DNA of 64,000 nt from an uncultured Clostridia bacterium (GTDB lineage: Bacteria > Bacillota > Clostridia > Oscillospirales > UBA644): contig CALWNV010000001.1 in assembly GCA_944382895.1 (NCBI GenBank), forward strand, positions 849 to 64,848, written 5' to 3'. Position 1 is the first letter of the stretch. Each line of letters begins with the position of its first letter. Position numbers and translations under genes: made by a program. Shown here piece after piece: positions 1-64,000 of this stretch. The notes under the pieces were generated by a model. The model was not told the DNA's origin and did not search any database. It saw nothing but the letters and a program-made list of their open reading frames with translations.

Positions 1-1
1 T

Positions 2-439
2 TTGAGCAAAGTAAAAGAATTTGCCGAAAAAGAGGGTTCAGCGGTTTTACCGATATGTGCGAAAGCCGAGGAAGAATTGTCTGAACTTGATGAAGAAGAA
101 AAAAATTTTTTTCTTTCAGAACTAGGGCTCAAGGAAAGCGGGCTCTCAAGACTGATAAAGGCCTCATATTCACTTCTGGGGCTCATAAGTTTTTTAACCG
201 CAGGCTCCGATGAAGTAAGAGCGTGGACAATAAAAAAAGGAACAAAGGCGCCTCAGGCGGCGGGAAAAATCCATTCGGATTTTGAAAGAGGATTTATACG
301 TGCGGAAGTGATTGCGTTTGACGATCTTGTCGCAAGTAAAACAATGACAGAAGCGAAAGAAAGAGGGCTTGTACGTTCAGAAGGCAAAGATTATGTCATG
401 AAAGACGGAGATGTGGTTTTATTCCGTTTTAACGTATGA
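2..439 (+). CDS. ychF: Ribosome-binding ATPase YchF (Obg-like), C-terminal part; 5' end lies outside the window
   Basis: ORF is open to the window edge. The C-terminal YchF signature is present: ...VRAWTIKKGTKAPQAAGKIHSDFERGFIRAEV...KDGDVVLFRFNV. Confidence 0.85.
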   Translation: MSKVKEFAEKEGSAVLPICAKAEEELSELDEEEKNFFLSELGLKESGLSRLIKASYSLLGLISFLTAGSDEVRAWTIKKGTKAPQAAGKIHSDFERGFIRAEVIAFDDLVASKTMTEAKERGLVRSEGKDYVMKDGDVVLFRFNV

Positions 440-452
440 TAATAATTATACA

Positions 453-497
453 AAAAGAGCGGAGACAGAAAAATTTCTGTTTCCGCTCTTTTACTTT
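453..497. terminator. Bidirectional rho-independent terminator between convergent ychF and nagA
   Basis: 18-bp stem AAAGAGCGGAGACAGAAA / TTTCTGTTTCCGCTCTTT (one G-U pair) with a 2-nt loop. An A-run lies upstream and a T-run downstream. Confidence 0.8.
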
Positions 498-532
498 TTA
501 TAAACAGACAAAAACCTTCTCAACTGAAAAAC

Positions 533-2284
533 TCATATATTATCAACACGTATACTTCCCTTAACTATAACAAGCTTTATATTCAACTTATCATCAAGAA
601 CAAGGATATCAGCACTCTTTCCTTCCTCCAAAGAGCCTGTTTCCGAGTCAACACGTATAGCTTTAGCGGGATTTATCGTAACTGATTTAAGAGCCTGTTT
701 AAACGGAATCCCATAAGAAATGACATTTTTGAACTCTTCGTACAAATTTGTAGTCGACGCGGCAATCGTACCGTCTTCCAATCTTGCTTTTCCGTCTTTC
801 ACATACACAATCTGTCCTCCGAGATCATACTCGCCATCATGAGAACCCGCGGCTCGCATACTGTCACTTACAATAACGGAATTGTCTTCGCCCAAAACGC
901 TGAACGCTATGCGCAAAGCAGCCGGATGAATATGAAATCCATCACAGATAAGTTCCGCGCGCACACCTAATTGTCTGGTTTTATCAAAAACCGCACCTAC
1001 CACTCCCGGCGCACGATGCGTGAGCCCTGACTGGGCATTATACAAATGCGTTACATGTCGGCATCCAAGCTCAAAAGCTTTGCATGTCTCATCATAGTCG
1101 GCGGCAGTATGTGCAACTGAAACGGGACAATACGGCTGAATATTTTTTATAAACTCCTCTGAACCATCACATTCAGGCGCAATATCTACAATCTTGATTA
1201 TTCGGCCGCTCTCTTCGTAAAGACTCTGGAACTCTTTTCTGTCCGGATTTCTTACATAAGCACCATTCTGCGCACCCTTTTTCGACATAGCAATAAAAGG
1301 GCCTTCCATGTTCACCCCTTGGATATATGCGCCTTCAACTTCTTTCTGAGATTCTTTAACGTTTTCAAAAATCTCCAAAAGCTCTTCATGTGACAAAGTC
1401 ATGGACGTTGGGCAAAACGACGTGATTCCGTTTTTAACAAGTGTTGCGCTCATGGTTTTCAATGCATCTACAGTTTTATCCCCTGTATCGCAACCGCCAC
1501 AGCCATGTATGTGCATATCGATAAACCCGGGAACTACAGTATAACCCGATAAATCAATAGCCTCTTCACCGTCAAAACCGCGGCCTATCTTTTCTATACG
1601 CTGTCCGCTGATTTTTATATCCGCAGGCTCAGGCTCGAAATTTCCGTTCCATATTGTTGCATTTTTCAAAATCATTTTTTTCCCCTCCTTTGCTTTAACA
1701 TGATATATTGGTTGACCGAGATCCGAAAAACGCTGTTCATACTCGGTCATTTCTTCATTATATATCCCGCTTTCGTGAAGATTTTCCGTATAATCGAACA
1801 AATCAAGCCCGCACGCAAGAAATTCTTTAACGGAAAAATCAAATAATTTTTTATTATCTGTTTTAAATTGAATTACTCCGCCCGGTTTCAGCAAACGCAT
1901 ATATATTTTCACAAAACCTCTGTATGTAAGCCTTCTCTTCGCGTTTTTATTACGCGGCCACGGATCAGAAAAATTAAGATATATGACATCGACAATCCCG
2001 GGGGAACAAAGGTTCTGTAAATCCTCTGCGTCTGCAAGAACAAACTTAAGATTGTCCAAGCCCAAAGAAGAAGCCTTTTCAATCGCCATCACCGCAACGT
2101 CTTCTACTTTTTCAAGAGCATAGAAATCACAATCGTTTTTTTCAGCGACCCCACAAGCAAACTTACCCTTCCCGCACCCTATCTCCACAAATAACGGTCT
2201 TTGCGACGGGGAAATCTTATCAGCAATATAACAAGAGTGTCTTTTAAGCCTCGCAGAAGTATTTTTCTTCTTTCGCGCTCTCAT
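533..2284 (-). CDS. Single 583-aa ORF fusing tRNA (guanine-N7)-methyltransferase TrmB (aa 1-203, nt 1676-2284) to N-acetylglucosamine-6-phosphate deacetylase NagA (aa 204-583, nt 533-1675)
   Basis: The N-terminal part has TrmB motifs (VEIGCGKGKF, NFSDPWP, TEYEQRFSDLGQPIYH). The C-terminal part has NagA/amidohydrolase motifs (GFIDMHIHGCGG, HLYNAQS, full ~380 aa length). No stop codon separates the two modules. Confidence 0.85.
   Translation of the reverse strand: MRARKKKNTSARLKRHSCYIADKISPSQRPLFVEIGCGKGKFACGVAEKNDCDFYALEKVEDVAVMAIEKASSLGLDNLKFVLADAEDLQNLCSPGIVDVIYLNFSDPWPRNKNAKRRLTYRGFVKIYMRLLKPGGVIQFKTDNKKLFDFSVKEFLACGLDLFDYTENLHESGIYNEEMTEYEQRFSDLGQPIYHVKAKEGKKMILKNATIWNGNFEPEPADIKISGQRIEKIGRGFDGEEAIDLSGYTVVPGFIDMHIHGCGGCDTGDKTVDALKTMSATLVKNGITSFCPTSMTLSHEELLEIFENVKESQKEVEGAYIQGVNMEGPFIAMSKKGAQNGAYVRNPDRKEFQSLYEESGRIIKIVDIAPECDGSEEFIKNIQPYCPVSVAHTAADYDETCKAFELGCRHVTHLYNAQSGLTHRAPGVVGAVFDKTRQLGVRAELICDGFHIHPAALRIAFSVLGEDNSVIVSDSMRAAGSHDGEYDLGGQIVYVKDGKARLEDGTIAASTTNLYEEFKNVISYGIPFKQALKSVTINPAKAIRVDSETGSLEEGKSADILVLDDKLNIKLVIVKGSIRVDNI
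1673..1690 (-). promoter_or_regulatory. Internal Shine-Dalgarno sequence (AAGGAGG, 1684-1690) plus ATG (1673-1675) for independent initiation of the NagA module
   Basis: The minus strand reads GCAAAGGAGGGGAAAAAAATGATT. There is an 8-nt spacer and the ATG is the first codon of the NagA-homologous part. Confidence 0.6.
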
Positions 2285-2323
2285 TAAAAAATCGAGATCC
2301 TTTCAAATATTTACATATTAAAG

Positions 2324-2352
2324 GTTGAATTATGCATTATTATGTGATATAC
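2324..2352 (+). promoter_or_regulatory. Sigma-A type promoter for the LRR protein gene
   Basis: TTGAAT (2324-2329), 17-nt spacer, TATACT (2347-2352), with a TG extended -10 element (TGATATACT). Confidence 0.5.
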
Positions 2353-2402
2353 TAATATTACTATATAATTATGAAAATTTCGTTACAAATGAGGAGCTTC
2401 CG

Positions 2403-3446
2403 ATGAGAAAAGTTCTGAAAATCAGCATATTTTTATTTTTTTCGGCGATAGTTTTAAGCGTAGCCTTATTTTTCGGAATAAAATATTTTTCCGACCGCAA
2501 AGAGGAAAACAAAGAAAATGAGCAGACATTTGACAGAACCCCGCTCGACGCGGACTCTGTTTTCGGTGACTATATCTTTGAAAAAATAGTACGTGAAACA
2601 CTTTCTCTCCCAGAAGGCGAAATAGATTTTGACGTACTTGCCGAGATAACGGAACTTGATCTTTCTTTTGAAGGAGCATCTCTTGACGAAAACAACAAAA
2701 TTCAATCTCTAAGCGGGTTAAAACATTTTACAGGCCTGAAAAAACTGATAGTTGATAATAATATGTTTTCGTCCCTTTCCGGCATAGAGGCTTGTTCGGG
2801 TCTGGAATATCTTTCCGCTCAGGGATGCCGGATATACTCCGCAACAGAACTGGAAAATCTTACAGAGCTGAGATTTCTTAAACTTAAAAACAATGAAATA
2901 ACAGACACTTCTTTTCTTAGCAATCTGACTAATCTTGAATATCTTAATCTTTCAGGCTGCCCTATTTCAGATCTTGAATTTCTAGCAGAAACTTCTTTAC
3001 CCAACCTAAAAGAACTGTATATTGCTTCCACAGGCTTTACTGAAATGGAATGGATATATTTGTTATCCGGATTGGAAAAATTGGATGTTTCAGGAAATGA
3101 ACTTAATGATGAGCTTCTAGTAGGATTAGAGCTTCTTACGAATCTTAAATATTTTAAAGCATCATCTCAAAACATTAAAACTATGAAAGTGTTTACCGAC
3201 TGTAAAAATCTAAAAACTTTGATTTTAGATATAAACCAGATAACCGATCTTTCCGGTCTTGAAGAGCTTCAAAACCTTGAAGAACTTAATGTAAACTCAA
3301 ACCTTATAAGAAAGATAGACACTCTTGCAAAAATGCCTAATTTAAAGAGAGTATATGCGAAAAACAATGAGATAACATCCTTTTCCCCGATATCGCATAT
3401 AATATACGAAGAAGAAGATTTTTCCGAAAATCCGGGGAAAAGATAA
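2403..3446 (+). CDS. Membrane-anchored leucine-rich-repeat (internalin-like LRR) protein
   Basis: RBS GAGGAG lies before the ATG at 2403 (the ORF track begins earlier, at 2325). An N-terminal TM helix (ISIFLFFSAIVLSVALFF) is followed by about 10 units of ~22 residues of the form LxxLxxLxLxxNxIxD (e.g. LTNLEYLNLSGCPISDLEFL). Confidence 0.8.
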   Translation: MRKVLKISIFLFFSAIVLSVALFFGIKYFSDRKEENKENEQTFDRTPLDADSVFGDYIFEKIVRETLSLPEGEIDFDVLAEITELDLSFEGASLDENNKIQSLSGLKHFTGLKKLIVDNNMFSSLSGIEACSGLEYLSAQGCRIYSATELENLTELRFLKLKNNEITDTSFLSNLTNLEYLNLSGCPISDLEFLAETSLPNLKELYIASTGFTEMEWIYLLSGLEKLDVSGNELNDELLVGLELLTNLKYFKASSQNIKTMKVFTDCKNLKTLILDINQITDLSGLEELQNLEELNVNSNLIRKIDTLAKMPNLKRVYAKNNEITSFSPISHIIYEEEDFSENPGKR

Positions 3447-3516
3447 AAATTTTCATAACACATGTAAAATTTATGTAAGGCAAAATCAAACATTCTATGA
3501 TTTTACCATTATTGTA

Positions 3517-3544
3517 TTGACATTTTATGGATTTAAGGTATAAT
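3517..3544 (+). promoter_or_regulatory. Near-consensus sigma-A promoter for the 89-aa ORF
   Basis: TTGACA (3517-3522), 16-nt spacer, TATAAT (3539-3544). RBS AAAGGAG follows at about 3553-3559. Confidence 0.6.
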
Positions 3545-3568
3545 ATTTACAGAAAGGAGTGATAATTT

Positions 3569-3838
3569 ATGAGTTCTCTTGAACTGCACAGCATAGATTT
3601 CCGTAAATTCATGGAAGCGGTAGATCAATGCAAAGGTGATGTTTACATCGTTACGGATGAAGGAGACAGGCTTAATCTCAAAAGCCAGTTTTGCCGACTT
3701 ATAGGCATTGCGAAACTTGTTGAGGGCGGAATGATCAAATCGGCAAAAGTTGTATGCGAGAATCCTGAAGACGACAGCCTCTTGTTCCGTTTCAATCTTT
3801 ACGGCGAAAAAGTTCTTGATAAAACAAACAAGGAGTAA
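3569..3838 (+). CDS. Hypothetical small cytoplasmic protein (89 aa), apparently monocistronic
   Basis: It has a strong promoter, an RBS, and a hairpin downstream. I recognise no family. Confidence 0.6.
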   Translation: MSSLELHSIDFRKFMEAVDQCKGDVYIVTDEGDRLNLKSQFCRLIGIAKLVEGGMIKSAKVVCENPEDDSLLFRFNLYGEKVLDKTNKE

Positions 3839-3866
3839 CCGGATAATGAAACATACTTCAGTCTGA

Positions 3867-3905
3867 CTCTCTCGTCCTTCTAAAGGTCGGGAGAGCCTGA
3901 TTTTT
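3867..3905 (+). terminator. Possible rho-independent terminator after the 89-aa ORF
   Basis: Imperfect stem CTCTCTCGTCC / GGTCGGGAGAG followed by CCTGATTTTT. The T-run is offset from the stem. Confidence 0.4.
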
Positions 3906-3959
3906 ACAAAAATATCTTTCAGTTGGTTATCTTAATATAAAATTATTTTCAGACAGAAG

Positions 3960-4949
3960 GTGGATATTATCAAAAAAGACGTTGTAAAAGAACCTTCACT
4001 TTATATGATAGAAAACAATTTTGCAAAAGCTGAAATAAGCGATTTCGGCGCAACGCTTGTCTCTTTTTTTATCAATGGAAAAAACATCATACTGGGATAT
4101 CCCGAGCTTTCCCGATATAAAAGCTGCGAAACGTATCTTGGGGCAACAGTGGGCAGATACGCAAACCGTATATCAAACGCAGAATTTACTCTCGATGGGA
4201 AAAAATATGCATTGACCGCAAACGATAAAAAACATACTCTGCACGGAGGTATCACAGGGTTCAGCAAGAAGATATGGGAAATAATAAATATAGACAAAAA
4301 TTCCATACGTATGTCAATAAAAAGCAAAGACGGAGAAGGAGGCTTTCCCGGAAACATGTATACGGAAGTTGCTTTTTCCATCACAGAAAACCGATTAATT
4401 ATTGATTATTTCGCTGTATCCGATAAGGACACACCAATCTGTCTCACAAATCATTCTTATTTTAACCTCGACGGCGAAAACAATGTTGAAAATACCATTC
4501 TGCAAATAAACGCCGATTATGTCAGTATAACCGACGAAGACCTTATACCCACAGGGAAAATAAATGTAACTGACTCTCCGTTTGATTTCCGTCACCCAAA
4601 AAAAATAGGCCAAGACATAAATACTCAAAACAAATATCTTAAAATGCAAAACGGCTATGATTGTAATTTTTTTCTTAACGGTATAAAAGCAGCGACTGCA
4701 TTTTCGGAAAAAAACAAACTGATGATGAATGTATATACGGATATGCCTTGTCTTCAGCTGTATACCGGAAATTTTTTGTCTGGATCCGAATACGGAAGAG
4801 CCGGGAATTTAATCGGGTTCAGATCCGGCTTTTGCCTTGAAACACAATTTGCCCCCGACAGCCCTCATGCGGAAAATTTTGGAGGTTGCCTTTTAGAAAA
4901 GGGAGAAGAGTTCCGTACAAAAACTGTTTTTGAATTTTATATAAAATAA
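3960..4949 (+). CDS. galM: Aldose 1-epimerase (galactose mutarotase)
   Basis: GTG start. Mutarotase motifs are present: GATVGRYANRI, HTLHGG..GF..K.W, NHSYFNL, and ETQ..PDS near the C-terminus. Confidence 0.85.
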   Translation: MDIIKKDVVKEPSLYMIENNFAKAEISDFGATLVSFFINGKNIILGYPELSRYKSCETYLGATVGRYANRISNAEFTLDGKKYALTANDKKHTLHGGITGFSKKIWEIINIDKNSIRMSIKSKDGEGGFPGNMYTEVAFSITENRLIIDYFAVSDKDTPICLTNHSYFNLDGENNVENTILQINADYVSITDEDLIPTGKINVTDSPFDFRHPKKIGQDINTQNKYLKMQNGYDCNFFLNGIKAATAFSEKNKLMMNVYTDMPCLQLYTGNFLSGSEYGRAGNLIGFRSGFCLETQFAPDSPHAENFGGCLLEKGEEFRTKTVFEFYIK

Positions 4950-5126
4950 AATATTTTTTTACTCACACAAGAATTACAGAAAAATTTTTATTTAATTTAT
5001 ATAAAACAAACCGATAGATAATCAATATATCTATAATGTCTATAATATATACCGACATATCCATTGTTGTCTGTCTTCATGATAAATTTTATAACTACTG
5101 ATTCCATCTTTTACAAATATTGAAAA

Positions 5127-5164
5127 AAATGAGCCAGACCGAACAAAATCTGTCTGGCTCATTT
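5127..5164. terminator. Bidirectional rho-independent terminator
   Basis: Stem AAATGAGCCAGAC / GTCTGGCTCATTT with an A-run before and a T-run after. It lies 53 nt past the stop of the minus-strand gene ending at 5217. Confidence 0.8.
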
Positions 5165-5216
5165 TGATATAAAATTTTAATTTATACTACTGATTCGGAA
5201 ACTCGACAATAAAGCT

Positions 5217-7136
5217 TCAGTCATTAGATGTTCCGGGAGCAGCTATTTGAAGAGTAAGAGTGTTTTGCGTCTGATAAAGTTCAAGCAAAGATTCAAAAAG
5301 AGCTGCAGTTGTAACCGTGATCTTAGAATTCGCATCAGCTTTGTTCGCTTCTACTTCATCAAGCCCCTTGTTAACAAGTTTTTCAAAAGCGTCATAAGCT
5401 TCAACAAACATATCAAGGCATTCCTGCTGGATATCACTTATCTCAGCGCCGTCAAACATAGCAAGAAATTCATCTCTCATGAAAGCAAACTCATCAAGAA
5501 GAACTACCATCTGATTAAGAACTTCTTCAAGACCTATATCCTCATTTTCAGAGCCTGTATCTGCGATCTTAAGAGCGTCTTTAGCGTTGTAAATGTAAAG
5601 AACATATGTATACAGATCTTCTTCTGTCACAAGGGCTGAACCTTCTTTGAACTGAGCATATGCATCCTCATATGTTTTAATAGCAGTCTCAAGAAGTTGT
5701 ACCGAATCAGACGTATAAACCGTCATATCGGTCTTTTCCATCCACTCTTTTATCTGATTATAAGCACGCTCATATTGTGTTACATCACCTTCGACGGTTG
5801 CCTGTAATATTTCATACGCGGCATAAACACCTTCGATCGCTGCTATAAACTGACTTTCCTTTGCTGTATATAAAGCAACTATAGCGTCGCCAGCCTCAAA
5901 GCATTTCATAAATACATTCCAGTCTTCATCTGCATAAAGACCATTCTGATACTCAAGAAGAGCCTTGTTGTATACGGCATCTTTATCATCTCTGTAATTC
6001 TTTCCGACATAAATAGCAGCACGGAAATCCTGAACATACCCGCTCATTTTTTCAGAATACATATATGTTTCAGCATATTCAGATGTCGGGTCACCGTTAT
6101 CATCAAGAACTTTTACAATATCTTCTTCTTTAAGAGTTCCTTCCGCAATCTGTTTTTCAGCGTCAGTCTTGGAGATAAGATATGAGGAAGTCTCGGTCTT
6201 CACAGTATATCTCGGTTCAGTATCAAGGAAATATTTTATCTCATCGAGAGTTGCTGCCGGATTTTCATAAGCCGCATACGCACCGTCCACAAAAGTCCTC
6301 AGTGTGGTATATTCAGGACAATCTTCCTCTTTTGTTACATCCATCGTAGCATAGATTTCGTCAAATTCCCAACCATTTGACATATAAGGCTCCTGATATG
6401 TACGATAAAGAACATCATAAAGATACCCTCTGTATTTATTTACTTCTTTATCGCCTGTAAAAGGAACAAGTTTATCGTACGCTGCATAATAATCTTGTAG
6501 ATTATAATACATTTCGGAACGTGTAGCTACAGCCAAATGGGAAAGAGGATATTCTTCAGTAACTTCAACATAATCCTCTATTTTCTCAATGGCCGCACGA
6601 AGAACTTCCCAGCTCTCTATAGTATAGTCTTCTCTTTTCACCTGTGAAAAAGGCCTATCTGAAAAATAAAGAGCATATTCGAGTCCTGTATAATTTCCTT
6701 TAGAGTAGTTTCCGCCTCCCCAGCGAATATTCAGAGTATCCTGAAACGCGGTATAAGGCTTGTTTGCATCACCGTAACCGTACTCCCCGGTTCCGTTACC
6801 GTCTTCATCGACGATTTCTACCCAGCCTCCGTAAAGCTCAACAAGAAACGCATCCATTTCATCAACATCTTTTCTTGATCTGACTTCTTTGGCTTGGGCG
6901 ATTTTTTCTTCAAGCTCTACCGTCAAGGGGTGCTTCGTTTGCATCCCCTCAGGAAGATTCTGATAGTCATCGCGGGGAACCTGAGTTTCCGCTGTTTTAA
7001 TAAAATCAGTAAGCTCTCCTACAAGCTTGCTCTGAGTCTTTCCCATTGTAGCCGCATAAGAAGGTATACTTATGACAGCAACCACAGAAGCAACAATGGC
7101 AAGAGCAAGGACAGCCGCTGCTACTCTTTTCTTCAT
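5217..7136 (-). CDS. Secreted, highly acidic, Tyr/Glu-rich protein with FIVAR-like helical repeats; function unknown
   Basis: Signal peptide MKKRVAAAVLALAIVASVVAVISIPSYA. Recurring helical motifs include DYTIESWEVLRAAIEKIE, VYTSDSVQLLETAIKTYEDAYAQF and AYDAFEKLVNKG. Confidence 0.7.
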   Translation of the reverse strand: MKKRVAAAVLALAIVASVVAVISIPSYAATMGKTQSKLVGELTDFIKTAETQVPRDDYQNLPEGMQTKHPLTVELEEKIAQAKEVRSRKDVDEMDAFLVELYGGWVEIVDEDGNGTGEYGYGDANKPYTAFQDTLNIRWGGGNYSKGNYTGLEYALYFSDRPFSQVKREDYTIESWEVLRAAIEKIEDYVEVTEEYPLSHLAVATRSEMYYNLQDYYAAYDKLVPFTGDKEVNKYRGYLYDVLYRTYQEPYMSNGWEFDEIYATMDVTKEEDCPEYTTLRTFVDGAYAAYENPAATLDEIKYFLDTEPRYTVKTETSSYLISKTDAEKQIAEGTLKEEDIVKVLDDNGDPTSEYAETYMYSEKMSGYVQDFRAAIYVGKNYRDDKDAVYNKALLEYQNGLYADEDWNVFMKCFEAGDAIVALYTAKESQFIAAIEGVYAAYEILQATVEGDVTQYERAYNQIKEWMEKTDMTVYTSDSVQLLETAIKTYEDAYAQFKEGSALVTEEDLYTYVLYIYNAKDALKIADTGSENEDIGLEEVLNQMVVLLDEFAFMRDEFLAMFDGAEISDIQQECLDMFVEAYDAFEKLVNKGLDEVEANKADANSKITVTTAALFESLLELYQTQNTLTLQIAAPGTSND

Positions 7137-7186
7137 TTTTGTGCTCCTCCTAAAAATTCCATATTTACTACCTTTTCAGGCAATAT

Positions 7187-7215
7187 AATTATATTATAAA
7201 AAAACGATTTTTTCA
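7187..7215 (-). promoter_or_regulatory. Sigma-A type promoter for the 5217-7136 gene
   Basis: The minus strand reads TTGAAA, 17-nt spacer, TATAAT. RBS GGAGGA lies before the ATG at 7136. Confidence 0.5.
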
Positions 7216-7278
7216 ATGTTTTTTTTGTGACATACAGGAATTCGTTAAAAATAAACAAATATATCATATTAAAAATAG

Positions 7279-8934
7279 CTATTTCGACGATGTTTCTGCT
7301 GTTTTTTCCAAAAAACTGTTAATTTTCGCCCTAAGAGAAAGCAACCATTCTCCGTTCTGAGGGTATTTGCTCATCGTTATTTTATAATCAAGACCTTCGT
7401 GAATAGTTTGCAGGACGGTTTCTCTCCCTAAAAATTTTTCAAGTGTCTGTAAAGCCCGGAGATCCCTCAATGCGTCGGCAAAAACTTCAAATCGTAACGA
7501 TGAGATTGCGGAACCGTTGCTTGCCGGATAAACAACAAACGCATCACCAGAAGGGAAAGTGGCTCCAGCGGCAGTAACAAGATAAGGATTTATTTTTTCA
7601 AAAGAATTTTGAGTATTGTAAAAATTATATCCCCAATGTAAAAAACCTTTAACATTATAAATATACAATTGTACACCTATCATCCTATTACGAAATGACG
7701 GCATACAAAAAAATCTATTTGACAATCCGTTATGATACTGCGCACAACAGTAATATGTCCAAAGTTCTTTTACATTTCTGAAAGCCTCTATCGCACTTGT
7801 AGAGGGAATAGGCGTCTCAACAAGGCCGTTTTCATAAAACTCATAGTCGGAAAGTGCGTCAAACGTACGAAATTCCGCACCTAAATGCTTTTTAATAAGG
7901 TCACTTGCAAAACGATATCTTTCTATAAACTGTGCAGCCGGTTCATCCGAAATATGAAAGTATGTATTTCCGGCAACACCTTTTTTTCTAAGGAAGTCAG
8001 TAAGCTCAGGTAAAAACATATTGAGAAAACTTGTATATTCCGGACTATCTGCCTCTGTATCCCATCCAAAAATACGCCTTTCTTCCCCGTTGACCTCAGC
8101 AACAATTTTCGGGCATGAGGTCACACCCCATTGAGTAAATAAATGTGAAATTTCAAAATACTCAATACCACAACGTTTTGCCGTATCTATCCACCTTCCA
8201 AGCTTATCAAAGTCAAACAGATACCCATCTTCTTTTTTCTTAACGACAACCAACTGCACCGTCAAACGTTCGGTTCCGGCAGCAGTATCAAGAGGAGGTG
8301 TAAATATCGGCGTCAATAACATGTTCATGCCGTGATCCACCGCAGTTTTGATATATGATTCCAAAATCTCCCAAAACTTTTCACTGAACACAGGTTCATT
8401 ATAATAATGTGAAAGACAATCACAGTGAAGCCAATTGGTATATATCAAAGTTTGTGGATCAAGAACGACAGGAAGAACTTCAAGTTCAAGTTTTTCGCTT
8501 TCCGCCACTTTTTCATGAGTCTGGGGATTAAGAAAAATCAAACGAATATAATGTCTGCCCGGAAGAAGATTTGAAGAATCTATAGATATCCATAAAGAAC
8601 ACCATGCATCTTTTTTTGCAAAGACAACATGATTTTCTGCAGGGGAAAGGACATCAGGATATGTTTTATCCGGAGAAAATTCATAGCCTGTTTCTGTTTC
8701 CGCATCACTGTAAATTTCAAATTCGGAAGGTACCGAAAAAATATTTCTTACAGTGACAGCTTCGTCTATATCAGACTCAATCATAAATTTTAGGAACATA
8801 TCATTTTCCGGACATATAGCGACCTGATAATTATAAAGATCATTCAAAAGCATAGTCGCAAATAAAAGCTCGCCGCCCGGATCAGTTTTCCCGAACACAC
8901 GTGTGAGACTGTTTATATTTTTTATTATCATCAC
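7279..8934 (-). CDS. DUF4091-type putative glycoside hydrolase (GH123-like; candidate hexosaminidase)
   Basis: 551 aa with no signal peptide. The overall architecture and the FHISDEP (Asp-Glu pair) motif resemble my memory of DUF4091/GH123 proteins. The family assignment was not verified by a search. Confidence 0.45.
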   Translation of the reverse strand: MMIIKNINSLTRVFGKTDPGGELLFATMLLNDLYNYQVAICPENDMFLKFMIESDIDEAVTVRNIFSVPSEFEIYSDAETETGYEFSPDKTYPDVLSPAENHVVFAKKDAWCSLWISIDSSNLLPGRHYIRLIFLNPQTHEKVAESEKLELEVLPVVLDPQTLIYTNWLHCDCLSHYYNEPVFSEKFWEILESYIKTAVDHGMNMLLTPIFTPPLDTAAGTERLTVQLVVVKKKEDGYLFDFDKLGRWIDTAKRCGIEYFEISHLFTQWGVTSCPKIVAEVNGEERRIFGWDTEADSPEYTSFLNMFLPELTDFLRKKGVAGNTYFHISDEPAAQFIERYRFASDLIKKHLGAEFRTFDALSDYEFYENGLVETPIPSTSAIEAFRNVKELWTYYCCAQYHNGLSNRFFCMPSFRNRMIGVQLYIYNVKGFLHWGYNFYNTQNSFEKINPYLVTAAGATFPSGDAFVVYPASNGSAISSLRFEVFADALRDLRALQTLEKFLGRETVLQTIHEGLDYKITMSKYPQNGEWLLSLRAKINSFLEKTAETSSK

Positions 8935-10091
8935 TGCTTCACCCTTACAAAAGCATATTTTCCGTTCGATTTAACATAAGCACAACCGTCAATGACACTG
9001 CCGACTTCATCAAAAACATATTCCATTACCATCTTACCGTCTTTATCAATAAATCCCCACAATCCGTTTTTTTCGACTGCGGCAAATGTCCCGGAAAAAT
9101 CCATTGCCGCCGAAAATTGCAAAGGAATGACTTCGCTTCCCTGTCCATCAAGAAAACCCCATAACCCGTCGGAATAAACTCGGGCTCTGCCTTCTGTTAC
9201 AGGGTATGCATAATTATAAAGCATTTCCGCAGCAGTCGACCCGTCTTTATTTATATATCCATAAAGGCTTTTCGTAGCGGAAATAGTTTTCCCTACCACA
9301 GCAAGACCTTCTGAGAAGGAGTACGCCTCATCATAAAGAGTATCAATTACTATCTCTCCGTTTTTGTCACAATATCCCCAATACAAATTGTTCTCCGCAT
9401 CTGACACTCGGATCGCCGCAAATCCTTCCGAAAAAGGAAGCGCATCAGTAAATTTTGTATTTATAACAAGTTCTCCGGAAGAATCAAGAAACCCGCTCAG
9501 ATGATTAGTGTCCGGGCTGAAAACCTCCACCAATCCTTCGCTAAATTTCTGCCCTTCTGACCATTTATTCTCTATGACCATATTTCCTGTACTATCAATA
9601 TACCCGTACCCGTCATCCTTCTTGACTGCGGCAAAGCCTTCGGAAAATTCAAGAGCATCGGTAAACGAAAATTCTGTTAAAAGCTGTCCGCTTTTATCAA
9701 TATAAGCATAATAATTCCCCTGTTTAACTGCAGCGAATCCTTCGGAAAATACAGAAGCCAAAGAATATTCCGGGTTTATTGAAAAATTTCCATCCGGATC
9801 TATAAATCCCCATTTCCCGTTGTTCCGATCCTGAACAGCACACAGTCCTTCGGAAAAACGCACAACTGCTGTATAAGAATAATCTATCGCAAGATCTCCC
9901 TCTACATTTATAAAACCCCACAGCCCGTCCTTTTTAACCGCGGCAAAACCTTCGGAAAAATTTTTTACATTCTCCCATTCGTACCCAGAAATCAATTCAA
10001 ACGTATCTCCTTGGACTTCAGGGAACGACGAACACGAAGACGTAATAAAAAAGATACAGAAAAATAAAATGACAGATATAAGTTTTTTCAT
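8931..10091 (-). CDS. WG-repeat (KWG-type) lipoprotein
   Basis: Lipobox signal MKKLISVILFFCIFFITSSC. About 9 repeats of FSEGxAxVxxxGxWGxID. Its stop overlaps the next gene's start (ATGA). Confidence 0.8.
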   Translation of the reverse strand: MKKLISVILFFCIFFITSSCSSFPEVQGDTFELISGYEWENVKNFSEGFAAVKKDGLWGFINVEGDLAIDYSYTAVVRFSEGLCAVQDRNNGKWGFIDPDGNFSINPEYSLASVFSEGFAAVKQGNYYAYIDKSGQLLTEFSFTDALEFSEGFAAVKKDDGYGYIDSTGNMVIENKWSEGQKFSEGLVEVFSPDTNHLSGFLDSSGELVINTKFTDALPFSEGFAAIRVSDAENNLYWGYCDKNGEIVIDTLYDEAYSFSEGLAVVGKTISATKSLYGYINKDGSTAAEMLYNYAYPVTEGRARVYSDGLWGFLDGQGSEVIPLQFSAAMDFSGTFAAVEKNGLWGFIDKDGKMVMEYVFDEVGSVIDGCAYVKSNGKYAFVRVKQ

Positions 10092-10587
10092 CGTAAGGCC
10101 CTTTCTTCTCAGATAGATCTTTCTTTATATGCATAATATAACCGTATATTTTATCCTTCGTTTTTGAAACCAACAGAATATCATACAGTTAAGAATTCTC
10201 TTTTATGTTTACAACACTGCACAAAATAAAAATATTATGTATTATTATAACATAACTACAGACAAAAATCAATGAAAAAACTGTAAGTTATATTGTGATT
10301 TGACAGATTTATTTTTTTCGGGACTCAAGTTGCGGCTAAAACATTTATACACCTATGTGACCATTGTAAATTCTTTCAAAATAAAATCTCAAAACAATAA
10401 AAACGATCCTGTAAAACAATATTACTTCTTTTATTATCTCACGCCCCTGTCAGAAATATATTCACAATGCTTCTGTTAAAAAACAAATTGCAGCTTTAGT
10501 ATAAATTAAAATTCAAAGAACTTATCTGTGGTAAAGCTTTAATATACAAAGTTTTTTCCAAATTTAAAAAAAATCCTTTTTTTGCTA

Positions 10588-10616
10588 TTGACCTTTTTTG
10601 AAATTAGTGATATATT
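10588..10616 (+). promoter_or_regulatory. Sigma-A promoter for ktrBA, giving a ~115-135 nt leader
   Basis: TTGACC (10588-10593), 17-nt spacer, TATATT (10611-10616), with an extended -10 TG (TGATATATT). Confidence 0.55.
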
Positions 10617-10737
10617 ATTATAAGAAAACATACGGGGTTTTTATTGTAAAATTTATAAACACCAAGCAAAAAAACAACAGCTGACGGATTCCGGATATCC
10701 GTATACTCAATATTTGTCCGGAAACATATAGGGGGGT

Positions 10738-12111
10738 GTGAACCGCAACGTGTTCAAAATGCGAAAAAGAGTCATTCTTGACTCAACGCAGATAATAGCT
10801 ATCGGATTTATTGTTCTGATTTTGTTCGGAGCAGTTCTTCTTTCTCTGCCTGTTTCTTCCGCCAACGGGGAATATACAAATTTTCTTTCATGTATTTTTA
10901 CTTCCACGTCTGCGTCATGCATAACGGGACTTGTAGTGGTGGATACCGTGACACACTGGAGTGTGTTCGGACAAATCGTTATTTTATTGCTTATTCAGAT
11001 AGGCGGATTAGGATTTATGTCCCTGGCGACTTTTTTTTCTTTTCTCATACGCAAAAATATTTCTTTTAAGGAGAGAATGAGAGCTGCACAATCATTCAGT
11101 CTTTTCGAATTCAAAGGTGCGATACGGATAGTAAAACATATATTTTTAGGAACCTTATGCTTTGAAGGAGCCGGAGCTGTCATTTTAAGTGTAAGATTTA
11201 TTCCGCATTTCGGAATAATCGACGGGATATGGAAAGGTATTTTTACTTCCGTTTCGGCTTTCTGCAACGCGGGCTTTGATCTTATGGGGAAATTTTCAGG
11301 AAAGTTCTCTTCCCTTACGGCGTTTTCCGACGATCTTGTCGTATGTATGACAGTAATGCTCCTTATCGTAATAGGAGGTCTCGGATTCATAGTTTGGGAA
11401 GAACTTTTCACGATAAGAAAATTTTCTAAATTTTCCTTATTTTCAAAACTGGCTATCATAACAACAGGTCTTCTCATATTATCCGGAGCCGTTTTGATTT
11501 TCATAACAGAAGTAACAAACCCGGAAACACTTAAGCCCATGTCTTTTAAAGGGCAGGTATTGTCCTCTCTCTTTCAGGCAATAACACCAAGGACAGCAGG
11601 ATTCAATACAATAGATCTTGCCGCCATGCGTGACGCCTCAAAAGTAATCATGGTGGTTCTCATGTTTATAGGAGCAAATTCCGGATCTACAGGCGGAGGA
11701 ATTAAAGTTTCAACCTTCTCAGTCATTGTTGTCGGTGTTTTATGCATTGCCCGGGGTAAAAAAGATGTCACGGCCTTTGAACGCAGAATATCGGAAGGAA
11801 CTGTTTTCCGCGCGTTCGCGCTTGTTATCATGGCCGCTGCCGTACTTATCCTCTGCTCCGTAATGATTTGTTTTTTACAGCCTGAGCTTTCTTATACAGA
11901 TGTAATATACGAATGCGTTTCAGCTTTTGGTACAGTAGGACTTACGCTGGGTATAACAACAGAACTTTCCGGGATTTCACAAATTATAATAATATTCCTG
12001 ATGTATTTCGGCAGAGTAGGACTTCTGACACTTTCGTTTGCAATATTCAAACGTCAGCAAAGATCTCTGAATAAACTGCAATATCCGGAAGGAAAAGTCA
12101 TAATAGGATAG
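10738..12111 (+). CDS. ktrB: Potassium uptake protein, TrkH/KtrB family membrane subunit
   Basis: Polytopic membrane protein with repeated pore-loop motifs (IGGLGF, CNAGFD, GSTGGGIK, FGTVGL). The start is ambiguous: GTG 10738, GTG 10750 or ATG 10759. Confidence 0.9.
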   Translation: MNRNVFKMRKRVILDSTQIIAIGFIVLILFGAVLLSLPVSSANGEYTNFLSCIFTSTSASCITGLVVVDTVTHWSVFGQIVILLLIQIGGLGFMSLATFFSFLIRKNISFKERMRAAQSFSLFEFKGAIRIVKHIFLGTLCFEGAGAVILSVRFIPHFGIIDGIWKGIFTSVSAFCNAGFDLMGKFSGKFSSLTAFSDDLVVCMTVMLLIVIGGLGFIVWEELFTIRKFSKFSLFSKLAIITTGLLILSGAVLIFITEVTNPETLKPMSFKGQVLSSLFQAITPRTAGFNTIDLAAMRDASKVIMVVLMFIGANSGSTGGGIKVSTFSVIVVGVLCIARGKKDVTAFERRISEGTVFRAFALVIMAAAVLILCSVMICFLQPELSYTDVIYECVSAFGTVGLTLGITTELSGISQIIIIFLMYFGRVGLLTLSFAIFKRQQRSLNKLQYPEGKVIIG

Positions 12112-12120
12112 GTGAAAAAA

Positions 12121-12771
12121 ATGAAATCTTTTCTCGTAATAGGTTTAGGAAGATTTGGCAAAAGCGTTGCTCTTACCCTCACTGCTCTCGGAAACGAAGT
12201 TTTAGCAGTAGATAAAAACCCTGAAATCGTCGAGGAAGTCGCATCTCAGGTCACTCACGCGCTTTCAGGAGAATGTCGGGACAAGCAAACACTGGAAAGC
12301 TTGGGAGTAAGGAATTTTGACTGCGTAATAGTGGCAATTTCGGAAAGTGTGGAATCAAGTATACTTATAACACTGATGTTGAAAGATCTCGGAGCAAAAT
12401 ATGTTATAAACAAAGCTGCCACAGAAATACATGCAAGGATACTCAGACAAGTGGGCGCCGACAAAATAATTTTTCCGGAAATGGATATGGGAACCAAACT
12501 TGCTCAAAGATTGTCTTCAGCCGGAATACTTGATTTTATAGAGCTTTCTGACAAATATTCCATTGTCGAAATACAAATGCCTTCATCATGGGTTGGGAAA
12601 ACATTGAGAGATCTTGATTTACGCGCGAACTACGGGATAAATGTAGTTGCTCTCAAAAACAATGAAAATCAGACCATCGACGTTTCTCCGAATCCAGACA
12701 AAGAATTTACAGAAAATGATGTTCTTGTCGTAATAGGCCTTAACTCCGATATTGCAAAGGTAACAAAGTGA
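12121..12771 (+). CDS. ktrA: Potassium uptake protein, TrkA/KtrA RCK-domain subunit
   Basis: Rossmann motif VIGLGRFG, plus TrkA-N and TrkA-C domains. RBS AGGTG lies 6 nt before the ATG at 12121 (the ORF track uses GTG 12112). Confidence 0.9.
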   Translation: MKSFLVIGLGRFGKSVALTLTALGNEVLAVDKNPEIVEEVASQVTHALSGECRDKQTLESLGVRNFDCVIVAISESVESSILITLMLKDLGAKYVINKAATEIHARILRQVGADKIIFPEMDMGTKLAQRLSSAGILDFIELSDKYSIVEIQMPSSWVGKTLRDLDLRANYGINVVALKNNENQTIDVSPNPDKEFTENDVLVVIGLNSDIAKVTK

Positions 12772-13499
12772 TCGCAGGGAAAATAACCGGACGGAAAGAC
12801 ATTCTCTTAAATGATGTCCTTGAAGCAAAAAAAGAGCCTTCGCAATCCGGATTTATAATCGAAGGCGCAAAATTTGTAGCAGATTGCTCTCCCGAACATA
12901 TTAAGCAGGTTTTCGTGACAGACGCAGAAAAATACTCTGTGATCGTATCAAAATTTGAAAAAGTATATGAAGTATCCTCCTCAGTCGCAAGCAAAATTTC
13001 ATCCGCGAAATCAGGACAGGAAGTTATTGCCCTTGCGGTAAAAAACAATCCCCCATGCCCGGAAAAACTTGTGATACTTGACCGTGTTCAGGACAGCGGG
13101 AATGTTGGGACCATAATACGAACCGCGTCGGCATTCGGTTTCGGAGTGATAGTTTCGGCAGATTCCGCCAACCCGTATTCAGTAAAAACAGCAAGAAGCT
13201 CCGCCGGGGCGATTTTATCTTGTTATGTACAAAAAAGTGATTTACCTCAAATAATCCCTGACCTGAAACGCAGAGGGGTTTATATATACTCGTCAGAGAT
13301 TGACCGGTCCGCGACTCTTTTGAAAAACATTTCTCGAAATAAAACTTCTTTCGCGGTAATTATAGGAAACGAAGGCTGCGGCGTAAGTAAAACCATATCA
13401 TCTTTTGCCGATGAAAAAATTTATATACCGATTGAAAAAGAAAACTCACTTAATGCATCAATAGCCGACGCAATAATAATGTACGAAACAAACTCATAA
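12768..13499 (+). CDS. TrmH/SpoU-family RNA 2'-O-methyltransferase
   Basis: SpoU motifs are present: DRVQDSGNVGTIIRTASAFG, IIGNEGCGVS, LNASIADAI. The GTG start overlaps the ktrA stop (GTGA). Confidence 0.8.
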   Translation: MIAGKITGRKDILLNDVLEAKKEPSQSGFIIEGAKFVADCSPEHIKQVFVTDAEKYSVIVSKFEKVYEVSSSVASKISSAKSGQEVIALAVKNNPPCPEKLVILDRVQDSGNVGTIIRTASAFGFGVIVSADSANPYSVKTARSSAGAILSCYVQKSDLPQIIPDLKRRGVYIYSSEIDRSATLLKNISRNKTSFAVIIGNEGCGVSKTISSFADEKIYIPIEKENSLNASIADAIIMYETNS

Positions 13500-13532
13500 C
13501 CTGCTGTTTCCAAGCATGACAGGAGGCCGCAA

Positions 13533-14669
13533 GTGAACGATTTATATATTCTCTGGCTCTTATCTCTTTCACCAAAACAGTTTCTTCCCAGAAATTATAA
13601 ACTGATAAAACTTTGCAAAGACGGGAAAGACCTTTACGAAAAATGTGACGGAGGTCTTGATAAAGGATTTTTTTCCGAAAAAGACAGAAAAGAGCTTTCA
13701 TCACGACCTCTTGACAAAGCTCGCTTCCTTTTAGACAAATATAAAAAAGACGGGATAAACATAATCTCGTATTATGACAATTCCTATCCTTCTTTTTTAA
13801 AAGAAATCTCTACTCCGCCGCCCGCTCTTTTTGTAAAAGGTAAACTTCCCGATACATGTGAAAACCCGTCTATTACTATAGTCGGGACACGAAACTGTAC
13901 GGAAGAAGGACGAAAAAACGCGGCAAGATTTTCTTACGCTCTCTCAGAAATGGGGTTTTCTGTCGTCAGCGGCATGGCAAGAGGAATCGACACATATGCG
14001 CATAAAGGATGTCTTTTTTCGGGGAAAAGACCTACCGTCGCTGTCCTTGCCGGAGGTGTCGACAATATATATCCTCCTGAAAACAAAGAACTTTATAACG
14101 CTATAACGGAAAGCGGTGCGGTCATAAGCGAAGCACTACCCGGAACACCTCCCATTAAAGCGTTTTTTCCAATACGAAACAGAATTTTAAGCGCAATAAC
14201 ATTCGGCACGCTTATAATAGAAACGGCTATAGAAGGCGGAAGCCTTATCACCGCAAAATACGCCCTTGAACAAAACAAACTTATTTTCGCCGTTCCCGGA
14301 GGGCTGAACGCAGCAAAAAGCAAAGGAACTAACGCACTTATAAAAGAAGGCGCAATTCTTTGCAATGGAATTTCTTGCGTCATTGAAGAATATTATCCCA
14401 TATATGGCGATAAAATAAAGATTGCATGGGAACAGGAAATAAAAAAAAGAAATACCGAAGTGAAAAAAAGAAATGCAAATAAAATTGAAACTCTTGATGA
14501 AAACGAAAAAAAAATATATCATATGCTCAAAGAAGAGCCGTTATCAGCGGATAAAATAAGCGAAAAGACCAATCTTTCAATAAATACGACCATTGCACTT
14601 TTACAAAATATGGAAATAAACGAAATCATAAAGCCTATCAAAGGCGGACTGTATATAGTAAGACTGTAA
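13533..14669 (+). CDS. dprA: DNA-processing protein DprA (Smf)
   Basis: Motifs GTRNCT, VVSGMARGIDTYAHKG and a C-terminal winged-helix-like tail. Conserved dprA-topA synteny. Confidence 0.9.
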   Translation: MNDLYILWLLSLSPKQFLPRNYKLIKLCKDGKDLYEKCDGGLDKGFFSEKDRKELSSRPLDKARFLLDKYKKDGINIISYYDNSYPSFLKEISTPPPALFVKGKLPDTCENPSITIVGTRNCTEEGRKNAARFSYALSEMGFSVVSGMARGIDTYAHKGCLFSGKRPTVAVLAGGVDNIYPPENKELYNAITESGAVISEALPGTPPIKAFFPIRNRILSAITFGTLIIETAIEGGSLITAKYALEQNKLIFAVPGGLNAAKSKGTNALIKEGAILCNGISCVIEEYYPIYGDKIKIAWEQEIKKRNTEVKKRNANKIETLDENEKKIYHMLKEEPLSADKISEKTNLSINTTIALLQNMEINEIIKPIKGGLYIVRL

Positions 14670-14680
14670 GGAGAAATTTT

Positions 14681-16804
14681 ATGCCGAAAACATCAACAAC
14701 CAAGACAACGGCAAACAGAAAAAAAACTCTTGTAATAGTTGAGTCCCCGTCAAAAATCCGGACGATAAAAAAAGTTCTGGGCTCCAACTATGAAGTATTA
14801 TCCTCAAAAGGACATATCCGAGATCTTCCCGCCTCGAAACTCGGAGTTGACATACAACATGGTTTTACACCAGAATATGTTGTTCCTCGTAAAGACGGAA
14901 AAGCGGCACTGCTCAAAGAGCTGAAAAAAGAAGCGGAAAAAAGTAAAAACGTATATCTCGCAACTGACCCTGACAGAGAAGGGGAAGCCATTGCGTGGCA
15001 TCTGTCAACACTTCTTGGTCTCGATCCGGATACTGATATACGCGTATCTTTTGATGAAATCACGGAAAAAACCATTAAATCAAGGATAAAAGAACCTACA
15101 CACATTGATAAAAATCTGGTTTATTCGCAACAGGCACGCAGAGTTCTTGACAGGATCGTAGGTTATAAACTCAGCCCTTTTTTATGGAAAAAAGTCAAAA
15201 GAGGTCTTTCCGCAGGAAGAGTTCAATCTGTCGCCACACGTATGGTTGTAGACAGGGAGAGAGAAATAGAGGCGTTTGTTCCTCAGGAATTCTGGAACCT
15301 TGACGCGGTTTTGAAAAAAGGCAACAAAATATTTGTTGCAAGATTTTATGGAAATCCTAAAAAGAAAACTATAGAAAACAAACAACAGCTTGACCAGATT
15401 TTATCGGAAACAAACGGCGCGGAATTTATAATAGACAAAATCAGACGTCAGCAGAAAACAAAAATACCCAAACCGCCTTTTACGACCAGCTCATTACAAC
15501 AAGATGCGTCTGTAAGATTGAACATGCGTCCGCAAAAAACAATGAGTGTCGCACAAAGTCTTTATGAAGGTGTCGAAATACAGGGTAAAGGTCTTTCAGG
15601 TCTTATAACATATATGCGAACAGATAGCCTGCGGCTGTCCGACGAAGCGCGTTTTGCAGCCAAGGATTTCATACTCAAAAAATACGGAGAAGAATTTTAT
15701 CCCTCATCTCCACGTATTTTCAAAACAAAAAGTACCGCCCAGGACGCACATGAGGCGATTCGACCGACAGATGTAAACCTTACTCCCGAATCTGTCAAAA
15801 GCAGCCTCAGTTCAGATCAGTATCGGCTGTATAAACTTATCTGGGAAAGATTTGTAGCCAGTCAAATGGCTTCCGCAATTTATGACACGATCTCCGTAGA
15901 CGTAAAAGCAAATAATTGCATTTTCAAGGCCGGCGACTCAAAAATAACAGTAAAAGGGTTTACCGTCCTTTATAACTATGAAGATGAAACTGAAGAAAAT
16001 ACCGGAAACCTTCCTATGCTCGAATAAGTAGATAAGCCACAACTAACAGTTCTCAATTACCCTCATTAATTCACTCCGCCGCCGCCGAGATATACAGAAG
16101 CCTCCCTTATTAAAGCATTAGAAGAAAACGGGATAGGCAGACCTTCCACATACGCTCCGACTATAAGCACTATAATTGAACGTGACTATGTTGAAAAAAA
16201 AGACAAGATTCTCATCCCGACTCAGATGGGATTTATAACAACAGATCTTATGACTGAAAATTTCAAAGACATAGTAGACTTAAAATTCACGGCGGAGATG
16301 GAAGAAAAACTGGATAAAATCGAACATGGGGAAAAAACATATCTCAATGTTCTCGAGGACTTTTATTCCGGGTTTGAAAAATCCCTCAGGGAAGCAGAAA
16401 AAAACATGGAAAATGTCCATATAAATATTCCGGACGAGGTCAGCGATGTCACTTGTGATCTGTGTGGGGCAAAAATGGTATATAAAAACGGACGTTTCGG
16501 TAAATTTCTTGCCTGCCCCAATTTTCCGGCATGCAGAAACACGAAAGCCATTATAAATTACGCGGACGGTGCATGCCCGAAATGCGGAGCCCGGATCGTG
16601 ATACGCAGATCTCCGAAAGGGAAAACGTATTATGCATGTGAAAGACCTCGCGAGGAATGCGGTTTTATGTCTTGGGACGCACCGACAAAAGAGACCTGCC
16701 CTCAATGCGGTAAAACGCTTTTTAAGGGAATAAGCAGAGTTAAACATTGTCTGAATGAAAACTGCGGATATACGCAAAAGAAGAAAACAGATGAAAAAAG
16801 TTAA
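14681..16804 (+). pseudogene. topA: DNA topoisomerase I, a single 707-codon frame interrupted by in-frame TAA codons at 16025-16027 and 16067-16069
   Basis: Segment 14681-16024 has the TOPRIM domain (LVIVESPSK, DPDREGE). Segment 16070-16225 has [29 protein letters not shown]. Segment 16226-16804 has three Cys4 zinc ribbons. All segments share one frame (start positions equal 2 mod 3). Confidence 0.85.
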
Positions 16805-18089
16805 CGTTATCGGCGCTGGATTTGCGGGGAGTGAAGCCGCATATCAACTTGCAAAAAGAGGAGTAAAAGTTACTCTTTACGAAATGAAACCGAAAAAAAA
16901 GACCCCCGCACATTCATCAGATTCTTTTTGTGAGTTGTGCTGTTCAAACTCTTTCCGGGCCGAAGGGCTTAGGAATGCCGTCGGTCTTTTGAAAGAAGAG
17001 ATGAGATATCTTGACAGCATTGTAATGAAATGCGCGGACAAGACACGTGTTCCCGCCGGAGGAGCGCTTGCAGTAGACAGAAAAGCCTTTTCGGAAGCGG
17101 TAACTTATGAATTAAGACAAAATCCTAATATAGAAATTGTCGAAAAAGAAATTTCCTCTCTTGATTTCGAGGAAAACACAATAGTTGCCACAGGCCCTTT
17201 GACAAGCGATATATTATCAAAAGAAATAGAATCTCTGTTAGGCGTAAACTATCTTTATTTTTTTGATGCAGCCGCTCCTGTTATAACAGCGGAAAGCATA
17301 GATATGACAAAAGCTTTTTTTGCCTCACGCTACGGAAAAGGAACGCCCGATTATATAAATTGTCCTATGACAAAAGAAGAATATGATGTTTTTTATAAAG
17401 CCCTTATCACTGCAGAAAAAGTAAAACTTCACGGTTTTGAAAACAATAAGGTCTTTGAGGGTTGCATGCCTGTTGAAGAAATGGCGGCTCGAGGACACGA
17501 CACATTGCTTTTCGGGCCACTGAAACCAGTAGGTCTTTTCGATCCCAGAACAAAAATCAAACCAACAGCTGTAGTTCAGCTTCGCAGAGATAACGCTGCG
17601 GCATCGCTTTATAATCTCGTAGGGTTTCAAACACATCTCACTTTTAAAGAACAAAAGAGAGTTTTTTCGCTTATTCCAGGGCTTGAGAGCGCAGAATTTG
17701 TCAGATACGGCGTGATGCACCGAAATACATTTATAAACTCACCGGAGCTTCTTACAAACACTTATTCCCTCAAGAAAAAACCGGGGCTCTTTTTTGCGGG
17801 GCAAATGACAGGGGTCGAGGGATACATAGAAAGCGCGGCATCGGGATTAGTGGCCGGAATAAACGCAGATCCAGACAGACAAAAACCTTTTGTATTCCCC
17901 CGGGAAACCGCTATAGGGGCTTTGGCTCATTATATTTCATCCGCAGAAAAAGAAACCTTTCAGCCCATGAACATTAACTTCGGGCTTATTCCTCCGCTTG
18001 AACAAAAAAGTAAAAAGCTTAAAAAAAGCGATAAATACGAACTCATATCACAAAGAAGTTTAGAAATAATAAAGAGGTTAGAACTATGA
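16791..18089 (+). CDS. trmFO: Methylenetetrahydrofolate--tRNA-(uracil-5-)-methyltransferase TrmFO (Gid)
   Basis: The protein starts [24 protein letters not shown] (FAD-binding GxGxxG). Conserved topA-trmFO synteny. It overlaps the topA 3' end by 14 nt. Confidence 0.9.
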
Positions 18090-19078
18090 AAATCATTGTA
18101 GACGGAATGGGCGGAGACAACGCGCCTCTCGCTGTTTTACAGGGTTGCGCACAAGCAGTGACCGAATACGGCGTGGAAATTATAATAACCGGAAAAAAAC
18201 AAGAACTTGAGCGTCTGATGGAAGAAAACGAAATTTCCCGTCAAAACATCTCTATCATCGACGCTCCGACAGTAATTTCCATGGAAGACGATCCTATTTC
18301 TGTTGTAAAAGACAAAAGAAATTCCTCAATGGGCCTCGCGTTTGATCTGCTTAAGAACGGAGACGGCGACGCAATGCTCAGCGCCGGGAACACCGGAGCA
18401 TTGCTTACAGGAGCCACCCTAATTGTTAAAAGAATAGACGGGGTGAAAAGAGCGGCTCTCGCTCCTGTCATTCCGAATAAAAGCGGTCTCGTGATGCTTA
18501 TCGACAGCGGAGCAACAGTAGACTGCAGGCCGGAGTTCCTTGAGCAATACGGCCTTATGGGTTCTGTTTATATGAAAAAAATGTATGATATTACAAACCC
18601 GCGTGTAGGGTTAGCAAATAACGGGACTGAAGACTGCAAGGGAACAGACCTGTATATTGCGTCCAACAAGCTTCTACGTGAAAACAAAAATATAAATTTC
18701 GTAGGGAATGTTGAAGGCAGAGGACTTATGCTTGGAGAATGCGATGTCTATGTTTCTGACGGATTTACCGGAAATCTTATTCTCAAAACAGTCGAAGGAA
18801 CTTCTCTGTTCTTTCTTGATTTTATGAAAAAACTTTTCGGAAAAAGTATCATCTCAAAACTTGCGGCGGTTTTGGTAATGAAAGACATCAAAGCCTTTAA
18901 AAAGAAATCCGATTATAAAGAGATAGGCGGAGCTGCTCTTCTTGGGATTTCCAAACCTGTCATAAAAGCGCATGGGAGCAGTGATGCAAAAGCGATAAAA
19001 AATGCGATAAACCAAGCAAAAATATTTGCATCCTCTGAAATAATTGAAGAAATTTCGGAAAATATAAAACAGAGGTGA
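18086..19078 (+). CDS. plsX: Phosphate acyltransferase PlsX
   Basis: [14 protein letters not shown]... and GNTGALL motifs. Length is 330 aa. Confidence 0.9.
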
Positions 19079-19087
19079 TTTTTATCC

Positions 19088-19318
19088 ATGATCGAGCAGG
19101 TATATGATATAATCAACGATATTTTTGAGCCATCCTGTGAGCTTTCAGAACACACACTGTTTGACGAAGATCTTTTTGCAGACGAACAAGATATGCAGGA
19201 GCTTTTTCTGATAATTGAAGAAGAATTCGACATTCTTACCGACGATGACGATATAAAAAAAATACTGACTGTAGGAGATCTGGTCAATTATATCAACGAA
19301 TGTAAGGAAAAATTCTGA
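19088..19318 (+). CDS. Acyl-carrier-protein homologue lacking the phosphopantetheine-attachment serine (DLFADEQD instead of DLGADSLD)
   Basis: 76 aa, very acidic, with the ACP C-terminal motif TVGDLVNYI. It sits in the canonical plsX-acpP-rnc slot. Codon 33 (19184-19186) is GAA (Glu) where ACPs have the modified Ser. Confidence 0.75.
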   Translation: MIEQVYDIINDIFEPSCELSEHTLFDEDLFADEQDMQELFLIIEEEFDILTDDDDIKKILTVGDLVNYINECKEKF

Positions 19319-19995
19319 TGGATGCCCTTATAAAACTTGAAGAAAAAATAAAATACGACTTTTCCGACAAAGAACTTCTGCTTACCGCACTTACACATTC
19401 ATCATACCACAATGAGCATAAAAAAGACAGCGAATGCAATGAACGGTTGGAATTTCTTGGGGATTCCGTATTATCCGTAATTTGTTCCGAGTTTCTTTAT
19501 TCAAAAGCAAAAGGGGACGAAGGCGACCTCTCCCGCTTACGTGCGGCTCTGGTATGTGAGGAAGCTTTATGCGAATACGCGTCGGAAATAGGACTGGGAA
19601 CATACATATATCTGGGCAAAGGCGAGCAAAAAGGAGGAAGGATGCGTCCGTCAATTTTAGCGGATGCGACCGAAGCCCTTTTAGGGGCAATATATTTAGA
19701 CGGAGGTCTTAGACACGCAAAAAAATTTATTCTTCCGTTTTTGAAAGAAAAATATTCCTCAATCAGGAACGCAAGAGATTATAAATCCATTCTGCAAGAA
19801 GTCATACAGAAAAACCCCGGTGAAAAACTTTCTTATTCAATAGTTTCCGAACAGGGACCGGCTCATGACAGAGTCTTTGTCTGTGCCGCTTATATAAACT
19901 CCAACGAAATGACAACAGGAACAGGGAAAACCAAAAAAGCCGCCGAACAGGAAGCTGCAAAGAACTTGCTCTCTGTCATGGGTATTTCAACATGA
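19318..19995 (+). CDS. rnc: Ribonuclease III
   Basis: ERLEFLGDSVL catalytic signature and a C-terminal dsRBD (GKTKKAAEQEAA). Confidence 0.92.
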   Translation: MDALIKLEEKIKYDFSDKELLLTALTHSSYHNEHKKDSECNERLEFLGDSVLSVICSEFLYSKAKGDEGDLSRLRAALVCEEALCEYASEIGLGTYIYLGKGEQKGGRMRPSILADATEALLGAIYLDGGLRHAKKFILPFLKEKYSSIRNARDYKSILQEVIQKNPGEKLSYSIVSEQGPAHDRVFVCAAYINSNEMTTGTGKTKKAAEQEAAKNLLSVMGIST

Positions 19996-20996
19996 AGCAT
20001 GCATCTATACCTCTTTTTATCCCCCACCTCGCTTGTAAAAACGATTGCATTTTCTGTAACCAAAAAAGGATTGCCGGTACAGTTGTTCCGCCCTCGGATC
20101 CATACGGTTTTTTTACCTCGGCCCTAAAAAACATTCATAAAGACTTTACAAAAACAGATCTTGCCTTTTTCGGGGGAAGTTTTACAGGCCTTGAAGAAAA
20201 AGACATGATTTTTTACCTTGACGCTGCCGCGCGTGTAAAAAAAGAGAATCCTTCGGTTACAGGTATACGGCTTTCTACTCGCCCGGACTATATCTCGGAA
20301 AAAATATTGAATACCCTCGCCATGTACGGAGTGTCGACAATAGAGCTCGGCGCTCAAAGCATGAATGATGACGTTCTTAAACGTTCAAACAGAAACCATT
20401 CAAGTGCCGATACCGAAAAGGCAGCACTCATGATAAAAAACCACGGGTTTGAGCTTGTGCTTCAATTTATGCCGGGTCTGCCCGGCGATACAGATGAAAC
20501 AATTCTTATTACCGCGGAAAAAATTGCAAGGCTCAAGCCTGACGCAGTAAGAATATATCCCTGTGTAGTAATAAAAGACACCGCGCTGGAAGACGAATAT
20601 TTTGCCGGCAATTTCACGCCTCTTTCAACAAAACACGCGGTTGAACTGTGCGCAAACATGGTTTTACTATTTGAAAGGCACAATATAAATATAATACGGA
20701 TAGGGTTACACTCATCGGACCTAATGAAAAACCAAAGCGTTGTGGCAGGCCCGTTTCATCCGGCATTCGGCGAATTGGTATTTCAAAGAATTTTTTATCT
20801 TAACGCATTAAAACTTATCTCTTTGGATCCACCGAAAGAAAATACCGTATTATATGTGGCTCCGGGAAACACTTCTAAAATGACAGGCCGGAAAAAAGAA
20901 AACCTTATTCTTTTGCAAAAGACTTTCAAAGTATCTTTTTCTGTAAAAGAATGTCCATCGCTTAAAAAATATGATATTAAGAGAGGTCCCCGATGA
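19992..20996 (+). CDS. Radical SAM protein (ELP3-like / Radical_SAM_C family)
   Basis: CKNDCIFCNQ matches the CX3CX2C cluster motif near the N-terminus. It is translationally coupled to rnc. Confidence 0.75.
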   Translation: MKHASIPLFIPHLACKNDCIFCNQKRIAGTVVPPSDPYGFFTSALKNIHKDFTKTDLAFFGGSFTGLEEKDMIFYLDAAARVKKENPSVTGIRLSTRPDYISEKILNTLAMYGVSTIELGAQSMNDDVLKRSNRNHSSADTEKAALMIKNHGFELVLQFMPGLPGDTDETILITAEKIARLKPDAVRIYPCVVIKDTALEDEYFAGNFTPLSTKHAVELCANMVLLFERHNINIIRIGLHSSDLMKNQSVVAGPFHPAFGELVFQRIFYLNALKLISLDPPKENTVLYVAPGNTSKMTGRKKENLILLQKTFKVSFSVKECPSLKKYDIKRGPR

Positions 20997-21673
20997 AAAA
21001 ACATCTTGTTTTCGGACTTGCGCTTGTCTCGCTTATAATTTTTCAATCATTCAAGCTTCCGTCCTCAGAAACTTTACGCATAGATCTTACTCCTGATTTT
21101 CTTGGATTCATCCTGATATATCTCGGGCTTGAAAAGATTTCTTACAGACACAGATTTCTCCGGGAACTGTCTTCCATTGCAGTATTTTTCGCAGTGATTT
21201 CTTTTCTGACATTTGCCGCCCAACTTGCCCCCATCTATGCAACGGCCTTTACAGGAGAGCTTAAGTTTATAGCGGTTGTTGTAGCATGGATAGCTTCTCT
21301 GTACGAAAAATTTGAATTTATGTTCTTGGCGGTTTATATGCTTTATATAGCGATATTTTGCATCGCATTTGCGAGAGAAACTTGGGAAAAGGTCAGCATT
21401 GCCCCGAAAACCCGTGTATTTTCAAAGAAAAACCAATATGGCGATACTATTTATTCCAGCATGGCTTACCGACTTTTTTTCTGGCTCTCGATCTGCTTTT
21501 CTGTTTTGTTTTTTGCAGCGACCGGGTTTTGCGTATTCTATTGTTTTACTGAAATAAACATATATATTCTTGGCATTGAAACAGGTCTATGGATAATTTT
21601 ACTTCCTGTAAGTATTTTATTTGTCATATATGAAAACACAACCGTAAACATGCTGAAAAATGACTCGGAATAA
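20993..21673 (+). CDS. Hypothetical polytopic membrane protein
   Basis: About 6 hydrophobic helices. The ATGA overlap with the upstream gene suggests coupling. Confidence 0.6.
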   Translation: MKKHLVFGLALVSLIIFQSFKLPSSETLRIDLTPDFLGFILIYLGLEKISYRHRFLRELSSIAVFFAVISFLTFAAQLAPIYATAFTGELKFIAVVVAWIASLYEKFEFMFLAVYMLYIAIFCIAFARETWEKVSIAPKTRVFSKKNQYGDTIYSSMAYRLFFWLSICFSVLFFAATGFCVFYCFTEINIYILGIETGLWIILLPVSILFVIYENTTVNMLKNDSE

Positions 21674-21705
21674 CACATCCGTCATATAAAACGGAGGATG
21701 ATATT

Positions 21706-22302
21706 GTGCAAACAAAAAAACTCTCCGTCCAGAACGCGATTATAGACGCTGCGGCGGAAGAATTCTTCAAATACGGGTTTCGCGGGGCATCAATGCGTCG
21801 CATGGCAAAAAACGCAGGAACAGGGATAGGAAACTTTTATAATTATTTTAAGGGAAAAAACGAAATATTTGCGTATATCGTCTCCGAACAATACGCAAAA
21901 ACACAAATTATTATCTCCCGGACCGTATCAGAAAAACCGGAGATAGATTTCAACAGTATACGAGATATCCGTTTATTCTGTCAGGAATTTCGACATTGGC
22001 TGATGCGGGCGGAACCTTTGTTCAACAGAAAAATGTTTCTTTTGCTCGCAAGGAGCGAAGGGACCCCCTTTCAATCCGTGAAAGATGAAATAGTTACAGG
22101 GCTCACCCAAATATTTACTTCATTTTTTGATTTTCGAAAAAACGCCGAGATTGTTCCTCCTTCGCTTTTTTTCGAGCATATAATAAATAACCTTATTCAA
22201 ATAGCGGAAAATCAGTATAAATCAGCGCACGTCCGTCAAATAGCATTTAACCATTTTTACTCTTCGTGTCTGGGATATATACTTTGTTCGATAAATATAT
22301 AA
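21706..22302 (+). CDS. TetR/AcrR-family transcriptional regulator
   Basis: GTG start after RBS GGAGGA. N-terminal HTH: FFKYGFRGASMRRMAKNAGTGIGNFYNYF. Confidence 0.8.
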   Translation: MQTKKLSVQNAIIDAAAEEFFKYGFRGASMRRMAKNAGTGIGNFYNYFKGKNEIFAYIVSEQYAKTQIIISRTVSEKPEIDFNSIRDIRLFCQEFRHWLMRAEPLFNRKMFLLLARSEGTPFQSVKDEIVTGLTQIFTSFFDFRKNAEIVPPSLFFEHIINNLIQIAENQYKSAHVRQIAFNHFYSSCLGYILCSINI

Positions 22303-22323
22303 AAAATCAGGGATGGTATTGAT

Positions 22324-23511
22324 ATGGACTTTTCTAACAGGATCGCTTCACTTAAACCCTCGGCTATACGTGAGATATTCAAAGTTCTCGGAGACAAATC
22401 AATTATATCGTTTGCTGGAGGTAACCCTGATCCGGCAACATTTCCGGCAAAAGAAATGGGGGATATTGCCGGAGAATTGTTCCGGACCCGCCCGGAAGAC
22501 GCTTTGCAATACAGTATAACAGAAGGCTATCCCCCTCTTCGCAAACAGCTTTCTGAAAGGATGAAGATAAAATTCGGAATAGGCAGGGAATTTGACGAAA
22601 CGATAATAGTTACAGGCGGTCAACAGGGTCTGGATTTAACCTGTAAAGTTCTTTGCAACGAGGGAGATGTCGTTATTTGCGAAGAGCCGTCATTCATAGG
22701 CGCGCTAAATTGCTTCAGGGCAACCGGCGCGAACCTTGCGGGAATCGAAATGGAACCGGACGGAATGAACATTGAAAAGCTTGAACATGTACTGAAAACA
22801 GAAAAACGCGCAAAAATGATATACATCATTCCCACTTTTCAAAACCCTATGGGGATAACAACATCGGAAAAAAAACGAGAGCAGATATATTTTCTTGCAA
22901 AAAAATACGGCGTTATCATACTTGAGGATAATCCCTACGGGGAACTCAGGTTTGCCGGGGAAGATATACCAACACTCAAATCACGCGACGAAAACGGAAT
23001 CGTCATATATTGCAGTTCGTTTTCAAAAATACTTTCTCCCGGCATGAGAATGGGATATGTTTGCGCGCCTAAGCCTATAATTGAAAAAATGGTTGTGGCA
23101 AAACAAGTAAATGATGTCCATACAAACATTTTTTTCCAAATGACGGTAAGCGAATATCTTTCAAGGGAAAATATTGATCTGCATATAGAAGAAAACAGAA
23201 AAATATATAAAGAAAAAGCAGGTCGGATGCTTTCAAAAATGGATGAAACTTTCCCGGAAGACGTTACATATACGCGGCCTGAGGGAGGCCTGTTTATTTG
23301 GTGTGATTTGGGACACGGAATAAACACAAATGAATTTTCCGTCAAACTTCTTCAAAAAAAAGTCGCAGTCGTCCCTGGCTCCGCATTCCTATGTAATGAA
23401 AACGCCGTATCTTCGGCAATACGGCTCAATTATTCTATGCCTTCATACGATCAGATAGACCTTGGGATAAGCAAGATAGCGGAACTTATAAAAGAGGAAA
23501 TTGGCCGATAA
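22324..23511 (+). CDS. PLP-dependent aminotransferase, class I/II fold (LysN / aromatic aminotransferase-like)
   Basis: N-terminal SLKPSAIREIF motif and PLP-lysine motif SFSKILSPGMRMGY. Confidence 0.8.
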   Translation: MDFSNRIASLKPSAIREIFKVLGDKSIISFAGGNPDPATFPAKEMGDIAGELFRTRPEDALQYSITEGYPPLRKQLSERMKIKFGIGREFDETIIVTGGQQGLDLTCKVLCNEGDVVICEEPSFIGALNCFRATGANLAGIEMEPDGMNIEKLEHVLKTEKRAKMIYIIPTFQNPMGITTSEKKREQIYFLAKKYGVIILEDNPYGELRFAGEDIPTLKSRDENGIVIYCSSFSKILSPGMRMGYVCAPKPIIEKMVVAKQVNDVHTNIFFQMTVSEYLSRENIDLHIEENRKIYKEKAGRMLSKMDETFPEDVTYTRPEGGLFIWCDLGHGINTNEFSVKLLQKKVAVVPGSAFLCNENAVSSAIRLNYSMPSYDQIDLGISKIAELIKEEIGR

Positions 23512-23528
23512 GGAAAGGAAACATATAT

Positions 23529-24530
23529 ATGACGACAGACGGCAAAAAAACCATCTTAAGCGGAATCAAACCTACCGGTAATCTTAATATCGGAGGATAC
23601 TTAGGTGCAGTTAAAAACTGGGTTGAACTTCAAAATGAATACAACTGTTTTTACTGTATAGCGGATCTTCATGCGCTTACAATACGTATAGATCCTTCCA
23701 TGCTTAGAAAAAATGCTTTGGAACTTTTTGCTCTTTATATTGCCTGTGGGATAGACCCTGAAAAAAATATATTGTTTTTTCAGAGCCACGTGTCTCAACA
23801 TTCTGAACTTTCGTGGGTTCTTGACTGTTACACAATGTTTGGAGAACTCTCACGCATGACGCAGTTCAAGGATAAATCAGCGAAAAACACACAAAATGTG
23901 AACGCGGGATTATTTACATACCCTGTATTGATGGCAGCTGATATTCTGCTTTATCAGGCAGACCTTGTCCCCGTAGGAGAAGATCAACGGCAGCATCTTG
24001 AAATATGCAGAGATATCGCCTCACGCTTTAACTCTGTTTACGGTGAAGTTTTTACTCTTCCCGAAGCGTATACACCTAAAGTCGGGGCCAGGATAAAATC
24101 TTTGACATCTCCCACACAAAAAATGTCAAAAAGTGACGATGATGAAAACGGAACCATCAATCTCCTTGACAACAAAGACACTGTTATCCGAAAATTTAAA
24201 AAAGCCGTCACGGACAGCCAGGCTTGCGTAAAGTTTTCCGAGGGGAAAGACGGAATCAACAACCTTATCACCATATATTCTGCGGTCACGGGAAAAACTT
24301 TCACGGAGATTGAAAACGAATTCAGCGGTCGCGGATACGGAGAATTCAAGCTTACCGTAGGAGAAGCAGTCGCGGATATGCTTTCGCCCATTCAGGAAAA
24401 ATATAAAACCCTTATTTCGGACAAAGCACAGCTTGAAAAAATATACAGAAACGGCGCGGATAAAGCCAGATACACAGCAAATAAAACTCTCTCTAAAGTC
24501 TACAGAAAGGTCGGGCTGGTTTCCAGATGA
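23529..24530 (+). CDS. trpS: Tryptophan--tRNA ligase
   Basis: SGIKPTGNLNIGGYLGA (HIGH-region equivalent), KMSKSD motif, 333 aa. Confidence 0.92.
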   Translation: MTTDGKKTILSGIKPTGNLNIGGYLGAVKNWVELQNEYNCFYCIADLHALTIRIDPSMLRKNALELFALYIACGIDPEKNILFFQSHVSQHSELSWVLDCYTMFGELSRMTQFKDKSAKNTQNVNAGLFTYPVLMAADILLYQADLVPVGEDQRQHLEICRDIASRFNSVYGEVFTLPEAYTPKVGARIKSLTSPTQKMSKSDDDENGTINLLDNKDTVIRKFKKAVTDSQACVKFSEGKDGINNLITIYSAVTGKTFTEIENEFSGRGYGEFKLTVGEAVADMLSPIQEKYKTLISDKAQLEKIYRNGADKARYTANKTLSKVYRKVGLVSR

Positions 24531-24964
24531 ACAATGTAACCATGACCGTAAAAAGGCCAAAAATAAGAAACCTTATCAGGCAACTTGTTTTTGCCGCATT
24601 GACTGCTGCGTGTGTTTTGGGTATTGCGGCGCTGTATATACAACAACCCAAAACTGATTTTTATAAAATATTGTGTGTTGTTTTATTTTCATTTTTTTCC
24701 ATTGCTCTTGCCTTTACCCTTACCGCTTTTCTCAATGCGGTACGAAACCTTTTTTCCGGACCGACAGTTATTCTGACAAATAAAAAAATCAATGTTTTTT
24801 ATTACGGTGATATTTTGCTGTCTGATATTACCGGGATCACAGTCGATAAAAATGAAAAGACCATGTGTGTTACTTTAGTTTCGGGAAAAGAAATAACGAT
24901 AAAAAAAATGTGGGTAGATATTCCGCTTGAAACGCTGAAATATGCAATAAGTATAAGAGTATGA
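24527..24964 (+). CDS. Hypothetical membrane protein (two TM helices plus a small C-terminal domain)
   Basis: Start and stop overlap with both neighbours. Two hydrophobic helices are present. Confidence 0.55.
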   Translation: MNNVTMTVKRPKIRNLIRQLVFAALTAACVLGIAALYIQQPKTDFYKILCVVLFSFFSIALAFTLTAFLNAVRNLFSGPTVILTNKKINVFYYGDILLSDITGITVDKNEKTMCVTLVSGKEITIKKMWVDIPLETLKYAISIRV

Positions 24965-27153
24965 ACATCGAAGGGATAATAGAAAAAATCATATATAAAA
25001 ATACCGACAACGGCTATACGGTTCTTGAAATGACCAGCGAAGGCAATTCCGTTGTGACTGTCGGCATTTTACCGCTTGTTGCGGAAGGAGAACTGATAAG
25101 CGTCGAAGGAGACTGGATAACTCACGCTTCTTATGGAAAACAGTTCTCCGTTTCGTCTTTTACAAGCAGCCTTCCCAAAACAGAAACTGCGATACTAAGA
25201 TATCTTTCATCAGGCATCGTACCCGGAATTCGTGCGAAAACCGCAAGAATCCTTGTAGAGGCTTTCGGGCCGGAAACGCTTGAAGTTATGGAAAATGACC
25301 CGTTACGGGTCGCACAGATCAAAGGGATAACTCCAGCAAAAGCAGAAAAGATATCTCAAAGCATGAAAGAAACTCTCGGGGTCAAATCTATCCTTCTTTA
25401 TTTTCAACAGTTCGGAATAACTCCTACGATTGCTTTTAAAATCTATAAACAATGGGGACTCAGCGCATATGACATTATAAAAAACAACCCTTACCGCCTC
25501 TGCCGTATCCCGGGTCTCGGATTTGAAAAAGTTGATGAGATCGCAGAAAAAATGGGCTGCGACAGAAACGATGAAAATCGCATACAAGCGGCTATCCTGT
25601 ATATTCTGGAATACAATCTGTACAACGGAGGACATACCTTTTTACCCAGACAGAAACTATGTATGTTGGCAGCGCAGATCCTTTCTTCAAAAGAACCGGA
25701 AATAACAAAAAACATCCAAACGCTTATAAATGAACAACTTCTTATTTACAAAGGAAAAATAGGAAATACGGACGGAATATACTTAAGCGATATATACGCC
25801 TCTGAAAAATTTATTGCGGAACGGATATGTCTCGCAGCCCGATTCAGCAATGAATATGACGGAGATTTTGAACATGACATCCGTATCATCCAACACGAGT
25901 TGGGAATTGATTTTACCGGAAATCAAAAATTAGCAATAAAAGAAGTATGCCGGCATAAACTTTCAGTTCTGACAGGAGGTCCCGGAACAGGGAAAACAAC
26001 CACTCTCAACGGAATAATCAGAGTCTTTGAAATGAAAGGGATATCTTATGCTTTAGCGGCGCCTACGGGACGAGCTGCTAAGCGCATGTCCGAAGTTACG
26101 GGAAGAGAAGCAAAAACTCTTCACCGACTTCTGGAATACAAAACACAAAACGGCGAAAATATATTTTTGAAATCACATAAAAACCAACTGGAATACAACG
26201 CCGTTATTGTTGATGAAAGCTCCATGGTAGATGTTCTTTTACTACGAGCTCTTTTTGACGCGATGCCGATAACAGCAAATCTAATACTTGTCGGAGATGC
26301 CGCTCAGCTCCCCCCCATAGGTCCGGGGAAAGCTTTTAAGGAGATCATTGAAAGTCATAAAGTTCCTGTAATAACACTCAATGAAATTTTTCGACAAGCT
26401 GAACAAAGCCTTATAGTAACAAACGCGCATCGTATCATTACCGGCGAAAACCCGATACTTAATGAAACAAAAAGAGATTTTTTCTTTCTGCCGGCAAAAA
26501 GTCCTGATGAACAATGCAAGCTTATCGCTTCTCTTTATGCAAACAGACTTCCGAACGCGTATGGTTATGATCCTATGACAGACATCCAGGTCCTTTCCCC
26601 CACGCGTAAAGGCGCAACAGGAACAACAGCGCTTAATGTTTATCTGCGTCAAATAATAAACCCGATAGATCACACAAAAAGAGAAACCATATTCAGGGGA
26701 ACTATATTCCGCGAAGGTGACAAAGTCATGCAGATACGCAACAATTATGATATAATAGGTGAAAAACCTAACGGAGAAGCTGAAGAGGGAGTTTTCAACG
26801 GAGATATCGGAATAATCGAAGAAGTAGATGCAAAAAAAGAATATATTATTGTCAATTATGATGACAAAAAAGTAACTTACACAACAGAAACTCTTGAAGA
26901 CCTGGAACCCGCTTATGCCGTAACAGTACATAAAAGCCAAGGCAGTGAGTTCAAAGCAGTTATCCTTTCTCTTCTGGAAGGCGCGGATATTCTTTTTACC
27001 AGAAATCTGCTATATACCGCCGTAACACGCGCAAGAGAAAATCTTATCATAGTAGGTTCTGCGCAAAGAGTTTTCAGTATGGTAAAAAATACGAGTAAAG
27101 ATAAAAGATTTTCCGGCCTTAAAAGCCTTATTTCCGAACAGCCATGGATCTAA
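24961..27153 (+). CDS. recD2: ATP-dependent RecD-like DNA helicase (RecD2, SF1B)
   Basis: Walker A GGPGTGKTT, VDESSMVD, SF1 C-terminal motifs (TVHKSQGSEF, YTAVTRAR), and an N-terminal OB/HhH region. Confidence 0.9.
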   Translation: MNIEGIIEKIIYKNTDNGYTVLEMTSEGNSVVTVGILPLVAEGELISVEGDWITHASYGKQFSVSSFTSSLPKTETAILRYLSSGIVPGIRAKTARILVEAFGPETLEVMENDPLRVAQIKGITPAKAEKISQSMKETLGVKSILLYFQQFGITPTIAFKIYKQWGLSAYDIIKNNPYRLCRIPGLGFEKVDEIAEKMGCDRNDENRIQAAILYILEYNLYNGGHTFLPRQKLCMLAAQILSSKEPEITKNIQTLINEQLLIYKGKIGNTDGIYLSDIYASEKFIAERICLAARFSNEYDGDFEHDIRIIQHELGIDFTGNQKLAIKEVCRHKLSVLTGGPGTGKTTTLNGIIRVFEMKGISYALAAPTGRAAKRMSEVTGREAKTLHRLLEYKTQNGENIFLKSHKNQLEYNAVIVDESSMVDVLLLRALFDAMPITANLILVGDAAQLPPIGPGKAFKEIIESHKVPVITLNEIFRQAEQSLIVTNAHRIITGENPILNETKRDFFFLPAKSPDEQCKLIASLYANRLPNAYGYDPMTDIQVLSPTRKGATGTTALNVYLRQIINPIDHTKRETIFRGTIFREGDKVMQIRNNYDIIGEKPNGEAEEGVFNGDIGIIEEVDAKKEYIIVNYDDKKVTYTTETLEDLEPAYAVTVHKSQGSEFKAVILSLLEGADILFTRNLLYTAVTRARENLIIVGSAQRVFSMVKNTSKDKRFSGLKSLISEQPWI

Positions 27154-27962
27154 AAAAAATTATAACAAATATGTTTTTCCCACAGGAATGTATTTTTTGC
27201 AAAACAGAAATACCGATAACCACTGAATGTCCGATATGTGAAAAATGTAAAAACATATTTGTTTTTTCTTCCAAACAAATATTTCAAAGATATCCGTTGG
27301 AAGCGATTGTCTCCTGCGTCAAATATGAGCAGGCAGCGAGAGCCGCTGTGATTAAATTCAAATACGGACAGCGAAAGGATGTGGGAAGATTTTTTGCGGA
27401 GGTCATGACACAAAAATTAAAACAACATAATGTTTCACCGACAATTGTTACTTTTATCCCTACAAGAAAAAACGAGCGAAAACGTTTTAATCAGTCAGAA
27501 TTTCTTGCAAAAAAGATTGCGAGAAGCCTTAAAATCCCATGCAAACCTCTGTTAATAAAAAAGAGAGCTACGAAGTCTCAAACTTCCTGTAAAACAGTTA
27601 TACAAAGAAAAAGAAACGTCCGCGGAGCTTTTTGTCCGAGAAAGGACAATCTCTCTTTACAAAACGAAAAGATTCTTATAGCCGATGATGTTTTTACCAC
27701 GGGGGCAACAATGACCGAATGCGCAAAAGCACTGATCAGTGCAGGAGCAACATGTATTTACGGAATATCCTTCGCCCTTACCGCCACAGGAGAAACCCAC
27801 AAAGAAATCCGCTTTGAATTTTCTCAAAAGCCTGAAATAATAACATATGAAAATCTTCCTTACGACGCAGCCCGATTACTGAAAAAACACATAAGAGCAA
27901 AAAGACAGAAAGGTAGGTATAACCCCATTGACCGATTTTTCCGTTCCGAAAAGAATAACTGA
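27144..27962 (+). CDS. comFC: ComF-family protein (ComFC-type phosphoribosyltransferase)
   Basis: N-terminal zinc finger CIFC...CPICEKC and PRTase motif LIADDVFTTGATM. Confidence 0.8.
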   Translation: MDLKKIITNMFFPQECIFCKTEIPITTECPICEKCKNIFVFSSKQIFQRYPLEAIVSCVKYEQAARAAVIKFKYGQRKDVGRFFAEVMTQKLKQHNVSPTIVTFIPTRKNERKRFNQSEFLAKKIARSLKIPCKPLLIKKRATKSQTSCKTVIQRKRNVRGAFCPRKDNLSLQNEKILIADDVFTTGATMTECAKALISAGATCIYGISFALTATGETHKEIRFEFSQKPEIITYENLPYDAARLLKKHIRAKRQKGRYNPIDRFFRSEKNN

Positions 27963-29262
27963 TATACTTTCTTCTAACGGATATGAGGCATATCTCGTCG
28001 GCGGATGCGTAAGAGATTTTTTCCTTAAAAGACCTTTTGCAGATGCGGACATATGCACATCTGCAACGCCAGAAGAAGTAAAAAAATGTTTTCCGGAGGG
28101 TAAAATTCTTGAAACAGGAATAAAACACGGAACCGTTACCCTTTTAATTTACGGGGAAACGTTTGAAATCACAACTTTCCGAAAAGAGGCAAATTATAAA
28201 GACAACAGACATCCGTCTTCCGTAAAATTTACAGAAGAACTTTCGGAAGACCTTTCTCGCCGAGATTTTACAATGAACGCAATCGCAATGAAAAACGGGG
28301 AAATCACCGACCCGTTTAACGGGATACAAGATATTGAAAATAAAACCATAAAAGCTGTCGGGGATCCGGATGAGCGCTTTACAGAAGACGCATTAAGAAT
28401 TCTTCGTGCGATACGCTTTTCTTCAACCTTGAACTTTTCCATAGAAAAACACACGGAAGACTCTATTTTTAAAAATAAAGAACTTCTTCTGAATATTTCC
28501 GCAGAGCGAATATCCTCGGAATTCAATAAATTACTTACAGGAGAAAACGCAGAAAAAGTCCTTTTACGTTATTCCTCCGTCATCGCGGTATTCATACCAG
28601 AAATACTTCCTACAATAGATTTTAACCAATATAATCCTTTTCACATCTACGATGTATATACACATACAGTAAAAGCGATTTCTGCGGCAGTAAACATACC
28701 TGAAGTCAGACTTGCGCTTTTTTTCCATGATATGGCGAAACCATCTTGTTTTACTCGTGACGAAGACGGAACTGGACATTTCAAAGGACATGCGGATGCA
28801 GGGGAAATCCTTGCGAAAAAAACTCTGACTCGACTCAAATATGATAATAAAACAATAAAAACTGTTTGTTTTTTGGTAAAAAACCATTATATGAAAATAA
28901 AAAGCGATAAAATTTTTATAAAAAAATTTTTGAAAAACTGTTCTGAGCAAAACTTTCGGTTTCTCCTTGAAGTAATACGCGCCGACAATCTGGCAAAAGC
29001 TAATTTTGCGAAAAAAAACCTTTCTTTGATTGACAAAACAAAAAAAGAACTGAAAGACATATTATCAAAAAATGAATGTTTTTCGCTTAAAACTCTCGCG
29101 GTCAAAGGTTCTGACATGGAAAATATAGGTATTACAGGTAAAAACATCGGCAAAGCCCTTGACTTTATACTTGATAAAGTTATTGAAGAAAAAGTTATAA
29201 ACAAAAAAGAAGCTATTCTTTCGAACCCGCTGTTAAATGAATTAACACAATTTCTTTCTTGA
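27928..29262 (+). CDS. cca: CCA-adding tRNA nucleotidyltransferase
   Basis: YLVGGCVRDFF, RRDFTMNA, and the HD-domain sequence FFHDMAKP. Confidence 0.9.
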   Translation: MTDFSVPKRITDILSSNGYEAYLVGGCVRDFFLKRPFADADICTSATPEEVKKCFPEGKILETGIKHGTVTLLIYGETFEITTFRKEANYKDNRHPSSVKFTEELSEDLSRRDFTMNAIAMKNGEITDPFNGIQDIENKTIKAVGDPDERFTEDALRILRAIRFSSTLNFSIEKHTEDSIFKNKELLLNISAERISSEFNKLLTGENAEKVLLRYSSVIAVFIPEILPTIDFNQYNPFHIYDVYTHTVKAISAAVNIPEVRLALFFHDMAKPSCFTRDEDGTGHFKGHADAGEILAKKTLTRLKYDNKTIKTVCFLVKNHYMKIKSDKIFIKKFLKNCSEQNFRFLLEVIRADNLAKANFAKKNLSLIDKTKKELKDILSKNECFSLKTLAVKGSDMENIGITGKNIGKALDFILDKVIEEKVINKKEAILSNPLLNELTQFLS

Positions 29263-29287
29263 CTTTTAACAGATAATATATTATAAT
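29259..29287 (+). promoter_or_regulatory. Sigma-A promoter upstream of the small membrane protein gene and rnpB
   Basis: TTGACT (29259-29264), 17-nt spacer, TATAAT (29282-29287). Confidence 0.55.
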
Positions 29288-29320
29288 ATTAGCATATCTC
29301 ATTTTGGTGGTGAAAATATA

Positions 29321-29689
29321 ATGAAACAAGGTACCGTATGGGTATTGACTTTCTCGCTTATACTTTTCGGAGTCTTGCTTGGATTCGGTCTTTATATGCC
29401 GGCAAACAGGGCAGGCCTTATCATTGCGGGAATAGTTTTCTTGGTTTTTGGAATCGGTGTCTCTCTTCCTGACATTATTCCTCTTATAAAAAAAGCAAAA
29501 CGTGCACATGACATAAAAACCGGAAAGATCGATCCCACAAAAAAGCTCTCTCACTATAAAGGCAGACGCAGAAGCGCAAGCCGCTCTTTTATCTACACTG
29601 GAGAAGACGAGGAAGCATACGAAAAACAAACTGAAATCGATGTTTCTGAAAATAACGAAACAGACGCTGAAACCGTTTCCGATACATAA
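29321..29689 (+). CDS. Hypothetical small membrane protein (2 TM helices, charged C-terminal tail)
   Basis: RBS GGTGGTGA lies before the ATG. Two clear hydrophobic helices are present. Confidence 0.55.
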   Translation: MKQGTVWVLTFSLILFGVLLGFGLYMPANRAGLIIAGIVFLVFGIGVSLPDIIPLIKKAKRAHDIKTGKIDPTKKLSHYKGRRRSASRSFIYTGEDEEAYEKQTEIDVSENNETDAETVSDT

Positions 29690-29695
29690 ATTTTT

Positions 29696-30043
29696 CTGCT
29701 TGTCGAGCAATCGCGAAAGAAAACCGAAAGGTCTCTTTTGAGGAAAGTCCGGGCTCCTATGGGCAAGAATAACGGATAACGTCCGCCGAAGGCAACTTCC
29801 GGGAAAGTGCAACAGAAAATTACCGCAGGCCTATGCCTGTAAGGATGAAAAGGCGAGGTAAGAGCTCACCGGGACTTTGGTAACAAAGTTCGCTGTGTAA
29901 ACCCTATTCGGAGCAATGCCGCATACAAGACAAGCCGAAAGGCAGCGCCGCCCATCGCGTCTTAAAGGCAGCTGGAGATATACGGTAACGTATATTCGAG
30001 ACAGATGATTGCATAAAACAGAACCCGGCTTACGGACAAACAG
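29696..30043 (+). ncRNA. rnpB: RNase P RNA (bacterial)
   Basis: Universal GAGGAAAGTCCGGGCTCC, AGTGCAACAGAAA, AGATGATTGC and ACAGAACCCGGCTTAC blocks are present. A P1 helix forms between CTGCTTGTC (29696-29704) and GACAAACAG (30035-30043). Confidence 0.9.
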
Positions 30044-30096
30044 ATTTTTTAACAAAGAACGTATTCGCAAATATACTTTCTTGCGAATCAAACAAA

Positions 30097-30137
30097 AGAA
30101 ACCGAGGCAAAGGATTTTCCTTTTTGCCTCGGTTTCT
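30097..30137. terminator. Bidirectional rho-independent terminator (rnpB on +, V-ATPase operon on -)
   Basis: Stem AGAAACCGAGGCAAAGGA / TCCTTTTTGCCTCGGTTTCT with T-rich tracts on both strands. A second small hairpin (ATTCGCAA/TTGCGAAT) lies at 30063-30088. Confidence 0.75.
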
Positions 30138-30172
30138 TGTTTTACTGATTTCGGGAACAAGTCTACAAATTA

Positions 30173-30820
30173 TTACGCTTTTTCAGAAGGTCGCTCAAGA
30201 ACCATTTCTTTCACTTTCATCAGGCGGCTCGTATTACTTCTTTCATCCTCATCAAGTTTTGCGACAATATATTTTATTGTTTCTTCCTGTTCCGGGATCA
30301 TAACATGCTCAAGAGCGTTGACTCTGCGGCGAGTCTTTTCTATTTCCTCTGCCAACAACATTACCGCTTTTTCTGTTTGCGCAAGCTCAAGAAGCTTGGG
30401 CATAACAGAGGCAAGCCCGCCGACAGCTCTGTCGAGTTCGCCGGAAGTAAACGCAAGACCGTAAGGATATATATCGTTTTTTTCTCCTGAAAGCTTAGGC
30501 GTAAACACAGGAACATTCACGCTCATAATATTTTTTGTCACTGCGTCAACAAAAACTTCCTGTTTAGGATAGCATAAAGCCTGCTCAAGAGCTTGGACAC
30601 TCATTGCTGCTCCGGCAATTGAAAAACTTGCGTTTATTCCGGCAAGAAGGTCTTCAATCTCTGCGCGAAGAAGCCGGTTTTTACGTACAAGATCAAGAAA
30701 CTGTTTGACCATCTCATCCCTTTTATCTTTCAAAAGTTTATGACCGCGTCTTGCAGTTTTATTCCTTTTTTTAAGCTTGGTCAATTCCATTCTCGTAGGA
30801 TTGACCTTTATCATCGCCAT
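30173..30820 (-). CDS. ntpD: V-type ATP synthase subunit D
   Basis: MAMIKVNPTRMELTKLKKR follows RBS GGAGG (the ORF track start at 30862 is upstream of the RBS). Confidence 0.88.
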   Translation of the reverse strand: MAMIKVNPTRMELTKLKKRNKTARRGHKLLKDKRDEMVKQFLDLVRKNRLLRAEIEDLLAGINASFSIAGAAMSVQALEQALCYPKQEVFVDAVTKNIMSVNVPVFTPKLSGEKNDIYPYGLAFTSGELDRAVGGLASVMPKLLELAQTEKAVMLLAEEIEKTRRRVNALEHVMIPEQEETIKYIVAKLDEDERSNTSRLMKVKEMVLERPSEKA

Positions 30821-30888
30821 ATAACAAGCCTCCGTTCTACGCAATTTCGCCGAAAATTTCATTTCATAATAAAAGCCAAGAGCATCAG

Positions 30889-32283
30889 TTATTCTTTTCC
30901 AGTGAATTCGTTTTTCTTTATAGCGTATTTATCATAATTTTTCTGTTTTATTCTTTTCAACTCGCCTCTGGGGAAAATACTTAAAAGTTCCCAGCCTATC
31001 TGCAACGTTGTTTCTATTGACCGATTTTCATCAAAACCCTGATTCAAATATCTTGCCTCAAAATCATCTGCAAATTGTGCATAAAGACGATCTGTAGGGG
31101 TAAGCGCGGCCTCGCCTAAAATAACCATTAATTCTTTGGCTTCCTTACCTCTTGCATAGCAGGCAAACAGCTGGTTCATTAAATCAGCGTGGTCTTCTCT
31201 TGTTTTTCCCGCTCCTATACCCTTATCTTTAAGCCTGGACAAAGAAGGAAGAACATCAATCGGCGGAGTAATCCCTTTTTTACTCAACTCTCTTGACAGA
31301 ATAATCTGCCCTTCCGTAATATATCCGGTAAGATCCGGGATAGGATGGGTTTTATCATCTTCAGGCATAGTCAGGATAGGAATCATGGTTATACTCCCTT
31401 CACAATCCCGCTTCCTTCCCGCTCTTTCGTACATAGTTGCAAGATCAGTATACATATATCCCGGATATCCTCTTCTTCCCGGAACTTCTTTTCTGGCCGC
31501 AGAAACTTCACGCGTTGCCTCCGCATAATTAGTTATATCCGTTATAATCACAAGGACATGCATTCCAAGATCAAATGCCAGATATTCCGCGGCAGTAAGT
31601 GCCATGCGCGGAGTAGAAATCCTTTCAATCGCCGGGTCGGACGAAAGATTTATAAACAATACGGTTCGGTCAATCGCTCCGGTCCTTCTAAAATCGGAAA
31701 TAAAGAAATCCGCTTCCTCAAAAGTAATACCTACCGCGGCAAAGACAACGGCAAACCGGCTTTCACTATTAAGAACTTTTGCTTGTCTGGCAATTTGCGC
31801 TGCAAGATTAGCATGCGGCAATCCCGAACCTGAAAAAATCGGAAGCTTCTGACCTCTTACCAAAGTATTCAATCCGTCAATCGCTGAAATCCCGGTCTGA
31901 ATAAATTCAGAAGGATAATTTCTTGCCGCCGGATTCATAGGTTCTCCGTTAATATCAAGCATTTTTTCGGCAAGGACTTTATCCCCTCCGTCTTTAGGCC
32001 TTCCAAGCCCGTCAAAAATACGACCGAGAATATCGGGGGAAACACCGAACTCTATTCCTGTTCCCATAAATCTTACTTTACTTTCCGCAAGGTTCATTCC
32101 GGCTGAACTTTCAAAAAGCTGAACTACGGCATCCGTCCCGTTTACCTCAAGGACCTTACAACGTCTTTTTTCTCCGTTCTGAAGAATTATTTCGCCAAGT
32201 TCCCCGTATGTTACGCCCTCAACACTTTTTATAAGCATCAACGGGCCGGCTACTTCGCGGATGGTTTTATATTCTTTTAACAT
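30889..32283 (-). CDS. ntpB: V-type ATP synthase subunit B
   Basis: [16 protein letters not shown]..., a non-catalytic nucleotide-binding fold, about 464 aa. The ORF-track start at 32310 is an alternative. Confidence 0.9.
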
Positions 32284-32370
32284 TTTCCGTTTCTGCGGTC
32301 CGGAAAGCATTGCGAAACATTTTTTATCGCAAAAGGCTCCGTTCCCGCCATCCTTTCTTTATAGTGAAAA

Positions 32371-34143
32371 TCAAATATCGTCGTTTTCCGACGCTAAAGT
32401 TGCCTGCATCTGGGAAGAAAGTTCCTTCTCTATCTCGTCAAATTCCTCATTGAACTCAGTGTTTGAAAATTGTTTCGCAAGACCGATCCTGTCACGGACA
32501 GGTAAACTTATCAAATCAAAGAAAGAAGCTCCTTCTTCAAGACAATGTACGGCCTTATCATAGTATTCCATTATTATTCTCAAAAGCCTCGCCTGTTTTT
32601 GCGGAGAAGCAAATGCATCGTTTTCATTAAAAGCGTCTTGCTGCAAATAATCTTCTCGTATACTTCTTGCCGCTTCCAAAATAAGCCTGTCAGGGTATGA
32701 AAGAGCATCCACCCCCACAAGCTTCACAATCTCTTCAAGCTCACTTTCCACTTGTAAAAGCCTCAACGCTTCTCGGCTTAGTTCTTTCCAACGTTTATCA
32801 ATATTTGAAGTAATAAAATCAGCAATTCTATCAAAATACAATGAATAGGAATTAAGCCAATTTATTGCAGGAAAATGTCTCCGATAAGCAAGGCTGCTAT
32901 CCAGTCCCCAAAAGACCTTCACAATTCGCATAGTCGCCTGCGCTACAGGATCCGAAAGATCTCCTCCCGCAGGAGATACGGCGCCTATTGCGGTCAACGA
33001 ACCTCTGCGCTTATCAGAACCGAGACATATAACATCTCCTGCACGTTCATAAAACTGAGCAAGACGAGATGTAAGATACGCCGGATAACCTTCTTCTCCC
33101 GGCATTTCCTCAAGCCTTCCGCTCATCTCACGAAGAGCTTCCGCCCAACGTGAAGTGGAATCCGCCATCACAGCGACATCATAACCCATGTCACGAAAAT
33201 ATTCAGCAATCGTTATCCCGGTATAAATCGACGCTTCGCGCGCAGCAACGGGCATATCAGACGTATTCGCTATCAACACGGTTCTTTGCATAAGAGACTT
33301 TCCGGATCTGGGATCTTTCAATTCAGGAAACTCCATAAGAACATCCGTCATCTCGTTACCGCGCTCACCACAGCCTATATATACAACAACATCGACATCC
33401 GACCACTTAGCCAATTGATGCTGCACAACGGTTTTTCCGCTTCCGAACGGACCAGGTATACAGGCTGTACCGCCTTTTGCAATCGGGAAAAAAGTATCTA
33501 TGGTCCTCTGCCCAGTAATAAACGGAACGGAAGGGGCTTTCTTCTCAACATATTTTCTGGCACGACGCACAGGCCAACGTTGCATCATACAAATATCTTT
33601 TTCCCCGTTTTCCGTACGTACAACAGCAATTGTTTCATCAACAGTAAAGCTTCCGCTTTCAATTCGGATAAGTTCTCCTTCAATTCCGAAAGGAATCATT
33701 ATTTTATGCAGTAAAACTTCTGTTTCCTGCACAGTACCGATAATATCACCTGCGACAACTCTACAGCCTGCTTCCATTGTCGGGACAAACTCCCATTTTT
33801 TCCTTCTGTCAAGAGCGCGAACCTCAACACCTCTTGAGATATTTGAACCAGCAATTTTACGCATTTCCTCAAGAGGGCGCTGTATACCGTCAAACATATT
33901 TGTCATCAAACCGGGACCAAGCTCTACCGAAAGTTCCGTGTTCTCGGAAGTGACCCGATCACCCGGACCAAGACCTGCGGTTTCTTCATAAACCTGAATA
34001 GAGGCCTTATCCCCGCTCATTTCTATAATTTCACCTATAAGCTTTTTTTCTCCTACCCTGACCACATCAAACATGTTAGCAAAAGACATATTTTCAGCCA
34101 CTACAAGCGGGCCTGCTACTTTTACAATCCTGCCTTCGTCCAT
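32371..34143 (-). CDS. ntpA: V-type ATP synthase catalytic subunit A
   Basis: Walker A GPFGSGKT and [10 protein letters not shown]; 590 aa. Confidence 0.93.
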
Positions 34144-34155
34144 AAAAACGTCCTC

Positions 34156-34473
34156 CTAATTCACAATATCCGCACCGATCGCACGTTCCACTGCTTGTTT
34201 TATTGCAGCCATACCGGAACCGTCCGAGCCTTTTTTCCCAGGAACTGAGATTATGGCGGGAAGAGGCGAATACATATATTTATCTACAGCGGTTTTCATT
34301 TTCCCGTATAAATCCTCAATAATAAAAATAACTGCGTAATTTTTCACAGCAAGTTCATTCAAAAGCTTAGAGGCTTTCTGGAAAGAAGTCTCAACATATA
34401 CGTCAAGCCCAATAGCCTTATAACAAAGAACGCTTTCCCTGTCACCTATTATCGCTATCTTATACATATCCAA
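34156..34473 (-). CDS. V-type ATP synthase subunit F
   Basis: 105 aa, beginning YKIAIIGDRESVLCYKAIGLDV. It sits between the C and A subunit genes. Confidence 0.8.
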   Translation of the reverse strand: MDMYKIAIIGDRESVLCYKAIGLDVYVETSFQKASKLLNELAVKNYAVIFIIEDLYGKMKTAVDKYMYSPLPAIISVPGKKGSDGSGMAAIKQAVERAIGADIVN

Positions 34474-35464
34474 GCCTTAACCTTTCTCTTATGCCGGAAG
34501 AAGACACCCCGGCAAGTTTTGCCGAAAGAGCAACTCTCAAATTTTTTATTTCTTCTTCTTTTGCAAGCAAATATGAAACAGGGACCTGCGGACCGAATGG
34601 AACAGAACGAAACACTGTTATCATATTATAAATACAATTTTCGACAGCTGTTTCAACCGCCTGAATATCCGCAGAAGCAGAAGAAAACAGACTTTCCCCG
34701 GAGAAAAATCCAGACCCCGATAACTCTTCCGCAAACTCGGAAACGGGTTTATCATACATCTTTACAAAAAAATCAAGAGGGAATCCCCCTGGGACCGGAA
34801 TAAAAACCTTCTGGAAAAACCGAATCTCCTTTTTGATTTCTTTCAATCTCATAAAAGCGGAAATGTTAAGTAAATTCGTTTTCTTTCTGTAAAAATCAAA
34901 AATAAAATCATAGGGAGACTTTTGTGATAAAGCAAGAATATTTTCAAAACAAGCCTTATCACAAATAATATCTATATCTCGCGGATCGCGATTTACCGAA
35001 AACGCATCAACAGCGTTTTCAACCGCGGCAAACATCCCTTCAGAAAGAACAGTCCTGTCTCTGTTCGTCACCGCCTTAACCATTTCCTCCTTAGAGACAG
35101 TCCCGACAGAAAACATCATCCTAAGCGGAGAAATACCGAGATGTTCCGCTTTCAAAACAGCTTTTATATTCTGATAATCATACGGAACACGAAAAAAATC
35201 CACTATTGAGATATCATTTATATTTTCGGACAAAAACCTGTAAACAGATCTTTGCTCTTCCTCGAGAAGAACTTCATAATCATAGGGGAAGTTAAATTCA
35301 TTCTCTCCGGAATCATATCCGCGCTCTAAAAGAACCTGAACCGCCTCTTCAAAAGACCTGGCCTCCGCAATTTTTTCAAAGGCGTCTTTACCAAGAAGAG
35401 AAGATTCAAGCATTTTAATACGCGCCGATATATGCAAATAATCCGTGTCCTTATATTTCGGCAC
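34460..35464 (-). CDS. ntpC: V-type ATP synthase subunit C (V0 d-like)
   Basis: 334 aa helical protein at the canonical position in the ntp gene order. Confidence 0.8.
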   Translation of the reverse strand: MPKYKDTDYLHISARIKMLESSLLGKDAFEKIAEARSFEEAVQVLLERGYDSGENEFNFPYDYEVLLEEEQRSVYRFLSENINDISIVDFFRVPYDYQNIKAVLKAEHLGISPLRMMFSVGTVSKEEMVKAVTNRDRTVLSEGMFAAVENAVDAFSVNRDPRDIDIICDKACFENILALSQKSPYDFIFDFYRKKTNLLNISAFMRLKEIKKEIRFFQKVFIPVPGGFPLDFFVKMYDKPVSEFAEELSGSGFFSGESLFSSASADIQAVETAVENCIYNMITVFRSVPFGPQVPVSYLLAKEEEIKNLRVALSAKLAGVSSSGIRERLRLGYV

Positions 35465-35528
35465 AATAAAAATTTCCTTTCCCGGAAAAGGATTCTCTTC
35501 CGTTAGTTTTATATAGAACTCGATCTAA

Positions 35529-36098
35529 TCAAAGGCCTGAAAACAAAATCTTTGCCACTTCTGGTTCAATAGCTAATCTTTTTTGTGCGATCAAAGCCTG
35601 AACCGTACATTTTGTCTCTACCGGGCCATTTTTTATAATATATCCGCTTTTCAATGATTTATCTGTTTCACGTGAAAGAACAAACCCCTCACCAAGTTTT
35701 TTCAAAACAGCGGAAGAAAACTCTTTATCTTTTTCCGAAAAAATCAACTCCCCGCCTTTTTCACCGGAAGCAAGAAAAACAAGAAAATCAACATATTCCT
35801 CGCCTGTAAGTTGCATAAAATAAAGCTCCACCCGATCAAAAACTTCATCTATTATTTCTCTCTTTGCGGATAAAAGATTTTTTCTCCCTTCAAGGGCGGC
35901 GAGAGAATCGGCTCTGACTAAAATTTCCTCCGCCGTACGTCTCGCACTGCTTATCGTTGCCTCCCCTTTTTTCTCTGCCGCCGCAGCAGCAGCCGCGACA
36001 GTTTCCTCCGCACGGTCCTTCGCCAAAGAAACTATCTTCTCTGCGGATATCTCACTTTCTTTGAGAATATTTTCTATTATCTTATCAACGCCGGACAT
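35529..36098 (-). CDS. ntpE: V-type ATP synthase subunit E
   Basis: 189 aa with an N-terminal long charged helix and a globular C-terminus, at the canonical position. Confidence 0.8.
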   Translation of the reverse strand: MSGVDKIIENILKESEISAEKIVSLAKDRAEETVAAAAAAAEKKGEATISSARRTAEEILVRADSLAALEGRKNLLSAKREIIDEVFDRVELYFMQLTGEEYVDFLVFLASGEKGGELIFSEKDKEFSSAVLKKLGEGFVLSRETDKSLKSGYIIKNGPVETKCTVQALIAQKRLAIEPEVAKILFSGL

Positions 36099-36102
36099 GT
36101 CA

Positions 36103-36597
36103 TCACATCCCGAGATTCAAAGGAATAAACCAAAGCATCAAGAAAGATATAAGCAATGCAAAAATCGCATAAGTTTCGACAACCGCCGCGAGAGATACTC
36201 CTTTAAACACCTCATTTGGTCTTTTAGTAAGTATATTAACTGCCGCAGCCGCGCATCTGCCCTGGCTTATCGCAGAAAAAAGACCGACAAATCCCATCGG
36301 GAGGCATGCGGCGAAAATCAAAACTCCCGAAAGCAAAGAAAGCTCTGCTGGTTCTCCTCCAATGATGTTCAACTTAAGAATAGTCAAAAACGCTATCAAA
36401 AGACCGTATATACCCTGTGTTCCCGGAAGAGCTTCCAAAATTAGGAGCTTACCGAATTTAGAAGGATCTTCTGAAATAAGCCCTGTTGCGGCTTCACCCA
36501 CATACCCCACTCCTTTTGCCGAACCTATCCCTGCAAGAAGAGCGGAAAGTGCGGCACCGAGATATGCCCAAAAATAACCGCTTGATAAAAATTCCAT
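36103..36597 (-). CDS. ntpK: V-type ATP synthase subunit K (proteolipid rotor, 4-TM duplicated c subunit)
   Basis: RBS AGGAGG lies before the ATG at 36597. Motifs: GIGSAKGVG, PGTQGIYG, SQG, VETYAI. Confidence 0.88.
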   Translation of the reverse strand: MEFLSSGYFWAYLGAALSALLAGIGSAKGVGYVGEAATGLISEDPSKFGKLLILEALPGTQGIYGLLIAFLTILKLNIIGGEPAELSLLSGVLIFAACLPMGFVGLFSAISQGRCAAAAVNILTKRPNEVFKGVSLAAVVETYAIFALLISFLMLWFIPLNLGM

Positions 36598-36623
36598 AAC
36601 TTTTCCTCCTGAAATCATTCACT

Positions 36624-38603
36624 TTATTTTAACCGCGAATACTTTGTTTCTACTCTGAGTGCGTCGAACTCCCGACCTCCGCTTTCGTAAAATTTGGAAA
36701 AAAACTCTATAAACTGAAGCCTGGACGAGTGAACATAAGCGCTCAACGTGCTCAGCGCAATATTCAAAGCCGTTCCCAAAGCAAAAACAACAACAAAAAC
36801 AATTGCACCTACTATCCCGCCGCCGAACAGAACCGCAAGATAGTTAAAAACCATTGCTATAACGCTTGTTGAAAGACCCAATGCCAATATTCTTGAATAA
36901 GATAAAACGTCCGAAAGATATCCCGTTATATCATAAAGACTCATTATTCCCCCAAACAATTTCGCAACAGGAGTTTTTTTATCGCGCCCCTGCGTCAAAA
37001 CAAGACCGATCGCGCCTATAAGAGCCGCATACATACCGATCTTACCTATAAGAGGATACTCCGACATCACAACTGAGCCGACAGCGAACAAAACAAGACC
37101 AATCAATGTTAACAGCCAAAAACCTATATCAAAAAAAGCCGCCGCGTACTTTTTATCGCGAATAAGCATAAACATTTTCATACACATACCGACAATAACA
37201 TGAAAAAAACCTATGCCGAAAGAAAGAATCAGAAGTGTGAGAGGTGCTTCCATCGGGTTGAACCAAACAGCTCTAAAGTCCGCAGTTTTATCAAAAAACG
37301 TTCCTGAAAACAATGTTACGACATTTCCGAAAAAACTTCCGAACAAAAAGCCCCATATAATGGTCGATATTCCGCAAAACAAAAACATTTTCAGATTTTG
37401 CTTCATGTTTTTTCCGAAATTACCAAACTTTAGAAGAATCGCGCATGCAAGAGTCAATAAAAACCCATATCCGGCATCACCCATCATCATGCCGAAAAAT
37501 ATAAAGAAAAACGGTGCCATTATAAAATCCGGATCAATCCCTCGGTAAACCGGTAATGCATACATTTTCGTAACCGTTTCAAAAGGCATGACAAACCTAT
37601 TATTTTGAAGAAGAATCGGTGGTTCTTCTTCTTCCGAAGGATCATTTATCTCAAAATAACAATCAAATTTTTCCAAAACCTGTTTCAAGCTGTCCAACTG
37701 GAGAACCGGACACCAGCCATCAAGAAAAAACGTGCTTTCAGTACATAAAAGCCTGTCCCTGATTGAGAAAAGCTTCTCATTGTTGGCAACAATATCACTT
37801 GCCTTTTCAAGCTCCTGAAGCTTTTCAGCATATACGCGGAGTTGATCAATAAGAGCTTTTTCCTCTTCGTCCGCTTGCTCAAGCTGCTCTCTCACAAACA
37901 AAATATTGTCTTCCGCACTTCCGCACATGTCATAAAAAAAAGCCGAAGTCCATCCACGTTCCGAAAGAGCAGACATCAACTTTGACTCAGCAGACTTCAG
38001 ATATAATAAAGCTACATAATATTGTTCGCTGTCACTCTTTAACAGTTCAGCGTAACATTCAGGGACAGCTTCATAAAGCAAAGAGGTCTCTTTCTCAAAA
38101 TCCGTTACCGCCGGAAATGTTCCCAATTCAACATCCACATGAGAAGATATCTGAGCATTAAGATCAAACGGATATGCCTGCCACGGCAATAACGCCTGCA
38201 TCAAAGATCTGTTTTTGTTTTTCCTGGTTTTTATTTCATTAAGTTTTGTTTGGATATCAAGAACAGAATACGCCGTATACATAATGTCACGGTTATTTTT
38301 CTCAAACTCATCAAAATCTTTTCTGGAAATACTCCCAGGTTTAGTAAAAACAGAGTGTTTCTCTGTTCTGTATGGATTTAATATTGATATGGCTTTGTCG
38401 ATATCATCTTTTGCCTTTCGATATTTTTCTCCGTTTTCATCGTTGCTGTCTTTTCTGAACAATACGCTCCATTTCTCATCTTCCAGCCTTTCGGAAAGAG
38501 GCGTGATATCAACGGAAGACAACCACATAAGCTCTTCCAATATACGTTTTTTATCTTTTTTTTCGGCAATAAGGGAAACCCTTTTCATTTTTACAATTGC
38601 CAT
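36624..38603 (-). CDS. ntpI: V-type ATP synthase subunit I (V0 a subunit)
   Basis: 659 aa with a cytoplasmic coiled N-terminal half and a C-terminal polytopic half containing SYSRILALGL (the conserved Arg helix). Confidence 0.9.
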   Translation of the reverse strand: MAIVKMKRVSLIAEKKDKKRILEELMWLSSVDITPLSERLEDEKWSVLFRKDSNDENGEKYRKAKDDIDKAISILNPYRTEKHSVFTKPGSISRKDFDEFEKNNRDIMYTAYSVLDIQTKLNEIKTRKNKNRSLMQALLPWQAYPFDLNAQISSHVDVELGTFPAVTDFEKETSLLYEAVPECYAELLKSDSEQYYVALLYLKSAESKLMSALSERGWTSAFFYDMCGSAEDNILFVREQLEQADEEEKALIDQLRVYAEKLQELEKASDIVANNEKLFSIRDRLLCTESTFFLDGWCPVLQLDSLKQVLEKFDCYFEINDPSEEEEPPILLQNNRFVMPFETVTKMYALPVYRGIDPDFIMAPFFFIFFGMMMGDAGYGFLLTLACAILLKFGNFGKNMKQNLKMFLFCGISTIIWGFLFGSFFGNVVTLFSGTFFDKTADFRAVWFNPMEAPLTLLILSFGIGFFHVIVGMCMKMFMLIRDKKYAAAFFDIGFWLLTLIGLVLFAVGSVVMSEYPLIGKIGMYAALIGAIGLVLTQGRDKKTPVAKLFGGIMSLYDITGYLSDVLSYSRILALGLSTSVIAMVFNYLAVLFGGGIVGAIVFVVVFALGTALNIALSTLSAYVHSSRLQFIEFFSKFYESGGREFDALRVETKYSRLK

Positions 38604-38622
38604 TTCTGTACCTCTTTTATTT

Positions 38623-38943
38623 TTACTCCGGCAAGCCAGTAATCTTTTTTACGGCGTATTTTACCGCTTCAGTTACCCTCGTTCTGGCTTTTTCCTGGAA
38701 GTCTTCACTTTCTTTCCGTTGTGCCAATGCACTTTTACGTAAAATAAGAGCACTTTCGGCATCAGCATTTTTTTTGATCCTTTCCGCTTCTGCATCAGCT
38801 TCTTTTTCTATATCATCAGCACGCGAAGCCGCTTTTTGCACAGCCTGCGCGGCAATCTTTTTTGCATCTGCATAAGCTTTTGCTTTTATAGCCGCGGCAT
38901 CTTTCTCCGCCTGTTTGATTTTTTCAACTGCTTCAAATGCCAC
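38623..38943 (-). CDS. V-type ATP synthase peripheral-stalk subunit (G/H-like; NtpF equivalent)
   Basis: 106-aa Ala/Lys/Glu-rich helix. It is the first gene of the operon, with a GTG start after RBS GGAGGTGG. Confidence 0.7.
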   Translation of the reverse strand: MAFEAVEKIKQAEKDAAAIKAKAYADAKKIAAQAVQKAASRADDIEKEADAEAERIKKNADAESALILRKSALAQRKESEDFQEKARTRVTEAVKYAVKKITGLPE

Positions 38944-38974
38944 AAAACCACCTCCGGTTTTCCATCTTTTATTA

Positions 38975-39003
38975 AGTATACCAAATTTTATCTTTTATTT
39001 CAA
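38975..39003 (-). promoter_or_regulatory. Sigma-A promoter of the V-ATPase operon
   Basis: The minus strand reads TTGAAA (39003-38998), 17-nt spacer, TATACT (38980-38975). Confidence 0.5.
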
Positions 39004-39041
39004 GAGCAACTAAATCATTAATAAAGTTCTTTAGGAAAAAA

Positions 39042-39069
39042 GTCACAGTTTAATCCCTATTCATATAAT
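39042..39069 (+). promoter_or_regulatory. Candidate promoter of dpaAB (possibly a mother-cell sigma-K/E type)
   Basis: GTCACA ... CATATAAT. This resembles the AC-16/17-CATAnnnTA pattern but the spacing and match are imperfect. In B. subtilis spoVF is sigma-K dependent. Confidence 0.3.
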
Positions 39070-39097
39070 GTAAAGGTGAAAGGTAGGTTTTTATTAT

Positions 39098-39964
39098 ATG
39101 TCCGACAAAACAATTTTCTCCGTCATTGGGGGAGACTTACGACAAATCCAAGTTGCAAAAAGTCTGTTACTGGAAGGATTTCAGGTAAAAATCTTTGGTT
39201 TTGAAAACTACACTGGGCAAGATCTTTTTATTTCTTGTGAAAAAACACTTGAAAAAGCTCTTGCCGGCGCGAAATACATTATCCTTCCGTTGCCATGCAC
39301 ACAGGACTCTCTGACCCTGAACGCTCCTTTTTCGGAAAAAGAGATAAAAATTGAAAAAATATATAAAAAAACAGAACAGGGAGCTATTATCCTTGGAGGA
39401 AGAATTCCTCTTCCCGTCTCTCTTCGTAAAGGAATAAAAATAATCGATTATTTTGAAAGAGAAGAACTTCAGGTGCTTAACGCCATCCCAACCGCAGAAG
39501 GGGCGTTGCAAACTGCAATGGAAGAATTTCCGGGAACTATTCACAATTCAGATTGTCTTGTAGTAGGATACGGACGAATAGGCAAAGTACTATCATCAAA
39601 ACTCTCCGGACTGGACGCTCATGTAAGCGTCAGCGCAAGAAAATACAGTGATATAGCCTGGATCTCTGCAAACGGACATACGCCCTGCCACACCGACAAA
39701 ATCTCTGAAATCATCGGCCGCTTTGATATAATTTTCAATACAGTTCCTGCGCCGGTAATAGGGGAAAAGGAACTTGCTGCGGCAAAGCCCGGCGCTCTGT
39801 TTATCGATCTTGCATCAAAGCCGGGGGGGATTGATTTTGAAGCAGCCCGATCTCTGGGCATTTCGACGGTCTGGTCTCTTTCCCTGCCGGGCAAAGTTGC
39901 GCCTATTGCGGCAGGAGAAATTATCAAACAGACTGTACTCAATATCATAACACAGGAAAAATAG
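39098..39964 (+). CDS. dpaA: Dipicolinate synthase subunit A (SpoVFA)
   Basis: VIGGDLRQ, NAIPTAEGAL, VVGYGRIGK, DLASKPGGIDF..LPGKVAP. Colinear with B. subtilis SpoVFA. Confidence 0.9.
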   Translation: MSDKTIFSVIGGDLRQIQVAKSLLLEGFQVKIFGFENYTGQDLFISCEKTLEKALAGAKYIILPLPCTQDSLTLNAPFSEKEIKIEKIYKKTEQGAIILGGRIPLPVSLRKGIKIIDYFEREELQVLNAIPTAEGALQTAMEEFPGTIHNSDCLVVGYGRIGKVLSSKLSGLDAHVSVSARKYSDIAWISANGHTPCHTDKISEIIGRFDIIFNTVPAPVIGEKELAAAKPGALFIDLASKPGGIDFEAARSLGISTVWSLSLPGKVAPIAAGEIIKQTVLNIITQEK

Positions 39965-39975
39965 GAAGGAAAAAC

Positions 39976-40548
39976 ATGGAAGCTCTTAAAATAGGATTTG
40001 CAATGTGCGGATCGTTTTGTACGTTTGAAAGAGTTGTAAAACAAATAAAAAAGCTGAAGGATTTAGGTTATGATCTATTGCCGATAATGTCTTGTTCCGC
40101 ATATACAACAGATACTCGATTCGGAAAAGCGGAAACATTTATTAAAAGAATAGAAAATATCTGCGAAGCGTCTGTTTTACATACGCTTACCCAGGTAGAG
40201 CCGTTTGGTCCCAAAGCAATCCTTGACGCGCTCATAGTCGCACCATGTACAGGAAACACGACGGCAAAAATAGCAAACGGGATCTCAGATACGCCGGTTT
40301 CACTGGCAGTAAAAGCCCATCTGCGAAATGAACGGCCCGTAATAATTGCCGTATCGTCAAACGACGCGCTTTCCGCAAATGCTCAAAATATAGGAAAACT
40401 GCTCAATACAAGAAATATTTTTTTCGTCCCGTTTGAACAGGATGACGCTGAAAAAAAACCGCGCAGTATAGTAGCGGTCATGGAACAAATACCTCAAACA
40501 CTGGACCTGGCTCTTAAAGGAAACCAAATCCAGCCCATTCTTCTTTGA
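39976..40548 (+). CDS. dpaB: Dipicolinate synthase subunit B (SpoVFB, flavoprotein)
   Basis: IGFAMCGSFCTF, APCTGNTTAKIANGISDTPV, NIFFVPFEQDD. Confidence 0.9.
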   Translation: MEALKIGFAMCGSFCTFERVVKQIKKLKDLGYDLLPIMSCSAYTTDTRFGKAETFIKRIENICEASVLHTLTQVEPFGPKAILDALIVAPCTGNTTAKIANGISDTPVSLAVKAHLRNERPVIIAVSSNDALSANAQNIGKLLNTRNIFFVPFEQDDAEKKPRSIVAVMEQIPQTLDLALKGNQIQPILL

Positions 40549-40700
40549 GACATTAAACATCCGTTTCACCCAGCATAAAATAATAAAAAAAGTTTTAATA
40601 GAAAACATTAAATTCTTCAAAAAAAGAATGTCCTAAAACTTAAAACTTTTTGCTTTCTTATATTTTTTAATACAAAATCCTCTTATAATTCAACATATTA

Positions 40701-40730
40701 ACGGCGGGGAAATTTCCCCGCCGTTTTTTT
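40701..40730. terminator. Rho-independent terminator between convergent dpaB and the flippase gene
   Basis: Perfect palindrome ACGGCGGGGAAA/TTTCCCCGCCGT followed by T7. Confidence 0.8.
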
Positions 40731-40762
40731 GAAATAAACATAAAATACTTTCAGATCTTAGA

Positions 40763-42283
40763 TTATTCTTCTTTTCCAAACAAAAGCCTGACCGAACGTC
40801 TTACCTGTTTCTTTAAAAAAATGAAAACAACAGCCATTCCGATCGAAATAGAAATTACACACCGAACAATGTTTACAACAAAACTGTTCCACTCAAACTT
40901 TCCGAAAACATCAAAAAAATCCATAGCTATACATGGCAAAACCGTACAGACAACCGGCATCCAGCTTACTTTGAGCATCTGAAGCACAGATGTTTTCATG
41001 TTTATCGCAAGAACAATTATCAGAATCAACGAATATACTAAATACGACAATGATGTACCGTAGCCAACAAGATTTATATCAGAATTCGTCCCTTGCCGGA
41101 AAGCCGCAACAAAAGACACCGAAAACAAAATATTCAGAACACATATCGAACATGTAAAAATCAATAATTTTGTGTTCCATTTAAGCAAACACATCAAATT
41201 ACTGAAAAGCATCGATGTTGCATAAAAAGCAACTCCTATCACTATTATCTGAGCAGACTCGATACTCTCACCATATTTGGGCAAAACTGTCTCAATAAAA
41301 GCAGGTAAAAAGAAATACGCGACAACAGACGCGATACTTGTCAGAAAGCTTATTATCATCGTATAGTCTTTCGCGTATCGCAAAAGGACTTCTTTACTTT
41401 TTGTTTCTCCGTATTTATGTGACATTTTTATATAGAAAACCTGCGTAAAAGAATGCGGGATAAGTACCATTGTGGAGAATCCAAGCAGCGCGGTAGAATA
41501 AAATCCAAGCTTCTCTTCCCAGTTCGACATCATAAACATTATAACAAACCGGTCTACTGAAGAAACAAGTGTCCATACAAACCCGTTTATAAGTAATGGC
41601 AATCCGGACAAAATCATTTTTCCGATTATTTTTGAATCAAATTCAAAACGCATTGATGCAATAGTTTTTATATACATAAGAAGAGCGACTACATGAGAAA
41701 CGACAGCTCCGACATAAATTCCATAATATTGTGTATTCTGAGGTGAACGAAGAAGATAAACAGCCATAAGACCTGTACTTAACAAAACAAGAGCTTTTAC
41801 AATATTAACAATTGCCGAATATCCAAACTGGGACTCCATTCTTACCGTTATATCAAAAAAAGAAAAGGCGGTTGACATAAGCCCTAAGCCCGCTATAATA
41901 AACAACCCTACAGCCATCATCGTATTAAAACAGCCTGTCAACCAAAGAGGAAGGACTACAAAACAAAGAATCGCGCCGGCAACTGAATAAACTATTATAA
42001 AATATGTAAAAACAACGTTTTTCATATGTTTGGCGTTTTCAGTCTCTCTCGCGCCAAGAAGCTGCGGATAATCGCGATTATACGAATTCAAGACACCAAA
42101 CTGAAGATACCCGGAATAATTCAAAACCATCGCACATGCCGAATATATCCCGTATTCTGTAGGCTCTACGACTCTTTTTGTCAAGAGATTGTACAAAAAT
42201 GTAATCATCGTACACAAAATTGTACTGAATGAAATATACGCAAAATCCAGTTTCTTCCCTTTAAATCTGATATTTTTCAACAT
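40763..42283 (-). CDS. MOP-superfamily polysaccharide/oligosaccharide flippase (Wzx-like)
   Basis: About 14 TM helices, in a polysaccharide biosynthesis protein-like layout. RBS AAGGA lies before the ATG at 42283 (the ORF track uses TTG 42316). Confidence 0.7.
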   Translation of the reverse strand: MLKNIRFKGKKLDFAYISFSTILCTMITFLYNLLTKRVVEPTEYGIYSACAMVLNYSGYLQFGVLNSYNRDYPQLLGARETENAKHMKNVVFTYFIIVYSVAGAILCFVVLPLWLTGCFNTMMAVGLFIIAGLGLMSTAFSFFDITVRMESQFGYSAIVNIVKALVLLSTGLMAVYLLRSPQNTQYYGIYVGAVVSHVVALLMYIKTIASMRFEFDSKIIGKMILSGLPLLINGFVWTLVSSVDRFVIMFMMSNWEEKLGFYSTALLGFSTMVLIPHSFTQVFYIKMSHKYGETKSKEVLLRYAKDYTMIISFLTSIASVVAYFFLPAFIETVLPKYGESIESAQIIVIGVAFYATSMLFSNLMCLLKWNTKLLIFTCSICVLNILFSVSFVAAFRQGTNSDINLVGYGTSLSYLVYSLILIIVLAINMKTSVLQMLKVSWMPVVCTVLPCIAMDFFDVFGKFEWNSFVVNIVRCVISISIGMAVVFIFLKKQVRRSVRLLFGKEE

Positions 42284-42348
42284 TTTTTTCCTTTCGCAAC
42301 AAAGTCTTTTACTCAAACTTTAGACTTTTGTAATTCAAAATAAAAAAT

Positions 42349-43881
42349 TCAGGGTTCAACTCTCCACTCATCTATGTTAAAAAATAAATTATTTTCCGAT
42401 GGAGCAAAAAGACCTTTTACCGAACGATTCAATGCCAAAGCTCCTTTTGTATAATAAAGAGGAATAAAAGGCATCTCAGAAGAAAAAACCGACATGAATT
42501 CCAACATGTCAATTTTCCCTTCATTAAACAGAACAACAGCTTCTTTCATCTCCGGAGAAAATTCCACGCCCAGAGCAGATTCTACAGAAAAAACATCCAT
42601 GTTCGGCGGCATTTTTATTTCCGCAATATATATATCATAATTTCCCTCTTCTACGGCGACAAGATATTTTTCCCACGGCAAAGTCTCGACAATTGCATCA
42701 AATCCGAATTCATTAAGCTGCTCGGCAATTTTCATTGCAACTTCAACCTTAGAAAAACTGTCGTTATTTACTATAATCCTTATTTTAACAGGTTCGCCGA
42801 ACCACTCAAGAACCCCGTTATTTACATAAAGTCGCGCATTATAAAAAGAGGTCCGAGCAAGATCCTCAGAATAAATATCATCATTAAGCTGCGCTAAAAC
42901 CGTTTTCTCCCATGCCGGATTAAACGGAAACCATACGGCAGAGACCTCTCCGCCAAAAACATCTGACGCAATTTCACTCCTGTTTATCGCATAAGTTATT
43001 CCGCGCGAAACTTCTGCACGGTTGGAAAAAAAACGTGAAGTAGGGTTTATATAAGCAAAAACAAAATTATTTGTAGTAAAGGAAGAAAGCTCTGTATTCC
43101 CGCGATATTTTTCTTTTCCCAGAGAAATATCCGCATACATTGCATGAACCGAACCGTAATTAAAAGCGTACAGCATCTCTTCCTGCGTTTCATATTTAAT
43201 AATATCAATTTTCTCCGCCGAAGAAATATCTTTCAACAAAAAGTATACATTAGGATAAAGAGAAAAACCATCTGAACCGTCAGAAGAGGGGGAAAGTTTT
43301 AAAACATACGCCCCGGCGCCGACAGATCCGTCCGTTTCGGATTTGACTATAGGGATATCAAGAAGATTGACATTATTTGCCGACACAGTTGAAAACTCCA
43401 CCAAAAACTGTTTTTCCGATACTGCGGAATATGATTGAATATATGAAAATCTTGAAGAAAAAACAGAGGAGTCTTCTTTTGCTTTGTCAAATGAAGAAAC
43501 ACAATCCGCCGCCGTTACGGGCGAACCGTCAGAAAAAAAAGCCTGTCCGGAAATAGAGATCGTAATCATGTTTCCGGAAAAAGAAAATTCTTCTGCCAGA
43601 AAAGGAACTGCTGTCCATGAGCTGTCAAGCGTAAAAAGTCCGGGATAACAAAGAGAAATTATATTTCTGTTGGTCATGTTTTTTGTAGTATACGGGTCAA
43701 GACTCTCTGCTGAGTACATAGCAACGGAAACAGGAATAACTGCCTCTTTATTATTTCCGGATTCTCCGGATAAAGAAGAGATGTCATCGGATCTGTCACA
43801 CCCAGACAGTACGGAAAATAATATAAAGAGGCACATTAACAAAAGAACCTCTTTATATCTTTTTATTCTTTTACCTGTCAT
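42349..43881 (-). CDS. Family-5 (peptide/nickel type) ABC substrate-binding lipoprotein, with no partner permease or ATPase genes nearby
   Basis: Lipoprotein signal MTGKRIKRYKEVLLLMCLFILFSVLSGC from the internal Met. The size and sequence pattern resemble SBP_bac_5. The family call is from memory only. Confidence 0.6.
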   Translation of the reverse strand: MTGKRIKRYKEVLLLMCLFILFSVLSGCDRSDDISSLSGESGNNKEAVIPVSVAMYSAESLDPYTTKNMTNRNIISLCYPGLFTLDSSWTAVPFLAEEFSFSGNMITISISGQAFFSDGSPVTAADCVSSFDKAKEDSSVFSSRFSYIQSYSAVSEKQFLVEFSTVSANNVNLLDIPIVKSETDGSVGAGAYVLKLSPSSDGSDGFSLYPNVYFLLKDISSAEKIDIIKYETQEEMLYAFNYGSVHAMYADISLGKEKYRGNTELSSFTTNNFVFAYINPTSRFFSNRAEVSRGITYAINRSEIASDVFGGEVSAVWFPFNPAWEKTVLAQLNDDIYSEDLARTSFYNARLYVNNGVLEWFGEPVKIRIIVNNDSFSKVEVAMKIAEQLNEFGFDAIVETLPWEKYLVAVEEGNYDIYIAEIKMPPNMDVFSVESALGVEFSPEMKEAVVLFNEGKIDMLEFMSVFSSEMPFIPLYYTKGALALNRSVKGLFAPSENNLFFNIDEWRVEP

Positions 43882-44386
43882 ATGTTTTTTTCGCCCTGTC
43901 AACAGCGGTAAGAGCGTTTTCAAGATTATGACGGCTTTCATTAAGTACTCCGTCAAGATAATTAATCGTGACCGTACGCATTTTCATTGCGTCGTTTTTT
44001 GCGCGTTCAACTATCTCAGAAGCGCGTTCTCTGGCAACAACCATTATTTCCTGTTCGTTCAAAATAGTATCAGCTTGTGCCCGGGCTCGCTCAACAATAG
44101 CATCAGAACTTTTTTTCGCCTTAACAAGCATCTGTTCCGCCGCTTTTTTTGCGTTATCCATCATAATATCGCTATCTTGTTTGACCTTGTTTATCATAGC
44201 ATCTTTCTTTTCAAGAATCTCTTTCGATTTACGCATTTCTTCAGGAAGATTTTCCTTGATATCGTCCAATATCTCTTTCATTCGCTCAGAATTTATAACA
44301 CATTTTGATTTGGCAAAAGGAACTCTCATCGCCTCCTCAAGCAAATCCTCAAGCTCTTCAAAACTTCTGTAAAAATCATTGCTCAT
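43871..44386 (-). CDS. Hypothetical coiled-coil protein (ATP-synthase-b / V-ATPase-H-like low-complexity helix)
   Basis: 171 aa, Glu/Lys/Ala-rich. It is translationally coupled to coaD (ATGA-type overlap). Confidence 0.5.
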   Translation of the reverse strand: MSNDFYRSFEELEDLLEEAMRVPFAKSKCVINSERMKEILDDIKENLPEEMRKSKEILEKKDAMINKVKQDSDIMMDNAKKAAEQMLVKAKKSSDAIVERARAQADTILNEQEIMVVARERASEIVERAKNDAMKMRTVTINYLDGVLNESRHNLENALTAVDRAKKTYDR

Positions 44387-44880
44387 ACCGGATTCTCCTT
44401 AAACAAAATCTTTGATATATCATCAACTATACAATCCGGAACAATTCCGGAAATATCTCCGCCGTATTTACCAAATTCTCTTACAACTTTTGAACTCACA
44501 TATAAATTTTCGCTTTTGGCAGGAAGAAACACAGTTTCTATCTTCTCTCCCATCATCGCATTTATTCCGGAAAGCTCGGCCTCGTACACATAATCAGCGC
44601 TGTTCCTGACACCTTTCACTACGGCGCAAGCTCCGAGTTTTTTATATTCTTCCGTTACAAGCCCGGAACAACTTATAACCTCTATGTCTTTTCTGCCGAA
44701 AAAAACACGTTTGCAAAAATCAACACGGGTCTTCATATCAAAAATATATTTTTTCTCACTGTTATTACAGACCAGAACATATACAAAGTCAAATAAATGA
44801 GAGGCTCTGTCGATAATATCTATATGCCCGACAGTTATCGGATCGTAACTTCCGGGACAAACCGCTATTTTTTTATTCAT
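44383..44880 (-). CDS. coaD: Phosphopantetheine adenylyltransferase
   Basis: MNKKIAVCPGSYDPITVGHIDII follows RBS GGGAGG. About 165 aa. Confidence 0.9.
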   Translation of the reverse strand: MNKKIAVCPGSYDPITVGHIDIIDRASHLFDFVYVLVCNNSEKKYIFDMKTRVDFCKRVFFGRKDIEVISCSGLVTEEYKKLGACAVVKGVRNSADYVYEAELSGINAMMGEKIETVFLPAKSENLYVSSKVVREFGKYGGDISGIVPDCIVDDISKILFKENPV

Positions 44881-45436
44881 TTTCACGCCTCCCGGCTCTT
44901 GTATAAACCACACACGAAACGCCTGAATACGTATATCGTTTTTTTTGTTTCAAAACACCTGTCTCTTCAGGCTTTTTTTCATCCATTGGACATTCAACAA
45001 CAACGACACAATCTGTCGAAAGAAGAGTCCCTTCGCCTAAATATGCAAGCGCTTTATCTGAAAGACCTGTATTGTACGGAGGATCTATAAATACAACATC
45101 GAATTTGTATGTACATGTATGTCTGAGATATCTTTTATAGTCAGTAAGAATAACCTCACATAAATCCTCTGACTTTGTCCGTTTTATATTCTCTTTTATA
45201 AGCTCTATGCTATCAGGATTATTGTCACAAAAAACCGCATGTTCCGCGCCTCGGCTGAGTGCTTCCAGCCCAAGTTGCCCGCTGCCCGCAAAAAGGTCAA
45301 GAACTCTTCCCTTTATTTCAAACTGTATCGCGCTGAACACAGCCTCTTTGACACGGTCTCCCGTAGGTCGCACGGGCATGTCCTCAGAGGGAGATTTAAG
45401 CTTTGTCCCCCGGGCTTTACCGGCAATAATTCTCAT
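44873..45436 (-). CDS. rsmD: 16S rRNA (guanine966-N2)-methyltransferase RsmD
   Basis: MRIIAGKARG..L..P....RPT.DRVKEA.F, DLFAGSGQLGLEALSRGA, DPPY. Conserved rsmD-coaD synteny. Confidence 0.9.
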   Translation of the reverse strand: MRIIAGKARGTKLKSPSEDMPVRPTGDRVKEAVFSAIQFEIKGRVLDLFAGSGQLGLEALSRGAEHAVFCDNNPDSIELIKENIKRTKSEDLCEVILTDYKRYLRHTCTYKFDVVFIDPPYNTGLSDKALAYLGEGTLLSTDCVVVVECPMDEKKPEETGVLKQKKRYTYSGVSCVVYTRAGRRENE

Positions 45437-45535
45437 TTTTTATCTTTCCCCTATTAGCTATGCCCTAATAAAACAATGTCTTTACATAATCCGCGAAAAC
45501 AAATTTTCCGTTCCGCCTTCTGTAATTCTTTGCTT

Positions 45536-45564
45536 ATTATAGCATGTTTCATCCTGAATGTCAA
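45536..45564 (-). promoter_or_regulatory. Perfect-consensus sigma-A promoter of the rsmD-coaD operon
   Basis: The minus strand reads TTGACA (45564-45559), 17-nt spacer, TATAAT (45541-45536). Confidence 0.6.
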
Positions 45565-45569
45565 CCTCT

Positions 45570-45764
45570 TTACTTTTTATAAAGATAATACATAAGAAGC
45601 CCTGAAACAACTATGACCAAAACACAGAAGATCAAACAAAGCCATTTGAATATATCGTTATTTATAAACGCCATAGCGTCATTCACAAACATATCTATGA
45701 TAAGCAAAACAATAAACATCAGAGATATGGCAACCGTAATATGCGGGAGAAGTTTTTTGAACAT
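45570..45764 (-). CDS. Hypothetical small membrane protein (64 aa, 2 TM helices)
   Basis: It lies 3 nt downstream of the preceding gene and has two hydrophobic helices. Confidence 0.5.
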   Translation of the reverse strand: MFKKLLPHITVAISLMFIVLLIIDMFVNDAMAFINNDIFKWLCLIFCVLVIVVSGLLMYYLYKK

Positions 45765-45766
45765 TT

Positions 45767-47101
45767 TTATTCCTCCGGAATATATATAAAATCACTGACT
45801 GTGCGACCGCCTTTATACGGAGAATTTGCAAGCTTTCCATCCCATGTTAGCACAGAACTTTGTCCGCCGTCAAGGTTATACGCGACCTTGCAGCCAAGCT
45901 CCGCAAACAATTCGGAAATCTCTTCCATCCTCAAGCCTTCCGAATACCCGGATTGCCTTCCGTCAACAACAACTATACAATAATGTCCCGGTTCGTAATA
46001 TCCGACCGCGCTTCTCGGGTTTGATGGTATAACTTTTGAGTTAAAACTCGTCTTAGAAACTCCGGAATCAAGAAGCTCAGGACCGAAAGACCATGCCTGC
46101 CATATTCCGCCGTGCTGAGCCTGAACCGTATCAAAATCAAACTCCGAAGCCTCAAAAGTCTCCATAACACCGTCATTCCATAAAACAAGGACATCCTCAT
46201 ATAAGTCGCCTCTGTAATACACGCCGTTACGGACAACAACCCCAACCGCTCGAGCACCGTAATAATCACCGTTCACAGCAAGAATCGCATTTTTTTGCTG
46301 TGAAAAATCCTCTATATCCTGAGAGTAACCTCTGCCATAGGTGTCTTTTGCAAATCCAGTACGGAAATACTCAACCCTGCTTACATATATATCCGCGACA
46401 AAAAAAGAAATCTGTTTACCGTTTACCGTTTTCCGGACATTTTCAAGCTTTACATTTACATTTTGACTGATATACGTATTCTCAGTCTTTACAATCTCGC
46501 CCCCCGTAAATTTATCAGAAAATTTCCGGGAAAAGTCCCCATCGGAAACTTCAGGCGTCTCCGTTTCCGTTCCGTCTGTAATTTTTACAACAACGGGCTT
46601 TCCGTCTATTGAAACAAAGTTTCCGGACTCCGCCACGAACTTCGCCGGAGAATCAGAAAGCTTACCAATTATCCTGAACTCACACGAAAACAGTTTTTCT
46701 CCGGGAGAAGAAAAAGAAAACACAAGTCTGCCGTCTTCAGGAGAGAAAGAAACTCCCTCTTCCGCCGAACAATCAATGTATTCCAAAGTATCTGAGGTAT
46801 AAATCATTTCAAACTCACCGTCTGAAAGGTTTGCACCGTTTTTCAGAAAACCCTCCGCTATAAAATTCTCTTTGTTCTCGGAAAGAGAAGTTTGCAAAAC
46901 CAGAGTTATAGTGTAAACATCGGATTGTCCCGGATTTTTTTCAAGAGCAACACCTGCTCCGCCCGACTGAGGAAGCACATGATGGAAAAATGAAAAAATC
47001 ACAAGACCTATACCCGCTAAGACAATATCAAAAACAATTATTGCCAATATTCTCTCAATATTTCTTTTATATCGTTTTTTTTCGCGCCGTCTTTTTACCA
47101 T
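45767..47101 (-). CDS. Phosphodiester glycosidase family protein (DUF2233/NAGPA-like), membrane-anchored
   Basis: N-terminal TM anchor. The C-terminal domain carries AVNGDYYG ... GPELL ... AYNLDGGQSS motifs. The middle beta-rich domain is possibly cohesin-like. Confidence 0.7.
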   Translation of the reverse strand: MVKRRREKKRYKRNIERILAIIVFDIVLAGIGLVIFSFFHHVLPQSGGAGVALEKNPGQSDVYTITLVLQTSLSENKENFIAEGFLKNGANLSDGEFEMIYTSDTLEYIDCSAEEGVSFSPEDGRLVFSFSSPGEKLFSCEFRIIGKLSDSPAKFVAESGNFVSIDGKPVVVKITDGTETETPEVSDGDFSRKFSDKFTGGEIVKTENTYISQNVNVKLENVRKTVNGKQISFFVADIYVSRVEYFRTGFAKDTYGRGYSQDIEDFSQQKNAILAVNGDYYGARAVGVVVRNGVYYRGDLYEDVLVLWNDGVMETFEASEFDFDTVQAQHGGIWQAWSFGPELLDSGVSKTSFNSKVIPSNPRSAVGYYEPGHYCIVVVDGRQSGYSEGLRMEEISELFAELGCKVAYNLDGGQSSVLTWDGKLANSPYKGGRTVSDFIYIPEE

Positions 47102-47131
47102 TACTTCCTCCGGATACTCTTTTGTTTTATA

Positions 47132-49468
47132 TTACTCACTTTTACGCATTTTCATTTCAAGCCACTGCTCTTTTGTCAAAAGAACGGCCCGTGGTTTACT
47201 TCCCTGATAAGGACCGACGATCCCTCTTTGCTCCATCACGTCTATAAGCCGGGCAGCACGTGCATATCCCAACCCGACACGCCGTTGAAGCATAGTTGTA
47301 GAGGCTTGTCCCATCTCAACGACAACCTCGATTGCTTTATCAAGCATTTCATCCTCGTGTCCGTCAGAGCTTCCGTCCTCACCCGATACAACGCCCCTTG
47401 TGCCTTTTTGCTGTTGTTCTCTTACCGCTTTTTCTATTTTTTCCATAATTTCTTCATCATACTCATTTACATCCGCATTCTCTTTTACGGCTTCCACAAC
47501 CCTTTCAACTTCCTTGTCACTTACAAAACAACCCTGCACACGCAAAGGTTTTACCGCTCCTAAAGGATCGTAAAGCATATCTCCTTTTCCCACAAGTTTT
47601 TCTGCGCCGACCTCGTCAAGAATGATACGGGAATTTATTCCGCTTGAAACGGCAAGCGCTATACGTGAAGGGATATTGGCCTTGATTATCCCTGTAACGA
47701 CCTCAGCAGACGGACGTTGTGTCGCAACAACAAGATGCATCCCCGCTGCGCGAGCCATCTGTGCAAGACGGCAAACAGCATCCTCTACTTCCTTAGGAGA
47801 AGCCATCATAAGATCAGAAAGCTCATCAATCACTATTACTATCTGAGGCAGTTTCTTCTCACCCGGATCAAGATTCCTGTTATAACCGTTAAAATCCCTG
47901 ACTCCCTTTTCAGCAAACAGCTGATACCTCGAAAGCATCTCAGAAACCGCCCAACTAAGTGCGCCAGCGGCTTTCTTCGCATCAGTAACAACAGGAATAA
48001 GCAAATGCGGAAGCCCTTTATAAACAGTAAACTCAACCATTTTAGGGTCCACAAGTATCAGCTTGACATCTTCAGGTCCCGCTTTATAAAGAAAACTTAT
48101 AAGTATTGAGTTTATACAAACAGACTTTCCTGTTCCGGTCGTTCCCGCAATAAGAAGATGCGGCATTTTCGCAATATCAATCACGATGTTTTCTCCGCTT
48201 ATATCTTTTCCTAAGGCTGCGGTGATCTTGCTTTCGCTTTCTTTGAACTCGCGGCTGTCCAAAACTTCTCGCAAATAAACTGTTTGCTGCGTTTGATTGG
48301 GAACTTCTATACCAATAGCCTCTTTTCCCGGAATAGGAGCTTCTATCCTGACACCTTTCGCGGCAAGATTAAGAGCTATGTCATCAGAAAGATTCGTTAT
48401 TTTACTTATTTTTACACCCCGCCCGGGCTCTAATTCATAACGTGTAACAGTCGGACCGCGAGAAACATGCGTAATCCGCGTCTCCACTCCGAAGCTCATC
48501 AACGCGTCTGTAAGCTTTTCTCCCATACGAACAAGCTCTTCTTTTGCGGCAACCGTGTTCGTATGTTTGGGTTCCTTCAAAAGATCAAGCGAAGGAAAAA
48601 CATATTCCCGAATTTGTTTCTCTGAATTTTCTGAAATTTCCCCGGCAATTTCCGCTTTTGCCTCCGCAATATCTTCTTTTGTTATAATCTCTTCCTTTTC
48701 AGAAGATGTCAGATTTGTAGTAAAAGAAAGATCCGTATCATATTTGTCTGCAATTTCATCAATTTGTCTCTTAAACTCATCGGTATCTTCCTCCGAAATA
48801 TCTGTAAACTTAACCGGGCGTACAGAGGCTTTTACTTCTTTTTCGGATATTCGTTCTTCTTTTTCTTTTATTCGCTGTTCACGTTTTTCACGACGTTGTT
48901 CCGGTGTTCCTATAAAATCAGAAAACGTAAATCCGGTCGCCAAAACGACTATAACTATCATTACCGTAAAAACTATTATACCCGCGCCTACTGCCGTTGC
49001 AAGAGAAGTAAGGGGAAGAGCAATCGCTCCTCCGAGGATACCTCCTGAAGCAAGCTTTGCCCCGTTAAAATACAGATCTGAAATAATTTTGGAAAACTCT
49101 GCGCCTTCTTCTGCCCCATGAGGCATTGTACATATATTGATAAAAACTGCAAGCAATAAAACAAAAGCACAGGAAAGCCATATTTTTATCGATCGTTTTT
49201 CCTGTCCGAGAATAATGATCACGCCTATATACACAATTACTATAGGAACAGCAATTGCCGCGCCTCCGAAAAGACCGAACAAAAAAGAAGTAGTCCAGGC
49301 ACACAGAGGAGCGCTTTCCGCCGCGACAAAAAACACCACTATACAAAGAGCGACAGCAAAAAGAGAAATCGCCCATACCGTATCCCGGACATTTTTATTA
49401 ACAGCCGAGGTTTTTGTTTTTGAAGATGCCGATGAAACTTTTTTTGAAGTTGTTCTTCTTGTCGCCAT
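47132..49468 (-). CDS. ftsK: DNA translocase FtsK/SpoIIIE
   Basis: N-terminal 4-TM domain, an acidic linker, a motor domain with Walker A GTTGTGKS, and a C-terminal gamma winged-helix domain (LQRRVGLGYARAARLID). Confidence 0.92.
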   Translation of the reverse strand: MATRRTTSKKVSSASSKTKTSAVNKNVRDTVWAISLFAVALCIVVFFVAAESAPLCAWTTSFLFGLFGGAAIAVPIVIVYIGVIIILGQEKRSIKIWLSCAFVLLLAVFINICTMPHGAEEGAEFSKIISDLYFNGAKLASGGILGGAIALPLTSLATAVGAGIIVFTVMIVIVVLATGFTFSDFIGTPEQRREKREQRIKEKEERISEKEVKASVRPVKFTDISEEDTDEFKRQIDEIADKYDTDLSFTTNLTSSEKEEIITKEDIAEAKAEIAGEISENSEKQIREYVFPSLDLLKEPKHTNTVAAKEELVRMGEKLTDALMSFGVETRITHVSRGPTVTRYELEPGRGVKISKITNLSDDIALNLAAKGVRIEAPIPGKEAIGIEVPNQTQQTVYLREVLDSREFKESESKITAALGKDISGENIVIDIAKMPHLLIAGTTGTGKSVCINSILISFLYKAGPEDVKLILVDPKMVEFTVYKGLPHLLIPVVTDAKKAAGALSWAVSEMLSRYQLFAEKGVRDFNGYNRNLDPGEKKLPQIVIVIDELSDLMMASPKEVEDAVCRLAQMARAAGMHLVVATQRPSAEVVTGIIKANIPSRIALAVSSGINSRIILDEVGAEKLVGKGDMLYDPLGAVKPLRVQGCFVSDKEVERVVEAVKENADVNEYDEEIMEKIEKAVREQQQKGTRGVVSGEDGSSDGHEDEMLDKAIEVVVEMGQASTTMLQRRVGLGYARAARLIDVMEQRGIVGPYQGSKPRAVLLTKEQWLEMKMRKSE

Positions 49469-49517
49469 ATTTATTCCTTTCCATAAAAATCATTTTACGG
49501 TAAAAACATTTATCAGT

Positions 49518-50378
49518 CTAAACAACAGATAAAACTAAGGAAGCCAAACCGAAAATCACGCTTATTGCCGCAAAAATATACATCTTCCGTTTTTCGACAA
49601 GCTTCTTTATAATAGTTACAAAAACAAGCCCTATGCCAAAAGAAATAACCATGCCAAAAAGGCCGTATGGAATATCCGCGATATCAGCGTTTTGGACAAT
49701 TCCCCGAATGAGAGAAACTATGGCATCAGCTAAAAACAAAGGAACAGAAAGAAAAAACGCATATTCAACACAGAACGTACGTTTGAAATGGTTTCGTATG
49801 CAAACAGTAGCAGAAACACAAGGGGAAGAGACCCCCGGAACAATACCGACAATACAGCCAAGCCACGCAAAAAATGCGTTCATGACCGACAGCTTATATG
49901 TATGCCGTGAAGAATTTTTTTCCCTGTCCGAAAAAAAATATATAACAGCCGATAATATAAAAAATATACCCCAGAAAAGTTCTGGCTTTTCTTTTTCACC
50001 ATATAGAAAAGAAAAAATCAAAGAAACTGCAATCGACGGGAGGATAGAAACAATAACAGACAAAGCTATTTTCTGATCCGTTCTTGCCTGAACCCAAACA
50101 AATTCTCCCCGGAAAATCCTCATAAAAACCAAACGCATTGCCAAAAGAAGCTCCGAAATCCTTTTTCTGAAAACAAAAATAACAGAAAAAACCGTACCCA
50201 TTTGCAAAAAAAACAAAACATACGGATTGGCAGAAGCCAAAATATCTATACCGATTAACTTTTGAAGAAACGAAAGCCTGGACTGTAGCGGGATAGGGGA
50301 AAACAGTCCAGAACCCTGCGCTATGCCCAAAACAACAATTCTGATAACCTGAAGAACGAAATAATTCGCCTCCGCCAC
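49518..50378 (-). CDS. UppP/BacA (undecaprenyl-diphosphatase) homologue with a degenerate active site
   Basis: GTG start at 50378 after RBS AAGGAGGG. Colinear with UppP (VLGIAQG..., LQMGTVFSVIFVFRKR, VPGVSS..., FFLSVP), but the catalytic E/SS/H/R positions are substituted. Confidence 0.6.
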   Translation of the reverse strand: MAEANYFVLQVIRIVVLGIAQGSGLFSPIPLQSRLSFLQKLIGIDILASANPYVLFFLQMGTVFSVIFVFRKRISELLLAMRLVFMRIFRGEFVWVQARTDQKIALSVIVSILPSIAVSLIFSFLYGEKEKPELFWGIFFILSAVIYFFSDREKNSSRHTYKLSVMNAFFAWLGCIVGIVPGVSSPCVSATVCIRNHFKRTFCVEYAFFLSVPLFLADAIVSLIRGIVQNADIADIPYGLFGMVISFGIGLVFVTIIKKLVEKRKMYIFAAISVIFGLASLVLSVV

Positions 50379-50479
50379 AGACAGTCCCTCCTTTTTATAT
50401 GAAGGATTCCCGGGGTTTATCAAAAACCACTTTTACTTATTACGGCAACTTCCGGGTTAAAATACTTGTTATTAAAAAT

Positions 50480-51907
50480 TTATACTGTAAGTTCCGCACC
50501 TTTTTCGATGGCTTGTCCTTTTAATCTCGGATAAACATCATTTTTCAAAAACTTTTCAACTTGCTCTGCACTTCTTCCCGTATATAAAACAGGATCAAGC
50601 TTTTGCCTGATTTCTTCCTCAGAAAGACCGAAAGAAGGATCTGAAGCTATCCGGTCAATAAGATCATTGTCAAGCCCCTCTTCTTTGATCCTTGCAGAAG
50701 CGGCCAGACTATGCTGTCTTATTTTTTCATGAAGCTCTTGGCGATCCCCTCCCTTTTTTACCGCTTCCATCATAAAATTCTCGGTTTCAATAAACGGCAG
50801 CTCGGCCATTACTCTTTTATTTATTATTTTAGGATATACTACAAGCCCGTCCGTAACATTTATATATATGTTAAGGATCGCGTCAATTCCCAAAAACGCC
50901 TCCGCAACAGAAATCCTTTTATTGGCGCTGTCGTCAAGAGTTCTTTCAAACCATTGTGTGGCCGCCGTAAACGCGGGGTTTACAGCGTCTGCAATCACAT
51001 ATCTTGCAAGTGCGCATATTCTCTCGCACCGCATGGGGTTGCGTTTATACGGCATCGCAGAAGAACCTATCTGGTTTTTCTCAAAAGGTTCCTCCATCTC
51101 TTTGAAATTAGCAAGGATCCTTATATCCCCAGCAAATTTATATGCAGATTGGGCAATACCGGAAAGCGTCGCAAGAAGTTGAGAATCAACCTTACGGCTA
51201 TATGTCTGTCCGGAAACAGGAACGACCCCTTCAAATCCCATTTCCTCAGCTATCATTTTCTCCAGCTGATCTATTTTTTCTGTGTTCCCCTCAAAAAGTT
51301 CAACAAAGCTTGCCTGTGTTCCTGTTGTACCTTTCTGACCTAAAAGCCTGAGCGAAGAAAGTCTGAAATCTATCTCGTCAAGATCATATAAAAGCTCGTT
51401 TATCCAAAGAGTTGCCCTTTTTCCTACCGTAGTAAGCTGGGCTGGCTGCAGATGCGTATACGCCAGACACGGGAGAGCTTTGTATTTATCTGCAAACTCC
51501 GCCAACTGGGAAACAACGGTCAAAAGTTTTTTACGTATAAGTAAAAGACCCTGCCTCATAACGATCAGATCGGTATTATCTCCTACATAACAAGACGTTG
51601 CCCCCAAATGGATTATAGGCTTTGCTTTTTTCGCTTGTTCTCCATAAGCATATACATGACTCATCACATCATGTCTTACTTCTTTTTCTCTTTTTTCGGC
51701 AACATCATAATTTATATCATCTTTAAATTTTTCCAGCTCCGCAATCTGTTCGTCAGTGATATCCAAACCAAGTTGTTTTTCCGCGCGAGCAAGAGCTATC
51801 CACAATTTTCGCCATGTCTTGAATTTATTATCCGCCGAAAAAATATACTGCATTTCCCGGCTTGCATATCTTGTTGAAAAGGGACTTTCATATGATGAAC
51901 GGCTCAT
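50480..51907 (-). CDS. purB: Adenylosuccinate lyase
   Basis: 475 aa. Fumarate-lyase signature GSSAMPYKRNP; N-terminal YESPFSTRYAS. Confidence 0.92.
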   Translation of the reverse strand: MSRSSYESPFSTRYASREMQYIFSADNKFKTWRKLWIALARAEKQLGLDITDEQIAELEKFKDDINYDVAEKREKEVRHDVMSHVYAYGEQAKKAKPIIHLGATSCYVGDNTDLIVMRQGLLLIRKKLLTVVSQLAEFADKYKALPCLAYTHLQPAQLTTVGKRATLWINELLYDLDEIDFRLSSLRLLGQKGTTGTQASFVELFEGNTEKIDQLEKMIAEEMGFEGVVPVSGQTYSRKVDSQLLATLSGIAQSAYKFAGDIRILANFKEMEEPFEKNQIGSSAMPYKRNPMRCERICALARYVIADAVNPAFTAATQWFERTLDDSANKRISVAEAFLGIDAILNIYINVTDGLVVYPKIINKRVMAELPFIETENFMMEAVKKGGDRQELHEKIRQHSLAASARIKEEGLDNDLIDRIASDPSFGLSEEEIRQKLDPVLYTGRSAEQVEKFLKNDVYPRLKGQAIEKGAELTV

Positions 51908-53151
51908 TTGTTTTCTCCTTGTTTTTTCTCAGCAACAGCAATTTTAACGCAAATACATAAAAGCTCTGTGGCTGTCTTGAGTTCTTCGATCGGCGGATAT
52001 GTAGGAGCTATTCTTATATTCCGGTCGTCCGGATCGTTACGATACGGAAAAGTTGCTCCAGCTCCGGTCAAAACAACACCTGCGTCTTTCATTAAAGCAA
52101 CTGTCCGCTTAGCACAACCTGAAGGGACATTAAGCGATATGAAATACCCTCCTCTCGGACTATGCCATGAAGCAATGCCCGTAAGCTCGTTTTCAAGTTC
52201 TGTCAGAACTGCCTCAAACCTCGGTTTTATTATTTCCGCATGTTTTTTCATATAAGCACGGAGTCCGTCCGCGTTTTTGAAATATCGCGCATGACGAAGC
52301 TGGTTTAATTTATCTGGACCTATCGTTTGGAAAAAAAGCTGTTTTTTTATAAATTCAATATTATTTACACTTGCAGCCATACAACTTACGCCCGCACCAG
52401 GATATGACACTTTGGAAGTCGAACAAAACATATATATCTTGTCCTCATTCCCGTATTTTTTTGCCTCTTCCAAAATATTGAGAAGATCATCACCTTCAGA
52501 ATCCAAATCATGTAGCGCATAAGCATTATCCCAAAATATCCTGAAATCTGAAGCGGCGGTTTTTATTGCGGCAAGGCGGCGGACTTTTTCATCTGAATAC
52601 GTTATTCCATCAGGATTACTATATTTCGGAACACACCATAACCCTTTTACCGTCTCGTCTTTTGCCGCAAATTTTTCTATCATGTCCACATCAGGACCAT
52701 CGTCAAGCATGGGTATACATATCATATTGATCCCAAAAGATTCCGTAACGGAAAAATGACGATCATAACCCGGAACTACACATAAAAAAGAAATCCTATC
52801 ATATTTAGACCACGGTTTTTCCGAACCCAAAACCCCGAAAAGCATTGCTCTTGCGACACTGTCATACATCATATTCAGACTGCTGTTTCCTCCGACAATA
52901 ATCTCGTTTTCGGAAACTTCCAAAAGATCCGCAAATATCCGTTTCATTTCAGGAATTCCGTCAAGAAGCCCGTAATTACGGTAATCTATCCCGTTTTCCC
53001 CAAAACAATCCTCATTATGGCTGAGAGCTGTCAATAGACCTTCCGAAATATCAAGCTGTTCTTTACAAGGTTTCCCACGTGACATATCAAGCTTAAGATT
53101 TCTTTGCTTAAATTCGTTATATCTTCCCCAAAGCTCGTTTAGTTCTTCCAC
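51904..53151 (-). CDS. PLP-dependent aminotransferase, class I/II fold (putative aspartate aminotransferase type)
   Basis: GTG start. MSRGKP...QLD N-terminal motif, PLP-lysine region CSTSKVSYPGAGV, and a C-terminal RIAPTYP. Confidence 0.75.
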   Translation of the reverse strand: MEELNELWGRYNEFKQRNLKLDMSRGKPCKEQLDISEGLLTALSHNEDCFGENGIDYRNYGLLDGIPEMKRIFADLLEVSENEIIVGGNSSLNMMYDSVARAMLFGVLGSEKPWSKYDRISFLCVVPGYDRHFSVTESFGINMICIPMLDDGPDVDMIEKFAAKDETVKGLWCVPKYSNPDGITYSDEKVRRLAAIKTAASDFRIFWDNAYALHDLDSEGDDLLNILEEAKKYGNEDKIYMFCSTSKVSYPGAGVSCMAASVNNIEFIKKQLFFQTIGPDKLNQLRHARYFKNADGLRAYMKKHAEIIKPRFEAVLTELENELTGIASWHSPRGGYFISLNVPSGCAKRTVALMKDAGVVLTGAGATFPYRNDPDDRNIRIAPTYPPIEELKTATELLCICVKIAVAEKKQGENK

Positions 53152-53208
53152 AAAAAGCGCTCCCCTAACTCAATCCTTTTTATATAAATATTCATGATAA
53201 TTTTTTTA

Positions 53209-54603
53209 TTAAAATTCAGCAGTCCCCACTGTTCTCGGAAACGGAAGAACATCTCTTATATTTGACATTCCTGTAAGATACATTATCAAGCGCTCAAAAC
53301 CGAGACCAAAACCGGCATGTTTACATCCTCCGTATCTTCTAAGATCTACATACCACCGGTAAGCTTCCGGATCAAGACCAAACCGAGACATAGCCGCAAG
53401 AAGATATTCTTCTCTTTCCTCTCTCTGACTGCCACCGATAATCTCTCCTATCCCTGGAACAAGAAGATCCATTGCGGCAACAGTTTTTTTATCGTCATTA
53501 AGTCGCATATAAAAAGCTTTTATCTCTTTCGGATAATCCGTAACAAAAACAGGACCTCCGTATATTTTTTCGGTCAAATATTTTTCATGCTCTGTCTGAA
53601 GATCGCAACCCCAATAAACCGGAAACTCAAAATTTCCCTTATTTTTCTCAAGAATTTTTATTGCCTGTGTATACGTAACCTCCGAAACCTCTGCCGAAAC
53701 AACATTTTCAAGACGAGAAAGCAACCCTTTATCAACAAAGGAATTAAAAAAGTTCAACTCTTCAGGACAAGTTTCCATAACATCTTTTATAACATATTTC
53801 AACATATCCGATGCTAAACACATATCGTCTTGCAAATCAGCAAAAGCAATCTCTGGCTCTATCATCCAAAATTCCGCCGCGTGGCGCGCAGTATTGGATT
53901 TTTCCGCACGAAAAGTCGGGCCGAAAGTATATACACGACTAAAAGCCATCGCGTATGTCTCCGCTTCAAGCTGTCCTGAAACAGTCAAATTGGTCTGTTT
54001 CCCAAAAAAATCTTCAGAAAAATCCACTGCTCCGGAATCTGTCAAAGGAGGGGTTTTAGGGTCAAGGGTTGTGACCCTGAACATTTCCCCAGCACCCTCA
54101 CAATCACTTGCCGTTATGATAGGCGTGTGAACATATATAAAATTTCTCTCATTAAAAAATTTATGGATGGCAAACGCCGCAGCCGAACGAACACGAAACA
54201 CTGCGGAAAAAGTATTCGTTCTCGGCCTTAAGTGTGCGATCTCTCGTAAAAACTCAAAAGAATGCCTTTTTTTCTGAAGCGGATATTCGGGAACCGAAGA
54301 ACCGAGCACTTCTATTTTTTTTGCCTTTACTTCGAAAGGTTGCTTCATTTCAGGAGTGAGGATCAAAATACCCTCAACAAAAATCGAGGCTCCTACATTG
54401 AGCTTTGAAATTTGCTTGAAATTATCTATTTTCCCTTCCTCAAAAACTATCTGACAAGACGAAAAACAACTCCCGTCATTAAGTTCAATAAAGCCAAACA
54501 TTTTGCTATCACGCAAGGTTTTCACCCAGCCACACACCGAAACTTCTTTTTCCGAAAATTTTTCAGCCCCGGAATAAAGATCTTTTATCTGAAGACGCTG
54601 CAT
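53209..54603 (-). CDS. asnS: Asparagine--tRNA ligase
   Basis: Class IIb architecture: an N-terminal OB fold, then motifs [21 protein letters not shown] and [15 protein letters not shown]. Confidence 0.92.
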
Positions 54604-54639
54604 AAAACATATCCTTCCTTTAATAAATTCCGTAAATAT

Positions 54640-57204
54640 CTAAAATATTCCCCAATACCTCCGCTCTTCTGAAAGAGCCCTTTGTTTATTCCCTTCCGCA
54701 TTGACCAGAAACAGTGCAACAGCTGCAGCGATCCACATTGCCTGAAGATCCACAATCCCTTCGCCTATACCGTTAAACAATGCAAAAGACAGCATCGCCG
54801 CAAAAACAGGCATATACCTATTGCAAAATCTTTCTTTTATAATTGTCACCATCATCCGAACATACGGAACAAAAAAGACAATAGACCCTACAACACCCAA
54901 CTGGGCAAGGATTCCTAAAACAAAATTATGCGAATAATTGGGTCGTATCGTCGAATACCTCGCCACAGCCTCCATTACGTTTTCCTCTCCGAAACCTACT
55001 CCGAAAAAGAAGTTATCGGGAACAATCTTTGTAAGGATAACTTTCCATATATCCATTCTGCCGGTACCTCCGGAAGCAAGGACATTCTGAAGAGTAAACC
55101 GTCGCATAATATCAAAATCACAAAACCATAACAAAATATACATAAGCGCCCCGACGGAAATCAAAGACAAAATTATTTTCCACTCAGTCTTGTACTCTCT
55201 TGCTTTTGTAAAAAATGAATATACGAGCAAAACAGCAGCGGCTCCCAAAGTAACAGCGAGAAACGCAGAACGTGAACCTGATAAAAATACAAGAAAAACA
55301 GCTAAAACAATCATAAACGCACAGGCAAGCTTATGCAACATTTTCCGAAAAACGATCAAACCACCAAAAAATATCGCGGCAAGCTGAACGACGCCTTTAG
55401 CAAAACTGTTGGGGTTTGTTTGAGTATTCAATGTAAAATGGCCTTCCCGGAAAAAACCTCCGCCAAAAATATATACTATAAAAACGGTTATAAGGATGAC
55501 TGAACATGAAAAAAACAACGTTTTAATAGCCCATTCAATATTTTTTTTGTCCGATGAATAAAAGGACATCATTAAAATAAAAAGGATATTCGCGCCCATA
55601 ACACACGCATAGTCTATCCTATGAGTATATCCGAAGGCTGCCGAAAGAAAAAACCAAATTATAAGAAAAGCAGAAAACGCTATATATTTCAAAGGAATTT
55701 TTTTTGCGGTACGTTTGTAGTGAATAAGAAGGCCAAGAATAAAAACAAATGAAAGAATAACCGCATAAGGAATTCCTTGAAAAAAAAACGCTTGGTTAAA
55801 AAAATTCACTATAAGCAAAGGCGGAATCGTATACAACGGATTAAAAACCAAAAGAGCCATACATATTAGGGAAATTATATCTATAACAACAGATTTCGGC
55901 GCATACAGTTTCAATATGAACATTGCTGTAAGAACACTGCATAAACAAAAATAAATTTTATCATGATATATAGTTTTACTTACCTTAACCTTTGATAAAA
56001 CCGCGGGAACAGGAAACTCCGGAGCTTTGTCATAATACGGAAACAAAAGAAAAAAAATCAAGACTACATCTGAAAAACCCGGGAAGGCAGCTCCGTCAAA
56101 AAACATCCTGACCCCTGTCGCGCCAAGAAGGAGAAAATACAAATAATTTCTTGTTTTAAAATATCGATAAAAAGCCAAGCCTGTATATGCCATAACTGAA
56201 ACAAACATTCCGAGTCCGTAATTAGAATGCAGATAGAAGAAAGAACTGGTGATAAATTCTGATTTATTCAATATAAAAGAAATTTGTGATTCTTTCGTGC
56301 CTAAAAAAAGATTACCAGATGAAACAAATACATCAGAAATGGCCGACTCTATTATTTTACCGCCTAAAACCCCGTTTTTGGGAACAATTATAAACCCTGT
56401 CGTGGTTATTTTTATAAAATAAAGAATCGATAAAATAAAAACAGCCGAGAAAAAAAACAGCAATGCCGCAGCACGTTCGGGATGGCGGAGCCTTTCCGTA
56501 AAAACTTTTTTTGCCCTGCTAAAAAACACAGGATGATTCCGGACGAACGTCCTGCCGTCTCGGAAATCAAATAAAACAAAAGCGGCTGTCAAAACACCGA
56601 AAACCGCAATCCCTTCCCGGCAAAGCAAAAGAAGCGAAAAAATAAAACAAACAGCCGGAAGATACGGAGAAACAGGCTCTTTGTAGCGATAAGCGCAAAC
56701 CGCATATATACAAAAAAATAAAAAAACATAACCAAACCCTAAATTAAGAGTCGTCTCATAAAGCCCTCCGGATGAAGAAAAAATTTTATAAAATGAAAAT
56801 ACAAACCATACAAAACAGGAAAGTGCGCACAACATTTTAAGTATATTTGTTTTAAGTTTTACATTCAAAAGAAAAACCGAAAAACAGATAAAAACTGCTG
56901 GCATTATAACTCCGGAAACGCCTGCGTTCCCATTATACAAAAAGGACAAAAAGCCAAATCCTGTATATATACATAGAAAAATTGCTGCGGGAAGCTGCAC
57001 GCGAAAACCGGATGTCCTTAATGAAACAAACAGGCAATAAACCGAAATCACAGCTAAAACAATCTCCGTATACGGAGATATCATAAAACCAAAAAAAGAA
57101 AGCCATACTACGGCCCAATAAAAAACCATGGGAACTGTCGCTTTGACCACGGACGCTTCCCCAAAAAATTTTCTTACTTTTTCCAGCTTTCCGATCTTTT
57201 CCAT
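54640..57204 (-). CDS. Very large (854 aa) polytopic membrane protein with an O-antigen ligase/polymerase (Wzy_C) domain; possibly two tandem Wzy-like modules
   Basis: The C-terminal half has SGSRSAFLAV...GTGRMDIW...YSHNFVLGILAQLGVVG, which is Wzy_C-like. The N-terminal half has CREGIAVFGV...YLHSNYGLGMFVSV in the same order. Confidence 0.7.
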   Translation of the reverse strand: MEKIGKLEKVRKFFGEASVVKATVPMVFYWAVVWLSFFGFMISPYTEIVLAVISVYCLFVSLRTSGFRVQLPAAIFLCIYTGFGFLSFLYNGNAGVSGVIMPAVFICFSVFLLNVKLKTNILKMLCALSCFVWFVFSFYKIFSSSGGLYETTLNLGFGYVFLFFCIYAVCAYRYKEPVSPYLPAVCFIFSLLLLCREGIAVFGVLTAAFVLFDFRDGRTFVRNHPVFFSRAKKVFTERLRHPERAAALLFFFSAVFILSILYFIKITTTGFIIVPKNGVLGGKIIESAISDVFVSSGNLFLGTKESQISFILNKSEFITSSFFYLHSNYGLGMFVSVMAYTGLAFYRYFKTRNYLYFLLLGATGVRMFFDGAAFPGFSDVVLIFFLLFPYYDKAPEFPVPAVLSKVKVSKTIYHDKIYFCLCSVLTAMFILKLYAPKSVVIDIISLICMALLVFNPLYTIPPLLIVNFFNQAFFFQGIPYAVILSFVFILGLLIHYKRTAKKIPLKYIAFSAFLIIWFFLSAAFGYTHRIDYACVMGANILFILMMSFYSSDKKNIEWAIKTLFFSCSVILITVFIVYIFGGGFFREGHFTLNTQTNPNSFAKGVVQLAAIFFGGLIVFRKMLHKLACAFMIVLAVFLVFLSGSRSAFLAVTLGAAAVLLVYSFFTKAREYKTEWKIILSLISVGALMYILLWFCDFDIMRRFTLQNVLASGGTGRMDIWKVILTKIVPDNFFFGVGFGEENVMEAVARYSTIRPNYSHNFVLGILAQLGVVGSIVFFVPYVRMMVTIIKERFCNRYMPVFAAMLSFALFNGIGEGIVDLQAMWIAAAVALFLVNAEGNKQRALSEERRYWGIF

Positions 57205-57214
57205 TTATTCTCCG

Positions 57215-57907
57215 TTAACGATCGCCGAAAACCGCCGCAACCGTGGCAAACATTATTTTTATATCTTCCCAAAACCCGAAATCCATCAACGCCTCGTAAT
57301 TATATTTCATTTTTTCCGGAAGAACTATGTTCATATATGTCTCATCCGTGTTTTCCGTCTGAGTAATATATTTTTCTTCATCTTTATATAAAATACTCGC
57401 CTTTGAAGTAATTCCTGAAGGAAGGAGCAGAGTAGCCCACATTTCGGAAGTATAACGGTTCACATACTTGGGAACCTCCGGCCTAGATCCAACAAAAGTC
57501 ATCTGACCGAGAAAAACATTTATTACCTGTGGAAATTCGTCAAGTCTGTATTTTCGCAAAGCTCTGCCCACAGATGTCACCCTGGAATCCCCGTTTGCGG
57601 TTATCAACGCACCAAGTTTTTCGGCGTCTTTGACCATTGTCCTGAATTTGAATATCCTGAACATACGCCCGTATTGAGTAACTCTTTCCTGTCTGAAAAA
57701 TACGGGGCCGGGAGAATCGATTTTTATAATAATCGCAAGAACGACAAATACCGGAGAAAATAAAACAATAAAAAACAAAGAAAGAACAATATCAAAAAAT
57801 CTCTTAAAAAACAACTGAATGTTTTTTCTGCAGAGGACATCATAATATTTCCTGACTTCATCCGTTTTCATAATTTCCGGAAGCTGTTCCCATTTCTTTA
57901 TAAGCAT
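57215..57907 (-). CDS. Undecaprenyl-phosphate sugar phosphotransferase (small monotopic PGT, PglC/WbaP-C-terminal type)
   Basis: One N-terminal hydrophobic helix, then GPVFFRQERVTQYGRMFRIFKFRTM...DEFPQ...G.M..VG.RP. Confidence 0.85.
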   Translation of the reverse strand: MLIKKWEQLPEIMKTDEVRKYYDVLCRKNIQLFFKRFFDIVLSLFFIVLFSPVFVVLAIIIKIDSPGPVFFRQERVTQYGRMFRIFKFRTMVKDAEKLGALITANGDSRVTSVGRALRKYRLDEFPQVINVFLGQMTFVGSRPEVPKYVNRYTSEMWATLLLPSGITSKASILYKDEEKYITQTENTDETYMNIVLPEKMKYNYEALMDFGFWEDIKIMFATVAAVFGDR

Positions 57908-59088
57908 TCTTCAAACTCCCTGCAAACATATAGAACCTCTTCATCACTAAGCAAATTATGAAGCGGCAAAGAAATTTCTGTCTCGTAAATCTCATACGCG
58001 TTTGGGAAATCATTTATATCATAACCCATATCAGCATAGGCAGTCAAAAGAGGAAGGGGCTTATAATGTACATTCGTTCCCACGCCCTTTGCGGCAAGTT
58101 TTGTTATAAAGCTGTTTCGATAATCAATGTCTTTTCCGGGGAAACGCACAAAAAACAAATGGCCGCTAGATCTGAAATCTTTGCCTTCATGAGAAAGTCT
58201 CCATAATCCGTGCTTGTCACAAAGGTCATTATACATTTTTATTATCTCATGTCTGCGATTCAAAGTTTGCTCATATCTGCGAAGCTGCGCAAGACCTATG
58301 GAAGCGAGGATATCTGTCATATTACATTTATAATACGGAGCAACAATATCGTATTCCCAGGCGCCTAAAGATGTTTTTGCAAGAGCATCCTTTGACTGTC
58401 CGTGGAGAGAAAGGAGCTGATATAATCTGTAAATCGCATCATCGTCATCAACAGCATTCTCTTTCCATGTAACAGCGCCACCCTCACCTGTCGTAAGATT
58501 TTTTACGGCATGAAACGAAAACGTAGTGAAATCCGCTGCCTGTCCGGATTTTCTTCCTTTGCAGAAAGCGCCCAAAGAATGCGCACCATCAGCAATAATA
58601 AAAGGTCGTCCGTAAGTTCTCTGTATTTCGTTTTTCGGAATAAACAGATCCTTCCTGCTGTTTATAGCGGCATATATCGAATCATAATCACACATAATTC
58701 CCGCAAGATCAACCGTAATCACCGCTTTTGTAGCCGGAGTCACAGCATCCGCAAGGCTTTGGGGATCATAAAAAGGAAAGTCCTTTGCGGTATCCACGAT
58801 GACTGTCCTGGCACCCACGTGAGTTATCACTGACGCAGAAGCTGTATACGTATATGCAGGAACGATGACTTCATCGCCTTCTCCTATACCTAAAACCCTA
58901 AGGGTCAGCTCAAGCGCCGCCGTCGCAGAATTAAGACAAACAGAAGTTCCCGTCCCGCAAAAAGCCGCTATTTCTTTTTCAAACTGCTTAGTTTTAGGGC
59001 CCGTCGTTATCCATCCCGACCTGAGCGTATCCACCACTTCACTGATTTCACTTTCGGTAATATCCGGAGGAGAAAATTTTATCTGCAA
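57898..59088 (-). CDS. DegT/DnrJ/EryC1/StrS-family sugar aminotransferase (PglE/EpsN-like)
   Basis: TTG start after RBS AAAGGAG. Motifs: GWITTGPK, DGAHSLG, FSFHAVKNLTTGEGG (PLP-Lys). Confidence 0.85.
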   Translation of the reverse strand: MQIKFSPPDITESEISEVVDTLRSGWITTGPKTKQFEKEIAAFCGTGTSVCLNSATAALELTLRVLGIGEGDEVIVPAYTYTASASVITHVGARTVIVDTAKDFPFYDPQSLADAVTPATKAVITVDLAGIMCDYDSIYAAINSRKDLFIPKNEIQRTYGRPFIIADGAHSLGAFCKGRKSGQAADFTTFSFHAVKNLTTGEGGAVTWKENAVDDDDAIYRLYQLLSLHGQSKDALAKTSLGAWEYDIVAPYYKCNMTDILASIGLAQLRRYEQTLNRRHEIIKMYNDLCDKHGLWRLSHEGKDFRSSGHLFFVRFPGKDIDYRNSFITKLAAKGVGTNVHYKPLPLLTAYADMGYDINDFPNAYEIYETEISLPLHNLLSDEEVLYVCREFEECL

Positions 59089-59170
59089 TCTTGACCGCTC
59101 CTTTAGAAAAACTCCTGAAAATCTCCAGAAAACATTTTATATTAATTTATATATAATTGTCTATTAAATT

Positions 59171-59199
59171 ATTATACCATAAATGCCAAATACTGTCAA
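59171..59199 (-). promoter_or_regulatory. Perfect-consensus sigma-A promoter for the DegT/sugar-transferase/Wzy_C operon
   Basis: The minus strand reads TTGACA (59199-59194), 17-nt spacer, TATAAT (59176-59171), with TG at the extended -10 position. Confidence 0.6.
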
Positions 59200-60659
59200 T
59201 ACCCGCAAATTTCTTTCCCGATTCGTAAATGTTCCGCGGTAAGTTCAGGCATATAATATTCGCTTTCAGGGTTCGAATACTCCATAAACCCCTTCCCCCA
59301 ATCACCTAAACGCGTTCCGATATCCGCATTCGCATAGGTAAAGGGAAGCAACCCGACAATTTTATTATATTTTTTAGCAAGATCGTAACAAGCGTGTAAA
59401 TCTTCCAGCAAAAGATCTTCCGTAGCACCGTTTATTTCGCACGCCCAGGGAACAAGCCAAAGATCCTGCCCGTAGGCGGCTGTCTCGGAAAAAAGAAGAA
59501 GATATTCCATTCTTTTTGCTTCCGATTGCATTCCGTAATAATCATAACCGAGATCAGTACAAAACTCAAAATAAGAAGCGTTTTCTTTTCCTAAAGACGG
59601 AACAGCCAGAACAGCTAACATTCGTTTTTCCGGATAATCTTCTCTGAGAGTTTTTGTCGCTGTTCGAAAAGATTCTTCATTTATACTGTTCCACTTGGGC
59701 TCGTCAACATAAAAAGCGAAAATATCATCGCCGTATTTGTCAAAAAGGACCTTATAAGAGGCATATACCTCTTCCCAATTATCATTGAGAACCTGTTCTC
59801 TATTTTTCCAGACAAAAAAGAAATTTATATAGAAAAAAGCCTTAAAGCCATTTTCCGAACATTCAATAAGAGCCTTTTCCAATTCACTTACGGTACTGCC
59901 TTCAAGAAACGCAAGGTTACTGTTGCCCATTGCGGCAACCTCCGCATAAAGAGGTTCGCTTCCCGCAAATCCCCCTGAATGATAATAACCGAAATATTTT
60001 ACATTGGGAGCAAAAACCGAATCTTTATCAATAACGTTTTTCTGTATAATCTTATCCGCGAAAATCCCTCCGCTTTCCCCCTCCAGAAAAATTCCGGATA
60101 TACGACTGTCGGAACAGGACAATTCATATGCGGAAGAAAGGTTTTCTTTGTCAGTTTTAAGAAAAATCACATCGCGCTGAGGCAGCGTGTCTCCCTGCTC
60201 AACAATATAACCGTCAAACCCTTCCCCAGAATCTGAAGAGACAAATATTTTTATACCGGGAAGACTTTCCGAAAATTTCTCATAGAATAATTTTTTCGCT
60301 TCATCAGAAATCCCCGAACCTATATAAAACGCAAAAACTCTGTTTTCCCAAAGATTCATGTAAGAAAAATAATTATTATATAATACATTAAATCTCGCAG
60401 AAAGCTCCCCATCATCAAAAAATACCGTTGAAACATCAAAAACAGGAAGAATCCTTTGAGTTGCAAACTCCTGCATAAGATTGTCAAAAATTCTGGCGTT
60501 TGACGGAAATTCATAAAAAACAAGGTTCGCATCTTCTTTTATATCATTGACATAACCGAAATATTCCGCGTGCGTCTCTCCGACAGACAATACGGAACAC
60601 CCGGGAGAAGCAGAGATCGTCAATATTAAACAAATAATAATCGCAAGAGACTTTTTCAT
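59196..60659 (-). CDS. Hypothetical lipoprotein (487 aa); function unknown, possibly carbohydrate-active
   Basis: Lipobox MKKSLAIIICLILTISASPGC. I recognise no motif. It is adjacent to the GH20 gene. Confidence 0.6.
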   Translation of the reverse strand: MKKSLAIIICLILTISASPGCSVLSVGETHAEYFGYVNDIKEDANLVFYEFPSNARIFDNLMQEFATQRILPVFDVSTVFFDDGELSARFNVLYNNYFSYMNLWENRVFAFYIGSGISDEAKKLFYEKFSESLPGIKIFVSSDSGEGFDGYIVEQGDTLPQRDVIFLKTDKENLSSAYELSCSDSRISGIFLEGESGGIFADKIIQKNVIDKDSVFAPNVKYFGYYHSGGFAGSEPLYAEVAAMGNSNLAFLEGSTVSELEKALIECSENGFKAFFYINFFFVWKNREQVLNDNWEEVYASYKVLFDKYGDDIFAFYVDEPKWNSINEESFRTATKTLREDYPEKRMLAVLAVPSLGKENASYFEFCTDLGYDYYGMQSEAKRMEYLLLFSETAAYGQDLWLVPWACEINGATEDLLLEDLHACYDLAKKYNKIVGLLPFTYANADIGTRLGDWGKGFMEYSNPESEYYMPELTAEHLRIGKEICGY

Positions 60660-60730
60660 AATAAACTTTCCTTTTCTTTTTTCACATATATCGTATATTC
60701 GGAAGAAGTATATCCCTAAAACTTTCGATA

Positions 60731-62566
60731 TTAAAAGGCTTTATTCTTTTCCGCATAAAAATCCCTTATTTTTTTTATATAGTTTTCTACAACATCCCAA
60801 AAAACATTTACTCCGGAAGCATGGTTTATCTCAACCCAGATACGCGTATAAAAAACCTTTATCTCTTTTGCTCTTCTTTCTATCTCATTTATACGTACAT
60901 TAAAATTCCTAATTTTCCCTTTTTCCATGTTTTCATACTTTAACGCCCATAAATCAATCAATAAAATAAATACATCCACCGCACAGCAAAACTCGTCTAT
61001 ATAACGAGAGGCTTCTTTGCAGCCCATAATCAAAGATCTTGATTCTTCTTTCAAAAAACAAAAATCTTTCTTCGCTTCAGCAAGACTTGAATGTTCTGTT
61101 TTTCTACAGGTAGAATAATCATCAAAATTCTGTAAAAGACTTAAAAAAGCATCAGTACAGTTTCCGTTTTTTGGAAGAACGCAGCTCGCACGGAACAAAA
61201 TATCACAAAAACTGCCCTTTCTCATTTCAAACACAAAGGTATCAACAAAATTTTCAGCAATCGTAAAATCTTCATTGCCTCTGAGATTCCAGCAAACACC
61301 CGCGCAAAAAGCAACCGCCATATACGATACAATAAACGGCTGACAGTGCCCGGCGTCGCCCCAATCAGTCAAAAGAACCCCTGTCCCTCCATGTTTTTTA
61401 CAAAACTTTGCCGCATTATATATATTTTGTCTCGCTTTTTCATTATCTCCGAGAACAGCCGCCCATGAAGCAGTACCGGGACAAAAATAAAAGTCAAGTC
61501 CGGTTTTTTTGAGAGTTTTCCCTGGGCTGTCAAAATCGGTTTCCGCCTCATACCCCCAAACAAGAGGGATCATATCTTTCGGCAATTCCGAGATCTTGTC
61601 CGGATGATTAAAAATTATATCAGCCCAGAAAAGCATTCTTTTCCCACGTTGACAAAGCATTTCATGTAATTTCAGTAAATGATTGACGTAAACGGCCGCT
61701 ACTCCGTATTTTTCCCTGGCTTCTTTTACTTTTTCACTGTTTTCCAGCTCCCCGACCTCGTCACAACCAACATTAAAAAAATCCGAAGTAAAACAGGGAA
61801 GAAGCGAATCATATATATTATTCAAAAGATCAATTGATCTCGGATCAAGAGGGTTAACGGAAAAATCTCCCGGTGAAAGCTCAAGCTCCCGAAGTTCAGG
61901 CTTTTGGACCCAGCTGTACATATGCCCGAAACTGTTTTGATTAGGCACGACGTCTATGTATCTTTCGTTGCAATATTCAACAATCTTCATAACCTCAAAA
62001 GGCGTCAGCCCTTCTATATCTTTTGAATATTCAGGATACGCAGAATACTCAAAAGCATGATTTTCCAAATAAAGCTGTAACTCATTATATTTCAGTTCTG
62101 CAAGAACATCGATTATTCGCAGGATCTCTTTCAACTTAGGTACTCGTGCGCGGCTTATGTCCAACATAAATCCTCGGCGTTTTATATCGGGAAAATCATG
62201 AATATCAATAAAAGGCAACTTTTTCCCGTTTTCGCGTATAAGTTGCATAAAGGTTGTTACTGCACGAAAAGCGCCAACTGGCTCGCCGTAAGTAATAAAA
62301 ACACCTTTTTTATTTATTTTGATTTTATATTCTTCTCCCGTAAGAGCTTTATCAAAAGTCATGCTGACCGAAGGTGTACGCTTCCCGTAATAGTCCGCAA
62401 CAGGATAACATTTTTCGTTAATCTCTTTTTCATATCTGGCGGAAAAATCCGAAACTATACGGAAAATCTCAGGATTTTTCTTATATTCGAAAAAAAGACA
62501 AAAATCCTTTTCAAGCAAGAACGAGCCTTCCGTATGTTTCATTTTACGTGGGGCAGGAAAAAGCAT
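60731..62566 (-). CDS. Glycoside hydrolase family 20 beta-N-acetylhexosaminidase (cytoplasmic, no signal peptide)
   Basis: DFPDIKRRGFMLDISR and FNVGCDEV (the catalytic Asp-Glu pair) are typical of GH20 TIM barrels. Confidence 0.75.
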   Translation of the reverse strand: MLFPAPRKMKHTEGSFLLEKDFCLFFEYKKNPEIFRIVSDFSARYEKEINEKCYPVADYYGKRTPSVSMTFDKALTGEEYKIKINKKGVFITYGEPVGAFRAVTTFMQLIRENGKKLPFIDIHDFPDIKRRGFMLDISRARVPKLKEILRIIDVLAELKYNELQLYLENHAFEYSAYPEYSKDIEGLTPFEVMKIVEYCNERYIDVVPNQNSFGHMYSWVQKPELRELELSPGDFSVNPLDPRSIDLLNNIYDSLLPCFTSDFFNVGCDEVGELENSEKVKEAREKYGVAAVYVNHLLKLHEMLCQRGKRMLFWADIIFNHPDKISELPKDMIPLVWGYEAETDFDSPGKTLKKTGLDFYFCPGTASWAAVLGDNEKARQNIYNAAKFCKKHGGTGVLLTDWGDAGHCQPFIVSYMAVAFCAGVCWNLRGNEDFTIAENFVDTFVFEMRKGSFCDILFRASCVLPKNGNCTDAFLSLLQNFDDYSTCRKTEHSSLAEAKKDFCFLKEESRSLIMGCKEASRYIDEFCCAVDVFILLIDLWALKYENMEKGKIRNFNVRINEIERRAKEIKVFYTRIWVEINHASGVNVFWDVVENYIKKIRDFYAEKNKAF

Positions 62567-62611
62567 AATTCACACATCCTCGTCGACATTTTTATTCCTT
62601 AAAACAAGTGC

Positions 62612-62640
62612 ATTATATCATAAAAACCCTATAAAATCAA
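62612..62640 (-). promoter_or_regulatory. Sigma-A promoter for the GH20 gene
   Basis: The minus strand reads TTGATT, 17-nt spacer, TATAAT, with an extended -10 TG (TGATATAAT). Confidence 0.5.
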
Positions 62641-62662
62641 GGAGTTTTCTTTTTTTTAGAAT

Positions 62663-62974
62663 TTATTCCATTTTTACACGTAAAAAATCTTTCCCGAGTT
62701 TTTTACAGACTTCCTTTGTCTCCTCGTCAAGACCTTCCGATTCTATTATAATATCCGCATTTTTCAAAACACCGCTATCCGTTTCCGAAAGAACGGAACG
62801 TATAGCAACTTCCGCATTTTCATAGGTGTTTTTTTTCAAAAACATTCTTATTTCAGCTTTATAAATTATGTGCTTTGTTTGCCTGAAAAAAAACTTGTAC
62901 AGCTGTATCAATATTTCATAAATCCCGATTACCGCAAAAACAGCTATTATTATTTGTCCTATAGAATTAAGCAT
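62663..62974 (-). CDS. Hypothetical small membrane-anchored protein (103 aa)
   Basis: N-terminal TM helix IGQIIIAVFAVIGIYEILI. RBS GGGTGA lies before the ATG. Confidence 0.5.
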   Translation of the reverse strand: MLNSIGQIIIAVFAVIGIYEILIQLYKFFFRQTKHIIYKAEIRMFLKKNTYENAEVAIRSVLSETDSGVLKNADIIIESEGLDEETKEVCKKLGKDFLRVKME

Positions 62975-63006
62975 AATAAATCACCCGTAACAGTATATGC
63001 CGAAAA

Positions 63007-63022
63007 TGTTTCACGTGAAACA
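63007..63022. promoter_or_regulatory. parS: parS centromere-like site (ParB/Spo0J binding)
   Basis: TGTTTCACGTGAAACA is a perfect 16-bp palindrome matching the Firmicutes parS consensus tGTTNCACGTGAAACa. It lies 72 nt upstream of parA. Confidence 0.85.
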
Positions 63023-63033
63023 TCCGCAAACTA

Positions 63034-63062
63034 TTGCTTTTTTCCTGAAAATATGATATAAT
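63034..63062 (+). promoter_or_regulatory. Sigma-A promoter of parAB
   Basis: TTGCTT (63034-63039), 17-nt spacer, TATAAT (63057-63062), with an extended -10 TG. Confidence 0.5.
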
Positions 63063-63093
63063 AGCCAAAAAGAAACAAATATATCCGGAGGTA

Positions 63094-63882
63094 ATGGGGT
63101 TGGCAAAAATTATTGCCGTTGCAAATCAGAAGGGAGGCGTCGGAAAGACTACGACAGTAGTGAACCTTTGTTCGTGTCTTGCCGAAAAGGGAAAAAAGAT
63201 ACTGCTCCTGGACGCGGACCCTCAGGGAAACGCAACAAGCGGATGCGGAATATCAAAAAAAACTCTTGAAAAATCATCTTACGACCTGATAATCGGACAA
63301 GAGCCGCTTGAAAAAACCATAATAAAAACAAGATTCAAAAACTTAAGCATTGTTCCGTCAACAATGGATCTGGCAGGAGCGGAACTTGAATTAGCGGAAA
63401 TGCCACATCGAGCCAGAAGTCTTGAAAAAGCTCTAAATTGCGAAGAAAAAGATAGATATGATATCATTATGATTGACTGCCCTCCGTCTCTCGGGCTTAT
63501 AACGATAAACGCGCTAACGGCCTGTAATACCGTACTTATCCCCATACAGTGCGAATTTTATGCACTTGAAGGGCTTTCGCAACTGATGAATTCCATGAGA
63601 CAAGTCAAAAAACTTTACAACCCCGGACTTGAAATCGAAGGCGTTCTTGTCACAATGTTTGACGGAAGATTGAATCTCACAACACAGGTTCTTGCCGAGG
63701 TGAAAAAATATTTTCCGGACAAGACATTCAAAACCGTGATCCCCAGAAATGTCCGTATTTCGGAAGCTCCGAGCCATGGTATGCCTATAAATTATTATGA
63801 CAAAGGGGCGAGAGGAAGCACGGCATACGGAGAACTCGCGGAAGAAATCATAAGGAACAACAGGAGGGTTTTACGTGGCTAA
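63094..63882 (+). CDS. parA: Chromosome partitioning ATPase ParA (Soj)
   Basis: Deviant Walker A NQKGGVGKTTT; DCPPSLG; 262 aa. Confidence 0.93.
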   Translation: MGLAKIIAVANQKGGVGKTTTVVNLCSCLAEKGKKILLLDADPQGNATSGCGISKKTLEKSSYDLIIGQEPLEKTIIKTRFKNLSIVPSTMDLAGAELELAEMPHRARSLEKALNCEEKDRYDIIMIDCPPSLGLITINALTACNTVLIPIQCEFYALEGLSQLMNSMRQVKKLYNPGLEIEGVLVTMFDGRLNLTTQVLAEVKKYFPDKTFKTVIPRNVRISEAPSHGMPINYYDKGARGSTAYGELAEEIIRNNRRVLRG

Positions 63883-64000
63883 AGGGTTAGGGAAGGGTCT
63901 TGAGGGGCTTTTCGAAGAAAATACAGACTTTCAGTCGGACACTGGAAGCGAACTTAATTTTATAAGGATCACGAACATAGAACCTGACAGAAATCAGCCC
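63875..64000 (+). CDS. parB: Chromosome partitioning protein ParB (Spo0J), N-terminal fragment running off the window
   Basis: The GTG start overlaps the parA stop. The protein begins VAKGLGKGLEGLF ... I.NIEPDRNQP, the typical ParB N-terminus. Confidence 0.85.
   Translation, partial: MAKGLGKGLEGLFEENTDFQSDTGSELNFIRITNIEPDRNQP

Follow-up and report, generated by a model that had tools for sequence, protein, structure and literature searches.

In Bacillus subtilis and Escherichia coli, topoisomerase I (TopA) is normally essential, or its loss needs compensatory mutations. A topA copy with two in-frame TAA codons, located in the 64,000-nt stretch of uncultured Clostridia DNA that was analyzed here (the window), raises the question of whether the gene is dead, is read through its stops, or was never broken in the cell. 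A sequence-only reading of the window had described two ORFs of 448 and 192 aa in the same frame, whose straight translation gives 707 codons with two internal TAA codons, and had pointed out that the segment after the second stop contains no in-frame ATG, GTG, or TTG and that the string at the first stop, TAAGTAGATAAG, carries stops in all three frames. All of these observations were confirmed (Table 1). The same reading regarded the two TAA codons as the only defects of an otherwise intact gene, which did not hold: compared with the wild type of the same strain, the window carries 11 substitutions between 16025 and 16072 (the patch). Its guess that TAA-GTA-GAT arose from GAA-GGA-GAT through G>T changes, on the other hand, proved to be exactly right in light of the conspecific contigs.

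topA in the window and in its relatives

Pfam searches with the topA fragments of the window identified a Toprim domain (PF01751, 8e-23), Top1 zinc ribbons (PF01396 Zn_ribbon_Top1, 7e-23), and the Topoisom_bac core (PF01131), the last of which was matched in two parts with values of 1e-83 and 2e-33, the cut falling between profile positions 299 and 317 of 411. The catalytic residue Tyr311, in the motif GLITYMRTDS, is retained in the 448-aa fragment and is invariant in an alignment of 20 sequences. With its Toprim domain, Topoisom_bac core, Top1 zinc ribbons, and catalytic Tyr, the window gene is that of a type IA topoisomerase.

Table 1. Coordinates of topA, its fragments, and the substituted patch in the window
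Feature	Position	Strand	Remarks
topA (type IA DNA topoisomerase I)	14681..16804	+	straight-through translation of 707 codons
N-terminal ORF fragment, 448 aa	14681..16027	+	Toprim and PF01131 profile positions 2-299 of 411
First in-frame TAA	16025..16027	+	wild-type codon GAA (Glu449)
Second in-frame TAA	16067..16069	+	wild-type codon AAA (Lys463)
Conserved topA core segment	16070..16225	+	PF01131 profile positions 317-410; no in-frame start codon
C-terminal ORF fragment, 192 aa	16226..16804	+	zinc ribbons
Private patch, 11 substitutions in 48 nt	16025..16072	+	no indels
Patch, G>T	16025, 16029, 16051		
Patch, A>T	16050, 16057, 16063, 16066, 16067		
Patch, G>C	16061		
Patch, A>C	16062		
Patch, T>C	16072		
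(CCG)4 run encoding PPPP	16076..16087		4 nt 3' of the patch; minus strand (CGG)4, GGC-rich

A search with the read-through protein retrieved an intact 707-aa protein with 99% identity (P0001) and a relative with 84% identity (P0002), both of which read NLPMLEEGDKPQLTELKYEQKFTPPPP where the window has stops and missense changes. topA is intact and encodes 707 aa in all conspecific assemblies, and intact 707-aa TopA variants occur on at least 58 contigs. In a protein-guided scan, the nearest species representative was an uncultured Clostridiales metagenome-assembled genome (MAG) with 85% identity, the others being more distant; all topA relatives found were MAGs or metagenome contigs. The window gene resembles Bacillota TopA from the dprA-topA-trmFO neighborhood in domain architecture, 707-aa length, Tyr motif, and gene order, and no biological difference from that family was found, the corrupted patch being confined to the copy on this contig. 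At the 3' side, the called start of TrmFO (16755) overlaps the end of topA by 50 nt (16755-16804) in all conspecific assemblies. In the 84%-identical relative, the TrmFO call loses 12 residues and the overlap is only 14 nt, so that the true start may lie further downstream than annotated.

A functional topA expressed by ochre suppression or by programmed readthrough of both TAA codons would agree with the frame being kept across both stops and with a conserved downstream segment that has no start codon of its own. However, the two positions hold the sense codons GAA and AAA in 16 conspecific assemblies and in P0002, and nothing at the site is conserved or programmed. A search for a suppressor tRNA found no tRNA of any kind within the 64-kb window, and a search for a recoding element gave no Rfam match at the stop site of topA. 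TAAG and TAAT are efficient terminator contexts in bacteria, and these are the very contexts of the two stops. Furthermore, more of the long ORFs in the window end in TAA than in any other stop (24 of 48, topA included), just as the sequence-only reading had taken it for an ordinary terminator; reassignment of the TAA codon was rejected on this usage, and no other window gene is interrupted. The read-through product would still be damaged, because it would retain five missense changes (G450V, E457V, K459N, E461P, and Q462H) in addition to the sites of E449* and K463* and a silent change at F464 (TTT>TTC), and Q462 is invariant. F464 and T465 are likewise invariant in the 20-member family alignment, whose consensus reads LPxLxEGDxLxLxELxxEQKFT. 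The data effectively exclude both programmed readthrough and codon reassignment, and a functional topA that depends on suppression or readthrough of both stops is scarcely credible.

Privacy and spectrum of the patch

Conspecific contigs across the entire window were gathered by exact-protein look-ups of neighboring genes, and these relatives covered 64,000 of the 64,000 window positions at least once and 63,974 of them at least twice. All 11 patch positions carry the wild-type bases in 17 of the 17 covering loci, which come from 16 distinct assemblies in Logan, ENA, and NCBI; the wild-type codons in these 16 same-species assemblies are GAA GGA ... GAG CTC AAA TAC GAA CAA AAA TTT. The alignment to close relatives that had been proposed for finding the original sense codons gave GAA at 16025 and AAA at 16067. 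Across the whole 64 kb, only 12 positions are private to the window, namely the 11 in the patch and position 13468. Two conspecific contigs, L009 (7,335 nt) and L013 (5,699 nt), show no difference from the window except in the patch, and the comparison with L009 yields 11 differences in 48 nt and none in the other 7,287 nt compared. This clustering is far beyond chance.

Outside the patch, the scaffolds L018, L020, L039, L040, and L052 from SAMEA6814571, SAMEA6814573, and SAMEA6814579, all of one study, share 99.99-100% identity with the window, and wild-type topA was recovered from two of these three samples (L003 and L009). The 448-aa (P0135) and 192-aa (P0121) products co-occur on record on one 65,373-nt contig only, which is evidently where the window comes from; P0121 is also called on L001, a contig that starts at window position 16224. 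A degenerate DNA pattern covering both the wild-type and the mutant haplotypes had no match in GTDB species representatives or JGI metagenomes.

The spectrum of the patch was compared with that of natural polymorphism, defined as the differences between the window and its conspecific relatives outside the patch. Whereas natural polymorphism comprised 143 transitions and 72 transversions, 10 of the 11 patch changes are transversions and one is a transition (Fisher p = 2e-4). All 10 transversions replace purines of the plus strand (p ~0.017 given 67% purines), and T is the new base in 8 of the 11 changes. The changes become denser toward the 3' end of the patch, numbering two in its first half of 24 nt and nine in its second half. 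No error-free run within the patch is longer than 20 nt, so the path through it must derive from one molecule or read family. Beyond the second stop, the DNA of the conserved core segment equals the wild type except for the silent change at 16072. The patch is thus private to the contig, isolated, and unnatural in its spectrum. Where a coding stretch is rich in A, miscalls toward T easily convert GAA and AAA to TAA, and this explains the three-frame stop string without design.

An ordinary old pseudogene, or targeted hypermutation as in the variable region of a diversity-generating retroelement, might be suspected from a substitution cluster confined to a short stretch. However, the stops are common to no relative and the rest of the gene shows no decay. 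Relatives sharing the same stops together with downstream decay, which the sequence-only reading had named as the sign of an old pseudogene, did not appear, and the gene is therefore not an old pseudogene; this explanation was also rejected on the grounds that the allele is private, with no other differences over 7.3 kb and one other private base in 64 kb. Nor are the changes adenine-specific, as 4 of the 11 are at G and 1 is at T. Because the window lacks a second copy of the patch region that could serve as template repeat, and the Pfam annotations of the genes called in the region include no reverse transcriptase, a diversity-generating retroelement was rejected as well. The probability that either of these processes produced the patch is negligible. 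Ectopic gene conversion was discarded because no donor occurs in the window, where no other match exceeds 10-14 nt, and quasi-palindrome template switching because the sole inverted repeat is a pair of 79%-complementary 19-mers that lie 77 nt apart and overlap one mutated base.

The only private base outside the patch, at 13468, is a C>A change that converts GCC (Ala) to GAC (Asp) near the C-terminus of a SpoU-family RNA methylase gene (12768-13499), and C is present in 7 of the 7 covering relatives. This change is a transversion as well and could reflect another miscall in that assembly.

Possible origins of the patch

A sequence of this kind would also be left in a deposited contig by a real null allele of topA that is private and very recent, that had become fixed or predominant in one sample, and that a single complex multi-nucleotide event had generated. 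Such an event might be error-prone bypass of clustered plus-strand purines that were abasic or otherwise damaged, in which insertion of A opposite the lesion would lead to T; the cells would survive the loss only transiently or would compensate for it by gyrase changes or by a second type IA enzyme. The lack of indels and the perfect flanks are as expected of an allele that has had no time to decay, and the strand-asymmetric purine>T/C spectrum appears to resemble the outcome of the A-rule at abasic sites, since copying of a depurinated template gives a purine>T/C pattern. Yet 11 substitutions per 48 nt from one in vivo event would be extraordinary, the identical strain in other samples is wild type, and assembly would require that the allele had majority status in its sample. 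The gene is one whose loss is usually lethal or in need of compensation, and the orphaning of an invariant 52-residue core segment would make the allele a true null. Moreover, the spectrum could be produced equally well in vitro, from a damaged template and PCR; it fits the copying of a depurinated template, and if that copying took place in vitro, the result would again be an artifact. The allele, if real, would amount to complete TopA loss, as in the classical E. coli topA nulls with compensatory mutations, although unlike those mutants it is known from a contig sequence alone. Taking both sides into account, we consider a private null allele from a single event unlikely, and the fuller scenario, in which the 11-substitution haplotype is real and a fresh topA null came to dominate one gut-community sample through a single strand-asymmetric event, rather improbable.

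The patch is most likely a sequencing, assembly, or consensus artifact in one contig, which is itself probably from a MAG. We favor this explanation because the allele is private, same-strain contigs from other samples carry GAA and AAA, and the spectrum is not natural; the full pattern of 11 substitutions points the same way. We infer both the technical origin of the patch and the technical step that made it. The sequence of the 48-nt stretch would have rested on a single erroneous read, read family, or contig tip, or would have been corrupted during polishing or consensus calling, and such corruption could leave 11 base miscalls, mostly from purine to T, with two in-frame TAA codons among the consequences. 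The single contig concerned would come from an uncultured, gut-type species of Clostridia and probably belongs to a MAG, and a path through one molecule would be consistent with a low-coverage bridge or a contig tip. According to their contig names, conspecific contigs are often at 3-6x coverage, and the error density in the patch rises in one direction without indels, like a degraded read tail. Against an artifact, it may be said that the assembler must have preferred the erroneous path or had only this path, and a path that stems from a single read or PCR-duplicate family requires very low local coverage. In addition, no dense substitution patch like this one was found inside approximately 40 other conspecific contigs and loci that were examined; what they showed was limited to errors at contig tips (L003), a deletion of 26 nt (L049), and natural variation rich in transitions. 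Among the four options listed by the sequence-only reading, a consensus or assembly error is now strongly favored and suppression or readthrough as a maintained feature finds no support, while a recent null or minority allele is left in the lesser place given above.

Spurious pseudogenes with internal stops that result from the assembler, the platform, or low coverage are well documented (Cooley & Wright, 2024, PMC11017572). The topA break is similar to these in that internal stops affect a conserved gene in one assembly, are absent from near-identical genomes, and occur in a low-coverage metagenomic species; it differs in being a dense, purine>T-biased patch of 11 substitutions rather than a single miscall or a homopolymer indel. 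Old Illumina chemistry has been reported to cause cycle-dependent miscalling, first of G>T and then of A>T (Kircher et al., 2009, PMC2745764), and GGC motifs trigger sequence-specific errors on the Illumina platform (Nakamura et al., 2011, PMC3141275). Like such miscalls, the errors in the patch are consecutive, directional, and clustered, with G>T coming first and A>T later. In contrast, the accumulation of T described by Kircher et al. is a trait of a chemistry no longer in use and should also yield C>T, of which the patch has none, so the resemblance of the patch to cycle-dependent, T-biased miscalling is only an analogy. A GGC motif does lie within approximately 10 nt upstream in the read direction, as the minus strand carries (CGG)4 at 16087-16076 and the first miscall would be at 16072. 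However, the signature of dephasing, in which the miscalled base equals one of the preceding one or two bases, was seen in 4 of 11 changes on the minus strand (4.3 expected) and in 2 of 11 on the plus strand. Because this signature is not enriched, the patch is not attributed to GGC-triggered dephasing although the motif is present.

Several other gene breaks and end errors were encountered in the conspecific assemblies; two of them, in L003 and P0136, affect topA itself and speak for an artifact. L003 (ENA scaffold ONAT22-1_SAMEA6814571 scaffold_3435) ends within topA at window position 16129, and its final 27 nt (11423-11449) contain three miscalls, which correspond to window positions 16103, 16116, and 16119. 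These tip errors create a false stop and hence a spurious 479-aa 'TopA' (P0019) that now represents a protein cluster. P0136, from an ENA contig of 2,423 nt, is a 506-aa TopA fragment ending in ...TIIELSLIHI, in which LSLIHI is the translated Nextera transposase adapter CTGTCTCTTATACACATCT, reflecting adapter contamination at the contig end. In L049 (metaSPAdes assembly ERZ26858765, NODE_2274, coverage 5.8), a private 26-nt deletion at approximately 15784, corresponding to window positions 28209-28234, breaks the gene of the CCA-adding enzyme into 121-aa and 329-aa pieces, again a gene break in a single assembly. In L053 (MEGAHIT assembly ERZ17292900, k87_4552086; 11846-12943), the YchF GTPase, whose gene lies upstream of the left end of the window, is called as 230 aa and 129 aa, while it has 365 aa in all other assemblies.

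Two further regions of the window were noted. The AT-rich intergenic stretch between an aldose epimerase gene and a 639-aa gene (4976-5116) is the most strain-variable stretch seen; L050 has 32 private differences there, including a 13-nt indel, which look like natural divergence. A bacterial RNase P class A RNA is encoded at window positions 29695-30048 (+) with an Rfam score of 265 bits. Because the ORFs at 29213-29812 (-) and 30009-30464 (+) overlap this RNA, they are unlikely to be genes.

Meaning of the broken gene

The topA break is not a biological feature, and its value is that of a data-quality flag. In the deposited contig of 65,373 nt (NCBI and ENA), 48 nt of an essential gene are corrupted, and this patch splits topA into called products of 448 aa and 192 aa that have now been propagated in protein databases. 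Comparison with same-strain contigs of other assemblies can tell such artifacts from real pseudogenes without access to the reads. Should the haplotype prove real after all, it would represent an unusual one-step clustered mutation that knocks out topoisomerase I, and would point to a Clostridia lineage able to live transiently, or with compensation, without this enzyme. The best explanation is that topA of this species is an ordinary, intact, and conserved gene, and neither recoding nor suppression nor the loss of an essential gene calls for an explanation.
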